NCBI GenBank assembly: GCA_964385685.1
Contig: CAYLQD010000002.1
Span: 20,704-84,703 of the forward strand
Reading direction: 5' to 3'
DNA: 64,000 nt
Source: an uncultured Planctomycetota bacterium
Lineage (GTDB): Bacteria > Planctomycetota > PUPC01
Within the stretch, counting starts at the first letter, position 1. Every line of letters begins with the position of its first letter. Below the pieces are notes generated by a model. The model was given only the letters and a program-made list of their open reading frames with translations. It searched no databases and was not told where the DNA came from. Shown here in pieces: positions 1 to 64,000 of the stretch. Both the position numbers and the translations under genes were made by a program.

Positions 1-1
1 G

Positions 2-331
2 GTGAAGACGCATCGCGCGACGGCCGCGGGCGCGCCCGCCGCGCACGCGAGCGCCGCGGAGGCGTTCCTCAAGCAAATGACGGCCTACTCCAACGACGCC
101 GGCGACACGTGCGACGAAAAGAACGCCAGCTTCCCGTACGGGCCCTACATCAAGAGGAAGCTCCCGGACAACCCGCTGCCGGCCGCCACGGCGACGGGCG
201 ACCCGGACGGTGTGAGCGTCGTGACCGACACGACGCCCATCACCGCAGACGGCACCCCGACTGTCGGTTGGAAGTACAGCAGCGCACGCGGCGAGTTCAT
301 CGCAAACAGCGCGACCTACGCCTCGTACTAG
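2..331 (+). CDS. GspG/type IV pilin-like pseudopilin, C-terminal fragment (5' end outside window)
   Basis: C-terminal region 'TAYSNDAGDTCDEKNASFPYGPYI..NPLPAATA..TGW.YSSARGEFIAN' is clearly paralogous to the C-termini of the next two pilin genes (459-1055, 1083-1652). Confidence 0.6.
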   Translation: MKTHRATAAGAPAAHASAAEAFLKQMTAYSNDAGDTCDEKNASFPYGPYIKRKLPDNPLPAATATGDPDGVSVVTDTTPITADGTPTVGWKYSSARGEFIANSATYASY

Positions 332-488
332 CGGCTGCCTCTGCCTCCAGCGGACATAACCTGACCCGGAAGGGCGCGGGGTCGGCGCAGGACGCGCCGG
401 CTCCGCCTCCGGGTTTTCAAGCGGCCGCCTCTTGGCGGCCTTGGCGTGGTGAGGCCTTGTGCGAGCGGCCAAGACAGGGAGTGATGGG

Positions 489-1055
489 ATGACGCGTCAC
501 GTGTTTGAGGGGCAAACAGATCGCCCGGCGATGGGGAGCGGATTCACCCTCGTCGAACTTCTCATCGTGATCGTCATCATCGGCATCCTCGCGGCCGCCG
601 CCGTGCCGCACTTCGGCGAGTCGTCGGCCGACGCGAAACTCGCCGCGCTCAACCAGACCCTGGCGGGCGTTCGGAGCGCGATCGAACTGTATCACCACCA
701 GCACGATAAGGCGTTTCCCGGCCAGGTCCGGAGTCATCGCGGAGGCGCCAGCGACGCACAGGCCGCACACGCCGATGCGAACACCGCGTTCGCCCTGCAA
801 CTGACCATGTACTCGAACGCAAACGGCGACACGTGCGCCGAGAAAAGCTCCAGCTTCCCGTATGGGCCGTACCTCAGAAACGAAATCCCGGCGAATCCGC
901 TGCCCGCGGCGACAGCCGAGGCCGCGGCCAACGTGGTAAACGTGACAACCGATACGACGCCGCTGGCCGTCGACAACACGCCCGCGACCGGATGGAAAGC
1001 CAGCTCGGAGACAGGCCAGTTCATCGCCAACAACGGCGATCACGCCTCCCGATAG
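489..1055 (+). CDS. Prepilin-type (type II secretion pseudopilin G / type IV pilin-like) protein, tandem paralog 2
   Basis: Class III signal peptide and N-terminal methylation motif 'GSG|FTLVELLIVIVIIGILAAAAVP'. AGGGAG RBS 7 nt upstream of ATG 489 (the track ORF starts at 459). C-terminus conserved with neighbours ('SSETGQFIANN'). Confidence 0.75.
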   Translation: MTRHVFEGQTDRPAMGSGFTLVELLIVIVIIGILAAAAVPHFGESSADAKLAALNQTLAGVRSAIELYHHQHDKAFPGQVRSHRGGASDAQAAHADANTAFALQLTMYSNANGDTCAEKSSSFPYGPYLRNEIPANPLPAATAEAAANVVNVTTDTTPLAVDNTPATGWKASSETGQFIANNGDHASR

Positions 1056-1082
1056 CGGCCGGGGCAGAGCGCACCGACGCGT

Positions 1083-1652
1083 ATGGCCCCTCGAGACAGA
1101 CACCGCGAGCGCTCGGCCTTCACGCTGGTCGAGTTGCTCGTTGTCATTCTCATCATTGGCACGCTGGCCGCCGTCGCGATCCCGCAGTTCGGCGACTCCT
1201 CCGCCGACGCGAAGATGGCGGCGCTTGACCAGAACTTGGCGATCGTCCGAAAGGCCATCGACAGGTATAGGGCCGAGCACGGGGGCAACTGCCCCGGGAA
1301 AGTCGTTGACGTCCACGAGCACACGAGCGGGTCTGACGGAGCCGGCACGCTGGAGATCGAGGTTCATACCGATGGCGTGGATGCGTTCACCAAACAGATG
1401 ACGATGTACTCGAACGCGGGGGGCCGCACCTCGACGAAGAAGGACGCGCGGTTTCCTTACGGGCCCTACGTTCGGACCGGCGTGCCGCCCAACCCCCTGC
1501 CCTCTCCCGGCGCGGTCGGCGCCGAGGCGACCGTCACCGTTGCGGCGGAGACCAAGCCGCTCCAGGCCGCCGCGAATCCGACGACCGGCTGGATCACGAG
1601 TTCGGAAACCGGGCAGTTCATCGCGAACAATGCGGAGTACGACGAGCGATGA
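1083..1652 (+). CDS. Prepilin-type pilin/pseudopilin, tandem paralog 3
   Basis: 'RSA|FTLVELLVVILIIGTLAAVAIPQF' prepilin motif. C-terminal 'TGWITSSETGQFIANN' is shared with gene 489-1055. Confidence 0.75.
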   Translation: MAPRDRHRERSAFTLVELLVVILIIGTLAAVAIPQFGDSSADAKMAALDQNLAIVRKAIDRYRAEHGGNCPGKVVDVHEHTSGSDGAGTLEIEVHTDGVDAFTKQMTMYSNAGGRTSTKKDARFPYGPYVRTGVPPNPLPSPGAVGAEATVTVAAETKPLQAAANPTTGWITSSETGQFIANNAEYDER

Positions 1653-2173
1653 TGGACGCTCGCGACAGCGGGAAGCGACTTGGACCACGTCCGAGCCCCG
1701 TGCGCGCGTTCACGCTCGTCGAGATCCTGATCGTCGTGGTCGTCATAGCGACCATCGTGGTCGCGGCGTTCCCGGCCATCTCGTCGACGCTCGACGAAAT
1801 GAAGGCCACGTCGCTTGCCCGCGAAATCGCCGCCGCGATCCGCTACGCCCAGACAATGGCCCTCAAGACGGGCGACGATCATCGGGTGCAATTCCTCGTG
1901 GGGTCCCAGGAGTACAGCGTCCAGACGAACGCAACCGGCCCGTGGGGAAAGTGCGATCATCCAATCACCAAGACGACCTGGGAATACACGCTTGAAAACC
2001 ATCGCCGCTACGCGGGGATCCGCTTGACGGCCGCCAGTTTCAACGGCGGCAATAGCGTCCAGTTCGACGCATATGGAGCGCCCCAGAACGGCGGCTTCGT
2101 GACGCTCACTCTCGGCGACGTGACGCGGACGATCCGTGTCGCGCCCCTCTCCGGCAAGATCACGGTGGAGTAA
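1649..2173 (+). CDS. GspH/FimT-like minor pseudopilin
   Basis: 'VRA|FTLVEILIVVVVIA' prepilin N-terminus followed by a 'REIAAAIRYAQTMAL' GspH-like helix. ATGA overlap with the upstream pilin stop. Confidence 0.6.
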   Translation: MMDARDSGKRLGPRPSPVRAFTLVEILIVVVVIATIVVAAFPAISSTLDEMKATSLAREIAAAIRYAQTMALKTGDDHRVQFLVGSQEYSVQTNATGPWGKCDHPITKTTWEYTLENHRRYAGIRLTAASFNGGNSVQFDAYGAPQNGGFVTLTLGDVTRTIRVAPLSGKITVE

Positions 2174-2176
2174 GAG

Positions 2177-3367
2177 ATGCGATTGCGGATTGCGGCCCGC
2201 CTTCGCCAGAGTTTCGGCGGGCAAGATGTCGGCCCGCCTTCGCCAGAGCTTCGGCGGGCAAGATTGCGGAAACGGCTCGGTCGGCGGCGTGTGTCCGCCC
2301 TGCCCCATGCCGCGGTTCGCGCCCGCCGCGCGTTCACGCTCGTCGAGGTCCTCATCGTCGTCGCCATCTCGGCCGTGCTGTTCATGTCGCTGGCCACGTT
2401 CGCGACCCGCAGCATCCAGACGACCGAGGTCTTGCAGGAGCAGAACCTGGCCTCGCACACCGGCCGGATGGCCCTCCTCCGCATCACGCGGGAGGCCGCG
2501 CTCGCCAAAGTCATCACCGCGGCGGAGGAGTATACGCTCAGCTTCACATGCACGGACGTCACGGGCGACGGCGCCGACGACGCGCTAATCTATGCGTGGG
2601 ATCCTGGAACACGGACGCTCACGCGCGTGCTCAACGGCGTCACGGAAACGTTTGCCGAGAACGTGGACCTGTTCCTGCTTGAGTACGAGTACGAGACCGA
2701 GAATCAGGTGACAATTGCGTCGGCCGGCGACGTCCTTCCGTTCACCGTAGGCAAGTTCGACGGAACCGAATACGCGATCGATGGCAACTTCTACCTCGAC
2801 ATCTGGAACAATTGGGCCGCCCACTATTTCGTTAGCGAGGCCGGACTCCCGTCGGTGGACTCGGTCACCGTGCGGGCCGCCCGCAAAGTCGAAGGCGTGC
2901 CGACGGCGGACATGATCATCGCCCTGCACGACGATGCAACCGGCCAAGCGCTGGCCCTGGGCCGGCTACATCCGTCGCAACTGACGACCTCCTTCACCGA
3001 CATCACCGTGCCGATGACGTGGATGGGCGGCGAGGGCGTCGAGATTCAGCCCGACACGATCTATCGCCTCTATACGATCCCCGACGGCTGGAGCGGAGAA
3101 TACGCCGGCTCCATCCTCGTCGCGCGGCTCGAAGAGCCGGAACTCCCGGAAGGATGCGGATGGTGGTTCGCCAATGTGGGCAGTCCCATCACGCCAAAAC
3201 GCGACTGGACCATGTACTTCAACCTGAGCGGCAACCTACCGGTCGCGACGCCGCGCCGGAGCACCGTGCCCGTGTCGATCCTCAAGAAGATCAAGCTCAC
3301 GATCACGACGACGGAAGGCGACCAGCAGACGACGGTCGTCAGGTCGTGTAAGGTGGTGAATCAGTGA
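2177..3367 (+). CDS. Minor pseudopilin (GspJ/PilW-like); true start possibly GTG at 2291
   Basis: 'ARRA|FTLVEVLIVVAISAVLFMSLA' prepilin motif, 396-aa ORF. The 5' end contains a 35-bp tandem duplication (2193-2264) that makes ATG 2177 doubtful. Confidence 0.55.
   Translation: MRLRIAARLRQSFGGQDVGPPSPELRRARLRKRLGRRRVSALPHAAVRARRAFTLVEVLIVVAISAVLFMSLATFATRSIQTTEVLQEQNLASHTGRMALLRITREAALAKVITAAEEYTLSFTCTDVTGDGADDALIYAWDPGTRTLTRVLNGVTETFAENVDLFLLEYEYETENQVTIASAGDVLPFTVGKFDGTEYAIDGNFYLDIWNNWAAHYFVSEAGLPSVDSVTVRAARKVEGVPTADMIIALHDDATGQALALGRLHPSQLTTSFTDITVPMTWMGGEGVEIQPDTIYRLYTIPDGWSGEYAGSILVARLEEPELPEGCGWWFANVGSPITPKRDWTMYFNLSGNLPVATPRRSTVPVSILKKIKLTITTTEGDQQTTVVRSCKVVNQ
2193..2264 (+). repeat. Perfect-but-one 35-bp direct tandem repeat (period 37)
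   Basis: cggcccgccttcgccagag[t/c]ttcggcgggcaagat at 2193-2227 and 2230-2264, flanked by gattgcgg on both sides. Confidence 0.85.
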
Positions 3368-4590
3368 AGCGACGGAATGCCGAGTCCGGGATGATCTTTA
3401 TCGCCGCCCTCGTCCTGCTGGCGGGGATGTCGGTCGTCGTCATCGCCATCGCCCACGAGGTCTCGCTCGACCTCAGGATGACGGGAGGGCTGATCGACAA
3501 CGATCAGTCGCTCGAGATCGCGAAAGTCGGAATCGACAAGATCGTCTACGCGATCAACAACGACCCGAACTGGCGGACGACGTACACGAGCGGCACGACC
3601 TACGGGCCGTTCGGGCTCGAACTCGGGACGTTCGAGGTGACCCTCACCGACGAGGACGGCGACCTGACGGACTCGCTCGTCGACTCCGTCACGGTTGAGT
3701 CCGTCGCCGAGTACCAAGGCACCACGCAAGCGGTCTCCGCTGTCCTCCGCCCGCCCGCCGGCGACTCGATGATGTACCTGGCGGCGATGTGGGACACGGG
3801 CAAGAAGATCGAACTCAAGAATGGTCCCCGGGTCTACGGCGACCTGATGTCCGCCGACGACGTCTCCGTCAACGGGCCGTTACCCGACTTCCGCGGCGAC
3901 ATCTACTGCCGCGACCCCAACACGGTCGACCCACAACTGATCGACGCCGATACAAGTGTGATCACGATCTCGCCAACGCCGGCCGACCCCAATCCCGACT
4001 TCGACTGGTTCATCGCGCGCGGGCAGCGGATGATGCCCCCTGTGTTCGGCGACAAGTACGTGATTGCCGACAAGGTCATCTCGCCGACGTCCAATCCCTA
4101 CGGCTTCACGAGCGCGAACGGCATCTACTACATCCAGGCCAACAAGGAGACGCGTTTCGTCCGGTGCCACATCACGGCCACGATCGTGGTGGTCACAAAC
4201 CACGAGGTGTGGTTCGACGAAGCGTGCGTCCACTCGCCGGCCTCGCCCGAGTACCCGGCCCTTCTGTCGGACCGGAAGGTTCACTACGACCTCGACCGGA
4301 ACCTCTCGGAGCCGCAGAGCGGCGTCGACTTCAACGGCGACGGCGACCAGCAAGATGTGTTCACCCCCTCGGTGAACGGGGTCATCTATGCGAAGGAGAG
4401 GTTCACGGGACTTCAGGAGGACGGCGGGACGAACACAGTCCGTTTCAAGGGAACGATCATCGCCAGGGAGATCATCATGATCGGCTCCGGCTGCATCTTC
4501 GAGCAGGACCCGGCCCTGTCGACGGGCCTCGTCGAGCAGTTCCAGGGCGAGGGCGTCAAGCTTGTGCCGGGCACGTTCAAGATCGAATGA
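3364..4590 (+). CDS. GspK-like minor pseudopilin
   Basis: N-terminus 'MKRRNAESGMIFIAALVLLAGMSVVVIAIAHEV' (charged leader plus hydrophobic helix, as in GspK). About 400 aa. ATGA overlap with the upstream gene. Confidence 0.5.
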   Translation: MKRRNAESGMIFIAALVLLAGMSVVVIAIAHEVSLDLRMTGGLIDNDQSLEIAKVGIDKIVYAINNDPNWRTTYTSGTTYGPFGLELGTFEVTLTDEDGDLTDSLVDSVTVESVAEYQGTTQAVSAVLRPPAGDSMMYLAAMWDTGKKIELKNGPRVYGDLMSADDVSVNGPLPDFRGDIYCRDPNTVDPQLIDADTSVITISPTPADPNPDFDWFIARGQRMMPPVFGDKYVIADKVISPTSNPYGFTSANGIYYIQANKETRFVRCHITATIVVVTNHEVWFDEACVHSPASPEYPALLSDRKVHYDLDRNLSEPQSGVDFNGDGDQQDVFTPSVNGVIYAKERFTGLQEDGGTNTVRFKGTIIAREIIMIGSGCIFEQDPALSTGLVEQFQGEGVKLVPGTFKIE

Positions 4591-4599
4591 GGACGACGC

Positions 4600-5130
4600 A
4601 TGTTTGCTGACGCGCCAACACGCAGACGGCCGCACGGCTTCACGCTCGTCGAGGTCGTCCTGACGGTCTTCATCGTCGGGGTTGGGCTCGTGGCCTCGCT
4701 GCAGGTGCTCCCGGTGCTGATTCGGACGTCCGAGGCGGCAAGCGAGCGTCTAGTCGCTCAGGGGCTCGCGACCGAACTCCTCGCCGAGATCGCCATGCTC
4801 CCCTTCGAGGACCCGGACGGGAGCGTGAAGTTCGGGCCGGAGGACAACGAAGACCCGACCACGAGGGCCGATTTCGACGACATCGATGACTACGTGTTCT
4901 GGCAGGCCTCGCCGCCGCAGAAGAAGGACGGGAGCCCCGAACCGGACGCCTCCGGCTACACCCGCGCCGTGATGGTCAACAGCGTCGAACATGACGACTT
5001 CAACCAGTACAGCGCCCCGGACACGAACAAGCCGAAGCGAATTGCCGTTATCGTCACGCGGCCCGACGGGACGCCAATCGTCATAACCACCGTCCGGCTC
5101 AAAGGTTCCAACCGAGAGGACCTGGAGTAG
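4600..5130 (+). CDS. GspI-like minor pseudopilin
   Basis: 'PHG|FTLVEVVLTVFIVGVGLVASL' prepilin motif, small (176 aa) protein. Confidence 0.6.
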   Translation: MFADAPTRRRPHGFTLVEVVLTVFIVGVGLVASLQVLPVLIRTSEAASERLVAQGLATELLAEIAMLPFEDPDGSVKFGPEDNEDPTTRADFDDIDDYVFWQASPPQKKDGSPEPDASGYTRAVMVNSVEHDDFNQYSAPDTNKPKRIAVIVTRPDGTPIVITTVRLKGSNREDLE

Positions 5131-5259
5131 CCCCGCCCCGCCCCGGCTGCGCCGCTGCATATAAACTAACTCCCCTGAATGCCGATACGTAGAGCAGGTA
5201 CGACCACGGGCCGCGGGCGGTCTCCGCGCCGCGTCCGCTCGGGATAGAAGGGGCACGTT

Positions 5260-6348
5260 ATGCCGTTCGGCAGCAAGGTTTCGCCCATTGGCGTCGACCT
5301 CGGCGGCACGGTCAAACTCGTGCAGTTCCGGACGAAGGGCGACACGTCCCCGCCGGAACTCCACGCCACGGGACGTGTCGAGGCCGGCGTTCCTGTGGAC
5401 GCCGCGGGCCCGGCCGAGCCCGACGAGTTTGTCAGCGCCCTCAAGAAGGCCCTTTCCGCGGGCAAGTTCGGCTCGCGCCGCGCCGTCGTCGCTCTGCCCG
5501 CGTCCGAGGTGGACTTCCGTCCCCTCACGCTCCCGGTCGACGAGCATGACATCGGCAAGAAGGTGCGCTGGGAAGCCGAATCCTACCTTGCCGGATCGGC
5601 CGACGACCATCTCATCGACCACGTCGTTCTGGGCGAGGCCCGGACCGCAGGCGAACGACGACTCGAGGTGCTCGCCGTCTCCGCCGACAAGCAGCGCGTG
5701 CTCCCCCTGCTTGATCTGCTGGGGCGCGCCGGACTCACCGTCGACGTGATCGACATCGTGCCGCTGGCCCTGTGCCGCTTCCTGGGAGCTACCCGGAACG
5801 GGTCCGACGAGCCGATCGCCGCGATCGATATCGGCGCGCAATCCACGAGCGCCGTCATCATGGGCGGCGATGACTTGCGAATGGCCCGCCCCATCGACAT
5901 CGGCGGCAACACGTTCACCGAGGCGATCCAGACCGCGCTCGAGATCAACATCGACGAAGCGGAGGTCCTCAAGTGCCAGCACGGCGCCGGGGCGCCGCGT
6001 AACACATCGCCCGACGCCGGTGGCCCGCCCGCGGCGGACGACGGCAGTAAGATCGTCAGCATCGTACACGACATCCTGCGGGAGAAGCTCGACCTGCTCG
6101 CGTCGGAGCTGCACAAGCTGTTCCGGTACTTCGCGGCCCAGAATCAGGGCCGCACGGTCGAGAAGGTCTTCCTTGTTGGCGGCGGCGGGGCGCTCAAGCG
6201 CCTCGACGCGCTGCTCACCGAACGACTCGGCACGCCGGTCGAAGCCGGCAAGCCTTTGACGCAGATCACGGGGCACGAGCCGGAACTGAAGCGCGGACAC
6301 GAAGGGGCGTTCGCCGTCGCTGCCGGGCTCGCACTGAGGAGCGCGTGA
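5260..6348 (+). CDS. pilM: PilM/GspL-like actin-fold pilus/secretion assembly ATPase-like protein
   Basis: 'IGVDLGGT' and 'AIDIGAQSTSAVIM' acetate/sugar-kinase-fold motifs typical of PilM. GGGG-rich RBS upstream. Confidence 0.65.
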   Translation: MPFGSKVSPIGVDLGGTVKLVQFRTKGDTSPPELHATGRVEAGVPVDAAGPAEPDEFVSALKKALSAGKFGSRRAVVALPASEVDFRPLTLPVDEHDIGKKVRWEAESYLAGSADDHLIDHVVLGEARTAGERRLEVLAVSADKQRVLPLLDLLGRAGLTVDVIDIVPLALCRFLGATRNGSDEPIAAIDIGAQSTSAVIMGGDDLRMARPIDIGGNTFTEAIQTALEINIDEAEVLKCQHGAGAPRNTSPDAGGPPAADDGSKIVSIVHDILREKLDLLASELHKLFRYFAAQNQGRTVEKVFLVGGGGALKRLDALLTERLGTPVEAGKPLTQITGHEPELKRGHEGAFAVAAGLALRSA

Positions 6349-6349
6349 G

Positions 6350-7087
6350 ATGCAGAGCGTCAACCTGATGCCCCAGGGTTACGCGCAGGCCGAGCGGTCG
6401 AAGCGCCGCCTCCTCATCTCGTCGGCGGTCGTGATCGCCGTCGTCCTCGCCATGATCGGCTGCGCCCGTCTGATCGGCCAGCGGGTCGGCCAGAGAGAAG
6501 AGATGAGCGGGCTGCTCGAAGAGCGGCTGGCCGACCTGAAGCTCAACCAGACCGAACTGGCCAGGTACAACCACACGCTCGAGCAGCTCGCCCGACGATA
6601 CGTGGTCGTGCAGACCGTGAACCGCAATCGCCGGTGGGCGTCCTATCTTGCGAAGCTCGCCGCCGCGGCCAACGACGAAATCGTTCTGACACGCGCCGAC
6701 ATCCGGCCCGTTGAACCGACCGTCGAGGCGCCGAAGCCGGGTTCGCTGATCCCCGATCCCGCGGCGAACGAAGAGGCGCCCGACAAGGTCAAGCCGAGAA
6801 AGCTCGTGCTTCGTCTTGAGGGCCTCGCGGCGTCGGCGACGGACATCACACGCTTCATCGGCGCCCTCAACGAGGCGGGTATCTTCGAGAAGGTCACGTT
6901 CAAGGGGTCGCGAACCGCCCAGCTCAACGGGAAGTCGCTGAGCAAGTTCGAGCTGGAATGCCCGATCCGCTACACCCCGCGTCGCCCGGCCGTTCGGCCC
7001 GCGGGTCCGCCCTCGATTCCGCTTGCCGCCAACACGCCGACGGTACTCTCGAAGGTGGCGCCCGCGATGACAGGAGGCGATGAATGA
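6350..7087 (+). CDS. pilN: PilN-like inner-membrane assembly protein
   Basis: 'VNLMPQ' (INLLP-type) N-terminal motif, a single TM, then a coiled coil. Start overlaps the pilM stop. Confidence 0.55.
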   Translation: MQSVNLMPQGYAQAERSKRRLLISSAVVIAVVLAMIGCARLIGQRVGQREEMSGLLEERLADLKLNQTELARYNHTLEQLARRYVVVQTVNRNRRWASYLAKLAAAANDEIVLTRADIRPVEPTVEAPKPGSLIPDPAANEEAPDKVKPRKLVLRLEGLAASATDITRFIGALNEAGIFEKVTFKGSRTAQLNGKSLSKFELECPIRYTPRRPAVRPAGPPSIPLAANTPTVLSKVAPAMTGGDE

Positions 7088-7635
7088 AGCTCACACGGTT
7101 CGATATCATCACCATTGCCCTCGTCGTCGTCGTGCCCGCGGCCGCTTACCTCGGCTACTTCAAGGGCCGCGTTGCGCGGCTGAACGAATTGAAGGGCAAG
7201 GAAGCGGAACTTGAGCAGCAGACCGCGAACGACCACCAGACCGCCGCCGACATCCGTGACGCGCGGCGGAATATCACCCGGCTCGAAGAGCGGCTCGACC
7301 GCTTCTTCGGGTCCGTGACCGGCCAGGACGAGGCCCACAAGGCCGTCGACACGATCCTTCAGAGCGCCAAGGAAGCCGGCGTCCGGATTGAGGCCGTGCG
7401 GCCGAGCCCGGCGATCGAGGGGCAGACGCTCAACTGCCTGCCCATCTCGCTGACGGCCTCGGCCGAGTTCCCGAAGCTCTACGACTTCCTTCGCCGGGTC
7501 GAACACAGCAAGGTCATCATCACGGTCCATCAGATGGAGCTGGGGAGCGACCCCGTGTCAACTGTGTGCTCCGTCCGGCTCGAACTGCGCGTCTACTTCG
7601 CCAAGCCAACCACCGCCGGAGGAACGCACACGTGA
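7084..7635 (+). CDS. PilO/GspM-like protein
   Basis: N-terminal TM 'IITIALVVVVPAAAYLGYF', coiled coil, position between the PilN-like and PilP-like genes. ATGA overlap upstream. Confidence 0.45.
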   Translation: MKLTRFDIITIALVVVVPAAAYLGYFKGRVARLNELKGKEAELEQQTANDHQTAADIRDARRNITRLEERLDRFFGSVTGQDEAHKAVDTILQSAKEAGVRIEAVRPSPAIEGQTLNCLPISLTASAEFPKLYDFLRRVEHSKVIITVHQMELGSDPVSTVCSVRLELRVYFAKPTTAGGTHT

Positions 7636-8327
7636 GCGATCTCAACGCCACACCTCCGGCGCGCTCGAAGCCGGCCGTCTTCAAGAGCAAGAAGGAGCTC
7701 GTTGCTTTGGTCGTGGCGGCGTCCGTCTTCGCAGTGGTCATCTACCTGATGTACTTCAGGAAGAAGGGACCGGAGGTCCAGGTGGCTGAGCTGGCGGAGC
7801 CCGCCGCCGTCGCTGTCGCACCGGTCGACGCCGCAGCTCCCGCCCCCGTCGTGTTGGGGCCGTCGGTGCAGAACGTGCTTGCGTCCCTCAGCGAGGAGAC
7901 CGATGCAGGGGCCGATGCCACGGCCGAGCCGGTCCGGAATCCGTTCCAGATGACCGCCGCGTTCCGCACGGTCGTCTATGGCGTCAAGGCGGTCCCGACG
8001 GTCGATAAGGGCCCCTCGAAGCCCGTCGTGCTGACGCCTGCGAACGCGCGCTCCGTGCTCAGCGGGATTCCGGGCGCACAGCAGGCGGCCGCAGCCGGCC
8101 TCGTCCTCGACGCCGTCATGATCACGGAGACCTGGCGTGGCGCCTCGATCAATGGAGAGATCATCCCGCTCGGCGAGACCTTCCTCGGCTTCACGCTGAC
8201 GGATGTCGCCGAGGACCGCGTCACGCTGAAGCGCGGGAAACACCGCATCCAGGTGCTCGTGCGGCCGCCCGTCGGCCTGCACGGGCCCGGCGGCAAGCGC
8301 AATCGTGCATGGAGACTACCGAAATGA
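7632..8327 (+). CDS. PilP-like lipoprotein/periplasmic protein (GTG start overlapping pilO stop)
   Basis: GTGA start/stop overlap at 7632-7635. TM, then an Ala/Pro-rich linker, then a C-terminal beta-rich domain. Immediately upstream of the secretin. Confidence 0.4.
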   Translation: MSDLNATPPARSKPAVFKSKKELVALVVAASVFAVVIYLMYFRKKGPEVQVAELAEPAAVAVAPVDAAAPAPVVLGPSVQNVLASLSEETDAGADATAEPVRNPFQMTAAFRTVVYGVKAVPTVDKGPSKPVVLTPANARSVLSGIPGAQQAAAAGLVLDAVMITETWRGASINGEIIPLGETFLGFTLTDVAEDRVTLKRGKHRIQVLVRPPVGLHGPGGKRNRAWRLPK

Positions 8328-9838
8328 TCACGACACACTTCTCCGACAGCCAATTGATGCGGGCAGGCGTTCTGGCGGCAGCCGCTGCCGTCGCCCTGCT
8401 GCTGGCCGGGCCTGCGGCGGCCCAGGATGCGCCGGCACCGGTGGACCCGGTTGCTCCGCCGACGCCCCCGCCGGCTCCCCCGGGCGATGACGCTCCGGTG
8501 GCAGGAGGCAATGATGCCGCCGCGAACGACAATACCCCGGCCGCGCTGGACGGGGCGCGCAACGTCACGATCTCGACCCGCAACATGGACCTCGTGGCGT
8601 TCCTCGAACTGCTCTCCGTCAGCTACAAGCTGAACATCGTCTCGCCCAAGGACATCACGGGCAAGGTCTCGGTGAACTTCTACGACGTGCCGCCGCTGGA
8701 CGCGCTCGCCGCGGTGCTCGAAGCCAACGGCTATCAGTACGTGCTCAGCAAGACGGCCGGCCGGCCCATCGTTCGAATCCAGGCGATCCCGAAGATCGAG
8801 GGCGAGGTCCCCGTCATCATGCGGACGTTCGTGCTCAGCTATGCGTCGGCTGAGGACGTGAACAAAGCGGCCGCGTCGCTCCTGAGCAAGAACGGGACGA
8901 TCACCGTCGCGGGCGGCCGCAACGCCTTCGTCGTCCAGGACCTTGCGGAGCGCGTCGAGCGCATCGTCGAGTTGGTGGCGGTGCTCGACGAGGCGCCGAA
9001 GCAGGTGATGATCGACGCCAAGCTGGTCGAACTCAGTGAGACCGACCTCGAAGAACTGGGCTTCAACTGGTCGATGTTTCAGAGCATGAATATTGCCGAC
9101 ATCACGGCGGAGGCGTCGTATGCGCGGGCGGCAACCTGGACGGACACGAAAATCACCGGCGTGCCGGACGCGGACACGCGCAACATCGTCACGACGACGG
9201 GCACGAACGTGGACCTGCGAGCCGGCATCCTGGCCGAGAACAACGCCCAGCTCATCCTCGACTTCTTCGACACGATGACGAACAGCCGCATTGTGTCGCG
9301 GCCCAGCATCCGGACGGTCGACAACAAGCCGGCCCATATCCTCTCCGGCCAGGTCGTTCCGATTCCGCTCTACGACTTCGCGAAGGATACGGGCGTCCGA
9401 ACGCTCAGCGGCTTCCAGGACGAGCAGGTCGGCGTCGAACTGACGGTCACGCCGCACATCAACAAAGACGGCTACATCACGCTCGACGTGATTCCCAAGG
9501 TCGAGACCATCGACCGGTTCATCACCGTCGACGGCGACGAGCAGCGCCCGGTCACAAACACCCGTCTGGCCGAGACGACCATTCGCATCAAGGACGGAAA
9601 CACGGCCGTCATCGGCGGGCTGACGCAGGCCAGCACGACGATCACGCGAACGGGCCTGCCCGGCCTCATGAACCTCCCCTTGATCGGCTGGTTCTTCAGC
9701 AACAAAACGACCGACATGGTCAACAGCGAACTCATCATCTTCCTGACGCCCCGGATCGTGGATACCGAGGAGGAGCCGATGAGCGGCGGCCAGAGGAAGC
9801 TCCACGAGGAGACCGAGGAGAGGCCGCTCCTCAAATAG
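8309..9838 (+). CDS. Secretin (GspD/PilQ family outer-membrane channel)
   Basis: Signal peptide 'MRAGVLAAAAAVALLLAGPAAAQ'. Secretin C-domain motifs 'NAFVVQDLAERVERIVELVAVLD', 'SRPSIRTVDNKPAHI', 'AVIGGL', 'LIIFLTPRIV'. Confidence 0.85.
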   Translation: METTEMITTHFSDSQLMRAGVLAAAAAVALLLAGPAAAQDAPAPVDPVAPPTPPPAPPGDDAPVAGGNDAAANDNTPAALDGARNVTISTRNMDLVAFLELLSVSYKLNIVSPKDITGKVSVNFYDVPPLDALAAVLEANGYQYVLSKTAGRPIVRIQAIPKIEGEVPVIMRTFVLSYASAEDVNKAAASLLSKNGTITVAGGRNAFVVQDLAERVERIVELVAVLDEAPKQVMIDAKLVELSETDLEELGFNWSMFQSMNIADITAEASYARAATWTDTKITGVPDADTRNIVTTTGTNVDLRAGILAENNAQLILDFFDTMTNSRIVSRPSIRTVDNKPAHILSGQVVPIPLYDFAKDTGVRTLSGFQDEQVGVELTVTPHINKDGYITLDVIPKVETIDRFITVDGDEQRPVTNTRLAETTIRIKDGNTAVIGGLTQASTTITRTGLPGLMNLPLIGWFFSNKTTDMVNSELIIFLTPRIVDTEEEPMSGGQRKLHEETEERPLLK

Positions 9839-9890
9839 GCGACCCGTCCGCACCGTTCGCACAGCTCCGCCCTGCCCCGCCCGCCTCAAC

Positions 9891-9920
9891 TTGACACGGC
9901 GCGCGCCGATGGACTAGAAT
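9891..9920 (+). promoter_or_regulatory. Sigma70-like promoter TTGACA-18-TAGAAT upstream of rnpA
   Basis: TTGACA at 9891-9896 and TAGAAT at 9915-9920, read directly. Confidence 0.45.
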
Positions 9921-9927
9921 GCGCTCG

Positions 9928-10299
9928 ATGGAGCGTCCGGCCCGCCACACCCTGTCGCAAGAGGAACGACTGCGCGCTCGCGCCGATTTCCGTCGATGCA
10001 TCCAGGGTGGAGCGAGGTCGGCCGGCAGGTCGGTCGTCGTGTGTGTGTCGCCGAACGGATTGGGACGGACGCGCCTCGGCGCCGCATCCACACGCCGGCT
10101 CGGCAACGCCGTCCAGCGCAACCGGCAGAAACGGCTCGTTCGGGAGGCCTTCCGCCTGACCAAGCACGAGCTGCCGCAGGGACTGGACATCGTCGTCCTG
10201 CCCAAAGTGCCCTGGCGGGACCCGACGCTCGACGAACTCAAGACCGAGCTGCTGGAGAACGCACAGCGCGCGGCGTCGAAATTGCCGGAGGAGGCATGA
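9928..10299 (+). CDS. rnpA: Ribonuclease P protein component
   Basis: '[18 protein letters not shown]' RnpA signature. The track ORF starts at 9919, but that ATG overlaps the -10 box, so ATG 9928 is more likely. Confidence 0.8.
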
Positions 10300-10598
10300 C
10301 GGAGGTGACGGCGGAACATCTGAATGAGCCGAACGGCGGCCCCGGCAAAGCCGAAAGGGGCGGCAGGCCGCGGGGCCTGACCGCTTTCCCCCGGCACGCG
10401 TTGATCGGCCTCGTCCGCGTCTACCAGTGGACACTCGGCGTCGTCCTGCCGAACTCCTGCCGCTTCAGCCCGACGTGCTCGCAGTACTTCATCGAAGCCG
10501 TTCGCAAGCACGGAGCGATCAAGGGCGCCTGGCTCGGCGTCCGCCGAATCCTGCGATGCCATCCGTATCACAAAGGCGGTCATGACCCGGTTCCCTGA
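10296..10598 (+). CDS. yidD: Membrane protein insertion efficiency factor YidD
   Basis: '[44 protein letters not shown]' matches the YidD haemolytic-domain motif. ATGA overlap with rnpA. Confidence 0.8.
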
Positions 10599-11877
10599 CG
10601 AGGAGACTCCGATGCCCATCGAAGGCAACTGCATCGTCGCACAGTCCGGCGGCCCGACGGCCGTCATCAACGCGAGCGCCTGCGGCGTCATCCAGGAGGC
10701 GGTGAAGACCGACTGTTTCACCGGCGTCTTCGCGGCTCACAACGGCATCCTCGGCGTCCTCGAAGAAGACATCTTCGACCTCGGTCAGGAGGACCCCGAG
10801 CAGATCGACGCGCTCAAGCGCTCGCCCTCCTCTGCCCTCGGGAGCTGCCGCTATAAGCTGAAAGGCCTCGACACGAACCGAGCCGACTATGAGCGCGTGC
10901 TCGAGGTCTTCCGGGCGCACGACATCCACACCTTCTTCTACATCGGCGGCAACGACTCGATGGACACGGCCCACAAGCTGAGCTTGCTCGCGGCCGAGAT
11001 CGACTACCCGCTCACCGTGATGGGCGTGCCGAAGACGATCGACAACGACCTCGCCTGCACCGACCACTGCCCCGGCTACGGGAGCGTCGCGAAATACAAC
11101 GCGACCATCACGATGGAGGCGGGCCGCGACACCGAAGCCCTCTACACGCACGACACCGCCTGTGTGATGGAGGTGATGGGCCGCAACGCCGGCTGGATCG
11201 CGGCCGCGATGGGCGTCGCACACCGCTCGCCGGAGGACGCTCCGCACCTCATCTACCTGCCCGAGATCCCGTTCAGCATCGAGCGGTTCGCCGCCGACTG
11301 CAAGAAGGTCCACGCGGAGCTGGGGCGTGTGTTCGTCATCGCGGGCGAGGGCATCAACGACGGCCGGGGCAACTACGTCGCCGAGCAGAAGGGCGACTTC
11401 GCCAAGGACGCGTTCGGCCACACGCAGCTCGGGGGCGTCGCCGAGACACTCAAGAGCATCATCCAGGACGAGGTCGGCATCAAGAGCCGCTACGTCAAGT
11501 GCGGGATCGCCCAGCGGAACGGGATGCACTTCGCCAGCCGGACCGACCGCGACGAAGCATATCTCGTCGGGCAGCGGGCCGTGCAGCACGCCGCCGAGGG
11601 CACGAGCGGACTCATGGTGACGCTCGAGCGGAAGTCGAGCGATCCCTACGTGTGCGAGACGGGGCTCGCGCCGCTCGAAGAAGTCGCCAACGGCGAGAAG
11701 AAGGTCCCGCGCGAGTTCATCAATGAGGAGGGGAACGGCGTCACGCAGGCGATGATCGACTACGTCGCGCCGCTGATGCAGGGCGAGGTCGAGATCAAGG
11801 TCGCGCCCGATGGCCTGCCCGAGTACGCTCGCTTCGAGCGGCACAATCTCAAGCAGAGGACGGCGCCCAGGACATAG
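10582..11877 (+). CDS. pfk: 6-phosphofructokinase (ATP- or PPi-dependent PFK family)
   Basis: '[10 protein letters not shown]', '[12 protein letters not shown]', 'MGRNAGWIA', 'PKTIDNDL' PFK motifs. Start may be the ATG at 10612 (MPIEGN). Confidence 0.8.
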
Positions 11878-12036
11878 CCGAGCCGGGGTATGAAGCCCCG
11901 CCCACCCACGCGGCATAGGCCGAAATCAAACTGGCGCCCGCCGATTGTGCCGAATAGAATATTCCGTCGTGTGGCGCATCTACGAAAGCGCCACCTTCGT
12001 TCGCGGGATACCGGGCAAGGAGCGGAGGAGCGCGGC

Positions 12037-12267
12037 ATGTCGGAGAATCGAACGGGCGCCGGCATCACGGTGCCCCAAGCGGCCATCATCGTCGGTATCG
12101 TGCTTCTGCTCGTCTGTCTGACCACCCCGTTCTATTGCGCCGCCAAGATCACTTGGGTGGTCCAGCTTCTGACGCGTGGATGGGGAGGCATGCTGCTGAT
12201 TCTCGGGGGGCTGGGGATCTGGCAAGAACGCCTCCGCCGACGCATGCTCGTAGAGGGCGAGGGCTAG
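12037..12267 (+). CDS. Small two-TM membrane protein (hypothetical)
   Basis: AGGAGCGGAGGAG RBS then ATG 12037. 'GITVPQAAIIVGIVLLLVCLTT..WVVQLLTRGWGGMLLILGGLGIW'. Confidence 0.3.
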   Translation: MSENRTGAGITVPQAAIIVGIVLLLVCLTTPFYCAAKITWVVQLLTRGWGGMLLILGGLGIWQERLRRRMLVEGEG

Positions 12268-12303
12268 GCCGGCGCGGTCGCGAGGCCCCTGCTCCGCCGG
12301 ACC

Positions 12304-13497
12304 TCATTCCACTCTCGGTTCCGTTGCCTGGAAATAGTCGCGGACGAGGCGCGCGCGGTGCCGGGGAACGGCGCCCGTCGTGATCTGCCTTTCGGCGGCG
12401 CGGGCCGCAGCGTCGTAGGTGCGCCAGCCGTCGGCCGGGGGCGTCTGGCTGTCGCGCGGGAGATACAGGATGCCGGTCGCGGGTTCGCCCGAGTCGGCCG
12501 GCCGCCGCGCCGACGCGGCCACTTCAACGAGGTCCTCATCCGGCTCGGCGGCCCCTTCAATGGCTGGCCGTGCGGTGTCGGCGGCGCCCGCCATAAGCTC
12601 GGCCCGTGTGCGCGCGGCGATCCGCCCGGCGTATTCGTCTTGAAACTCGTGCTCCTTCAGCGCCGCATCAATCCGGTCAAGCTCGGCCTGCGTCGCACGG
12701 AGCAGAGCCACCGCGTTTTCGTCGGGATTCGCGAGCGTGTCGGCCGCGGCCTGGATGGCGCGCGTCAACTTCGCGTCGGCGCCCTCCTTCGCCATCTGCG
12801 CGGCCAGCGCCCGAAGCTTGTCGCTCAACTCGATTCGCCGCGCCCCATCGAGCGAGCCGTCGGCGAGCGCCTTTTCGACGTTGACCAGAGCGACACGCAG
12901 GGCGCCGACCCCACCCGACGCATCAGCGGCGGGCGTCGGCAGATCGGCGCCGGCCAGGATCCCCGCCGTCCGCTCTGCGTCGACCTGGACCGCCACCTGC
13001 CTGGCGACCGAGCGCTCCATTCGCCCGAGCAGGTCGAGCGGCGGGACGAACCAGACCGCAGCGAGGATGATGGCGGCCGGCGCGAGCAGCCGCATCGGCC
13101 AGGTGGCCGTCAGCGGGAAGACGTCGGCGGGGCGACTCCGCCGCGAGCGTTCGTCGGCGTCCCGTGCAATCGCTTCGGCCCACGCGTCGCGGCCAGCCAG
13201 TTCGACGGCGCTGGCGAGCCGGTCGCTCAGCCCGAGCCGGCGGTCGGCCTCGGCGGCTGCCCGGAGCCGGCCGATCCGGCCTCGCCAAACGAGCAGAACG
13301 CCGGCAGCGGGCAGCGCCGCCACAAACAACGCACCGACAGCGGCAGGCACATCCAGCGCGAGGAAGATGAGCTTATCGCAGAGGACGACGAAGGTCGCGG
13401 CGACCAGCGCAGCCAGGAGGCACACGGCCGCGAGCCGCGCGAACGCCACTGCACGCAGCCGCCACACGAACCGTCTGATTCTCCCTCGCAGGGCCAT
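12304..13497 (-). CDS. Hypothetical membrane protein
   Basis: 397-aa ORF with N-terminal TM helices and an Ala-rich periplasmic/coiled region. No family recognised. Confidence 0.45.
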   Translation of the reverse strand: MALRGRIRRFVWRLRAVAFARLAAVCLLAALVAATFVVLCDKLIFLALDVPAAVGALFVAALPAAGVLLVWRGRIGRLRAAAEADRRLGLSDRLASAVELAGRDAWAEAIARDADERSRRSRPADVFPLTATWPMRLLAPAAIILAAVWFVPPLDLLGRMERSVARQVAVQVDAERTAGILAGADLPTPAADASGGVGALRVALVNVEKALADGSLDGARRIELSDKLRALAAQMAKEGADAKLTRAIQAAADTLANPDENAVALLRATQAELDRIDAALKEHEFQDEYAGRIAARTRAELMAGAADTARPAIEGAAEPDEDLVEVAASARRPADSGEPATGILYLPRDSQTPPADGWRTYDAAARAAERQITTGAVPRHRARLVRDYFQATEPRVE

Positions 13498-13591
13498 TCA
13501 AATCTCCGAGTCGCCTGATTCTGTAAACGATTCTGCCACGCCGAAGTTCGCAGTCAAGCTTGATTCTGCGGGATCCAGCGGCCGTAACGTC

Positions 13592-13620
13592 TTGCGGCCG
13601 GGGCGCGTGGGCGCTAGAAT
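13592..13620 (+). promoter_or_regulatory. Promoter-like TTGCGG-17-TAGAAT upstream of nifS/iscS
   Basis: Read directly, 59 nt upstream of ATG 13679. Confidence 0.35.
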
Positions 13621-13678
13621 CCATAGTTGAAGGGACGGTTATGACCGGCCCCGGAAGAGAAGATAACGGAGCAATCCG

Positions 13679-14890
13679 ATGCCGCATACAAACGAGACCA
13701 TCTACCTCGACCACGCGGCCACCACGCCCGTGCGGCCCGAGGTCCTCGATGCCATGCTCCCGTTCTTCACGGAGCAGTTCGGCAATCCCTCGACGCTCTA
13801 CTCCGTCGGGTCCGATGCGAGAGCCGCGGTCGAGACGGCCCGCGAGCAGATCGCGGCCCTCATCGGCGCCAGCCCGCGCGAGGTCTACTTCACGAGCGGC
13901 GGGACGGAAGCGGACAACTGGGCCATCCGCGGCGTCGTGGTTCGTGCGAAGGGCCGCCACGTCATTACGTCGAAGATCGAACACCACGCCGTGCTCGAGA
14001 CGTGCCACGACCTCGAACGCGACGGCGTCGAAGTCACGTGGCTCGACGTGGACGGAGACGGCCTCGTCGGCTCGGACGATGTCGCGGCGGCCATCCGCGA
14101 CGACACGGCGCTCGTGACCATCATGCACGCGAACAATGAGGTCGGGACGATCGAGCCGATCGCGGAGATCGCCGCCGTCGCGAGCGCACGCGGCGTGCCG
14201 CTCCACACCGACGCGGTCCAGGCCGTCGGCAAGATCCCCGTCGACGTCGCAACGCTCGGCTGCGGCCTGCTGTCGATCTCCGCGCACAAGATCTACGGGC
14301 CGAAAGGAGTCGGCGTTCTCTACATTCGCAAGGGGACGCGGATCGCGAGGTTCATGCACGGTGGCGAGCAGGAGCACCGCCAGCGATCGGGCACGCTCAA
14401 CGTGCCCGGGATCGTCGGGCTCGGCAAGGCGGCGGAGTTGGCGCGGCTCGACCTCGACGCGGAGCAGGCACGCCTCACCGCCCTCCGCGACCGCCTCATC
14501 GGCGAGATCGAGCGGACCATCCCGGATTCGCTGCTCAGCGGGCCGCCCGACCGACGCCTGCCGAACAACGTCCACTTCTGCTTCAAGGGGATCGAAGGCG
14601 AAGGCATCATCCTGCGGCTCGACCACGCCGGCATCTGCGCTGCGACCGGCTCGGCCTGCACGAGTTCGACGCTCGACCCGTCGCACGTGCTGCTCGCGAT
14701 GGGCCGCCCGCACGAGATCGCGCACGGCTCGCTCCGGCTCACGCTCGGCCGCAGCACGACGGACGCCGACGTCGACCGCGTCCTCGACGTGCTTCCCAAG
14801 ACGATCCAACAACTCCGGGCGATGTCGCCCCTGTACACGCCCGGCGAATGCGACTGCGAAGGCGGCTGTTCGACCAGCGAGAATAACTAG
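13679..14890 (+). CDS. nifS: Cysteine desulfurase (NifS/IscS, class V aminotransferase)
   Basis: 'IYLDHAATTP', 'FTSGGTEADN', 'SAHKIYGPKGVGVLYIR', 'TGSACTS'. Confidence 0.9.
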   Translation: MPHTNETIYLDHAATTPVRPEVLDAMLPFFTEQFGNPSTLYSVGSDARAAVETAREQIAALIGASPREVYFTSGGTEADNWAIRGVVVRAKGRHVITSKIEHHAVLETCHDLERDGVEVTWLDVDGDGLVGSDDVAAAIRDDTALVTIMHANNEVGTIEPIAEIAAVASARGVPLHTDAVQAVGKIPVDVATLGCGLLSISAHKIYGPKGVGVLYIRKGTRIARFMHGGEQEHRQRSGTLNVPGIVGLGKAAELARLDLDAEQARLTALRDRLIGEIERTIPDSLLSGPPDRRLPNNVHFCFKGIEGEGIILRLDHAGICAATGSACTSSTLDPSHVLLAMGRPHEIAHGSLRLTLGRSTTDADVDRVLDVLPKTIQQLRAMSPLYTPGECDCEGGCSTSENN

Positions 14891-14910
14891 GCACTGGCCA
14901 TTGGAGCATT

Positions 14911-15414
14911 GTGATGAGCGAACAATACACCGAAGAGGTGATGAAGCACTTCCTTGAGCCCCATAACGTCGGTCAACTTGAAGCGCCCGACGGCATCGGC
15001 AAGGTCGGCAACCCGGTGTGTGGCGACATCATGGAGATCCAGATCAAGGTCGAGGACGAGCGGATTGTTGATGCGAGATTCCGTACGTTCGGGTGCGGCG
15101 CCGCCATCGCGACGTCGAGCATTCTGACCGATATGGTCAAGGGCAAGACGCTCGTCGAGGCGCTCGAGATCACGAACGAGGATGTGACGCAGGCGCTCGG
15201 CGGCCTGCCCGCGCGGAAGCGTCACTGTTCGGTGCTTGCCGAAGAGGGCCTGCACGCGGCGGTCAAGGACTACCAGGAACGCCGCCAGGGCAGGATCAAG
15301 AGCGGCGACGAACCGGCGAGCCGCTGCTGCCTCGACGAGACCTGCGACCTCTGCAAGCTCATCGCCGAACGCGGCGAGGAGATCGCGAAGAAGCACGAAG
15401 CGGAAGACCATTGA
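14911..15414 (+). CDS. nifU: Fe-S cluster scaffold NifU/IscU-like with C-terminal Cys-rich extension
   Basis: 'VGNPVCGDIMEIQIKVED', 'FGCGAAIATSS', 'HCSVLAEEG'. C-terminus 'CCLDETCDLCKL'. Confidence 0.85.
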   Translation: MMSEQYTEEVMKHFLEPHNVGQLEAPDGIGKVGNPVCGDIMEIQIKVEDERIVDARFRTFGCGAAIATSSILTDMVKGKTLVEALEITNEDVTQALGGLPARKRHCSVLAEEGLHAAVKDYQERRQGRIKSGDEPASRCCLDETCDLCKLIAERGEEIAKKHEAEDH

Positions 15415-15416
15415 GC

Positions 15417-16937
15417 ATGCAAGCCGACGGGACCCTCCTCGGCCTCTGGCGCGCCGCCGTCGCGGACAGCGTCCCGCGTACCTTCGCCATCCACAACGAC
15501 CGCGAGTACACCTACGGCGAGATCGACATCGCGTCGAGCGCTCTGGCGGGAGCGCTGCGCGCGGACATCGGCCTCGAGCCGGGCGAGCGGATCGCCTTCG
15601 TCGTCCCGAACTGCATCGAGTTCGTCATTGCCTATGTCGCGGCGATGAAGGCCGGGCTGACGGCGGTCCCCGTCAACGTGCGCCTGGCAGCCGACGAAAT
15701 GAAGTTCATTCTGTCCGACGCGGGCGCCGCCGCGGTCTTCGTCCACGCCGACACGCGGGGACCGGTCGAGGCCATCCTCGACGGCGTGCCCGACGTGCGC
15801 CGCCGCATCGCCGTTGGGTTCTCATCGGACCTATGCGACTCATACGATGCGTTGGTCCGATCCGCTCCGCTCGCCCACCCGGCCGAGCCGGCCCCTGATG
15901 ACGTCGTCGCCATCATCTACACCTCGGGCACGACGGGCCGCCCGAAGGGCGCGATGATCACGCACGCCAACGTGGCCTTCAACGCGAAGTCGGCCGAACT
16001 CGGCCTCGGCTTCAGGCCCGACGACCGCCACATGCTCGCCGTGCCGCTTTTCCACGTGACCGGGCTCAACACGATCCTGCCCGCGGTGCTCCTGCATCGC
16101 AGCAGCGCCGTCATCACGGCGAGCCCCAGCCCGCTTGAGCAACTTCGCCTCGTCGAGCGGCATGCCGTCACAACCCTCCTCGGCGTTCCGACGCTCTACA
16201 TTATGATGGCCGGGCTCAAGAACATCGCCGAGATGAACCTCGACTCGCTCCGCCTCATCGGCTACAGCGGCGCACCGATGCCGGCCGAGGCGGTCGAGAA
16301 GCTCCGCGATCGCTTCCCCGGCACCGACCTCCACAACTTCTACGGCCTGACGGAGACAACGTCGATCGCTAGCGTGCTGCCCGCGAAGAACGCCCTCTCC
16401 CACGCCGCGTCCATCGGGAAGCCCGTCGACCGGGTCGAGTTCATGATTGCCGGCGACGACGGAAGCGAACTCCCGGCCGACGAGGTCGGCGAGCTGTGCA
16501 TCCGCGGCGGCAATATCTTCAAGGGATACCTCGACCGGCCCGAGGCGACGGCCGAGGCGTTCTTCGGCGACTGGTTCCGGAGCGGCGACCTCGCCCGGAT
16601 GGACGACGGCGGCTTCGTCTTCCTTCAGGGCCGCGCGAAAGAAATGATCATCGTCGGCGCCGAGAACGTCTACCCGGTCGAGGTCGAGAACGTGCTCTGC
16701 TCGCACCCGGCGGTCCGCGAGGCCGCCGTCGTCGGCGTGCCGAGCAAGGTCTTCGGGGAGTTGGTTCGCGCCGTCGTCGTGCTGCGAGAGGGCGCGGAGG
16801 CAGGTGAGTCCGAGATTCGGAAGCACTGCTCGAAGCGGCTGGCCACGTTCAAGGTGCCGCACAAGGTCGACTTCACCGACGCCCTCCCCCGCAACCCCTC
16901 CGGCAAGGTCGTCAAGCGCTGGCTTGCGGACCGATAG
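15417..16937 (+). CDS. AMP-dependent synthetase/ligase (acyl-CoA synthetase family)
   Basis: 'IIYTSGTTGRPKGAMITH' AMP-binding motif, 'YGLTETT'. ATG 15417 lies in frame inside the longer track ORF. Confidence 0.8.
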   Translation: MQADGTLLGLWRAAVADSVPRTFAIHNDREYTYGEIDIASSALAGALRADIGLEPGERIAFVVPNCIEFVIAYVAAMKAGLTAVPVNVRLAADEMKFILSDAGAAAVFVHADTRGPVEAILDGVPDVRRRIAVGFSSDLCDSYDALVRSAPLAHPAEPAPDDVVAIIYTSGTTGRPKGAMITHANVAFNAKSAELGLGFRPDDRHMLAVPLFHVTGLNTILPAVLLHRSSAVITASPSPLEQLRLVERHAVTTLLGVPTLYIMMAGLKNIAEMNLDSLRLIGYSGAPMPAEAVEKLRDRFPGTDLHNFYGLTETTSIASVLPAKNALSHAASIGKPVDRVEFMIAGDDGSELPADEVGELCIRGGNIFKGYLDRPEATAEAFFGDWFRSGDLARMDDGGFVFLQGRAKEMIIVGAENVYPVEVENVLCSHPAVREAAVVGVPSKVFGELVRAVVVLREGAEAGESEIRKHCSKRLATFKVPHKVDFTDALPRNPSGKVVKRWLADR

Positions 16938-16948
16938 GCCGCGTTGAA

Positions 16949-16972
16949 GGCGTCCGGCGGAGAGGGGACGCC
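16949..16972. terminator. Hairpin between convergent genes (GGCGTCC-10-GGACGCC)
   Basis: 7-bp GC stem, located between the acyl-CoA synthetase (+) and the DUF1080 gene (-). Confidence 0.25.
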
Positions 16973-16980
16973 GATCGGAC

Positions 16981-17691
16981 TCAGGGCGCCTTCTTCGCGG
17001 CGGGTGGCGGGCCGAGCTGGAGATTGCGGATCAGGAGCGGGCCGCCGGCCTCGAGGAAGATGCCAAGCCGCCCGTTGGCACGCTGGTCGACCTGCAGAGC
17101 GCCCTTGTCGGGCTCGTCGTTGATTCGGAAACTGACCTTGCCCCCGTCGACCGTGACCCGCATGCGGTTCCATGTGTTCGGCTTGACGCGCACGTCGCGC
17201 ACGGCACGGATCCGGACGCCCGTGCGGCCGTCCTCGAGGAAGCTCTCATACCAGACGCCGTCGAGCACCTTGTAGCCGCGGGACTTCTTGTCGCGCCGCA
17301 ACTGCACGTCGACCACGGTGTCGAATTTCCAAAGCTGCTCGGGCGGAAGGTCTTTGCCGAGCACGAACGTCTGATCGCCGATCTTGACGCGAGTGTCTCG
17401 AAGGGCCTTCCGTCGGCCCTCGCTGAAGACGGTGTCGAGCAGCCGAATCCCCCACGCCAGGTCGCGGCGGTCGAGGAACTCGAACTGAAACTCGGACTCG
17501 GCCCATCGGAAGTCCTTGTTCACGAGCATTCCGCTTCTCAGAATGATCGTGGTGCCCTTGGCCTGGCGGTCGTATTCCAGACTCGGGCCGCCCCAGCCGT
17601 GCCGGTCGAATTTCATCTCGTGGGACTTGCAGCCGACGGCGGTCGCGAGGAGCGCCGCACAGGCCGCCAGCAGGAATACGTGTCGGTTCAT
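16981..17691 (-). CDS. Lipoprotein with DUF1080-type (3-keto-disaccharide hydrolase / LamG-like) domain
   Basis: Signal/lipobox 'FLLAACAALLATAVGC'. 'NTWNRMRVTVDGGKVSFRINDE' is typical of DUF1080. Confidence 0.55.
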   Translation of the reverse strand: MNRHVFLLAACAALLATAVGCKSHEMKFDRHGWGGPSLEYDRQAKGTTIILRSGMLVNKDFRWAESEFQFEFLDRRDLAWGIRLLDTVFSEGRRKALRDTRVKIGDQTFVLGKDLPPEQLWKFDTVVDVQLRRDKKSRGYKVLDGVWYESFLEDGRTGVRIRAVRDVRVKPNTWNRMRVTVDGGKVSFRINDEPDKGALQVDQRANGRLGIFLEAGGPLLIRNLQLGPPPAAKKAP

Positions 17692-17759
17692 CGGTCTCTC
17701 CCTGTGAATCAGAACACGAACCACCCGATTCTACGGTGGGCGCGATGCCCGAACAAGCA

Positions 17760-18060
17760 CGATTTCGCCTGGCCCGCCCCCACTTGCCGCCGCCGTTCAG
17801 GCCCGTTCACGGGCCTTTGCGAGGAGCTTTAGCTCCGAGTCCAGGCCCGGCCTTTGAGGCCGGGTGAGGCGGACGGGCGCTTCCCTGCGGCCAAAGCCCC
17901 GTTCACGGGGCTTTTCCGGCATCACGGGGTAGCGGCTTGAGCCCGTCGGGGAAGCCCCGTGAACGGGGCTGCATCGGGGGGGGACGGCCCCACGTGCGAC
18001 CCCCGCTCAAAGCGGGGGCCTGGACTCGGCCCTGAAGGGCCTCGCGAAGCGGCGTGAACG
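17760..18060. repeat. Cluster of at least 6 consecutive GC-rich short hairpins plus a long-range inverted repeat (CCGAGTCCAGGCC ... GGCCTGGACTCGG)
   Basis: Read directly: ggcccgTTCAcgggcc, agccccgTTCAcggggct, agccccgTGAAcggggct, cccccgcTCAAAgcggggg. 17806-17818 is the reverse complement of 18019-18031. Confidence 0.6.
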
Positions 18061-18133
18061 CCGCTGAAACAATGGTTCACGAAAATGAGGGCGGGTCAGC
18101 ATTTCGCCCCGCACGGGCACGCGCGACTAACCT

Positions 18134-26346: not shown

Positions 26347-27288
26347 CTAGCTGACGGTTTTCTCGGCGAGGAAATCGATAATCGCCCGGTAGGGCGAGAC
26401 GTCTGGAGCCGTGTCGGTCACGAGCCCGTAGAAGAACGGGACGGCGAACAACAGCATCACGAAAGTCAGAATCGAGATTATCAGGAACACAGGCGACACA
26501 GAGACCGCGGCCGCTTCCCGGTACTGCTGCGACCGCCTGGGCGCCGTGACTCCGGCCGTGACCGATGCCGAGACCTCATCCGTGGTGATGTCCAGCTCGT
26601 CGGTCGCGACGCCGGTATCCTGGAAGCGCAGGGGCTCCTCAGTCGCGACCGTATCAGCATCCGGCGGAGCGACGGGCTCGGTGGGCGACCCAAGGTCGTC
26701 CGGGCGGATTTCCTGCGTCGCCATCTCGGTGGCCTCGTCCTCCTCGAGGAGCGTCGGCGGCGGTGGCGGCACGAGGGTCTCTCCCTCACCCAGGATGTCG
26801 GTGTCATCCTGCTCCCCGCCGACCGTCGGCACAATCGTCTGCGCGGTGTCGTCGATCGTGTCCTCATCGGCGATTTCAATGGTGGGCACGACAGTCTGTG
26901 CGGTGTCGACTCCGGCGGCATCGCCGCCGGCCGCATCGTCGAGCCCGAGGAAGTCGGCCCCGGTTTCCTGTCCGATCCCGGTCAGGAGCTCGGTCTCCTC
27001 GGTCTCGTGCTTCGCGGGCTTGACCTCCGGCCCCGGCATGACCTCCTCGATCTCCGGCTCGGCAGACGGCACGGTGTCCGCGCCGATGTCGTCGGAGTCG
27101 ATGACCATCCCGCCGACGTGCGTCTCGCGGCTCTTCTTGAGATCGAGCACGTCCGTGCGGCGGAACTTGAGGGAATCGTCGTCACGGAAGGCGCGAATCT
27201 CGCCCTGTGCGACGAGCGACCGGAGTTCGTGTGTTGCCATCTGAAGCTCGGCGAGAGCTTCGTCGAAACTGAGGAGTTCACCACCCAC
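26347..27288 (-). CDS. HTH (excisionase/MerR-like) - acidic repeat - C-terminal TM protein, hypothetical
   Basis: N-terminus 'LLSFDEALAELQMATHELRSLVAQGEIRAF' resembles an HTH_17-type motif. Acidic low-complexity region with internal repeat TAQT[VI]VPT. C-terminal TM 'VSPVFLIISILTFVMLLFAVPFFYGLV'. Confidence 0.4.
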   Translation of the reverse strand: MGGELLSFDEALAELQMATHELRSLVAQGEIRAFRDDDSLKFRRTDVLDLKKSRETHVGGMVIDSDDIGADTVPSAEPEIEEVMPGPEVKPAKHETEETELLTGIGQETGADFLGLDDAAGGDAAGVDTAQTVVPTIEIADEDTIDDTAQTIVPTVGGEQDDTDILGEGETLVPPPPPTLLEEDEATEMATQEIRPDDLGSPTEPVAPPDADTVATEEPLRFQDTGVATDELDITTDEVSASVTAGVTAPRRSQQYREAAAVSVSPVFLIISILTFVMLLFAVPFFYGLVTDTAPDVSPYRAIIDFLAEKTVS

Positions 27289-27351
27289 CTTAATGCCCTC
27301 ACATCTAGTGCGGTTCGGCCGACGTCGCGCGTCAGGCCCGGCCCGCCGTCA

Positions 27352-27777
27352 TTACTTCTCCGATCGCTTCTCGAAGCGCTTCTTGACCTGCGCCGGCGTG
27401 TGCACGCTCGACGGCACTCGCCGCCCCTCAAGCTCATACGGGTACGGCGTCAACTGCGAATAGAGAGCGTCCCACCGACAATGCCGCCCGGCCAGGAATT
27501 CGAGGTCGCCGCGGTAGCGGCTCGTGCTTCGCCCCGTCCCGGCGCGCCGGTAGAAGGCATAGACCAAGAGCACCTCTTTGTCCGTATTGAACATGTAGAG
27601 AAGACTCTCGCCGGACTGGATCGTCGACGTGACCAGAATCCAGCTGCCCGAAGCGCTTCCGCCGCCGCCTTGGGCCCGCGCGACCGATTGCTCGCTCGAG
27701 AGCCACGAGGCAAGCGCGGCGACCAACGAGACCACAAGAACAATCATGAGCATCCTGAGCAGCCGTTCGATCTTCAT
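27352..27777 (-). CDS. Hypothetical membrane-anchored/secreted protein, tandem paralog A
   Basis: Internal ATG 27777 is preceded by a TAGGAG RBS and a TTGCCT-18-TATAAT promoter. Core 'WILVTSTIQSGESLLYMFNTDKEVLLVYAFYRR' is shared with 28036-28455. Confidence 0.5.
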   Translation of the reverse strand: MKIERLLRMLMIVLVVSLVAALASWLSSEQSVARAQGGGGSASGSWILVTSTIQSGESLLYMFNTDKEVLLVYAFYRRAGTGRSTSRYRGDLEFLAGRHCRWDALYSQLTPYPYELEGRRVPSSVHTPAQVKKRFEKRSEK

Positions 27778-27823
27778 GGCAGGACTCCTAGCTTGCGGGC
27801 CGCGCAGACGCGCCGCCCTGGGG

Positions 27824-27853
27824 ATTATAGCGCACATCACGGAAACGAGGCAA
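27824..27853 (-). promoter_or_regulatory. Promoter-like TTGCCT-18-TATAAT for paralog A
   Basis: Read on the minus strand. Confidence 0.35.
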
Positions 27854-28035
27854 GCCCTTTTGTCAACCTTTCATTCTCGGGCGTGGCCCGCCCCTCCACT
27901 CCCTTATACACGGGCGCACGGTCTTTCTAGCATTGTTTCCGGCGGCGGGACGCGAAAAGGGCGCACGGCCCCCGCGTCGCGAGCGCGAGGCCCGCGGCAC
28001 GAGGGCGGCTCCCCCGCTTCAATCGCTGTTGCGAG

Positions 28036-28455
28036 CTAGTGTTCCGACACCTTGCCGTAGGCGTCCTTGAGTTCGGCCGGCAAATGGAGGTCCTTCGGCG
28101 GGGCCTCCTTTTCCAGCGGGTAGGGATAGGGCCTCACCCTCGAGTAGAGCGCGTCCCACTTGCAGTGGCGGCCGGCGAGGAACTCGAGATCACCGCGGTA
28201 ACGACTCGGGCCGCGCCCGGTGCCCGGGCGGCGGTAGTAGGCGTAGACGAGCAGCACCTCTTTGTCGGTATTGAACATGTAGAGCAAGCTCTCTCCGTTC
28301 TGGATCGTGGATGTGACGAGTATCCACTGGCGCGCGGCGCCGCCCGTGTCGGCCTGCGCCACGTTCCCTTCGCTCGACCACCACGCAGTGAACACTGCAA
28401 GCACTCCAACGACAAGCATCACCAGCACGATTCTCGTCAGGGTCTCCAGCTTCAT
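28036..28455 (-). CDS. Hypothetical membrane-anchored/secreted protein, tandem paralog B
   Basis: About 65-70% identical to paralog A over the core. AGGAGG RBS 8 nt before the ATG. Confidence 0.5.
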   Translation of the reverse strand: MKLETLTRIVLVMLVVGVLAVFTAWWSSEGNVAQADTGGAARQWILVTSTIQNGESLLYMFNTDKEVLLVYAYYRRPGTGRGPSRYRGDLEFLAGRHCKWDALYSRVRPYPYPLEKEAPPKDLHLPAELKDAYGKVSEH

Positions 28456-28603
28456 CGCACTTCCTCCTACCAGACCCGCCCATATCTTGCACGGCCCGGC
28501 GCCGTTCGCCGGCCTCTACCCTCCTATACACCCGAAAGGGGCGCGGACATGCATCCGAAGGAGTGCGCAGCAGTTACGTGTTCGGGGTGTGTTGCCGAAC
28601 GAT

Positions 28604-29977
28604 TCAGGCGGACGACGATTTCGCCATCAGGTAGTCGTGCATGGCACGTGCGCACCGCAGCCCTGCGCCCATGGCGAGGATGACGGTCGCCGCGCCGGTG
28701 ACGATGTCGCCGCCGGCATAGACGCCCTCGCGTGACGTGCCCCCCGTCTCGGGGTCGACGCTGATATACCCGTACTTGTTCGTGTCCAGGCCCGGGGTCG
28801 CGCCGGTGAGAAGCGGATTGGCTCGGTTCCCGACCGCGACGATCACGGTCCCGGCCTCGATCGTGAACTCCGAGCCCTCGATGGGAACGGGCCGCCGCCG
28901 CCCGCTGTCATCCGGCTCGCCCAACTCCATCCGGAGGCATTCCACGGTCCGGACGCGGTGACCGTCGTTGCCAATGAAGCGGACGGGGTTCGTGAGGAGT
29001 TCGAAGACGACGCCCTCTTCCTCCGCGTGGCCGACCTCCTCCACGCGGGCGGGCATCTCGGTTCGCGACCGGCGGTAGACGAGCCGGACCTCGTCGGCTC
29101 CGAGCCGCACGGCCGTCCGGGCGGCGTCCATGGCGACGTTGCCGCCGCCGATAACGACCACCCGGCCGCCGCGGGCGATCGGCGTGTCGTGCGTGTCCAG
29201 ATACGCCTTCATGAGGTTCGACCGCGTGAGGTACTCGTTCGCCGAATAAACCCCGAGCAGATTCTCGCCCGGAACGCCCAGGAACGTCGGCAGGCCGGCA
29301 CCGACGCCGATGAAGATCGCCTCGTGGCCCCGGTCGAACAGGTCGTCGATCGTCAGCGTGCGACCGACGACGACGTTCGTGCGAATCTCCACACCGAGCT
29401 GCCGCACAAAATCGAGTTCCCGCTCGACAATGGCCTTTGGCAGACGGAACTCGGGGATCCCGTAGGCCAACACGCCGCCCGCCTTGTGGAACGCTTCGAG
29501 GATCGTCACGCTATGCCCGCGCCGCGCGAGTTCGGCCGCGGCCGTCAGCCCGCCGGGCCCCGAGCCGATAACGGCTGCGCGATGTCCCGTCGGCGCGGCC
29601 CTCTCGATATCGGCGACTGCCCCCTGCTTCGCCTCCCAGTCCGCCGCGAACCGCTCGAGCCGCCCGATGGCGACGGGCTCGCACTTCTTGCCCAGCACGC
29701 AGACATCCTCGCATTGCGACTCCTGCGGGCACACCCGCCCGCACACGGCGGGCAGGCAGTTCGATTCCTTGATGATTCGAATCGCCGCGGCGATGTCGCG
29801 GTCAGCTATCTGCTTGACGAAGCCGGGGATGTCGATCTCGACGGGACAGCCGGCGACACAGGGCTTCTTCTTGCACGCCAGACACCGCGACGCCTCGCAG
29901 ACGGCGGTCTCCTCGTCGTACCCCAGAGCCACCTCATCGAAGTTCTTCACCCGCTCTTCAGCCGGCCGATGCGGCAT
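28604..29977 (-). CDS. Glutamate synthase small-subunit-like NAD(P)H oxidoreductase (GltD family)
   Basis: N-terminal Fe-S Cys cluster 'CLACKKKPCVAGCPVE', 'CGRVCPQESQCEDVC'. FAD/NAD Rossmann 'AVIGSGPGGLTAAAELARRGHSVTILE'. Start likely the internal 'MPHRPAEE'. Confidence 0.75.
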   Translation of the reverse strand: MPHRPAEERVKNFDEVALGYDEETAVCEASRCLACKKKPCVAGCPVEIDIPGFVKQIADRDIAAAIRIIKESNCLPAVCGRVCPQESQCEDVCVLGKKCEPVAIGRLERFAADWEAKQGAVADIERAAPTGHRAAVIGSGPGGLTAAAELARRGHSVTILEAFHKAGGVLAYGIPEFRLPKAIVERELDFVRQLGVEIRTNVVVGRTLTIDDLFDRGHEAIFIGVGAGLPTFLGVPGENLLGVYSANEYLTRSNLMKAYLDTHDTPIARGGRVVVIGGGNVAMDAARTAVRLGADEVRLVYRRSRTEMPARVEEVGHAEEEGVVFELLTNPVRFIGNDGHRVRTVECLRMELGEPDDSGRRRPVPIEGSEFTIEAGTVIVAVGNRANPLLTGATPGLDTNKYGYISVDPETGGTSREGVYAGGDIVTGAATVILAMGAGLRCARAMHDYLMAKSSSA

Positions 29978-30269
29978 GCGGTGCCGGTCGGGTCTCGCTT
30001 TGCCCAATCTCCTTCGCCTCCTCCCCCACCAGAGGGGGCGACATTCTACCCGAAACGCCGACGAGCGCAAGGCCCGTCACCGCGCGAGGGGTCTTTCAGG
30101 CGGTTCGCGCCGCTCGGCACGGCTCGGCGGCGCCGGGGCGCTTGGGGCGCCTGTGTTTCAAAATGAGACGCGGAGCAGGTCGAATTCATAACCGCACTAC
30201 TCGGCGTATGTTGCGGCCCGAGTATGAGGGCTTGCCGGCGACCGAGACGCTGCCCGGACGGCCGCGGCG

Positions 30270-30298
30270 TTGACAGCCGCGGGCCTGGCACCTAGAAT
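30270..30298 (+). promoter_or_regulatory. Promoter TTGACA-17-TAGAAT upstream of the glycoside hydrolase
   Basis: Perfect -35 and 17-nt spacing, read directly. Confidence 0.45.
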
Positions 30299-30354
30299 CC
30301 CCGCAGCCGTCAGGAGATGCGGCTCCTTCCCAAACATAGACCAGGGAGAATGCC

Positions 30355-33300
30355 GTGGCGCTGATAGACCAGTTCAAGAGGGCCGGGGAGAACGGCAAGG
30401 GGTTCCGCGCCCTGCCCTTCTGGTCGTGGAACGATGAGCTGGATCCCGAAGAGCTGGCACGACAGGTGCGTGACATGGCCCGTGTGGGCCTGGGCGGCCA
30501 CTTCATGCACGCCCGCAGAGGGCTCATCACCGAGTACATGGGCTCCGAGTGGCTCCGATGCATCAAAGAGACCGTGCGTGCGTCGAAAGAGGCCGGCGTT
30601 CAGGCATGGCTGTACGATGAGGACTGCTGGCCCAGCGGCTCCGGCGGCGGCGCGATCCCCGCGATGGGCGAGGAGTTCGTGGCTAAGCGTCTCCGATGGG
30701 AAACGATTCCGCCCGCGGGTTTCAAGCCGACCGACCATACCGTCGCCACGTTTCTGCTCGGCGAGAACGAGCTTACCCTCGAAGCGGAGCCGGTCGACCC
30801 GAAGAACGCGGCGCGGCGCGCCAAGGGCGATGAGCGCCTCCTTCATTTCTTCTACGAGCCCTGGGCCGCCTACACCGACCTGCTCAATCCGAAAGCCGTC
30901 AAGGCATTCATTCGCCACACCTACGGCGCATACAGCAAGGCCGTCGGCCGCGAGTTCGGCAAGACGATCCCGGGCATCTTCACCGACGAGCCGATGTGGA
31001 GCGGCGTGCCCTGGTCGGCGGCTCTGCCCAAGTTCTTCCGCTCTCTCCACGACTACGATCTTCTGCCGGCGCTCGCGGGCCTCGCATACCAGATCGGCGA
31101 CTACCGCGCCCTTCGCTACGATTTCTGGCGCGCGGCGACCGAGTTGTTCGTCCGATCATTCACAGAGCAGATCGGCACGTGGTGCGGACGCCACAAGCTC
31201 GCCCTGACCGGTCACCTGATGGCCGAAGACAACCTGTCGTCGCAGCTCCACGCGACCGGAGCGGCCATGCCGCACTACGAGCACATGCAGGTCCCCGGGA
31301 TCGACCACCTCTGCCGGCGCATCACCGACCCACTCCTGTGCAAGCAGGCAAGCAGCGTCGCCCATCAGATGGGCGGGCGCCGCGTCCTCTCCGAGATGTT
31401 CGGCTGCTCCGGCTGGAACGTCAGCCTGGAAGAGCTGAAGTGGATGGCCGACTGGCAGTTCGCTCTCGGCGTCGACCTCGTCTGCCCGCACCTCTCGCTC
31501 TACTCCGCGCGCGGCTGCCGCAAACGCGACTACCCGCCGTCCCTCCACCACCAGCAGCCGTGGTGGGATGACTACGGCGTGCTCAACGACTACATGGCGC
31601 GAGTGACCTTTATGCTGACTCGCGGCAAGCACGTCGCCGACGTGCTCGTCATCCACAGCATCGAGAGCGCGTGGGCGGTCTACGAGCCGGGGCGCACGGC
31701 GGCCATCGACGGCCTGAGCCGAGCCCTGTCGTCGGTCGCAGAGACTCTCCTCGGGAGCCACGTGGACTTCGATTTCGCCGACGAGGGAATGCTGGCCCGG
31801 CACGCGCGGGTGGCGTCGAAGCGGCTCCGCGTCAGCCACGCCGAATACCGCGTCGTCATTGTGCCGCCGTGCGTGACCTTGCGCTCCACGACCCTCGACG
31901 TGCTCAAGCGATTCATACGGCGGGGCGGAAAAGTCATTGTCGCGGGGCCGGTGCCGCGCCTCGTCGACGGCCGCTCGTCGGACCAGCCCGAGCAGGTGCT
32001 CGAGGCGGCCCACCACATCGCGACGGAACCGGCTGAGATCAAGGCCGCCGTCGAGGCCGTCCTGCCGCCCCGTATCGCAGTGCTCGACGACGACCGCGAG
32101 GATGCGCGACATATCTACGTGCAGGAACGCGACGCCGGCGATCACCGCATCTACTTCCTGGCGAACACCAGCCGGACGGAAGCCACGTCGGCGCTCGTGC
32201 GCCTGGCTGCGAGCGGCCGGCTTGAGGAGTGGGACCCCGAGACGGGCGAGTCCGAGCCGATCCGAACGCGGAAGCGAGGCAAGGTCATCGAGGCGACGCT
32301 CGATTTCGCCCCGATGGGCTCACGTCTGCTCGTCCTTGCGCGGCGGCGGCGCGCCCCGGCGATCCGCACGCGCCGGCAGAGGCCCGCCGCCCGCATCGAG
32401 CTGTCCGAGGCGTGGGAGCTGGAGGCAGCCGAGCCAAACACCCTGACGCTCGACACCTGCTCTTATCGCGTCGGAGACGGCGAGTGGTCGAAGCCGACGC
32501 CCGTGCTCGATGTCCAGGATGCCATCAAGGCGGTCGAGCCGGCGCAGATCTGCGAGTTCTGCTACCGGTTCCGCGCGGACTTCGCAGCGAAGCGCCCGCA
32601 GGAGCTGTTCGTCGCCGTCGAGAACCCCGAGATGTACGAGATCCTGATGAACGGGGTGCCCGTGCCGGTCGGGGCCGGGGAGCAGGAGCTGCCGTGGTGG
32701 AAGGACATTTCGTTTCGCCTTGTCGACGTGCGGAATCTGCTCAAGCCACAGGATCGGAATGAGATCGTGCTCCGCCGCGGGATCGCAGGCGCGCAGGCCC
32801 GAAGGGAACGACTCGAGCAGCCCGCCGTCACCCGGACGGAGAAGAACCGCCTGCGCTACGGCCCGGAGATCGAGAGCATCTACCTCGTGGGCGACTTCCT
32901 CGTCCGGTCGCGCTCACCCTACGAATCGCTCGACCGCGGCGCTCTCCGTACCGAGGGCGAGTTTGCGCTCGTCGATACCTGGCACCATGTCACCACGGGC
33001 GACCTCGTGCCCCAGGGCTTCCCGTTCTACGCGGGCCCCATCCGCCTCCGGCAAACCGTGACCATCCTCGAGAAGCAACTGAAGTCGGCGAAGAGAGCGA
33101 CCGTGCACCTCGAACCGCCCGATGCGATCACCACGAAGATCATCGTCAACGGCGCGGTGGCCGCCCTGCGGGGATGGCGGCCGTATGAAGTGGAGGTCGG
33201 TCAGTTGCTCGTGCCCGGCCGCAACGACGTCGAAGTCCAGTTGACGGGCAGTTGCCGCAACCTCCTTGGCCCGCACCACCACGTTGACGGCGAACTCCAC

Positions 33301-33438
33301 GCCGTCGGGCCCGGGAGCTTTCGCCGCCAGAAGTCCTGGACCGACGCCTCCGGCACGCCGGAGGCGATCTGGACCGATTCCTACAGTTTCGTTCGCTTCG
33401 GGCTGACCGGCCCCGTCACGCTCACCCTCTGGAAATAG
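30355..33438 (+). CDS. Large putative glycoside hydrolase (GH106-like N-terminal 'WxWN..LD.EEL....M...G.GG' motif; family unverified)
   Basis: GTG start after a GGGAGAA RBS. 'RALPFWSWNDELDPEELARQVRDMARVGLGGHFMH', 1027 aa. Confidence 0.5.
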   Translation: MALIDQFKRAGENGKGFRALPFWSWNDELDPEELARQVRDMARVGLGGHFMHARRGLITEYMGSEWLRCIKETVRASKEAGVQAWLYDEDCWPSGSGGGAIPAMGEEFVAKRLRWETIPPAGFKPTDHTVATFLLGENELTLEAEPVDPKNAARRAKGDERLLHFFYEPWAAYTDLLNPKAVKAFIRHTYGAYSKAVGREFGKTIPGIFTDEPMWSGVPWSAALPKFFRSLHDYDLLPALAGLAYQIGDYRALRYDFWRAATELFVRSFTEQIGTWCGRHKLALTGHLMAEDNLSSQLHATGAAMPHYEHMQVPGIDHLCRRITDPLLCKQASSVAHQMGGRRVLSEMFGCSGWNVSLEELKWMADWQFALGVDLVCPHLSLYSARGCRKRDYPPSLHHQQPWWDDYGVLNDYMARVTFMLTRGKHVADVLVIHSIESAWAVYEPGRTAAIDGLSRALSSVAETLLGSHVDFDFADEGMLARHARVASKRLRVSHAEYRVVIVPPCVTLRSTTLDVLKRFIRRGGKVIVAGPVPRLVDGRSSDQPEQVLEAAHHIATEPAEIKAAVEAVLPPRIAVLDDDREDARHIYVQERDAGDHRIYFLANTSRTEATSALVRLAASGRLEEWDPETGESEPIRTRKRGKVIEATLDFAPMGSRLLVLARRRRAPAIRTRRQRPAARIELSEAWELEAAEPNTLTLDTCSYRVGDGEWSKPTPVLDVQDAIKAVEPAQICEFCYRFRADFAAKRPQELFVAVENPEMYEILMNGVPVPVGAGEQELPWWKDISFRLVDVRNLLKPQDRNEIVLRRGIAGAQARRERLEQPAVTRTEKNRLRYGPEIESIYLVGDFLVRSRSPYESLDRGALRTEGEFALVDTWHHVTTGDLVPQGFPFYAGPIRLRQTVTILEKQLKSAKRATVHLEPPDAITTKIIVNGAVAALRGWRPYEVEVGQLLVPGRNDVEVQLTGSCRNLLGPHHHVDGELHAVGPGSFRRQKSWTDASGTPEAIWTDSYSFVRFGLTGPVTLTLWK

Positions 33439-33539
33439 CCCCGCCGCGCTCTTCCCCGCTCGCGGCCCCTCCGTCGCCGACGGCTCACGCCCGCAGGGGA
33501 GCGCACCGGAGGGCGTCTCGTGTCGGGAATGGGGTAAAG

Positions 33540-33579
33540 AAAACGGGGCGGCCCGCGAAAGGCCGCCCCGTCGTTTGTT
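33540..33579. terminator. Bidirectional rho-independent terminator
   Basis: gaAAACGGGGCGGCCcgcgaaaGGCCGCCCCGtcgTTTgtt: 10-bp GC stem, 7-nt loop, A-run before and T-run after. Lies between convergent genes. Confidence 0.7.
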
Positions 33580-33597
33580 AGCGAAGCACGCCCCGCC

Positions 33598-35142
33598 CTA
33601 GATGTCGAGGTCGTCCGGGTCATTGAACTCGGCCCACGAGCCGGGGGCGATGACGGATTTGATGAACTCGACCAGCGACTCGCCGGTGAACCCGGCCTCC
33701 CCCCCCTCGAGATCGTTGTTGTCCTCGCTGAAGATGTCGTCCATATCGTCCACGTCGAGGTCCGCATTGCTGATGGCCTGGACGTTGGGTTTGAAGTTGC
33801 GGAGGTCGACGGTCAGGTCGGTCACGTCGTAGAACCGCGTGACGGTCTTCTTCGACTTCCCGATCTTCTCCTCCGTCGAGATGTAAATCGCTCCGTTCTC
33901 GAGCGTGTAGTTGAGGTCGAGCAGCCGCAGAATCCAGCTGAGCGCGTCCCCGAACTTGACCTTTTGCAGCCGCAAGGTCACGTCGAGGTTGTCGCGGCGA
34001 TCCTCGATCGCGGCCTTGTCGACGACGATGTTGACGCGCTTGAGACCGTGAAGGAACGCAACGACGTCGTCGAGCGGGGTGGCAACGAAGTCGAACGATA
34101 CGGGCTCCTCCAGCTTGGCCTCAAGCACCTTCTTCCACTCCGCATCCTCCTCCGTCTCCGCTTCGATCTGGATGCCGGCCGTACGCTTCCGAATCTCCTC
34201 CCAATTGTCGGGATACTTGGGGCGCCAGTCGGTATACGGGACGGCCTGCTCGCGCACGCGGCGCCACGTCGTCGCGGTCTCGTCCTTCATGTCCCGCTCG
34301 TAGCGTTTGATGTCTTTCGCCGTTTGCGCATCGAGGCACTGGTCGCGGAACTGGGCCGCCTCCTTGTGTCGCGGCTCGATCTTCATGACCTCGTCGCACT
34401 TCCGGACCGCGTCGAGATAGCGCGTGTCGTCGTAGAGGCTTTTCGCGTCTTCGAACAGGCGCGTGACGCGCTGGTCCTGGAGGTCGCGAACGCGCTCGAG
34501 TTCGGCCTTGACCATGGCCTCGGACTCCGCCTTCTGCTTCTCAATCTTCGCTTCCCTGGCCGCCTCCTTGGACTCCCTGGCTTCCTGAAGAAGTGCCCCG
34601 ATCTCCGTCTGCTCACGGGCGACGTCAACACGGGTCGCGAGGACCCGTCCGATGTTGTGGGCCTCGTTGAGCTTGTCGATCGCGTCCTGATAGTGGTCCT
34701 CTTCGAGCAGGCCGCGGCCTTCGCCAATCAACTGGAGCATCTTGGCCTTCTGGCGCCCGACCCTCACCCGCTCCTCAATGCGAACGTTCTTCAATACCTG
34801 CTGCTCCGGCGTGTCGCCGAGCATCTTCTTCACGTTTTCCATGTAGCGCTTCGCCTGCGTGTGGTTCGGGTTGAGTTGGAGCGCGGAGGCGAAGTCCTCT
34901 TTGGCCTTCTCGTAGTTGCGCTCCTCGAACCGCTTCTTGCCGCTCTGGAAGAAGCGCTCGGCCGAGAGCAGTTGGTGCTGCGCCTTCACCGCGGCCTTGC
35001 GAATCTCTTCCTCCAGGAACGACTTCGCCTCGTCCTCCTTCGGAGTTCCCTCGGCTTCTGCGGCCAGGGCGAGCGGCACGAGGTTGCCAAACACAAGCGC
35101 CGCGCACAGCAACACAGCCAACATTCTGATCGCGCGTGTCAT
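33598..35142 (-). CDS. TPR-repeat lipoprotein/secreted protein with C-terminal secretin-N/STN-like domain
   Basis: Signal 'MLAVLLCAALVFGNLVPLALA', TPR-like helices. C-terminus 'VSFDFVATPLDDVVAFLHGLKRVNIVVDKAA..VTLRLQKVKFGDALSWILRLLDLNYTLENGAIYIS' fits the secretin N0/STN pattern. Confidence 0.5.
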   Translation of the reverse strand: MTRAIRMLAVLLCAALVFGNLVPLALAAEAEGTPKEDEAKSFLEEEIRKAAVKAQHQLLSAERFFQSGKKRFEERNYEKAKEDFASALQLNPNHTQAKRYMENVKKMLGDTPEQQVLKNVRIEERVRVGRQKAKMLQLIGEGRGLLEEDHYQDAIDKLNEAHNIGRVLATRVDVAREQTEIGALLQEARESKEAAREAKIEKQKAESEAMVKAELERVRDLQDQRVTRLFEDAKSLYDDTRYLDAVRKCDEVMKIEPRHKEAAQFRDQCLDAQTAKDIKRYERDMKDETATTWRRVREQAVPYTDWRPKYPDNWEEIRKRTAGIQIEAETEEDAEWKKVLEAKLEEPVSFDFVATPLDDVVAFLHGLKRVNIVVDKAAIEDRRDNLDVTLRLQKVKFGDALSWILRLLDLNYTLENGAIYISTEEKIGKSKKTVTRFYDVTDLTVDLRNFKPNVQAISNADLDVDDMDDIFSEDNNDLEGGEAGFTGESLVEFIKSVIAPGSWAEFNDPDDLDI

Positions 35143-35185
35143 CGGTACACCCTCCTCTTCCACGAGTTCCACTGGGAATCCACTG

Positions 35186-35638
35186 TCACTCCGTCTCTCT
35201 TGTCAGCCACCGAATCGCGTTCTCGACATCATCGAGTTCGATGTCCGTTTCGTTGCAGGGCCCGTTCGGCCGGGTGTTCGCAAGAGCCAACACCGGCTTC
35301 GGCAAACAGGCGAAGATGCCGCTTCGCAATTCCTTCTCGCACGCGACGGCCACGACGGCTTTCACCTCCGGCTGCCGGGTCATCTCGACCGCGGCTCGTC
35401 CGCCCTTGGCGATCCCGACCCGCACACCCAACCCGTCGCACAGGTCGAGCAGCGGCCCGATCTTGCAGCGGCCGCACCGCTTGCAGTGCTCGAGGTCGCC
35501 CACGACGTTCTGCTCGCACACCGCGGCCTGGAGGCACGACGGAATCAGCACGAGAATCTCGCCCCGCTGCACCCGCGTCCGCCGTCCCTTGACGGTCAGA
35601 TTGTTCAGGCCGATCACGGCCCGATCAAGAGCGTCCAC
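35186..35638 (-). CDS. Cys-rich small protein (possible metal-binding, DUF116-like)
   Basis: 'CKRCGRCKIGPLLDLCDG', 'RPNGPCNET'. Family assignment weak. Confidence 0.35.
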   Translation of the reverse strand: MDALDRAVIGLNNLTVKGRRTRVQRGEILVLIPSCLQAAVCEQNVVGDLEHCKRCGRCKIGPLLDLCDGLGVRVGIAKGGRAAVEMTRQPEVKAVVAVACEKELRSGIFACLPKPVLALANTRPNGPCNETDIELDDVENAIRWLTRETE

Positions 35639-36599
35639 ACCAACAACCTCCGCCCTCCCCCGAGCCGTCCTTCAAAGCCGAACACCCTCGGGCAAACGAC
35701 GCGGCCGGCATCGCCTTGCGGCTCGCGGGCTGGACCTCGAGCAGTTCGACGGCGCCTTGCCCGGCCGCGATAACCAGCCGGTCGCCCGGCATCATGCAGA
35801 CCTGCCCGGCCTCGGCCTCGGGGGCCTCGACCGGTTCAGCCCGCAAGACCACGATCCGAATCGGCTCGGCCTCCGGCACGTGCAGCTCCGTGTGGGCGCC
35901 CGGCCAGGGCGTCATCGCCCGAATGTGCCGCACGATCTCGTCCGCCGGCTTCGCCCAGTCGATCAGGCCGTCCGCCTTGCTGAGCATCGGGGCGTACGTC
36001 GCTCGAGCGTCGTCCTGCAACTCGTATGTCACAGAGCCATCGGCAAACGCCCGCAGCACGTCGGCCAGGAGTTCGCCGCCAATCGTCGCCAGCCGCTCCG
36101 CGAGTTCACCGGCCGTCTCATCGGGCCCGATCGGCGTTGCCGCCTGGGCTCGCCGGTGCTCGTCGCCGCAGCGAATGATCTCGCCCGCGTCGAGTTCGGG
36201 CCGCAGCCGCATAAGGGTCACGCCGGCCTCTGCGTCGCCGGCGAGGATGGCGGCCGCGATCGGTGCCGCGCCGCGATGCCGCGGCAGGAGCGACGCGTGA
36301 ACGTTGATGCTGTCCACCCGCGCCGCGCCGAGCGCCTCCGGCGGAAGCAACTCGCCGTAGGCCGCGACGACCGTCAGGTCGGGCGCCAACTCGCGAAGCT
36401 GGTCGGAACATCGTTTGTCAAACCGCTCGGGCTGCTCGACGCGCAGCCCGCGTGTGAGCGCCAGCGCTTTGACCGGCGACGCGGCCGATTGCTTCCTGCC
36501 GCGGCCGCTGCGCCGATCCGGTTGTGTATACACCGCAACCACGTCGGACCGCGCCAGGCAAATCGTCAAACTCGGCACGGAAAAGAGGTCCGAGCCCAT
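35625..36599 (-). CDS. fmt: Methionyl-tRNA formyltransferase
   Basis: 'VVAVYTQPDRRSGRGRKQSASPVK', 'HASLLPRHRGAAPI' Fmt motifs. Confidence 0.85.
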   Translation of the reverse strand: MGSDLFSVPSLTICLARSDVVAVYTQPDRRSGRGRKQSAASPVKALALTRGLRVEQPERFDKRCSDQLRELAPDLTVVAAYGELLPPEALGAARVDSINVHASLLPRHRGAAPIAAAILAGDAEAGVTLMRLRPELDAGEIIRCGDEHRRAQAATPIGPDETAGELAERLATIGGELLADVLRAFADGSVTYELQDDARATYAPMLSKADGLIDWAKPADEIVRHIRAMTPWPGAHTELHVPEAEPIRIVVLRAEPVEAPEAEAGQVCMMPGDRLVIAAGQGAVELLEVQPASRKAMPAASFARGCSALKDGSGEGGGCWCGRS

Positions 36600-36753
36600 G
36601 AAGACGACGGTTTGCCTCGAACTCTCTCTCGACTCCAGAGGCCTGCCCTCGGCGCTAAATGGGCGCAGTCCCTCGCCGCTCTGCTAATTATACACCTGGC
36701 GCAGATCAATACAAACAGATTTCGTGCCCCATTTTCAGCGTCTGAGCCCTGTC

Positions 36754-36782
36754 TTGAAAGCCGACCGCGCGTCCTGTACCAT
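36754..36782 (+). promoter_or_regulatory. Promoter-like TTGAAA-17-TACCAT upstream of the M50 protease
   Basis: Read directly. Confidence 0.3.
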
Positions 36783-36811
36783 GAGTCGGTCACTGCGAGC
36801 AGGAGTCGTCG

Positions 36812-37717
36812 ATGGGCCGTTCGATCTTCATCTGCCGCGTCGCCGGAGTGCCCTTCAAGCTCCACTGGGCCTATTTCATCATCCCGATCTCCTGGATATT
36901 CCCCGCCCTGCTCGACGTTCGCGCCGACCCGAGCGGGCTCCTCGACGCCGTCGTCATCGTGCTGCTGCTGACCGTGTCGATTCTCCTCCACGAACTGGCC
37001 CACGCGATGACGGGCCGCGCGTTCGGAGCGCGTGTCGACAGCATCACGCTCTGGGCGCTCGGCGGTTTCACGGAGTTGTCGGGCATGTCGACGGCGCCCC
37101 GCGCACACGTCCTGATGGCGCTGGCCGGGCCCGCGTGCACCTGGGCGCTCGCGGGCCTCGGATATGCTCTCTCCGGAATGCCCGAGCCGGTGGGCCGGTA
37201 CATGTCAGCGGTCGCGTTCTTCGGCACCTGGATGGGCGTCCTCAACCTCGTGCCCGCGTATCCGCTCGACGGGAGCCAGGCCCTCGGGGCCGCCCTCCGC
37301 GCCCGCATGGGACAGGCCCGCAGCGACCTTCTGACCGCGCGCATCGGAATAGTCGCGGCCGCCGGCATCGTCCTCTACGGACTTCTCCAGGGGCAACCCT
37401 TCCTTGTCATCATCGGCATCATGTCGGCCCTGTTCTCCTATGACCTCCTCCAGCGGAATCGCTTCGCGGGCTACGCCGGCGGCCCCGGAACGTCTGCGGC
37501 CGGCGGCGACGACGTCCGCCTCTGGCGGCTTAAGAAGAGCGAACTCGACGCCGAGATCAAGCGCCGACGTGCGGCCGACCGCGCCGACCGGGAGGTCCGT
37601 GAGCGCGTCGACGAGCTTCTGAGGCAGATCAACGAGAAGGGAATGGACTCCCTGACCGAGAAGGACCGCTCGTTCCTCGACGCCGCAGCCCGGCGATTCC
37701 GGAAGCAGGGCCGCTAA
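36812..37717 (+). CDS. Site-2 protease family (peptidase M50) membrane metalloprotease with C-terminal coiled coil
   Basis: 'HELAHAM' HExxH in a TM helix, multiple TM segments, 'LDGSQA'. Confidence 0.7.
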   Translation: MGRSIFICRVAGVPFKLHWAYFIIPISWIFPALLDVRADPSGLLDAVVIVLLLTVSILLHELAHAMTGRAFGARVDSITLWALGGFTELSGMSTAPRAHVLMALAGPACTWALAGLGYALSGMPEPVGRYMSAVAFFGTWMGVLNLVPAYPLDGSQALGAALRARMGQARSDLLTARIGIVAAAGIVLYGLLQGQPFLVIIGIMSALFSYDLLQRNRFAGYAGGPGTSAAGGDDVRLWRLKKSELDAEIKRRRAADRADREVRERVDELLRQINEKGMDSLTEKDRSFLDAAARRFRKQGR

Positions 37718-37757
37718 GTACCTGAATCCAAACGAGAAACAGCCGAAACGGCATGGG

Positions 37758-39416
37758 ATGGCCGCGCGCGTTGACACGGCGCCCGACCGCCCCTATAATT
37801 CCACGTCTGCCGGAACCTTTGAGGGTCCCGCATCTGTGAACATATCGCTCTTCTACGACTGGGTCGAGGAGGGGCTTTTCGGGGAGGGTGAACTCGCCCA
37901 CCTGGCGGCCGACATCGTCGACGAAGCGACCGCCCGCGATGCGCCCGGCGAGTTCGAGCCCGGTGAACGCGTCGAAGAAGCCCTGCTCGAATCCGCCTGG
38001 CGCGCCGCCGAAGACGAACAGCCCCTTGTCCGCGCCCGGACGGCCGTGCTCCTCGGCCGCCTCGGCTATGCACCGGCCGCCCCCGCGCTCGACCAGGCCG
38101 AGCAGTCCGACGACGGGATCGTCGCCAACGCGGCCGCCATCGTCCTCGGCCGGCTCCGCGGCGTTGATGAGGAGCGACTCGCCAAACTCATCGCCGTCAC
38201 GAAGGATCCAGCAGCCTCACGCGAGCTGCGGACCGCGGCCGCGCAGTCCGTTGCGCTCACGCACACGCCCGAAGCCATCGCGGAACTCATCCGCATCGCC
38301 ACGTCCGAAGACTCTGACCTGGCGCAGTACGGCCTCGAGGGTCTCGGCCACGCGAAGATCGACCCCGTGTCGCCGGACCACGACCGCGCCTTCGAGGCGT
38401 TGATGGCCGCCCTCGAAGTGTCCGATTCGGCACTCCAGAGCGCCGCCGCCGAGGCGCTCGGCCAGTTCGGCGATACCTCCGCCATCAAGCCGCTCGAGGC
38501 CGTGCTCATCGAACGCGACCCGACCGTCCGGCGCCGCGCCCTCTTCGCGCTGGCCAAGCTCGGAGCCGAGAGCGCCAAGCCGCCGCTCATCCGGATGGTG
38601 CGCGATTTCTCCGTGCCCGCGCGCTGGGAGATCATCGACCTGCTCGGCCGATACTACGGCGAGATGATGGCCGAGACCGTCGCCGTTGCCGCCGAGGACA
38701 AGGACCCCGAGATCCGCGATCACGTCGTCGCAGCGCTCGGCCGGATGAAAGGGCCCGGGTCTCTTCAGCTTCTCGAGAAGATTGCGCAAGCGGACAAGGA
38801 TGACTTCGTTCGCGAGCAGGCGGAAAACGCCCTCGACCGGCGCCGCGAGCAGATGGCCGCCGGGCCGGAGCCCGCCGACGTGCTGATAGAGGAGTTGGCC
38901 GAGCCCGAGGGAGCCGCGCCCCCGCCGCCGGAGCCCGCGCCCGTCGAGGCGGCGCCTCCGCCGCCGCGCCCAACAAGCCGGCTGCGCCCCCTGTTCGCCG
39001 GAGAGGCGGAGCCCGAGCCGGCCGCGGAGCCCGGGGCCGAGGAATCGAAGACCGCGCTGGAGCAGGCCCTCGAATCGATGGAGTGCTCGTGGTGGCTCGA
39101 CGGAGCCGGCTATCAGGTCGACCTCTCCATCGGGAGGGACAAGGTCAAGGCGAGCATTCTGCTCGGCGAAGTCGACTACGACGACGCCCCCCTCTACCGC
39201 TTCCTCATCAACTGCGGGCGGGTCCGCCCCGGGTCGTTCGAGCCGGCGCTGCGGAACAACCGCGACCTCGACTACGGGTCGCTCGCCATCGCCGACATCA
39301 ACGGCGCCCCCTGCTATATGCTCGTCGACACGTTGCTCGTCACCGAGGCATCCACGACGAGCGTCCGAAAGACCCTGACGTCACTCGCCCACTCCGCCAT
39401 CGCCCTTCGCGGCTAG
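37758..39416 (+). CDS. HEAT/PBS-lyase-repeat protein, hypothetical
   Basis: Repeated 'VRARTAVLLGRLG', 'VRRRALFALAKLG', 'IRDHVVAALGRM' HEAT-like units. Acidic/Pro-rich linker. C-terminal globular domain. Confidence 0.5.
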   Translation: MAARVDTAPDRPYNSTSAGTFEGPASVNISLFYDWVEEGLFGEGELAHLAADIVDEATARDAPGEFEPGERVEEALLESAWRAAEDEQPLVRARTAVLLGRLGYAPAAPALDQAEQSDDGIVANAAAIVLGRLRGVDEERLAKLIAVTKDPAASRELRTAAAQSVALTHTPEAIAELIRIATSEDSDLAQYGLEGLGHAKIDPVSPDHDRAFEALMAALEVSDSALQSAAAEALGQFGDTSAIKPLEAVLIERDPTVRRRALFALAKLGAESAKPPLIRMVRDFSVPARWEIIDLLGRYYGEMMAETVAVAAEDKDPEIRDHVVAALGRMKGPGSLQLLEKIAQADKDDFVREQAENALDRRREQMAAGPEPADVLIEELAEPEGAAPPPPEPAPVEAAPPPPRPTSRLRPLFAGEAEPEPAAEPGAEESKTALEQALESMECSWWLDGAGYQVDLSIGRDKVKASILLGEVDYDDAPLYRFLINCGRVRPGSFEPALRNNRDLDYGSLAIADINGAPCYMLVDTLLVTEASTTSVRKTLTSLAHSAIALRG

Positions 39417-39423
39417 CCGTTCC

Positions 39424-40167
39424 TCACAGGTGCCTCAGCGTTCGCAGCTCCTTCCCCAGCGTATAGGTCTCGTATTGATTGAGGAACCTGCGGATGCGCT
39501 TCGCCGCCGCCGGCGAGAGCCGGATGCGGTCCAGGCGCGTCGTCTTCCCGACCGCGAGCCGCTCGAGCAATCCCAACGCGCCGGGCGAGACCTTCTCGAT
39601 CAGGTCCGGCTCGCCGGGCGCGCACTCGCGGCACATGATCCCGCCGCGCGCCGGCGAAAACGCGACCCCCCTCCCCCGCCGCTCCTTCCCACACGACACG
39701 CATCGGCCAAGCTCCGGCAGGAACCCGCACAGCGCCAGCAACCGCGCCTCGAACGCGAACAGCGCCAGCGCCGGATCAACGCCCTTGTTCAGCCGCCGCA
39801 TGACGAGCAGCAGTTCCTCGAACAGCTCCTCGCTCGGATCCTCCTGAGCGGTCATGTTCTCGACAAGCGCGGCCGCGTGGCACGCGGCGTAGTAGCTCGG
39901 GAGCGACCGGCGGATGCGCGGAAACGTCTCCTGCGCGGCCGCTTCAGAGAAGATGTGCATCCGGTCACGCCGACCGCGCGACACGAACACCAGCTCGCAG
40001 TGCGAGAAGAGGTCGACGTGGCCGATCGCCCGGCTGTACTTGCGCTTCACGCCCTTCGCGAGCACGACGAGGCGGCCGTGCCCGCGCGTGAAGAACGTCA
40101 TCACGCGGCTCGTCTCGCTGTACTCCGCATAGCGGATCGTGATCGCGTCAGTCCGTTCGTACGGCAT
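39424..40167 (-). CDS. recO: DNA repair protein RecO
   Basis: N-terminal OB fold 'DAITIRYAEYSETSRVMTFFTRGHGRLVVLAKG', zinc finger 'CVSCG...CREC'. Confidence 0.8.
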   Translation of the reverse strand: MPYERTDAITIRYAEYSETSRVMTFFTRGHGRLVVLAKGVKRKYSRAIGHVDLFSHCELVFVSRGRRDRMHIFSEAAAQETFPRIRRSLPSYYAACHAAALVENMTAQEDPSEELFEELLLVMRRLNKGVDPALALFAFEARLLALCGFLPELGRCVSCGKERRGRGVAFSPARGGIMCRECAPGEPDLIEKVSPGALGLLERLAVGKTTRLDRIRLSPAAAKRIRRFLNQYETYTLGKELRTLRHL

Positions 40168-41950
40168 CCCACCAGCATCCGTTTCGGGGCGTGAAGTTCG
40201 CCTTGAGCAACTCGGTCGCGTCGCGGAAACTCAACTCGACGGGCGTGCCCGCCTTGAGCAGTTCGCCCGTCAGCCGCGCGTGCAGATAGCGGGCGGAGCG
40301 CTCGCGGCACGTCGTCGGCGGCGCCTCGGCGAGCAGCGAACGAAGAATGTCCACCGGCCGCGCCGCGGCCCGCCGGCGGCGCCGCCTCGTCTCCTTCCGG
40401 CAATTGACGACAACATCGTAGCCGACGGCGCCCTCGGCCGTGACCTGCTTGAACGTCTCGTGCTGCTTGTCGAGCGTCTGGATCGCGGCGACGTGAAATC
40501 CGGCCGCCTCGACGCCCCGCTGGATGGCCGCCCAGACGTCGGCCCGCGTGTTGTGGAAGACGAGCGTCATCCACCGCCCCGGCCGGAGCGCACGGTGAAT
40601 CTCGCCGAACGCCGCCGCCATCAGATCGCCGTACTCCACGACCCCCTTCGCCTGGCTCCGGCTGACGACCGCCTCGTCCCGGACACGCGTCCGCCACCCG
40701 AGCCAGCTCTCCCAGAGGAAGTTCAGCTCCGAATACATGATGTTCTGCCCGAACGGCGGGTCCGTGAAGACGTAGTCGATCGAGGCATCGGGGATGTTGG
40801 ACAGGTCGGCGGCGCTTTGCGTCGAGATGCGTAGCCGCGCGGCGGAGTCGGGCGGAACCTCGGCCGCCGCGCGGCAGAGGGCGCCGATCCGCCGCGCGAA
40901 CATCTCGAGCACGTTGATCTCGGCGCTGAAGCTCGGCAGGTACATCGTGCCGAGGATCGGGCCGGGGGCCATTCGCCGCGACGGGATGTACTTGATGAGC
41001 CGGGACGCGCGGACCATGATGGCGGTGACCGCGAAGAGCGCCCGGGCGCGGAACCTGACGGGGCGCAGCGTTGTCGCCGCGGCCCACAGCGCGCTCACGG
41101 CCTGGCGGTTTCGCGGTGTGAAGAGATCGGCCACGGTGCGGACTCCGCTCCGGCGCACGCGGCTCAACTCATCGAGCCCGAGCGGAATCTCGTCGGTCGG
41201 GAACCACAGGCCGTTGAGCGACGGCCTGGCCAACCGGACGCCGCTGCGCCCGCCGACGGGCGCCTCGGGCAAGTCGCAGCCATCGGGACAGCAGACGGCG
41301 GCCGCGACCGGACGGCTGCCGACGCGATCCTTGAGCTTCTTGACGACCTTCTTCCCGCAGGCGGGGCAGCGATAGCTCGAACGGACGCAGCGCTTCGAAT
41401 CAACCGCCGCGTCCCACAGCGTGTATCGCCTGGCACAGCGCGGGCAACGTAGCACGTCGCTCCAGATGACATACCGGACGGTCGCGTCGGCCCGGCACTC
41501 GGGGCAGCGTGTCCGGTAGAGCGGCTCGAGCGCCGGCCGCACCGACTCGAGCAGACCCTCGAGTACGGCGCGAAGTCCGTCCACATCGACGCCATCGCAG
41601 TTGTTGTATGCGAGGAATGTCGCGAACGGCGAGAGGTCGGAGAGGAGCGCCCGCCGGCCGCTCTTGAGCGCGGCGACGCCCGTCATGCCGGAGCCGCAGA
41701 ACGGGTCAAGCACGGTGTCGCCCGGCCGGGTGTAGTGCTCGATGTACGGCTCGATGGCTTCGGGCGGGACCTTGGTGTGGTACATGTGGGCGCGGTAGGC
41801 GGGCGAGCCCTTCGTCCCGCGGACGTCGCGCGCGAACGGCTCGGCCACGGAGCGCGCCCCCCGCCCCGGCACGGCGAAATCCTCGAAGTGCGGGTTCCGC
41901 CGAGGCGTCCACACCGGTTGCGTGTCGAGTCGGAGCCGCGGTCGCTTCAT
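40148..41950 (-). CDS. DNA amino-methyltransferase (N6-A/N4-C, alpha-class motif order) with zinc-ribbon-rich insert
   Basis: Motif I 'VLDPFCGSGMTGVAA'. About 300-aa insert with CPEC, CPRC, CPAC and CCPDGC pairs. Motif IV 'TDPPFGQN'. ATG 41950 overlaps the recD2 stop (ATGA). Its 3' end overlaps the recO start. Confidence 0.7.
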   Translation of the reverse strand: MKRPRLRLDTQPVWTPRRNPHFEDFAVPGRGARSVAEPFARDVRGTKGSPAYRAHMYHTKVPPEAIEPYIEHYTRPGDTVLDPFCGSGMTGVAALKSGRRALLSDLSPFATFLAYNNCDGVDVDGLRAVLEGLLESVRPALEPLYRTRCPECRADATVRYVIWSDVLRCPRCARRYTLWDAAVDSKRCVRSSYRCPACGKKVVKKLKDRVGSRPVAAAVCCPDGCDLPEAPVGGRSGVRLARPSLNGLWFPTDEIPLGLDELSRVRRSGVRTVADLFTPRNRQAVSALWAAATTLRPVRFRARALFAVTAIMVRASRLIKYIPSRRMAPGPILGTMYLPSFSAEINVLEMFARRIGALCRAAAEVPPDSAARLRISTQSAADLSNIPDASIDYVFTDPPFGQNIMYSELNFLWESWLGWRTRVRDEAVVSRSQAKGVVEYGDLMAAAFGEIHRALRPGRWMTLVFHNTRADVWAAIQRGVEAAGFHVAAIQTLDKQHETFKQVTAEGAVGYDVVVNCRKETRRRRRRAAARPVDILRSLLAEAPPTTCRERSARYLHARLTGELLKAGTPVELSFRDATELLKANFTPRNGCWWDAVRTD

Positions 41951-44142
41951 CGTCCTCGCAACCTCTCCGCGAGCCGTGTGCACCGCCGCCGGATGCGGTC
42001 GTTCCGCACGGCCATCCCCAGCGCCTTCTTGTCCCCGACGATCACCACGAGCCGGATGCCGCGCGTCACCGCCGTGTAGAGCAGGTTGCGTTGAAGCATC
42101 ACGTAGTGCTGCGAGGCGAGCCCGATGACGACCGCGGGGTACTCGCTGCCCTGCGACTTGTGCACGGAGATCGCGTACGCCGACTGCAAGCTGTCGAGTT
42201 CGTCGAACCCGTACGTGACGTGCCGGTCGTCGAACCGCACCGTGACCTTTTCGTCGATGCGGTCGATCTCCGCGACCCGCCCGATGTCACCGTTGAACAC
42301 GTCCTTCTCGTAGTCGTTCCGAATCTGCATCACCTTGTCGTTGGGCGCGAACGCGTTGCCGAACCGGTGGATCTCCGGCCCGGCACCGGGATTGAGACAG
42401 CGCCGCAGCTCGTCGTTCACGTTCGTCACGCCGGCGACGCCGCGGTACATCGGCACCATCACCTGGATGTCGTCGGCCGGGTCCATCTTGAACCGCTTCG
42501 GGATGCGATTGGTGCACAACTCCTTGATCGTCTCGAGCACGTCCTCGGGCGTGTTCCGCTCGATGAAGTAGAACCCCTCGGCCTCGGCGGGCCGCCCCGA
42601 GAGATCGGGCATCTCGCCGTGGTTGATGTGGTGCGCGTTCGTGATGATCGGGCTCCGCTCGGCCTGGCGGAAGATCTGCTCGAGCCGCTTCACGGGGAAC
42701 GCGCCGGACCGGATGATATCGCGGAGCACGTTGCCGGGCCCGACGGACGGGAGCTGGTCGACGTCGCCAACGAGCACGAGCACGGCCGTCAGCGGCACGG
42801 CGAGCAGCAAATCGCGCATCAGCGCGATGTCGATCATCGACGTTTCGTCGACGATCACGGCGTCGGCCTCGAGCGGATTCTCGGCGTTCATCGAGAACTC
42901 GCCCGTCGACGGGTTCCACTGGAGCATGCGGTGGATGGTCTTCGCCTCGTGCCCGGTTGTCTCGGCGAGGCGCTTGGCCGCCCGGCCGGTCGGCGCGGCC
43001 AGGAGAACCCGCATGCCCTTCTTCCGCAGGATCGGGATGATGCAGTTGACGATCGTCGTCTTGCCGACGCCGGGCCCGCCGGTGATGATCGTCACCTTGC
43101 TCGTCAGGACGGTCGAGACGGCCTCGCGCTGCGTCGGGTCGAGGTCGATCTTGTTCCGCTGCTCGGCCCAGCGGACCGCGGCGGGCGCGTCGATCTCCCG
43201 AAGCTCCGAGTCCGCCTGTCCGATGGCGTGGAGCAGTTGGGCCGCCTGCCATTCGGCGTCGTGGAGCGCGCACGCATAGACGGGCTCGTCGTCGAACGTT
43301 CGCTCGACCACGATACGGCCGTCGCGCTCTTCGTCGGCCAGCGCCGCCTCGACGACGTCGAACTCGACCTGGAGGAGTTCCGAGGCCTTGTGCACGAGGC
43401 GTTCGAGCGGAAACGCGACGTGCCCGTCGCTCGCGAGCTGTCCGAGCACATATTCGAGGCCGGCCCGGGCCCGTTCGAGCGAGTCGTGCGGGAAGCCGAG
43501 GTGTCGAGCGATCGCGTCGGCCTTCTTGAACCCGATGCCGCGGACCTCCGACGCGAGGCAGTATGGGTTCTGCTTGATGGCCTCGATCGCGGCGGCCCCG
43601 AACGTCTTGTAGACGCGCGAAGCGTAGGCGGCGCTGATCCCGAGCCCTTGCAGGAAGACCATCACGTCGCGGGCCGAGCGGTGCTCGCCCCACGACCGCA
43701 CGATGCCATCGAGCCGCCCGCGCCCGATGCCCTCGACCTCGAGCAGCCGCTCCGGGCTCTCGTCGATCACGTCGAGCGTCCGCTCGCCGAACTTCCGGAC
43801 GATCCGGCGCGCGAACTCCGGCCCGACGCCCTTGATGAGCCGCGACGCCAAATAGCGTTCGAGTCCCTTGAGCGTGGGCGGGGCGATCGAGCTGTAGCGC
43901 TCGACCGCGAACTGCCGGCCGAAACGTTTGTGGTTCGTCCATCGCCCCTCGACGAGCAGCGCCTCGCCCTCGCAGAGCGAGACGAACGCGCCGACGACGA
44001 TGATCGGCTCGCCGAGGCGGGTGGCGTCGTCGGGGAGGAGTTGTGCCACGGCGTAGTGCGTCTCGTCGTTCGAGTAGATCACCCGCTCGACAGTGCCGCG
44101 GATGGTCTCGGTCGGGCCTGATTGCTTGGCTGCGTTCGCCAA
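41947..44142 (-). CDS. recD2: RecD2-type SF1 ATP-dependent DNA helicase
   Basis: N-terminal OB/HhH ('LIKGVGPEFARRIV', 'VEGIGRGRL'), Walker A 'ITGGPGVGKTT', 731 aa as in RecD2/YrrC. Confidence 0.85.
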   Translation of the reverse strand: MANAAKQSGPTETIRGTVERVIYSNDETHYAVAQLLPDDATRLGEPIIVVGAFVSLCEGEALLVEGRWTNHKRFGRQFAVERYSSIAPPTLKGLERYLASRLIKGVGPEFARRIVRKFGERTLDVIDESPERLLEVEGIGRGRLDGIVRSWGEHRSARDVMVFLQGLGISAAYASRVYKTFGAAAIEAIKQNPYCLASEVRGIGFKKADAIARHLGFPHDSLERARAGLEYVLGQLASDGHVAFPLERLVHKASELLQVEFDVVEAALADEERDGRIVVERTFDDEPVYACALHDAEWQAAQLLHAIGQADSELREIDAPAAVRWAEQRNKIDLDPTQREAVSTVLTSKVTIITGGPGVGKTTIVNCIIPILRKKGMRVLLAAPTGRAAKRLAETTGHEAKTIHRMLQWNPSTGEFSMNAENPLEADAVIVDETSMIDIALMRDLLLAVPLTAVLVLVGDVDQLPSVGPGNVLRDIIRSGAFPVKRLEQIFRQAERSPIITNAHHINHGEMPDLSGRPAEAEGFYFIERNTPEDVLETIKELCTNRIPKRFKMDPADDIQVMVPMYRGVAGVTNVNDELRRCLNPGAGPEIHRFGNAFAPNDKVMQIRNDYEKDVFNGDIGRVAEIDRIDEKVTVRFDDRHVTYGFDELDSLQSAYAISVHKSQGSEYPAVVIGLASQHYVMLQRNLLYTAVTRGIRLVVIVGDKKALGMAVRNDRIRRRCTRLAERLRGR

Positions 44143-44221
44143 TACGAATCCCTGATAGCCACGTCGGTCGGAGCGATTCTAGTTGGCCCCGCGGGCGCAG
44201 TCAAGCGCACCCGCCGCGGGC

Positions 44222-45706
44222 CTACAGAATTCCGGAGAGAAGCTGCGCGACGGACTGCGCGAGCTTGACGATGCGCGGGCGGCGGCGGAACCGGTCGAGG
44301 TTGATCTCCTCACACACGGTGATGTCCGCCTCGAACTGCTCCCGTAGCGCCCGCGCGAACGCCTCGTTGTAGACGAACGCCGAGACCTCGAAGTTGAGGA
44401 GGAACGATCGCACGTCCATGTTGGCCGAGCCGACGCTCCCATAACGGCGGTCGACGGCGAGGGTCTTCGAGTGGAGGAAGCCGTCGGTGAGTTCGAAGAT
44501 CCGAACGCCCGCTTCGAGCAGCTCTTCATAGTACGAGCGGGCGGCGCTGGTCACGATGCGGACGTTGGACTTGCGCGGGAGCATGACGCGCACGTCGACG
44601 CCGCGCAATGCTGCCGTCTGAAGGGCCGTCACCATCGACCGGTCGGGCACGAAGTACGGCGTGGCGATCAGGATCTCCTCCTCGGCGGCGGTGAGGGCCT
44701 GGAGGTAGAGCTGCTGGATGGTCGGCCAGCGGCAGTCGGGCCCGGACGCGACGATCTGAACGAGCGCCTCGCCGCCGTGATCGATGTCGGGGAAATACGT
44801 CGCGTCCGCCGTCTGCCGCCCGGTCGTGAACATCCAGTCGGTCAGGAAGATCTGCTGGAGCGCGGCGACGACGGGCCCTTGGATCCGGAGATGGGCATCG
44901 CGCCAGCGGCCGGTGTCGGGGTCGAGGCCGCGGTACTCGTCGCCGATGTTCATTCCGCCGACGAACCCGAGGGCGCCGTCGACCACGGCAATCTTGCGGT
45001 GATTTCGGAAGTTGACGCGAGCGATGATGCGGCCGAACCGCGGCGGCTGAAACACGGCGACCTCGCCGCCCGCTCGGGCGAGCGGCTGGAAGAATCCCGA
45101 GCGGCACGCGCGCAGCGAGCCGACGCCGTCGACGAGGACGCGCACCTCGACCCCGGCGGCGGCGCGCTCGGCCAGCAGGTTGCGGATCTCGGTGCCGGTG
45201 CCGTCGGCGTTGAAGATGTAGTAGCCGAGATGAATGTGCGACTGGGCGGAGCGGATGGCTTCCTTGAGCGATTCGTACTTCGCGTCGGCGTCGAAGAAGA
45301 GCCGGACGTTGTTCCCCGGGAACGGATGGCCGGCGCCGCGGAACTGCGCGCTGTTCGCTCCCAGTTCGATGAGGGCCTGCTGCGGCGGCCGGACGGAACG
45401 CAGGACGGACTCGTCGAAGTCGGCAAGATGCTGCTCGAGGTACATCGTGAGCACCTCGTCGGCCTGTCGGTTGACCGCGGCGCGCGCGCGGAACTGCCGC
45501 CGGAAGCGCGTGCGGGCGAGCGCGTAGTAGGCGACGATGCCGACGAGCGGGAGGAAGGTGACGGTCATCAGCCAGGCGATTGTGGCGGCCGGCTCGCGGC
45601 GTTCGCTGAGCACGGCGAGCGCGACGGACCCGGCCTGGAGCACGATGACGGCGGACAGGAGCGTGTGCCAGTGGTCGGCGAGGAAGCTGAGGAGGTGCTG
45701 GAGCAT
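44222..45706 (-). CDS. cls: Cardiolipin synthase (PLD superfamily)
   Basis: Two N-terminal TM helices. Two HKD motifs 'NHRKIAVVDG..GGMNIGDEY' and 'LHSKTLAVD'. Confidence 0.85.
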   Translation of the reverse strand: MLQHLLSFLADHWHTLLSAVIVLQAGSVALAVLSERREPAATIAWLMTVTFLPLVGIVAYYALARTRFRRQFRARAAVNRQADEVLTMYLEQHLADFDESVLRSVRPPQQALIELGANSAQFRGAGHPFPGNNVRLFFDADAKYESLKEAIRSAQSHIHLGYYIFNADGTGTEIRNLLAERAAAGVEVRVLVDGVGSLRACRSGFFQPLARAGGEVAVFQPPRFGRIIARVNFRNHRKIAVVDGALGFVGGMNIGDEYRGLDPDTGRWRDAHLRIQGPVVAALQQIFLTDWMFTTGRQTADATYFPDIDHGGEALVQIVASGPDCRWPTIQQLYLQALTAAEEEILIATPYFVPDRSMVTALQTAALRGVDVRVMLPRKSNVRIVTSAARSYYEELLEAGVRIFELTDGFLHSKTLAVDRRYGSVGSANMDVRSFLLNFEVSAFVYNEAFARALREQFEADITVCEEINLDRFRRRPRIVKLAQSVAQLLSGIL

Positions 45707-45742
45707 GCGGTTCTCCAGTCTCGCGGGCGGACCGGACCCCGG

Positions 45743-47677
45743 TCAGTCGTCTTCGCGCGCCGGCTTCGGGGCGTCCTTCGCGGCCTCGAGCGCCTTCAGG
45801 ACCGCTGCGTCGTCGGGGAACGAGTCGCGGAGCAGATCGCTCGCCGCCCTCCGCATATGCTCGTCCTTCGCGCTCTTGAGCTTGGCGAGGAGCATGTCAC
45901 GCGCGGCGGTGCCCGCGATGCCGGTCGGACTGCCGGCCCGGAGCTTCGGGTCGGTTTGCGCGATGCCGGTGAAGCGTAAGGTGCGGTAGGCGAAAATGGG
46001 CTTCGACGATTCCTGTGCTCCGGCGTCCCAGGCCTCCTGCATGGTCTTGGCCGCGGCCTTGAAGTCGCCCGCGGTCGCCTGGGCGCAGGCAAGCGTGTCC
46101 ATGCAGCCCGCGAGGAAATCGTCATCGGCGGGCAGCGTGTCGACCGCCTTCTGCGCCAGCTCGAGGCCGAGCTTCTTGTCACGGGCCTCCGGCCGCCACG
46201 CAGTTGCCAGCTTCCACGCGATGTTGTTGAACTCCATCGCATCGTCGATGGTGCCCGCGATCCGCCGGACCTCGTCCCGCTTGCCCTGCATCATCGCGAG
46301 CGCGAGGGCGGCGGCCTTGCTGCGGGGCATCTCCTCCACAAGCTGCTTGGCTATCTCGAGCGCCCGCTTCGGGTTGTGAATGGCGGGGTCCGGATTGGCG
46401 AACATCTGCCACGCGACGAACTTCCGCTCCCCGTAGCTGAGCGTGTCCATCGACTCGAGCAGCAGGATGCGTGTCACCCAGGCGAGGTCTTCGGGCCAGT
46501 AGTACGAAACGTAGTCGAGGGCCAGCACACTCGAGGCGTAGCCGATGCCGCGCCGCAGCAGCGCGAGCCGGTAGAAGAGCGGGAGCCGCTCTTTCCGTGG
46601 GAGCGCCTGGACGAACACGTGCATGGGCCCGGTCGGCTCGGTCCGCGGACCCCACCGCATCGCGAAGTCGACGAGGTCCTCGGTCAGCTCGGTCCGCTGA
46701 AGCATGCAGGCGAGAAGATACACCCGCCATCGCTGGTCGGAGTCTCCGACACGGAGGGCGCGGCGCAGGGCCGCGAAGTCGGGCCTCGTCTCGAGCATCA
46801 GGCGGTCGGTCTCGTCCATCGCATCGCCATCGCCCCCCTCGCCGCCCTCGCGCCCGATCAACGTGAGTGCCTTCATCCACCGGCGCAGGCGCTTCTCGTA
46901 GTCGTTCGCCGGGGCGTCGGGCTCGGGCGTGTACGTGATGCCGATCGGCGCCGCCGCGAGTTCGACCTGCTCAAGTTCCCATGCCTCCGCGTTCAATTCC
47001 TCCTCGTCGTGGTCGGGCGCCCGTTTGCCGCTGTAGAATCGGAGATGCGCCACGACCTTGGCCGGTGTTGCCGCGGGATCGCTGGGGTCGGCGTCCATCA
47101 GCACCGAGAAGCTCTCGCCCGGCTTGACTTCCCGGCCGAACGGCTTGCCCTTCCTCGCATACAACGGCCGTTCCGGCAGAACGTCTTCGTCTGCCTCAAA
47201 GGCCGGCCCTTTCGCGCCGGGCGGTCGGGCGACAAGTTCCCACCCGAACGGCAGCACGTAGACGGAGCGCTTGCTCGCGTTTCGCAGGGAGATCCAGAGC
47301 GTGACGACGTCGCCCTTGCGCGGGCTGCCGACCGCGAGCGCCGACAGCGTCACGCCCGACACCGGTTCGCCCGGTTTGCCCGCGATCTTCTGGAGCGCGG
47401 CCTGCGCCGCCCGGACAAGTCCCAGGTCCTGACCGTGCAGGACTTTCATCAGCGCGGGCAGCGCTTTGTCGCCGAGCCCCGCCAGCCGGCGCTCGGCCGA
47501 CGCGCGGACCGCGGGCTCATCGCTGTTGAGAAGCCGCAGAAGGCGGACGATGGATGAGCCACCGCGCGAGCCGCCCGGCCGGCCCCGCGGCCCGCTCCAC
47601 GCGGGCGCCGTCGCAGCACCGAAGACGAGAACGATGAGCAGCCCGAGCGTCAGCAACTTCGATGGCGAGCGTGACAT
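45743..47677 (-). CDS. Hypothetical secreted protein (HEAT/TPR-like helical repeats)
   Basis: Signal peptide 'LLTLGLLIVLVFGAATAPAWS'. 644 aa. No catalytic motif recognised. Confidence 0.45.
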   Translation of the reverse strand: MSRSPSKLLTLGLLIVLVFGAATAPAWSGPRGRPGGSRGGSSIVRLLRLLNSDEPAVRASAERRLAGLGDKALPALMKVLHGQDLGLVRAAQAALQKIAGKPGEPVSGVTLSALAVGSPRKGDVVTLWISLRNASKRSVYVLPFGWELVARPPGAKGPAFEADEDVLPERPLYARKGKPFGREVKPGESFSVLMDADPSDPAATPAKVVAHLRFYSGKRAPDHDEEELNAEAWELEQVELAAAPIGITYTPEPDAPANDYEKRLRRWMKALTLIGREGGEGGDGDAMDETDRLMLETRPDFAALRRALRVGDSDQRWRVYLLACMLQRTELTEDLVDFAMRWGPRTEPTGPMHVFVQALPRKERLPLFYRLALLRRGIGYASSVLALDYVSYYWPEDLAWVTRILLLESMDTLSYGERKFVAWQMFANPDPAIHNPKRALEIAKQLVEEMPRSKAAALALAMMQGKRDEVRRIAGTIDDAMEFNNIAWKLATAWRPEARDKKLGLELAQKAVDTLPADDDFLAGCMDTLACAQATAGDFKAAAKTMQEAWDAGAQESSKPIFAYRTLRFTGIAQTDPKLRAGSPTGIAGTAARDMLLAKLKSAKDEHMRRAASDLLRDSFPDDAAVLKALEAAKDAPKPAREDD

Positions 47678-47765
47678 CGGAATTCCCCCTGAGAATGGAA
47701 GCGTCCTGATCCCTTAAGAGTAGCCGCTTTGCGGGGCGCGGTCAATCAGAAATCGCGGCGGGATA

Positions 47766-48488
47766 TCAGGCGTCCGCGCCGGCGCCCGCAAGCAGATCGT
47801 CGAGATCGAGCAGCGCGTCGAGCGTGTCGATCACCGGCACCGAGGGCTCGCCCGCCGGCCAATGCCGTCGGAGCGCGCGATGCTTGAGCCAGACAGGCCG
47901 GATGCCGGCGCCCTGGGCGCCGACAACGTCGATCCGCCAATCATCGCCGACATGAACGGCCTCGGCGGGCAGAAGGCCAAGCCGCTCGAGGCAGAGCCGG
48001 AAAGGGGCCGAATCGGGTTTCGAGGGCACGCCGCCCTCCCCCGCAACGACGACCACATCGAAGAACTCGCGAAGCCGCGGCAAGCGATCGATCCCATGAT
48101 CCTCCGACACGCCCGGCCCCTGGCAGTTCGTGACAAGAGCGAGCTTGAACTGCTCCGCCAGCCGGCCAAGCACGCGGATCGTCTCCGGGAAGGGCCGCGT
48201 CGCGTCGCGGACCTGCCCCCAATACTCCCGCTCCCAGAGCCCGAGCGCCGCGGGGTCGGGCTCGCGCGCGTAACGGCTGTAGACGGCTTCCCACATCTCG
48301 GACCGGGAGAAGTTGGGCGCCCGCTCGTCAAACTGCGACCGGAGGGCGCGGTAGTCGGAGAGGAACGTCTCCCACGGTGCGCCGAGATCTTCGCAGATGC
48401 GGACCTCGGCCTGCTTCTCGGCCGCGCGAAACCCGGCGGACGAGTCGACGAGTGTCTGCGTGAAATCGAACAGAACCGCCTTGGTCAT
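47766..48488 (-). CDS. HAD-superfamily hydrolase (subfamily IA; possibly phosphonoacetaldehyde hydrolase PhnX-like)
   Basis: Motif I 'AVLFDFTQTLVD' (D-x-T, compare PhnX D-x-A-G-T-T), 'LVTN', 'KPDSAPF', 'GDDWRIDVVGAQGAG'. Confidence 0.6.
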   Translation of the reverse strand: MTKAVLFDFTQTLVDSSAGFRAAEKQAEVRICEDLGAPWETFLSDYRALRSQFDERAPNFSRSEMWEAVYSRYAREPDPAALGLWEREYWGQVRDATRPFPETIRVLGRLAEQFKLALVTNCQGPGVSEDHGIDRLPRLREFFDVVVVAGEGGVPSKPDSAPFRLCLERLGLLPAEAVHVGDDWRIDVVGAQGAGIRPVWLKHRALRRHWPAGEPSVPVIDTLDALLDLDDLLAGAGADA

Positions 48489-48503
48489 ACCGTGCGGAGG
48501 CGC

Positions 48504-49892
48504 CTAATCGCGGCCCCACTTCGCCAGATACTCGCCGAACAACTCCTCGTCGCTCGGAACGTGCTCCGGGATGGGGACCGACAGTCGCGTGTAGTTGAGG
48601 AACTGGCGCCAGTTGATGTTGTCGCTCGTCATGTTGCCCGCCCACGTGCCGCAGCCGAGGGTGTCCGTCGTCGGCTGGCCGTTGAACCAGCTTCCGCTGT
48701 TGGCGGCCGCGTGCGGCATGTTGCAGTTGACGCGGCCGACGTTAAGCCGCCGGGCGAGTTCGAGCTGGCGCTCGCGGATCTCGCTGTGGATCGAGGCCGA
48801 ATGCCCCTCGCCGGAGAACGCGAGGATCTTCTCCGTCCGGTCGACCATCTCATCGAAGTCGGTCCATTTCCACACGGTGAGCGTGAGGGATATTTTCTCG
48901 CCGGAGAAACGGTCTTCGGGGCCGATCTTCTCGCCGACGACCATGAGGAACCGCGTGCCCTCGGGGATGTCGATCTGCGCCTGCTCGGCGATGGTGGCGA
49001 CCGGCTTGGCGACGACGTCGCGGTTGAGCGCGTGCCCGTCGGGCCACATGTAGGTCCGCAGCCGCTCGCGTTCGTCGGCGCTGCAGAGGTGCCCGCCGAC
49101 GCCCCTGAGCGCCTCGAGCATCTCGTCGTAGACCGTGTCTTGGATCGCGACCGCGTTTTCCGACGAGCACGACGCGGAGTTGTTCGCCGTCTTCGACTTC
49201 ATGATCTTCTCGGCCGCGGCCCCCAGGTCGGCCGTGTCGTCGACGATCGAAACGACGTTGCCGGCTCCGACGGTGTGGGCCGGCTTGCCCGCCTCGTAGA
49301 CGACCTTGATGAGCGCGGCCCCGCCGGTGGCGACCGCGAAATCACAGACGCGCATCAACTCCTGCGTCTTCTCCTTGCTCGTCTCCTTGATGCACTGAAG
49401 CAGGTCCTCGGGCGCTCCGATCTTCTTCAGCGCCTTCCGGCCGTGCTCGACCGCGAGATACGAGCTACCCTGCGTCCGCGGGTGCGGCGAGACGATCATC
49501 GCGTTCCGCGTCTTCAGGATGTTGACGCCGAGCGCGCAGACGGTCGACTCGGGGTTCGTGCACGGGACGACGTTCGCGATGACGCCGATGGGCTTGGCGA
49601 ACTTCGTGATGCCCTTCTCCGGGACTTCCTCGACGATCCCGCACGTCTTCGCGCCCTTCATGTCGCGCAGGCTGCCGCGCGTCTTCGCCTGAATCTTCGC
49701 AACCTTGTCCTCGTAGACGCCGATGCCGGACTCGTCGACGGCGAGCCGCGCGAGCGCCTCCGCCGTCTCGGGCTTCTGCCACTCCCAGCCGACGGCCTGG
49801 ACCATCTCGTCGACCTTGTCCTGCGGCCAGAACTCGACCTCCTTGAACGCCTTCCGCGCGCGTTCGTACATCTCCTGGATGTTGTCAGTCAT
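48504..49892 (-). CDS. CoA-acylating aldehyde dehydrogenase (EutE/PduP/AdhE-N family, acetaldehyde dehydrogenase (acetylating))
   Basis: 'VPCTNPEST', 'KTRNAMIVSPHPR', 'ATGG', 'GKPAHTVGAGN', 'SCSSENA', 'LGCGTWAGN'. GGAGAAG RBS before ATG 49892. Confidence 0.75.
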   Translation of the reverse strand: MTDNIQEMYERARKAFKEVEFWPQDKVDEMVQAVGWEWQKPETAEALARLAVDESGIGVYEDKVAKIQAKTRGSLRDMKGAKTCGIVEEVPEKGITKFAKPIGVIANVVPCTNPESTVCALGVNILKTRNAMIVSPHPRTQGSSYLAVEHGRKALKKIGAPEDLLQCIKETSKEKTQELMRVCDFAVATGGAALIKVVYEAGKPAHTVGAGNVVSIVDDTADLGAAAEKIMKSKTANNSASCSSENAVAIQDTVYDEMLEALRGVGGHLCSADERERLRTYMWPDGHALNRDVVAKPVATIAEQAQIDIPEGTRFLMVVGEKIGPEDRFSGEKISLTLTVWKWTDFDEMVDRTEKILAFSGEGHSASIHSEIRERQLELARRLNVGRVNCNMPHAAANSGSWFNGQPTTDTLGCGTWAGNMTSDNINWRQFLNYTRLSVPIPEHVPSDEELFGEYLAKWGRD

Positions 49893-49894
49893 CG

Positions 49895-50920
49895 TCACTT
49901 CTTCTCCCGTTTCGTGCCTTCGTACTTCGCCTTCGGGGGCTTGACCTCTTCGACGATCGCCCAGCCGGTGCCGACCATCTTCTGGCGCTCGTCGAAGGCC
50001 TTCTTCCACTCCTCCGGCGTGTGGGCCTGGCCGGGGACGGCGTGCTGGTCCCGCTCGGCGAGCGGGGGCACCGGCCGGTCTTCGGGCCCGTCATACCATT
50101 CCTTCGGCGTGAGCGCCCGGCCCTGCCGGACAAAACCTTCGCGCTCGATCTCCTCGCAATAGTGGGCGCCGGCCGCGAACGCGCGGGAGATCGCGAGGAT
50201 CGCCCATGTCGCCTCGCCCGAGAACCCGAGATCGAGCATCACGGCGCCGGACGCGCCGAGCAGATCGATATCGACCGGCTCGGGACTCGCCGCCCCCGCG
50301 GCCTTGACGACCTCCTTCATGAAGGCGACGTGCTCGCCCGCCACGCCCAGCTTCTCGGCTCGCGCCATCATCCGCTTCGCGGCCGGATCCTTGAGCATCA
50401 GGTCCGAAACGCCGAGCGCCTCGTCGTCCTTCTTGTGCTCGACGACGAGCTTCGCGGCCTCCTCGAGCGACATCTCGCCCTCGTCGACCTTGTGCAGGTA
50501 CTCGTCCATGATCGTGCCGAACGCGCAGTAGGCGCCGAAGGCGTGGCCGAATGCGAGGATCGACGCGCCCGCTCCCTGCGTGAGGAGCGTCTTCGACTGC
50601 GCGACGAGCCGCGAGATCGCGGCCGGAGCCGACAGCCCGTCCTCCATGCCGAGGATCATCACGTAGTTGAGCATCTGATTCTCTTCTTCCGTGGGGATCC
50701 GCGCCTGGAAGTCGACGAAGATCACGTCCGCGAGCCCGTACCCCGCCTCGGCCAGTTCGGTCGTGTCGTAGCCGCGGGCCACGATCCGGTGCACGTTCTT
50801 GTAGGCCACTTCGGACAGCCAGCGGAACGGCTCCCGCCCGTCGTTGGTGTCACGCTCGACCGTTCCCCACTCGCGGTCGTGGTAGTCGTAGCGGAGCCGC
50901 GGATCGTCTAGATTACCCAT
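49895..50920 (-). CDS. Citrate synthase-family protein (short, citryl-CoA lyase-like), paralog 2
   Basis: 'ARGYDTTELAEAGYGLADVIFVDFQARIPT' citrate-synthase N-motif. AAGGAG RBS before ATG 50920. Confidence 0.5.
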   Translation of the reverse strand: MGNLDDPRLRYDYHDREWGTVERDTNDGREPFRWLSEVAYKNVHRIVARGYDTTELAEAGYGLADVIFVDFQARIPTEEENQMLNYVMILGMEDGLSAPAAISRLVAQSKTLLTQGAGASILAFGHAFGAYCAFGTIMDEYLHKVDEGEMSLEEAAKLVVEHKKDDEALGVSDLMLKDPAAKRMMARAEKLGVAGEHVAFMKEVVKAAGAASPEPVDIDLLGASGAVMLDLGFSGEATWAILAISRAFAAGAHYCEEIEREGFVRQGRALTPKEWYDGPEDRPVPPLAERDQHAVPGQAHTPEEWKKAFDERQKMVGTGWAIVEEVKPPKAKYEGTKREKK

Positions 50921-51804
50921 TGGAGGTATTCTCCTTCTTCCTTCTGTTTCCTGGCGTGCTCCTGACGCGCCTCGGCCGGAGGCACCTCGCGCTGATCCGG
51001 CCCGACGTACTTGATCATCGAGAGGTCGAGCATCTGGATCATCGGCTCGGCCTTCGACGCGGCCCACGCCCGCCCCTTCTTCATGTGGAACAGCGCGTGT
51101 GCGGCGCAACTGAACCCGCGGCAGACGCAGCCGATGCACCACGCGGCGTTCGGCGAAAAACCGAGGTCGGCGAGCGCCGTGTTGCCGGCGCCGATCATGT
51201 TGACGGCGACGTAGGAACGGCCCTCGCTCTCACGGCGGCCGTGGAAGTACTTCTCGACGGCCCGCTGGAACTGCAGGTACACGCCGCCGAGTCCCAGTTC
51301 CTCCTGCTTGAGGTGCGTCGGCTCCGCACGTGGATCGCCGTCGGTGTGCTGCGGCTGCCCCATGCCCATCACGGGCTGCTTCGCGTCGAGGTGCTCGTCG
51401 ACAAGAATCTTGCCCATCTCGTCGAGCGTCTTGCCCTCGACACGGGCGCGCTCGATGTGCTGATTCATCATGTACCCGTGCGCGGCGCCCGGGCCGTGGG
51501 CCCCGCCGAACGTCATGACCGACGCAGCGATGGCCGCCGGCAGGTTCGGCCGGCCGCTGATGACGGCGACGGCCGACGCGGCCGAGGGTGACATCGAGTG
51601 CTCCAGAAACTCACCCATCTCGTACTCGAGCATCTTGTGCTCGGGCGTCGTCGGAATCCGGCCCTGAAAGAGCACGAAGAGCGCGTCGCAGAACGAATAT
51701 CCCTCCTCGGCCAGCTCGCTCAGATCGTAGCCGCGGACGACGGTCTTGTCCTCCGTCTTGTACGAGATACTCGTCTTCCTCTTGATTGGCGGCTCTCTAT
51801 TCAC
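50908..51804 (-). CDS. Citrate synthase-family protein (short, citryl-CoA lyase-like), paralog 1
   Basis: 'VRGYDLSELAEEGYSFCDALFVLFQGRIPT', 'FGGAHGPGAAHG' (compare GPLHGGA), 'GMGQPQHTDGDPRA' (compare GFGHRVYK.DPRA). Confidence 0.55.
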   Translation of the reverse strand: MNREPPIKRKTSISYKTEDKTVVRGYDLSELAEEGYSFCDALFVLFQGRIPTTPEHKMLEYEMGEFLEHSMSPSAASAVAVISGRPNLPAAIAASVMTFGGAHGPGAAHGYMMNQHIERARVEGKTLDEMGKILVDEHLDAKQPVMGMGQPQHTDGDPRAEPTHLKQEELGLGGVYLQFQRAVEKYFHGRRESEGRSYVAVNMIGAGNTALADLGFSPNAAWCIGCVCRGFSCAAHALFHMKKGRAWAASKAEPMIQMLDLSMIKYVGPDQREVPPAEARQEHARKQKEEGEYLQWVI

Positions 51805-51849
51805 ACTTGCACCTCCGTTTCAGGCATCCACTGGGGCGGTCGAGACAGT

Positions 51850-52100
51850 CCATTCCTTGCCCCGAAGGGGCAAAAGCGGCAGCTTGGCTGCCGTCGCAGT
51901 TTGCCCAAGGCAAACTGCCAGGCGAGCGACGCTCGCCCATCAGCCCAGGGCGAAGCCCTGGGTAACAGAACACGTACCGATCAAGCCCTGAAGGGGCGTT
52001 AGAGGATTCCTATCGCCCCTTCAGGGCTTCCGAGCCTGCCTGACCCTTTCTCCCAGGGCTTCGCCCTGGGCTGATGAATTCGAGCCTTTCAGGCTCAGCA
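51850..52100. repeat. Hairpin-cluster repeat element (copy A): at least 8 consecutive GC-rich hairpins
   Basis: ttgccccGAAggggcaa, gcggcagcTTGgctgccg, gtttgccCAAggcaaac, gcgagcgACGctcgc, cccagggcGAAgccctggg, and a 16-bp IR aagccctgaaggggcg/cgccccttcagggctt. 51875-51945 is about 93% identical to the reverse complement of 62230-62300. Confidence 0.65.
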
Positions 52101-52144
52101 CGCCACTTTTTCAACGTGTCTGAGCGAGCGTGTAACCCAGCTCT

Positions 52145-53527
52145 TCACATCTTCACCGACAGGGCCGGGAAGCCCGAGTTGGACAGATGCTTCAGCGTCT
52201 TCGCGACGAAATCCACATGCTCGTCCGTCGGACGCCCGGACGCGAGGTCGAAACACTCGGTGTAGCTCTTGCCGATCGACGCGGTCGCGAGCCCATCTTC
52301 GTATTTCGGGAGCAGCGCGTTGGCGAGGTCGCTCGCCTCGGCCCGCGTCATGCCCGCGCTCGCGAGCGCCATGTCCGTCGTGACGCGCATCTCCATCGGC
52401 GTCACGTAGTCCGCCACGGTCGCCTTCGCCGGATGCGGCGTCTGAATCGACACGCCCGACGCGATCATCGCCGGAATGAACGCGGCGCTCTCGTAGTAGA
52501 ACGACTCCGTCATCGGGCCGCCGGCGTTGTAGGCGAGAGTGAGCGTCGGCATCGTCGTGTTTCGCGAGATCGCCTGCGAACTGGCGGCCGTCGCCCAGAT
52601 CACGTCGCGTGTGGTTGAGCAACTGGTGTTGACGTGCACCGGGAGCGAGAGGTAGTAGTTGCACTGATAGACGAGCATCCCGAAGAAGACGTAGGCCGTG
52701 TTGAGGATGGCGGTGCCTTCGGGGCCGCCGGCGTATCCGCCCAGCATCGGGGCGCTCGCCAGCACGACGTTGTATTCCGAACTCAGGCCCCAGACCGCCT
52801 TGGCCATCATCTCGCGGTTGGTCTTGAACTCGGCCAGTGAGCCGATGATGATGCAGTCGCTCGGCCGGAGCACAAACTGTGCGGCCGCGGCGGCAATGGT
52901 CGCCGTTGCGCTGCCGGCGGTCGCGATGCCGTTGATGATCGGCAGGCCAGGCCGGCCGGCGTCGCGGCACGCCGCGCGGGCAATCTTGAGCGACCGAATG
53001 GCTCCGAGAATCTCCGTCGGTTGCCCCGTGACAATCGCCCGCCCGTCGATCCTGTCGAGCGCGTTCACACTCATCGAATCGGCCGCCCGGATCAAGGCAT
53101 TCCCTCGGACGATCTTGTACGCGATCTCCTCGCTCGACGCGACGATGCCGGAGCCGACGTGGCACCACGGCCGCGCGCTGCTGTCGGGCTTACGCGAGCG
53201 GAAGATGCGGGCCTCCTTGCCCTCGCCGAAACGGCAGTCGCCGTTGTACGTCGCGACGGCTTCGAGCACCTCCTCGCGGGTGAAGCGGATGACGCTCTGT
53301 GTGTCCTGGAAGTACACACCGCACTCGACGAAGAAATCGACGGCCGCGTCGAAGACCTTGTCGGCGAGCGCGTCGTCCGACGGGACGGGCGTGTCGGGGT
53401 CGTAGCGGATGTCGTACTTCCCGACGAGCCGCTTCAGGGTCGCGTAGACGTTACCGAGGTCGAACGTTTCGACCGGCAGCTCCGGGCCCTTCTGCGCCCG
53501 GTCGCATACCTCAAGAAGACTGATCAT
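52145..53527 (-). CDS. MtmB-family (monomethylamine methyltransferase-like) protein, no in-frame UAG, paralog 1
   Basis: 'FVECGVYFQDTQSVIRFTREEVLEAV' (compare MtmB LVECGVYCTDTERVCKFTEEEIWDAI), 'GRPGLPI', 'PMLGGYAGG', 'IGKSYTECFDL'. 460 aa, uninterrupted. Confidence 0.7.
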   Translation of the reverse strand: MISLLEVCDRAQKGPELPVETFDLGNVYATLKRLVGKYDIRYDPDTPVPSDDALADKVFDAAVDFFVECGVYFQDTQSVIRFTREEVLEAVATYNGDCRFGEGKEARIFRSRKPDSSARPWCHVGSGIVASSEEIAYKIVRGNALIRAADSMSVNALDRIDGRAIVTGQPTEILGAIRSLKIARAACRDAGRPGLPIINGIATAGSATATIAAAAAQFVLRPSDCIIIGSLAEFKTNREMMAKAVWGLSSEYNVVLASAPMLGGYAGGPEGTAILNTAYVFFGMLVYQCNYYLSLPVHVNTSCSTTRDVIWATAASSQAISRNTTMPTLTLAYNAGGPMTESFYYESAAFIPAMIASGVSIQTPHPAKATVADYVTPMEMRVTTDMALASAGMTRAEASDLANALLPKYEDGLATASIGKSYTECFDLASGRPTDEHVDFVAKTLKHLSNSGFPALSVKM

Positions 53528-53536
53528 TGCGGCCCC

Positions 53537-54913
53537 TCACTGGTGCTTCAGTGCGAAACCCATCGAGCGGAGTTCTCCCATTGCCTCGCCGTAGAGGTCA
53601 ACGTATTCCTGGCACGGCCGCCCGGTGACGACGTCGTGGCAGTCATGGTACTTCTTCCCGATGGGGGCGTCGTCGATCGTGTCCTCGTACATCGTCAGGA
53701 GCTTCTTCACGATCCCGTTGGCGTCCTCGCGTTTCATCCCGACCGTCGCTTCGGTGATCTCGACCGAACCGCGCATTTCCATCGGGGTGATGTAGTCGTT
53801 GAGGACGGCCTTTGCCGGGTGCGTGGTCTGGACGGACAGCCCCGACGGTATCGCGGTCGCGATGTAGGCGGCGCTCTCATAGAAGAACTGCTTGGTCATC
53901 GGCCCCGCAGAGATGTAGCCCAGCGACCAAACGAGTTCCTTCGTGTTGCGGCTGATGGCCTGCGAACTCACGGCCGTGCACCAGAGGACGTCGCGCATCG
54001 TGGAGCAGCCCCGACTGATGTGCACGGGGAATGTCAGATGATAGTCGCAGTTGAGCAGCACAAGCCCGACCAGCCGGTACGCGACGTTCACCACGGCCGT
54101 GCCCGCAGGGCCGCCGGCATAGCCACCGACGAGCGGGCCCGACTCGTTGCCGATGTTGGCGCCCCAGCTCTGGAGATACGTCGCTTTGTTGAGCGTGCCC
54201 ATGTCGAACTTCATCTCGGCCATCGCACCGACGAGCCAGCCGTCGGATGGGCGAAGCCCGAACTGCGGACCACTGGCCGCAATCGCCGCCATCGACGTTC
54301 CCGCGGTCGAGATGAGGTTGCCGATGGCCAATCCCGGCCGGCCGGCGTGTTGAAGCGCATCACGGGCCACCTCGATTCCGCGGATCGCACCCATGATCTC
54401 CGTCGGCATGCCGGACGTGACCATGTAGCCGTGGACGGTCTCCAGCGCGGGCACGCTGATGGAGTTCGCCTGCCTGATGCCGGCATAGTCTCGAACCAGG
54501 TTGAAGGCAATCCGTTCTTCCGTGTTGACGATGCCGCTGCCAACGTGGTACCACGGCCGCGTGTCGCTGTCGGGCAAGCGGGGCGTCCACTCGAAGCGAT
54601 CTTTCCCTTCCCCCATGATGCAGCGGCCGCGAGCGTTCGCGACCGCGTGGAGAATCTCTTCGCGCGTGAACTTGATGATCCTGTGGGTATCGGTGCAGTA
54701 GACGCCGACGGCGGCAAGAAAGTCGACGGCCGCCTGATACGTGCGGTCGGCGAGGTCGTCGTCGGCCGGGACCGGCGTCTCGGGGTCGTACACGATGCCG
54801 TATTTCTCGCGCAGGTTTCGCGCGTTCGCGTAGACGACATCGAGGTCGAACTCATCCGACGTCATGGCCGGGCCGTCCTGCGCCCGCCGGCAGATTTCGG
54901 GCATTCCGATCAT
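53537..54913 (-). CDS. MtmB-family methyltransferase-like protein, paralog 2
   Basis: 'AVGVYCTDTHRIIKFTREEILHAV', 'GRPGLAI', 'PLVGGYAGG', 'IGKKYHDCHDV'. 458 aa, uninterrupted. Confidence 0.7.
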   Translation of the reverse strand: MIGMPEICRRAQDGPAMTSDEFDLDVVYANARNLREKYGIVYDPETPVPADDDLADRTYQAAVDFLAAVGVYCTDTHRIIKFTREEILHAVANARGRCIMGEGKDRFEWTPRLPDSDTRPWYHVGSGIVNTEERIAFNLVRDYAGIRQANSISVPALETVHGYMVTSGMPTEIMGAIRGIEVARDALQHAGRPGLAIGNLISTAGTSMAAIAASGPQFGLRPSDGWLVGAMAEMKFDMGTLNKATYLQSWGANIGNESGPLVGGYAGGPAGTAVVNVAYRLVGLVLLNCDYHLTFPVHISRGCSTMRDVLWCTAVSSQAISRNTKELVWSLGYISAGPMTKQFFYESAAYIATAIPSGLSVQTTHPAKAVLNDYITPMEMRGSVEITEATVGMKREDANGIVKKLLTMYEDTIDDAPIGKKYHDCHDVVTGRPCQEYVDLYGEAMGELRSMGFALKHQ

Positions 54914-54934
54914 GCTGAGCGTCTCCAGACAGAG

Positions 54935-56065
54935 TTACTTGAGCGTCACGTCCATCTCATCGATCACGTCCCGGATGGCGGCGAGGAGGTCCTTGACGTC
55001 CGGCTCGAAGATCCGCCCGATGTTGCCGATTCGGAAGCAGTCGGCGCTGCTGACCTTCCCGGGATAGATGACGTAGTCGCGCTCGTTAAGCCCCTCGTAG
55101 AACTTCTCGAACGTGAAGTTCGGGTCCTTGGGGAAGCGGAACGAGGTGATGATGACGCCCTGGTCTTCGGGCGCGAGGTACTCCTCGAACCCCATCGCAC
55201 GCATGCCGGCGACGAGGGTCTCGTAGTTTGCCTTGTAGCGCGCGTGGCGCGCGGCGACGCCCCCCTCGGCCTCAAGCTCCGCGAGCGCCTGGCGGAACGC
55301 GACGAGCGAGTGCGTCGGTGGCGTGAACCGGAATTGCCCGTTCTTCTCGAACCCTTCGTACTGCGCCAGCAGGTCGAAGCTCAAGCTCCGTGCGTAGCCC
55401 TTCGTCTCCCGAAGCGAGCTGATCTTCGCCAGCACGAACGAGAAGCCGGGCACGCTCTCGATGCACTTGTTCGCCGACGAGACGAGATAGTCGATCCGGC
55501 AGGCGGGCAGATTGACGGGCACGGCCCCGAAGCTGCTCATCGCGTCGACGAAGAACTTCGCCCCGGCGGCGTTGACGACCGCGCCGATCTCCTCGAGCGG
55601 ATTCATGATGCCCGTCGTCGTCTCGCAGTGCGTGAGCGAGACGGTCGTGATGGCCGGGTCGGCCTCGAGCGCCGCCTCGACCGCGGCCGGGTCGGGCGTC
55701 GTGTTCTCTGCGAACTCGAGCCGGGCGACGTCGACCTTGAGCACCTCGGCCATCGTCGCGATCCGCTTGCCGTAGGCGCCGTTGATGATAACGAGCAGCT
55801 TGCCGCCGGGCGGAACGGTCGAGCCGACGACGGCCTCGAGCCCGAACGTGCCGCTGCCCTGCATGAGAACTGCGGTGTATTCGTCGGTGCCGGCCTCGCC
55901 CAGTTCGACGAGCCCGTCGCGGATTTCGCGGATGATGCGGATGAACTCGTAGTCGCGCGAGCCGAGGTCCCGCAGCATGGCTTGTTTGACGGCTCGGCTG
56001 GTGGTGAGCGGGCCGGGCGTGAAGAGGAGCTTGTCCTTGGCTCCGGGGATCCTGGCGGCTGTCAT
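54935..56065 (-). CDS. phnW: 2-aminoethylphosphonate:pyruvate aminotransferase
   Basis: 'LLFTPGPLTTSRAVKQAML', 'SSANKCIESVPGFSFV', 'GGVAARHARY', 'VIYPGKVSSADCFRIGNIG' are near-identical to enterobacterial PhnW blocks. GGAG RBS before ATG 56065. Confidence 0.85.
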   Translation of the reverse strand: MTAARIPGAKDKLLFTPGPLTTSRAVKQAMLRDLGSRDYEFIRIIREIRDGLVELGEAGTDEYTAVLMQGSGTFGLEAVVGSTVPPGGKLLVIINGAYGKRIATMAEVLKVDVARLEFAENTTPDPAAVEAALEADPAITTVSLTHCETTTGIMNPLEEIGAVVNAAGAKFFVDAMSSFGAVPVNLPACRIDYLVSSANKCIESVPGFSFVLAKISSLRETKGYARSLSFDLLAQYEGFEKNGQFRFTPPTHSLVAFRQALAELEAEGGVAARHARYKANYETLVAGMRAMGFEEYLAPEDQGVIITSFRFPKDPNFTFEKFYEGLNERDYVIYPGKVSSADCFRIGNIGRIFEPDVKDLLAAIRDVIDEMDVTLK

Positions 56066-56360
56066 TCGCGCGTCTCCAAGGCCGCTGCTGGCCCTGATTG
56101 AAGGGCACAGCTTACATAGTCGGTCTTGGCGGCGCAACAGAATTCCGCCGCGCACGGGCGATTTGCGGAAGTCTGGCGGGGGCGGGCGTTGATCTAGCGG
56201 AAATTGTCACGTGGGCGGCCGAGAAGCATGCCGCGCGCGTTGTTGACGCGGACCTCTCCCGTGGTGTGGACGTTCGGTCGGCGCCTTGGGCGCTTGCATT
56301 AGGTGCGCCGACGATGTACGCTGGGGCCGACACGCCAACTTTGCAGAGGGAGGAGACACG

Positions 56361-56792
56361 ATGAGATGCCCCCGCGACGGCACGGCTCTGGCGAAGGTCG
56401 AGCTCTTCGGCCTCGAACTCGACAAGTGCCACAAGTGCGACGGCCTCTGGTTCGACCGCGGTGAACTCGACAAGATCCGCGACGCGAACGTGCGGGACGT
56501 CGAGGAGGTGCTCGAGGACAAGTACGGGGACCCCGAGTTCGAGGAGGGAACCGTCGACGGCTACATGCAGTGCCCCCGCTGCGACGGCCGGCTGCGGCGG
56601 CAGAACTACACGTACGATGACCCCGTCGAGATCGATTGCTGCCTGAAGTGCTACGGAGTCTGGATCGACAACGAGGAACTGAACGCCATCCTCTCGGCCA
56701 AAGCCGAACTCGACGAAGACGACGAGCAGGTGCGCACAGGCATGCTCAAGCGGTTCCTGGGCAAGATCTCCGGCCGCAAGCCGGGGGCCTGA
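56361..56792 (+). CDS. Zinc-ribbon protein with duplicated 'CPxC...C.C.G.WFD..EL' modules (zf-TFIIB-like)
   Basis: GGGAGGAG RBS then ATG 56361. 'CPRDG..CHKCDGLWFDRGEL' and 'CPRCDG..CLKCYGVWIDNEEL'. Confidence 0.5.
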   Translation: MRCPRDGTALAKVELFGLELDKCHKCDGLWFDRGELDKIRDANVRDVEEVLEDKYGDPEFEEGTVDGYMQCPRCDGRLRRQNYTYDDPVEIDCCLKCYGVWIDNEELNAILSAKAELDEDDEQVRTGMLKRFLGKISGRKPGA

Positions 56793-56890
56793 CGATGTTC
56801 CGCAAATTCCGGGCCCGCTGATGCGTCTAACCCATCGACGCCGCTTGGTGAAGGCGCACGCCGTCGCTCCTTGCCGTGTCATTGCCCACT

Positions 56891-56918
56891 TTGCGCGATG
56901 GGTTTCGCGCTGTATAAT
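56891..56918 (+). promoter_or_regulatory. Promoter-like TTGCGC-16-TATAAT upstream of the pseudokinase gene
   Basis: Read directly. Confidence 0.3.
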
Positions 56919-57009
56919 GGGCCTGTTCGGAATCAGTCGCCCGCGAGGAAGGGGACGCGGGGGTTGTGACCACGGTCGGCTGGGGCTGACGAATCTTGGG
57001 GGGACTGAC

Positions 57010-60000
57010 ATGTCCACAGGACCAGTTGCGGCGACGCCGTCCGACGGCGGCCCGACCACGGTCGCCGGCTATGAGATCATCTCCAAGATCGGCGAGGACG
57101 CCGTCGGGACCGTCTTCAAGGCGCGGCAGCTCTCAACGGACCGCCTCGTCGCGCTGAGAGTCGTCAACGCGAAGATGGCGGCCGACAAGCCGTTTATGGA
57201 CAGCTTCCTGCGCGACGCCCGGGTCGCGGCCGGGCTCAAGCATCCGAACATCATCGAGGTGTTCGACGCGGGGACGGCCGAAGGCCAAGCGTACCTCGCG
57301 ATGGAGCTCGTTGCCGGGCGGGACCTCAAGAAGCTTCTCGCCACGACCGGCGCATTGGAGCAGCAGCGGGCGCTCGAGATCTCCCGCGACATCGCCCAGG
57401 CGCTCGACTGCATCCACCAGGCGGGCGTGGTCCATCGCAACGTCCGGCCCGAGAACATCTTCGTCGGAAGCGACGGCGCCGCGCGGCTCACGGGTCTGGG
57501 CGCCGCCCACCGGCCCAATGTCGGTGTCCTGGGCCAGCCGGGTTCCGGCGCCGCGCGCGAAGCCGCCGACTATGTGTCGCCGGAGGAGGCGCGGGGCGGC
57601 GAGGGCATCGACGCTCGCGCCGACATCTACTCCGTCGGCGCCACTTTGTACCACATGTTGACAGGCGACCCGCCCTTCACGGGCAAGGCGGCCGCTGACG
57701 TGCTGTCCAAGCACGCGACGACCCCCGCGCCCAATCCCTGCGCGGCCGCGCCCGGCGTCTCGGCGCACGCGGCTGCCCTCATTCACAGGACGATGGCGAA
57801 GGATCCCGCGAACCGCTACGGGAGCGCCCACGAGCTGCTGGCCGACCTGAAGCTGTTGCTCGGATGGGCGGCCGAGCCGGCCGCTCCGCGATCGAGTGCG
57901 CCCGACACCCGCGCGGACCTCGGCCTGAGGGACAAAGAGCCGCCTCGCAAATCGAGTGCGCCCGACATCCGCGCGGACCTCGGCCTGACGGACGAAGAGC
58001 CGCCTCGCAAACGGCGCGGCCTGGTCGTCGGCGTCCTCGGGCTCGTCCTGCTCGCGGCGGCCGTGGGGCTCGGAGTCATGTTCTTCCCCGAATCGACACC
58101 GGAACAGAGCCCCGAGGAACAGGAGTTTGCAGCCGTCCGGAAGTGGGTCGCGGACAATCCGGGCAAATACCACGCCGCCCAGGAGAAGTACCGCCGCCTT
58201 CAGAGCACCGTCACCGATCCCGACCGCAAACGCCGAATCAAGGAGACCCTGCTCGAACTCGAGGTCGAGCGCGGCCGGGCCGCGGACGCATTCTTCGCCG
58301 AACTCGAGTCGACGGCAAACAAGCTGGCGGAGCGCCGCGACTATGGCAAGGCCGTCGGTCTCTATCGGAATCTTCCGCCGCAGTTCAAGGACGGCCTCCT
58401 TCCGCGGGCCAGCGAGGCGATCGCAGCGCTCGAGGCCGCATCCAAATCGGCCCTGGCGATGCACATCAAGCGCGCCCGCCTGCTGCTCGAAGAGGAAGAC
58501 CCGATCGCGGGCCTCGAAGAGCTTGGCCGCGCCGACGACCTGATCCGCGGCGAGCCGCCGCGGGAGGTGGACGAACTCCGGGCCAACCTCGAGCGGGCCA
58601 TGGTGTGGCGGGCGCTGATCGCCAAGGAGCGCCTGGAGAAGGTGCTGGACGCCGTGGACGCGCTCGTTGCCGAGGGGAAGCTGGCCGACGCGGCCGGCAA
58701 GGCCCTGGCCGTTGCGAAGGACGCGGAGTCGGCTTACGCGCCGGCCACCGCGAAGAGCATCGCGGGAATCGGGGCCGCGCTGCGGCAGGCCGCGTCGGAC
58801 TCGAAGAAGCAGGTCGAAGCTCTCACGCCCGACGGCCATATGGCCGCCGCCATTCTCGCGCTCGCGGCGGGCCGGCCTGCCGAGATGGGGACGGCGATCA
58901 CCCGTGCCGACGCCCACGAGTTTCGCGTCCGCTACCTCGACAAGCTCGACGTTCTGAAGAAGCAGATCGCGCGGCGCGAGGCCGAAGAACGCCGGCGGCA
59001 GCTTGTTCAACTCACGGCGTTTCGGGCGACCCTGCCCGGCGAGTTGAAGAAGCGCAACTACAAGCCCCTGCTTGCCAGGTTGGATCAGATCATCGCCGAC
59101 CCCGATCTGTCGGCGATTCGCGAACACGCCGAGGCCGACCGGCGGATCCTCGCGCGGCTCGCGGCGACGCTCGACCGCATCCGGCTGAACGTCCGCACCG
59201 AGGCGGGCAAGGCGAAGAAGACCCCGACACGCCGCCGAGGCATCCCGGCGACGATCACGAAGTATGATCCCGCGACCGACACGGTGACGTTCAGCGCCGG
59301 CGCGCCGGAGGCGATCGCGTCGATGCGGGCCGTCGACCTGGCGAGCTTGCTCGGCCTCGACCCGGGCCCGGCCGAGCAGCACCACGAGAGCGTCGCGCTT
59401 CTCCTCATCGCGTCCGGCGAGCCGAAGGCGGCCGAATCCCACGCCGCGAAGGTCGCACAGCGCACCAACCTCGACCGCCTCAACACGATGCTGGCCCCGC
59501 CCGGACGCGCGGATGACGAGATCGACGTCGCCGCCGCAGTCGAGGACGACACGACCGACGAGGCGGCCTCGACCGAGAAGGTCGTGAAGAAGGTGCTGGG
59601 CGAGGACTGGAAGCCGGCCGAGGAGCCAGAGCAGTTCAAGGGCTCGCTCATCCCCGGCTACGACGACGCATTCCTGAAGCAGGGGAGGTGGGCGGAGGGG
59701 CGGGCGTACTACACGGAGCAGTTGACCGGGGTCCTCTCAGCCAAGAAGCCCGACCTGCTCGCCGCTCAGCGGTTGCTGTACGCCCAGGACGTGTGCCAGC
59801 TCTTTCCCGCGGTCGCGGGCGGGGCGCCGTCGCCCGAGGACCGCCCCTTCGCACAGTGGCTCCTGGCGCATCCGAGCCTCGTAAGGAAGCTCGTCGCGGC
59901 CGTTCGGCCCGGCGACAATCCCGCGGGGATCTTCCGCATGCTGTACCTGATCAAGACCAAGGCCCCGGTGAAGAAGGTGACGCATGAGAATCTGATGGTG

Positions 60001-61329
60001 GCCTTCGCGATCGTCTATGACGACAAGGTGAAGAACCTCGACGTCAAGGGCGACGCCGGAAAGGCCGTGAGCCATTTCCGGTATTGCGTGAGGAACGCCG
60101 AGCGGTTTCCGGGCGATCCCCGGACGATCCCCGTCGTGCTGCTCAAGTACATGGTGAACAACGTGGTGTCATCGGAAGAGCGGAAGTGGGCCACGTCGCG
60201 CCACGGCAGAGGCACCAGCCCGACCTTGCTCTACTCGGGCATCAAGTATGACATGAAGGCATTCAAGAAGGGGGCGAGCGAGAGCCGGAACTGGCAGCTC
60301 CGTGAGAAGGCAGGATACACGCTCAAGAGCATCAAGAATTACGGCGGCATATGCGTCGATCAGGCGTACTACACCGTCGGCGTGTCCCGGAGTTGGGGGA
60401 TTCCGGCGACGGTCTTCAGCGGGCGAGAGGTCGAGAAGGGCATCGGACACGCGTGGGCCAGCACGGTCAAGCGGCGCGGCTCGCGGTGGACGTGGATCGA
60501 CGCCGGCCGGTACGGGGGCCGCAGGGGCTACGTCACCGGCACGACCGTCAACCCTCAGACCGGGCACCGCGTGTCGGACCGCGACTGCTGGCTGGAGGCG
60601 CAGGCGGCCGGGCTCTCGGAGGACCGCCGCCAACGCTCACGCCTTTTCCTTCAGGCCGCCCTGCTGATGGAGGGGCAGAAGAACGACGCCCAGGCGATCA
60701 AGTACCTCCGGCTCGCCGTCGCGCTCAACCCCTACTCGGCCGACGCGTGGAAGACCGTGGCCCGCTTCTGTGCGGAACGAAAGCTCAAGCCCGCCGCCGG
60801 CGCCGCTCTCTACCGGATGATGCTCGTCCGATTCAAGAACCATCCCGTCCTCACGAAGCAGGTCCTCGATCAGGTGCGCTCGCTCGCGCCCAAGTCCGAC
60901 GCGAAGCGACATCTGATGCTCTTCGAGATCACCTGGGACCAATACCGGCGGCGGCACCCGGATGTCGCTGCCGTTGTGATGGCCGAGAAGGCCGATTACC
61001 TGATGACGCTCGGGAAGCCCGGGATGGCGCTCGAGGCGTACCGCGACGTCGTGATGAGGTACCGGAAGAACGGCCCGGTCGTCGAGATGCTTCTGCCTCG
61101 CGCGGAAGAGGCCTACCGGTCCCGGAAGAAGGTCAAGAGATACATCGACCTGGTCGAGCGCGTGATGGGCGCGTACAGCAGACTCCGAAACTCGTCGATG
61201 CGCAACATGGCCTACCAGAGAACGACCTACTACAAGGTCGCGACGCACCTGCGGGATTTGTATGGGGAGGTCGGAAATGACAAGAAACGCCGCCGTTACG
61301 AGGAGTTGACCGAGCCCATCCACAAATGA
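57010..61329 (+). CDS. Ser/Thr protein kinase-like (predicted pseudokinase) - TM - helical/TPR-like - transglutaminase-like fusion protein (1440 aa)
   Basis: Kinase fold 'YEIISKIGEDAVGTVFKA', 'LVALRV' (VAIK K->R), 'HRNVRPENI' (HRD D->N), 'GLG' in place of DFG, 'SPE'. TM 'GLVVGVLGLVLLAAAVGLGVMFF'. C-terminus 'GICVDQAYYTVGVSRSWGIPA...GHAWAS' is a transglutaminase-like Cys-His core. Confidence 0.7.
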   Translation: MSTGPVAATPSDGGPTTVAGYEIISKIGEDAVGTVFKARQLSTDRLVALRVVNAKMAADKPFMDSFLRDARVAAGLKHPNIIEVFDAGTAEGQAYLAMELVAGRDLKKLLATTGALEQQRALEISRDIAQALDCIHQAGVVHRNVRPENIFVGSDGAARLTGLGAAHRPNVGVLGQPGSGAAREAADYVSPEEARGGEGIDARADIYSVGATLYHMLTGDPPFTGKAAADVLSKHATTPAPNPCAAAPGVSAHAAALIHRTMAKDPANRYGSAHELLADLKLLLGWAAEPAAPRSSAPDTRADLGLRDKEPPRKSSAPDIRADLGLTDEEPPRKRRGLVVGVLGLVLLAAAVGLGVMFFPESTPEQSPEEQEFAAVRKWVADNPGKYHAAQEKYRRLQSTVTDPDRKRRIKETLLELEVERGRAADAFFAELESTANKLAERRDYGKAVGLYRNLPPQFKDGLLPRASEAIAALEAASKSALAMHIKRARLLLEEEDPIAGLEELGRADDLIRGEPPREVDELRANLERAMVWRALIAKERLEKVLDAVDALVAEGKLADAAGKALAVAKDAESAYAPATAKSIAGIGAALRQAASDSKKQVEALTPDGHMAAAILALAAGRPAEMGTAITRADAHEFRVRYLDKLDVLKKQIARREAEERRRQLVQLTAFRATLPGELKKRNYKPLLARLDQIIADPDLSAIREHAEADRRILARLAATLDRIRLNVRTEAGKAKKTPTRRRGIPATITKYDPATDTVTFSAGAPEAIASMRAVDLASLLGLDPGPAEQHHESVALLLIASGEPKAAESHAAKVAQRTNLDRLNTMLAPPGRADDEIDVAAAVEDDTTDEAASTEKVVKKVLGEDWKPAEEPEQFKGSLIPGYDDAFLKQGRWAEGRAYYTEQLTGVLSAKKPDLLAAQRLLYAQDVCQLFPAVAGGAPSPEDRPFAQWLLAHPSLVRKLVAAVRPGDNPAGIFRMLYLIKTKAPVKKVTHENLMVAFAIVYDDKVKNLDVKGDAGKAVSHFRYCVRNAERFPGDPRTIPVVLLKYMVNNVVSSEERKWATSRHGRGTSPTLLYSGIKYDMKAFKKGASESRNWQLREKAGYTLKSIKNYGGICVDQAYYTVGVSRSWGIPATVFSGREVEKGIGHAWASTVKRRGSRWTWIDAGRYGGRRGYVTGTTVNPQTGHRVSDRDCWLEAQAAGLSEDRRQRSRLFLQAALLMEGQKNDAQAIKYLRLAVALNPYSADAWKTVARFCAERKLKPAAGAALYRMMLVRFKNHPVLTKQVLDQVRSLAPKSDAKRHLMLFEITWDQYRRRHPDVAAVVMAEKADYLMTLGKPGMALEAYRDVVMRYRKNGPVVEMLLPRAEEAYRSRKKVKRYIDLVERVMGAYSRLRNSSMRNMAYQRTTYYKVATHLRDLYGEVGNDKKRRRYEELTEPIHK
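57891..58010 (+). repeat. Near-perfect 60-bp tandem duplication inside the pseudokinase gene (encodes SSAPD[TI]RADLGL[RT]D[KE]EPPRK x2)
   Basis: Copy 1 is 57891-57950 and copy 2 is 57951-58010, with 4 mismatches. Confidence 0.8.
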
Positions 61330-61366
61330 GCCCGAACGGGCGCCGACCCGGCCCCATCACATGAAG

Positions 61367-61392
61367 CGGGCGGGCCCGCAAGGACCCGCCCG
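61367..61392. terminator. Hairpin CGGGCGGG-10-CCCGCCCG between convergent genes
   Basis: 8-bp GC stem, followed by 'tgactttcc'. Confidence 0.35.
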
Positions 61393-61404
61393 TGACTTTC
61401 CGCC

Positions 61405-61905
61405 CTACTCCACTTCGAAGAACCGCTCTCTCGGCGACGCGCAGATAGGACACTTGTCCGGCGCCTCGCCGCAGACCGTGTTGCCGCACACGCTGCAGAC
61501 GAACATCGTCGCCTCGGGGATGTCGTTGCCACCCTGCACGGACTTGAGCGCGTCGGTGTAGAGCGCGTGGTGAATTTCCTCGACGGCCATCGCGTTCCGG
61601 AACGACATCGCGGCCCCGCTCTCGCCCTCGGCGTCGGCCTCGGCGATGAACTCGGGATACATCTCGCGGAACTCGGCCCCCTCGCCCGCGACCGCCGCGT
61701 CGAGGTTCGCCGCCGTCCCCTGGACGCCCTTCATCACCTCCAGGTGCGCGTGGGCATGCACCGTCTCGGCCGCGCCCGCCGCGCGGAACAGCCGGGCCAC
61801 CTGCGGGAAACCCTCCTCGTCGGCCCGCTTCGCAAACGCGAGATACTTCCGATTCGCCTGACTCTCGCCCGCGAACGCCTCCTTCAGATTGTTACTCGTC
61901 GCCAT
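61405..61905 (-). CDS. rbr: Rubrerythrin
   Basis: Ferritin-like diiron ExxH motifs ('EAETVHAHAH', 'MAVEEIHHALY') plus a C-terminal rubredoxin 'CSVCGNTVCG...CPIC'. Confidence 0.85.
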   Translation of the reverse strand: MATSNNLKEAFAGESQANRKYLAFAKRADEEGFPQVARLFRAAGAAETVHAHAHLEVMKGVQGTAANLDAAVAGEGAEFREMYPEFIAEADAEGESGAAMSFRNAMAVEEIHHALYTDALKSVQGGNDIPEATMFVCSVCGNTVCGEAPDKCPICASPRERFFEVE

Positions 61906-61945
61906 GCCACCACCCTCCTTTCACTGTGTCCGAGCCGAACACCGC

Positions 61946-62167
61946 CTACTCGGCCTGCGGCCACTCGGCCGCCTCCTCCTCTCCGGCAAGATAGGCAAAG
62001 CGGTTCCACTCGAACTCCCGGCCTGAAATCGGACACCGCAGCGTCACCTTCCGCTCCGTCACGCCGACGACTTCCCAGTCGCCCGCGCGCGGCCCGCCCT
62101 CGATGCGGATCTTCTGCCCCACCGCGTGCGGGTACGGGCGGAACACCGTCACCTTCTCTTCTGCCAC
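61946..62167 (-). CDS. Small hypothetical protein (73 aa)
   Basis: ORF only. No motif recognised. Confidence 0.3.
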   Translation of the reverse strand: MAEEKVTVFRPYPHAVGQKIRIEGGPRAGDWEVVGVTERKVTLRCPISGREFEWNRFAYLAGEEEAAEWPQAE

Positions 62168-62184
62168 GTTCCACGCCTCCGTCT

Positions 62185-62480
62185 ATCTCGCCCTTTCAGG
62201 GCTTCGCCGTTTCGACATCCCGTTCCCGGGGCGTTGCCCTGGGCTGTTGGGCGAGCGTTGCTCGCCTTGCAGTTTGCCTTGGGCAAACTGCGACGGCAGC
62301 TTTGCTGCCGCTTCGGCCCTTTCAGGGCCAACGGCTACGGCCAAGCGCTCCTTGGTCCGTTGAGAAGCTCCTCCTTCGGGGTGGCCCCGACTCTGTCGGG
62401 GTCGCCGGAGGCGACAAGAGGAAGTCGCTTCGTCCTCTTGTCCGCTTCGCGGACCCGGACGGAGTCCGGGCCACCCGACG
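62185..62480. repeat. Hairpin-cluster repeat element (copy B, inverted relative to copy A)
   Basis: gcgagcgTTgctcgc, cagtttgccTTGggcaaactg, gcggcagcTTTgctgccgc, ggccctTTCagggcc, accccgacTCTgtcggggt, gacaagagga..tcctcttgtc. Confidence 0.65.
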
Positions 62481-62521
62481 ACGAGCTCTGAACAGACGCT
62501 TTTCAACACAGCAAGCGCTCG

Positions 62522-63463
62522 TCAGTAATGGACCTTGCCGATCTTGAGGCGGAGGGCTCGCTCGACCCCGCTCGTCAGCACGGCCGCCGCGATCGAGTAG
62601 AACTTGCTCTCGGGCGAGTCGGCCCGCGACGTGAGCACCACGGGCGCCGACGCGCCGATCACGACCCCGGCGACTTTCGCGCCGGCCGCGTAAACGAACG
62701 ACTTGGTCAGGATATTGCCCGCCTCGATATCGGGCACGAGCAGCACGTCGGCGAGGCCCGCGACCGGCCCGCCGATCTTCTTGTGCTTCGCCGCCGCCAG
62801 CGACATGGCGTTGTCGAACGCGAACGGGCCGTCGACTATGCAGTGCGGCGCGTACTGCCGGCGGTCGGCCATCTTCGCCAGGCACGTCGCGTCGACGGTC
62901 GCCGACATCGCGGGGTTCAGCAGCTCGACGGCGGCGAGGCAGGCGACGCGCGGCTCCGGAATGCCGATCACGTCGCAAAAGTAGTCGGCGTTGAGGATGA
63001 TCTCCGCCTTGGCCTCGAGGTCGGGCGCGATGTTCATCCCCGAATCGGTCACCATGATCAGGCGGTCGTAGCCGGGCATCTCGCACGCGAAGATGTGGCT
63101 CATCCGGTAGCCGGTCCGGAGGCCCACCTGCTTGTCGAGCACGCCGCGCAGGAAGTCATCGGTGTGGATGTGGCCCTTCATCATCACGTCGGCCTTGCCC
63201 GTGCTGACCAGCTCGGCGGCCCGCATGGCCGCCCGCTCGGGCGCGGGCTCGTTGACGACATCGTCCTTGCCGAGCGCCAACCCGGCCTGGTCGGCCAGCT
63301 CGCGGATGCGGGGCTCGTCGCCCACGAGGGTCGCCTCGGCGATGGTCGCCTCGCGGGCGAGCTTCACCGCTTCGACGACCGTGTGGTCGGCCGCCGCGGC
63401 GACGGCGACGCGCTTGATCGGATAGCCGGCCACCGCGTCAACAATTTCGGATAGCTTCTTCAC
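62522..63463 (-). CDS. Phosphate acyltransferase (phosphate acetyl/butyryltransferase family)
   Basis: 'IHTDDFLRGVLDK', 'SHIFACEMPGYDRLIMVTDSGMNIAPDLE', 'VLLVPDIEAGNIL' are typical of Ptb/Pta-type proteins. Confidence 0.75.
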   Translation of the reverse strand: MKKLSEIVDAVAGYPIKRVAVAAAADHTVVEAVKLAREATIAEATLVGDEPRIRELADQAGLALGKDDVVNEPAPERAAMRAAELVSTGKADVMMKGHIHTDDFLRGVLDKQVGLRTGYRMSHIFACEMPGYDRLIMVTDSGMNIAPDLEAKAEIILNADYFCDVIGIPEPRVACLAAVELLNPAMSATVDATCLAKMADRRQYAPHCIVDGPFAFDNAMSLAAAKHKKIGGPVAGLADVLLVPDIEAGNILTKSFVYAAGAKVAGVVIGASAPVVLTSRADSPESKFYSIAAAVLTSGVERALRLKIGKVHY

Positions 63464-63502
63464 CGTAATCTCCCAGTCAGTTCGTCTGTCAGGCCCGGCG
63501 GC

Positions 63503-64000: not shown

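What the first reader, a model, noticed from the sequence alone, without database searches (positions are those of the whole stretch)
57010..61329. 1440-aa predicted pseudokinase - TM - helical repeat - transglutaminase-like fusion with an internal 60-bp tandem duplication
The N-terminal Ser/Thr-kinase fold has substitutions at all three key catalytic positions: VAIK Lys->Arg (LVALRV), HRD Asp->Asn (HRNVRPEN), and DFG->GLG. A single TM follows, then about 900 aa of helical/TPR-like extracytoplasmic sequence ending in a transglutaminase-like Cys-His core (GICVDQ...GHAW). Between kinase and TM there is a near-perfect 60-bp tandem repeat (57891-58010), suggesting recent slippage or expansion. This looks like a signalling scaffold that couples a cytoplasmic pseudokinase to a periplasmic cysteine-protease/transglutaminase-like domain. 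A PP2C phosphatase gene lies about 2 kb away.
Basis: seen in the sequence. Interest (0 to 1): 0.6.

Follow-up and report, generated by a model that had tools for sequence, protein, structure and literature searches.

The report
Pseudokinase fused to transglutaminase-like enzyme
A 1,439-residue membrane protein from an uncultivated, probably planctomycete, bacterium joins a catalytically dead Ser/Thr-kinase domain inside the cell to an apparently intact cysteine-protease/transglutaminase-like enzyme outside it; these two parts are separate proteins in its relatives, which hints at an unstudied link between kinase-type receptors and a large family of secreted enzymes.

Summary
ORF 57010-61329 (+) encodes 1,439 aa. 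It has a Hanks-type kinase domain (Pfam E 2.6e-39) carrying G30D, K50R, E69D, D144N, K146R and D162G, while its fold-defining residues are kept. It also has an in-frame 2 x 60-bp tandem duplication (57/60 identical) and a single TM helix (337-359).

Two things are new. First, the closest homologues (about 1,000 aa, 49-55% identical in the kinase domain) keep canonical VALK/HRDVKPDN/DLG, so the dead site is derived. Second, the "900 aa helical region" is really two modules. One is a roughly 475-aa ectodomain shared with those active kinases. The other is a roughly 560-aa module that elsewhere is a stand-alone, mostly signal-peptide-bearing protein of Planctomycetota and Verrucomicrobiota (993 clusters at E<=1e-30, annotated "hypothetical" or "TPR").

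AlphaFold models (pLDDT 87-89) and Foldseek place the core of that module in the transglutaminase/papain-like fold. Cys1115 and His1147 are invariant in 162-163 of 163 family members.

The gene is therefore a rare Rosetta-stone fusion, with one other, frame-disrupted example. It most likely tethers an active periplasmic Cys-His enzyme to a cytoplasmic pseudokinase scaffold. The signalling direction is inferred, not shown. I rate it a new variant of known kinds, of moderate interest.

The parts
57010..61329 (+). Whole gene, 1,439 aa plus stop: pseudokinase, duplicated linker, TM, ectodomain, acidic linker, TGase-like/TPR module
   Evidence: identical gene called in three assemblies
57070..57840 (+). 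Hanks-type kinase-like (pseudokinase) domain, residues 21-277
   Evidence: Pfam PF00069 E 2.6e-39; PknB structures E 9e-50
57091..57114 (+). Degenerate glycine-rich loop GEDAVGTV (G30D)
57157..57159 (+). Arg50 in place of the beta3 (VAIK) lysine
57214..57216 (+). Asp69 in place of the alpha-C glutamate
57433..57456 (+). HRNVRPEN: catalytic-loop Asp replaced by Asn144 and Lys by Arg146; Asn149 retained
57493..57501 (+). GLG in place of DFG/DLG (D162G)
57891..58010 (+). In-frame 2 x 60-bp tandem duplication in the juxtamembrane linker; encoded unit SSAPD[T/I]RADLGL[R/T]D[K/E]EPPRK
   Evidence: TRF score 221; 57/60 identical, 3 non-synonymous differences
58018..58086 (+). Single transmembrane helix, residues 337-359, with RKRR on the N-terminal side
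   Evidence: hydropathy scan
58087..59511 (+). Ala/Leu/Arg/Glu-rich ectodomain (residues 360-834) shared with active-kinase homologues; no Pfam or PDB match
59512..59649 (+). Acidic linker and fusion junction (residues 835-880); homology to stand-alone proteins starts near EEPEQFKGSLIPGYDD
   Evidence: alignment A2; tblastn
59650..61326 (+). C-terminal module (residues 881-1439) homologous over its full length to stand-alone ~610-aa secreted proteins
   Evidence: AF2 pLDDT 87.2, pTM 0.85
60304..60579 (+). Transglutaminase/papain-like core (residues 1099-1190): Cys helix followed by beta-strands
   Evidence: Pfam PF01841 22.1-22.7 bits; Foldseek top hits 3ISR, TglA, TG2/TG3, FXIIIa, TgpA
60352..60354 (+). 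Cys1115, predicted nucleophile (GICVDQ)
   Evidence: 162/163 conserved; aligns to the Cys of GVCRDFA in 3ISR; at the N-terminus of a helix
60448..60450 (+). His1147 (GHAW)
   Evidence: 163/163 conserved; at the start of a beta-strand
60499..60501 (+). Asp1164 (WIDAGR), candidate third triad residue
   Evidence: D 118, E 16, N 15 of 163; aligns to the Asp of FDATR in 3ISR
60580..61326 (+). TPR-like alpha-solenoid (residues 1191-1439)
   Evidence: TPR_14 28.2 bits on the fragment; Foldseek TPR hits; all-helical model

Best explanation
The gene encodes a bitopic inner-membrane protein that arose by fusion of two proteins that are separate in relatives.

Module 1 is a receptor-type Hanks Ser/Thr kinase: cytoplasmic kinase domain, one TM helix, and a roughly 475-aa helical ectodomain. 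Module 2 is a secreted protein of about 600 aa with a helical N-subdomain, a transglutaminase/papain-like Cys-His-Asp core and a TPR-like solenoid.

In the fused protein the kinase domain has lost every residue needed for ATP/Mg binding and phosphotransfer, but it keeps its fold. The extracytoplasmic enzyme keeps its catalytic residues.

Most likely mechanism (inferred):
- The periplasmic Cys-His enzyme (a protease, or an acyl-transferase or deamidase) is held at the membrane.
- The pseudokinase acts as a non-catalytic dimerisation and docking platform. It may be a substrate or partner of active paralogous kinases through its Ser/Thr-containing, duplicated juxtamembrane segment, as in MviN-FhaA.
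- This would couple cytoplasmic state to the position, oligomeric state or activity of the outside enzyme, or the reverse.
- In unfused relatives, the kinase ectodomain and the secreted enzyme are predicted to interact.

Shown here: the architecture, the derived loss of kinase residues, the fusion, the fold and the conservation of the Cys/His site. Inferred: topology, catalytic competence of the outside enzyme, the scaffold role and the direction of signalling.
For: - Kinase fold with a dead site. The protein departs at 7 of 22 positions that are >=90% conserved in 119 relatives. Five of these seven (G30, K50, E69, D144, D162) are canonical ATP-, Mg- or catalysis-related kinase residues. Structural invariants are kept (H142, R143, N149, G164, P191, E192, D205, R269).
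- Derived state: the nearest homologues P0002, P0003, P0004, L003b and L007 all have VALK/HRDVKPDN/DLG.
- Accelerated kinase-domain divergence in fused lineages. Kinase identity is 61-69% between active clades, 49-55% for the window and 36-47% for L004. The conserved ectodomain segment (window residues 645-835) stays at 48-56% in all pairs.
- Fusion: the C-terminal 580 aa matches stand-alone proteins of 604-624 aa at 49-53% identity over 97-100% of its length. One Planctomycetota MAG (GCA_043819695.1) carries an active kinase with this ectodomain (L007) and the stand-alone enzyme (P0126, L006) on different contigs.
- A second locus, L004/P0127, has the same order and junction.
- Extracytoplasmic location: one TM with the positive-inside pattern; 127 of 162 stand-alones have N-terminal hydrophobic segments.
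- Enzyme fold: AF2 pLDDT 87-89. Foldseek on the core returns 3ISR (prob 1.0), TglA, a microbial TGase, TG2/TG3, FXIIIa, CPR-C4, TgpA and the LapD-LapG complex entry (4u65).
- Active site: Cys 162/163 and His 163/163 conserved; Cys and Asp align to 3ISR.
- Not an assembly artefact: 100% identical DNA in three assemblies.
- Precedents for the proposed logic: MviN pseudokinase-FhaA (PMC12599244); LapD-LapG inside-out control of a periplasmic transglutaminase-like protease (PMC3032545, PMC4359373); membrane-anchored periplasmic TGase domain of TgpA (PMC3507681).
Against: - No experimental data and no conserved gene neighbourhood link the stand-alone enzyme genes to kinases.
- Sequence evidence for the TGase assignment is just below Pfam's cut-off (22.1-22.7 bits against 23), and Foldseek E-values are weak (1.4e-3).
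- The third triad residue is not invariant.
- The only other fused locus is split over three frames and its kinase part is far more decayed. The pseudokinase may therefore be dispensable.
- The NJ tree of the C-terminal module does not unite the two fused proteins (7 of 200 bootstraps), so the history of the fusion is unresolved.
- Pseudokinase domains are not rare among related multidomain kinases (roughly 7-12 of 119, depending on how many partially aligned rows are counted).
- Topology rests on hydropathy only.
Confidence: 0.6

Rival explanations
1. Relic anchor. The only selected function is to tether the TGase-like/TPR enzyme to the membrane, as in TgpA. The kinase-like domain is a decaying remnant with no scaffold or signalling role.
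For: The kinase domain evolves faster than the ectodomain in both fused lineages. In L004 the kinase-like region has lost K, HRD and DFG entirely, is not called as a gene, and the locus is split over three frames.
Against: In the window the 270-aa domain has no indels or stops. It still scores E 2.6e-39 against Pfam Pkinase and stays 55% identical to an active homologue. Five of its seven losses at conserved positions are canonical ATP/Mg/catalytic residues, and 15 of 22 conserved positions are kept. This is the pattern of a maintained pseudokinase rather than neutral decay.
Confidence: 0.22
2. Atypical but active kinase. Phosphotransfer is retained with non-canonical residues, as in WNK or CASK.
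For: Asn149 and the HR of HRD are retained. K50R, K146R and E69D are conservative in charge.
Against: The catalytic base (D144N), the Mg-binding Asp (D162G) and the beta3 Lys are lost at the same time, and an acidic residue sits in the G-loop. There is no compensating Lys in the G-loop, because K37 is also present in active homologues. The activation-loop Thr residues are lost. K-to-R and D-to-N are the classical kinase-dead mutations (established knowledge).
Confidence: 0.05
3. The TGase-like core is a non-catalytic binding module or a pseudo-enzyme, and the C-terminal half acts only as a TPR-type ligand-binding sensor for the receptor.
For: The Pfam score is below the curated cut-off. The third triad position varies among D, E and N. 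A large TPR surface is present.
Against: Near-absolute conservation of G-x-C-x-D-Q and G-H-x-W in 163 diverse members is hard to explain without catalysis. Cys sits at a helix N-terminus and His on the following strand, as in active members of the fold.
Confidence: 0.1
4. Assembly or annotation artefact. Two adjacent genes were joined by a mis-assembly or a sequencing error that removed a stop codon, and the 60-bp duplication is an assembler artefact.
For: The source is metagenomic. The architecture is very rare, with 2 of about 1,000 family clusters fused.
Against: Three assemblies made by different pipelines (JGI, ENA, Logan) are 100% identical over 7.5-10 kb, including the repeat and the junction. 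The kinase homologues' own ~170-aa C-terminal tail and the enzyme's signal peptide are both absent, so this is not simple read-through of neighbouring genes. L004 shows the same junction.
Confidence: 0.03

Closest known systems
PknB-type receptor Ser/Thr kinases (Hanks-type bSTKs with one TM and an extracytoplasmic sensor)
   Same: The N-terminal domain aligns end to end with PknB (E 9e-50). The order is the same: kinase, juxtamembrane linker, single TM, ectodomain. The nearest homologues are active kinases of this type.
   Different: All catalytic residues are replaced. The ectodomain is not PASTA and matches no known family. An enzyme module is appended.
MviN (Rv3910) pseudokinase / ActPs3 family (PMC12599244)
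   Same: A membrane-linked bacterial pseudokinase with all three catalytic motifs degraded. It is proposed to work as a scaffold through a phosphorylated tail that recruits an FHA protein, and it carries an extracytoplasmic domain.
   Different: The window protein is not an ActPs3 member: it has no activation-loop deletion, retains HR(N), and is not actinobacterial. It derives from an otherwise active family, and the partner module is a TGase-like enzyme rather than a flippase or carbohydrate-binding domain. None of the seven described bacterial pseudokinase families carries a transglutaminase domain.
TgpA of Pseudomonas aeruginosa (PMC3507681; PDB 6G49)
   Same: An inner-membrane protein that displays a transglutaminase-like Cys-His-Asp domain in the periplasm. 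6G49 is among the Foldseek hits.
   Different: TgpA is polytopic and has no kinase-like domain or TPR solenoid. Similarity is at the fold level only (E 0.29).
LapD-LapG system (PMC3032545, PMC4359373)
   Same: A cytoplasmic degenerate-enzyme receptor (inactive GGDEF-EAL) controls a periplasmic transglutaminase-like cysteine protease across the membrane by inside-out signalling. The LapD-LapG complex entry 4u65 appears among the fold hits.
   Different: There the receptor and the protease are separate proteins and the signal is c-di-GMP. Here they are covalently fused and the cytoplasmic module is a pseudokinase. There is no Pfam hit to the LapG family. This is an analogy of logic, not homology of the system.
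Transglutaminase-like superfamily PF01841 (e.g. Cytophaga hutchinsonii putative cysteine protease, PDB 3ISR)
   Same: Best structural match (prob 1.0). Cys and Asp align and His lies within 2 residues. Sub-threshold Pfam hits recur in many family members.
   Different: Scores fall just below Pfam's cut-off. The family has its own invariant signature (G-x-C-x-D-Q, G-H-x-W, G-R, P-Q, D1190), a ~220-aa helical N-subdomain and a ~250-aa TPR tail.

Membership tests
Hanks-type protein kinase fold (PF00069) | Full-length match to the kinase-domain profile above the curated cut-off | tested here: met
   135.7 bits against a cut-off of 31.7, residues 21-277 on profile positions 1-258 of 263; PknB E 9e-50
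Catalytically competent Ser/Thr kinase | beta3 Lys (VAIK) | tested here: not met
   Arg50; K in 94% of 119 relatives
Catalytically competent Ser/Thr kinase | Catalytic Asp of HRD | tested here: not met
   Asn144; D in 92% of relatives
Catalytically competent Ser/Thr kinase | Mg-binding Asp of DFG/DLG | tested here: not met
   Gly162; D in 91% of relatives
Catalytically competent Ser/Thr kinase | GxGxxG loop and alpha-C Glu | tested here: not met
   G30D and E69D
Pseudokinase (kinase fold lacking catalytic residues) | Fold retained with one or more catalytic residues lost | tested here: met
Pseudokinase (kinase fold lacking catalytic residues) | Absence of ATP binding and phosphotransfer | not testable with these tools
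   needs thermal-shift and 32P assays
Described bacterial pseudokinase families (ActPs1-3, GLW, CP1, DYD, DLHK; PMC12599244) | Family hallmarks: GLW replacing HRD with poly-Leu beta3 (GLW); activation-loop deletion (ActPs3); COG3899 link and no TM (CP1) | tested here: not met
   HRN and LVALR are present. The activation segment is about as long as in PknB. A TM is present and no COG3899-like domain is. DYD, DLHK and ActPs1/2 were not compared in detail.
Transglutaminase-like superfamily (PF01841) | Pfam score at or above the gathering cut-off (23 bits) | tested here: not met
   22.1 bits on the whole protein and 22.7 bits on the fragment; 6 of 19 aligned relatives and 7 of 10 further relatives give similar sub-threshold hits
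Transglutaminase-like superfamily (PF01841) | Papain/transglutaminase core fold | tested here: met
   Core model pLDDT 88.8. Foldseek top hits are 3ISR (prob 1.0), 9CRN TglA, 4XZ7, TG2/TG3, FXIIIa, CPR-C4 and 6G49; E-values are weak (>=1.4e-3)
Transglutaminase-like superfamily (PF01841) | Cys (helix N-terminus), His (strand), Asp (next strand) in this order | tested here: met
   C1115, H1147, D1164. Secondary-structure positions; alignment to 3ISR; conservation 162/163, 163/163 and 118/163 (D). The 3-D geometry could not be measured because no coordinates were available.
LapG-type BTLCP | Sequence match to the LapG/BTLCP family | tested here: not met
   No such Pfam family is listed at E<=1. 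Only a weak fold hit to the LapD-LapG complex entry 4u65.
TPR-like solenoid | TPR profile match or TPR fold | tested here: met
   TPR_14 scores 28.2 bits against 23.5 on the fragment. The whole-module Foldseek hits are TPR proteins. The region is all-helical from 1191 to 1439.
Bitopic N-in/C-out membrane protein | Single TM with positive-inside flank; extracytoplasmic C-terminal part | tested here: inconclusive
   One hydropathy peak at 337-359, RKRR before it and an acidic stretch after it. Stand-alone homologues carry signal-like N-termini. No dedicated topology predictor and no experiment.

The most novel reading that the evidence does not exclude
The fusion is a Rosetta stone. It would reveal that a large, uncharacterised PVC-superphylum family of secreted Cys-His enzymes (about 1,000 clusters) is the cognate extracellular partner of a family of receptor Ser/Thr kinases. 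In the fused protein, the pseudokinase would control periplasmic proteolysis or cross-linking from inside the cell. That would be a kinase-fold counterpart of LapD-LapG inside-out signalling, with the duplicated juxtamembrane segment acting as a phospho-docking site.
Probability: 0.15. Interest if true: 0.7.

Novelty: new variant of a known kind. Interest (0 to 1): 0.5.

Why it matters
Bacterial pseudokinases are barely studied experimentally, and a 2025 review (PMC12599244) lists only seven families, all of unknown function. This case is unusually readable, because active orthologues with the same ectodomain exist and the changes at the catalytic site can be compared directly.

The fusion also gives a first functional handle on two uncharacterised families:
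- a planctomycete receptor-kinase ectodomain;
- a family of about 1,000 clusters of secreted transglutaminase-like/TPR proteins in Planctomycetota and Verrucomicrobiota.

The fusion predicts that these two act together, and a simple binding experiment can test that. If the pseudokinase regulates the outside enzyme, it would be a new way to couple cytoplasmic state to envelope remodelling.

Tried and rejected
- The whole-module Foldseek search and the profile search of the PDB were swamped by TPR proteins. Cutting out the core solved this.
- The last homology search, with the ectodomain alignment A4, returned nothing, not even the known homologues. The association between a dead kinase and the fusion therefore rests on 2 fused against 5 unfused proteins.
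No strain variants were found, so repeat copy number could not be compared.
- The genome scan with A4 found a single locus. The source genome is not among the species representatives.
- Synteny between the window and loci of stand-alone or kinase homologues is negligible: only a 28%-identical Zn-ribbon protein.
- There is no conserved neighbourhood around stand-alone genes.
- PADLOC hits (PD-T4-6, mad6, PglW) reflect generic kinase similarity only. An anti-phage reading was rejected.
- The NJ tree could not settle whether there were one or two fusion events.
- Literature searches found no pseudokinase-transglutaminase fusion. The hits were Legionella SidJ and MavC, which are unrelated.
- Kwon et al. 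2019 was not held.
- The promoter and terminator scans were uninformative.
- The alternative start at 56821 was rejected, because it has no homology and disagrees with the gene calls.

Full report

Yes. The + strand ORF 57010-61329 translates without interruption into 1,439 aa. A longer reading from the ATG at 56821 is possible mechanically. However, the extra 63 residues are Arg-rich and have no homology. Homologues start at the position of M1 (MSTGP... against MPDQP.../MSSNA...). Three public gene calls use 57010, which follows a GGGGGG motif by 6 nt.

TRF reports a 60-bp unit in 2.0 copies at 57891-58011 (95% match, score 221). The copies are 57/60 identical and in frame, and encode SSAPD[T/I]RADLGL[R/T]D[K/E]EPPRK. 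All three differences are non-synonymous.

The same DNA, 100% identical over 7.5-10 kb including the repeat, occurs in a JGI, an ENA and a Logan assembly. The repeat and the long ORF are therefore not artefacts of a single assembler. No strain variation is visible.

**2. The kinase-like domain is a derived pseudokinase**

Residues 21-277 match Pfam Pkinase (E 2.6e-39) and align end to end with M. tuberculosis PknB structures (E 9e-50). In that alignment, and in a four-way alignment with the two nearest homologues, the following substitutions appear:

| Canonical element | Window residue |
|---|---|
| beta3 Lys | Arg50 |
| alpha-C Glu | Asp69 |
| HRD Asp | Asn144 |
| HRDxK Lys | Arg146 |
| DFG/DLG Asp | Gly162 |
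| second glycine of the G-loop | Asp30 |

The Thr-rich activation loop of the homologues is replaced by a Thr-free one.

I aligned 119 related kinases to the window domain. Of the 22 positions that are >=90% conserved, the window protein differs at seven: G30D, K50R, R65S, E69D, D144N, D162G and Q193E. Five of these seven are canonical ATP-, Mg- or catalysis-related residues. The other 15, which include the structural invariants H142, R143, N149, G164, P191, E192, D205 and R269, are kept. No compensating Lys is present, since K37 is also found in the active homologues.

The closest relatives have canonical GQGAMG, VALK, REA, HRDVKPDN and DLG. These are P0002, P0003 and P0004, the second kinase of L003, and the 1,026-aa protein of L007. 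They are 49-55% identical to the window in the kinase domain and share its ectodomain. The dead site is therefore derived within an otherwise active family.

The window protein does not fit the seven pseudokinase families reviewed in PMC12599244. That review mentions neither transglutaminase nor Planctomycetes.

**3. Topology**

A single hydrophobic peak at 337-359 is preceded by RKRR and followed by an acidic stretch. This favours N-in/C-out. It is a hydropathy argument only.

**4. The "900 aa helical region" is two modules, and the protein is a fusion**

Residues 360-834 are 43-44% identical to the ectodomains of P0002 and P0003 over most of that span. They are 47-48% identical to P0004 and to the N-terminal part of P0127 over the C-terminal ~190 residues. 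This ectodomain matches no Pfam family or PDB sequence.

Those homologues end in an unrelated ~170-aa tail. In the window that tail is replaced by an acidic linker (835-880) and a 560-aa module.

Searched alone, the C-terminal 580 aa finds stand-alone proteins of 604-624 aa at 49-53% identity over 97-100% of the query. An exhaustive profile search finds 5,361 relatives at E<=1e-3 and 993 at E<=1e-30. Their median length is 608 aa. Where named, they are "hypothetical" or "TPR repeat protein" of Planctomycetota and Chthoniobacterales. In 127 of 162 cases they begin with a hydrophobic signal-like segment, which independently supports an extracytoplasmic location.

One Planctomycetota MAG (GCA_043819695.1) has an active kinase with this ectodomain on contig 208 (L007) and the stand-alone enzyme P0126 on contig 51 (L006). 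That is the unfused state.

Only one other fused example appeared, L004/P0127. It has the same order and a similar junction (EEPEPFPGS against EEPEQFKGS). However, it is spread over three reading frames, and its kinase-like part lacks K, HRD and DFG altogether.

Pairwise identities show that the kinase domain has diverged faster in both fused lineages:

| Comparison | Kinase domain | Conserved ectodomain segment (residues 645-835) |
|---|---|---|
| Between active clades | 61-69% | 48-56% |
| Window against actives | 49-55% | 48-56% |
| L004 against actives | 36-47% | 48-56% |

An NJ tree of the C-terminal module did not join the two fused proteins (7 of 200 bootstraps). Whether there were one or two fusion events is unresolved.

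**5. The C-terminal module contains an apparently intact transglutaminase/papain-like active site**

Pfam Transglut_core hits residues 1099-1164 at 22.1-22.7 bits, against a cut-off of 23. Similar sub-threshold hits recur in many relatives.

AlphaFold2 models are confident: 580 aa at pLDDT 87.2 and pTM 0.85, and the 246-aa core at pLDDT 88.8 and pTM 0.89. Cys1115 lies at the N-terminus of a helix. His1147 and Asp1164 lie on the two following strands.

Foldseek with the whole module returns TPR proteins, with 3ISR at rank 41. With the core alone, the list is almost purely transglutaminase-fold enzymes:
- 3ISR (prob 1.0, E 1.4e-3);
- S. pyogenes TglA;
- a microbial TGase;
- TG2, TG3 and FXIIIa;
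- the CPR-C4 protease;
- the TgpA periplasmic domain;
- the LapD-LapG complex entry 4u65.

An ungapped phmmer alignment to 3ISR puts Cys on Cys (GICVDQA against GVCRDFA) and Asp on Asp (WIDAGR against IFDATR). The His is offset by two residues in a loop.

In 163 family members the conservation is as follows:

| Residue | Conservation (of 163) |
|---|---|
| G1113 | 163 |
| C1115 | 162 |
| D1117 | 163 |
| Q1118 | 162 |
| H1147 | 163 |
| W1149 | 163 |
| D1164 | D 118, E 16, N 15 |
| D1190 | 157 |

The window protein keeps all of them. Residues 1191-1439 form a TPR-like solenoid.

Strict Pfam membership narrowly fails, and the chemistry (protease, transamidase or deamidase) is unknown.

**6. Surroundings**

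- Upstream lies a double Zn-ribbon protein (56361-56792, +).
- Further upstream lie a class-V aminotransferase and two MtmB-family genes.
- Downstream and convergent lie rubrerythrin, a 73-aa ORF, phosphate acetyl/butyryl-transferase, and the 3' part of a 703-aa dCache-HAMP-SpoIIE (PP2C-family) phosphatase.

The "PP2C 2 kb away" is real. It is an RsbU-type sensor phosphatase on the other strand, separated by three unrelated genes, so nothing ties it to the fusion gene. No paralogue of any module lies elsewhere in the window. Loci of homologues show no conserved neighbourhood.

**7. How it most likely works**

Shown here:
- a bitopic architecture;
- a kinase fold with a derived dead site;
- a fusion to a family that is otherwise secreted;
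- a conserved Cys-His site.

Inferred:
- The outside enzyme is active and membrane-tethered, as in TgpA (PMC3507681).
- The pseudokinase is a dimerisation and docking scaffold, as in MviN. MviN's tail is phosphorylated by PknB and recruits FhaA (PMC12599244).
- The duplicated juxtamembrane unit carries Ser/Thr residues (S294, S295, T300, S314, S315) and could double such a docking site.

The fusion implies that, in relatives, the kinase ectodomain and the secreted enzyme act together. Once they were covalently joined, the catalytic output of the kinase may have become dispensable. A LapD-LapG-like inside-out control of a periplasmic transglutaminase-like protease is the most interesting version of this idea (PMC3032545, PMC4359373), but it is unproven.

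The main rival is that the pseudokinase is simply decaying. The state of L004 supports that rival. In the window, five of the seven losses fall on canonical ATP/Mg/catalytic residues, and this argues against it.

**8. Novelty and score**

Membrane pseudokinases, periplasmic transglutaminase-like enzymes and multidomain planctomycete kinases are all known. Degenerate kinase domains occur in several per cent of the related proteins.

What is new:
- this particular combination, for which no precedent was found in the literature searched;
- the clear active-to-dead transition;
- the Rosetta-stone link to a large uncharacterised family.

I rate it a new variant of known kinds, with interest 0.5.

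Noticed in passing
window 52145-53527 and 53537-54913 (-): Two tandem, full-length MtmB-family (monomethylamine methyltransferase, PF05369; E 7e-82 and 6e-94) genes without an in-frame stop, next to a class-V aminotransferase (54935-56155). These are non-pyrrolysine MtmB homologues in a probable Planctomycetota genome.
   Followed up: no
window 56361-56792 (+); L005 6474-6881: A double Zn_ribbon_TFIIB protein lies directly upstream of the fusion gene. A 28%-identical Zn-ribbon gene lies 1.6 kb upstream of the stand-alone TGase-TPR gene P0125.
   Followed up: partly
window 63503-64000 (-); L048 8260-9750: This is the 3' part of a 703-aa dCache_1-HAMP-SpoIIE phosphatase. A HAMP-SpoIIE gene also lies about 6 kb from the stand-alone homologue P0123. 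This could be chance, because such phosphatases are abundant in these phyla.
   Followed up: partly
L004 761-4981: The second fused locus is split over three overlapping reading frames (761-1954, 1473-2447, 2240-4981). Its kinase-like part (VELVV, no HRD, no DFG) was not called as a gene. It is a probable pseudogene or carries indel errors.
   Followed up: partly
L003 2820-8457: A tandem array of at least three paralogous kinase-TM-ectodomain genes sits directly after a phage-integrase-family gene.
   Followed up: no
L005 5889-6461; L047 7969-8475: LemA genes lie within 2-3 kb of stand-alone TGase-TPR genes in 2 of 6 contexts examined.
   Followed up: no
P0080 (residues 181-427) and others among P0002-P0120: Roughly 7-12 of 119 related multidomain kinases have degenerate catalytic residues. 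P0080 shows the same K-to-R, D-to-N and K-to-R pattern as the window protein.
   Followed up: no
window 58013-58073: TRF also reports a weak 27-bp periodicity (2.3 copies, 77% match) inside the TM-coding segment. It is most likely a by-product of repetitive Gly/Leu/Val codons.
   Followed up: no
window 45743-47677 (-): A 644-aa protein with an N-terminal signal-like segment and a weak HEAT_2 hit; otherwise unannotated.
   Followed up: no
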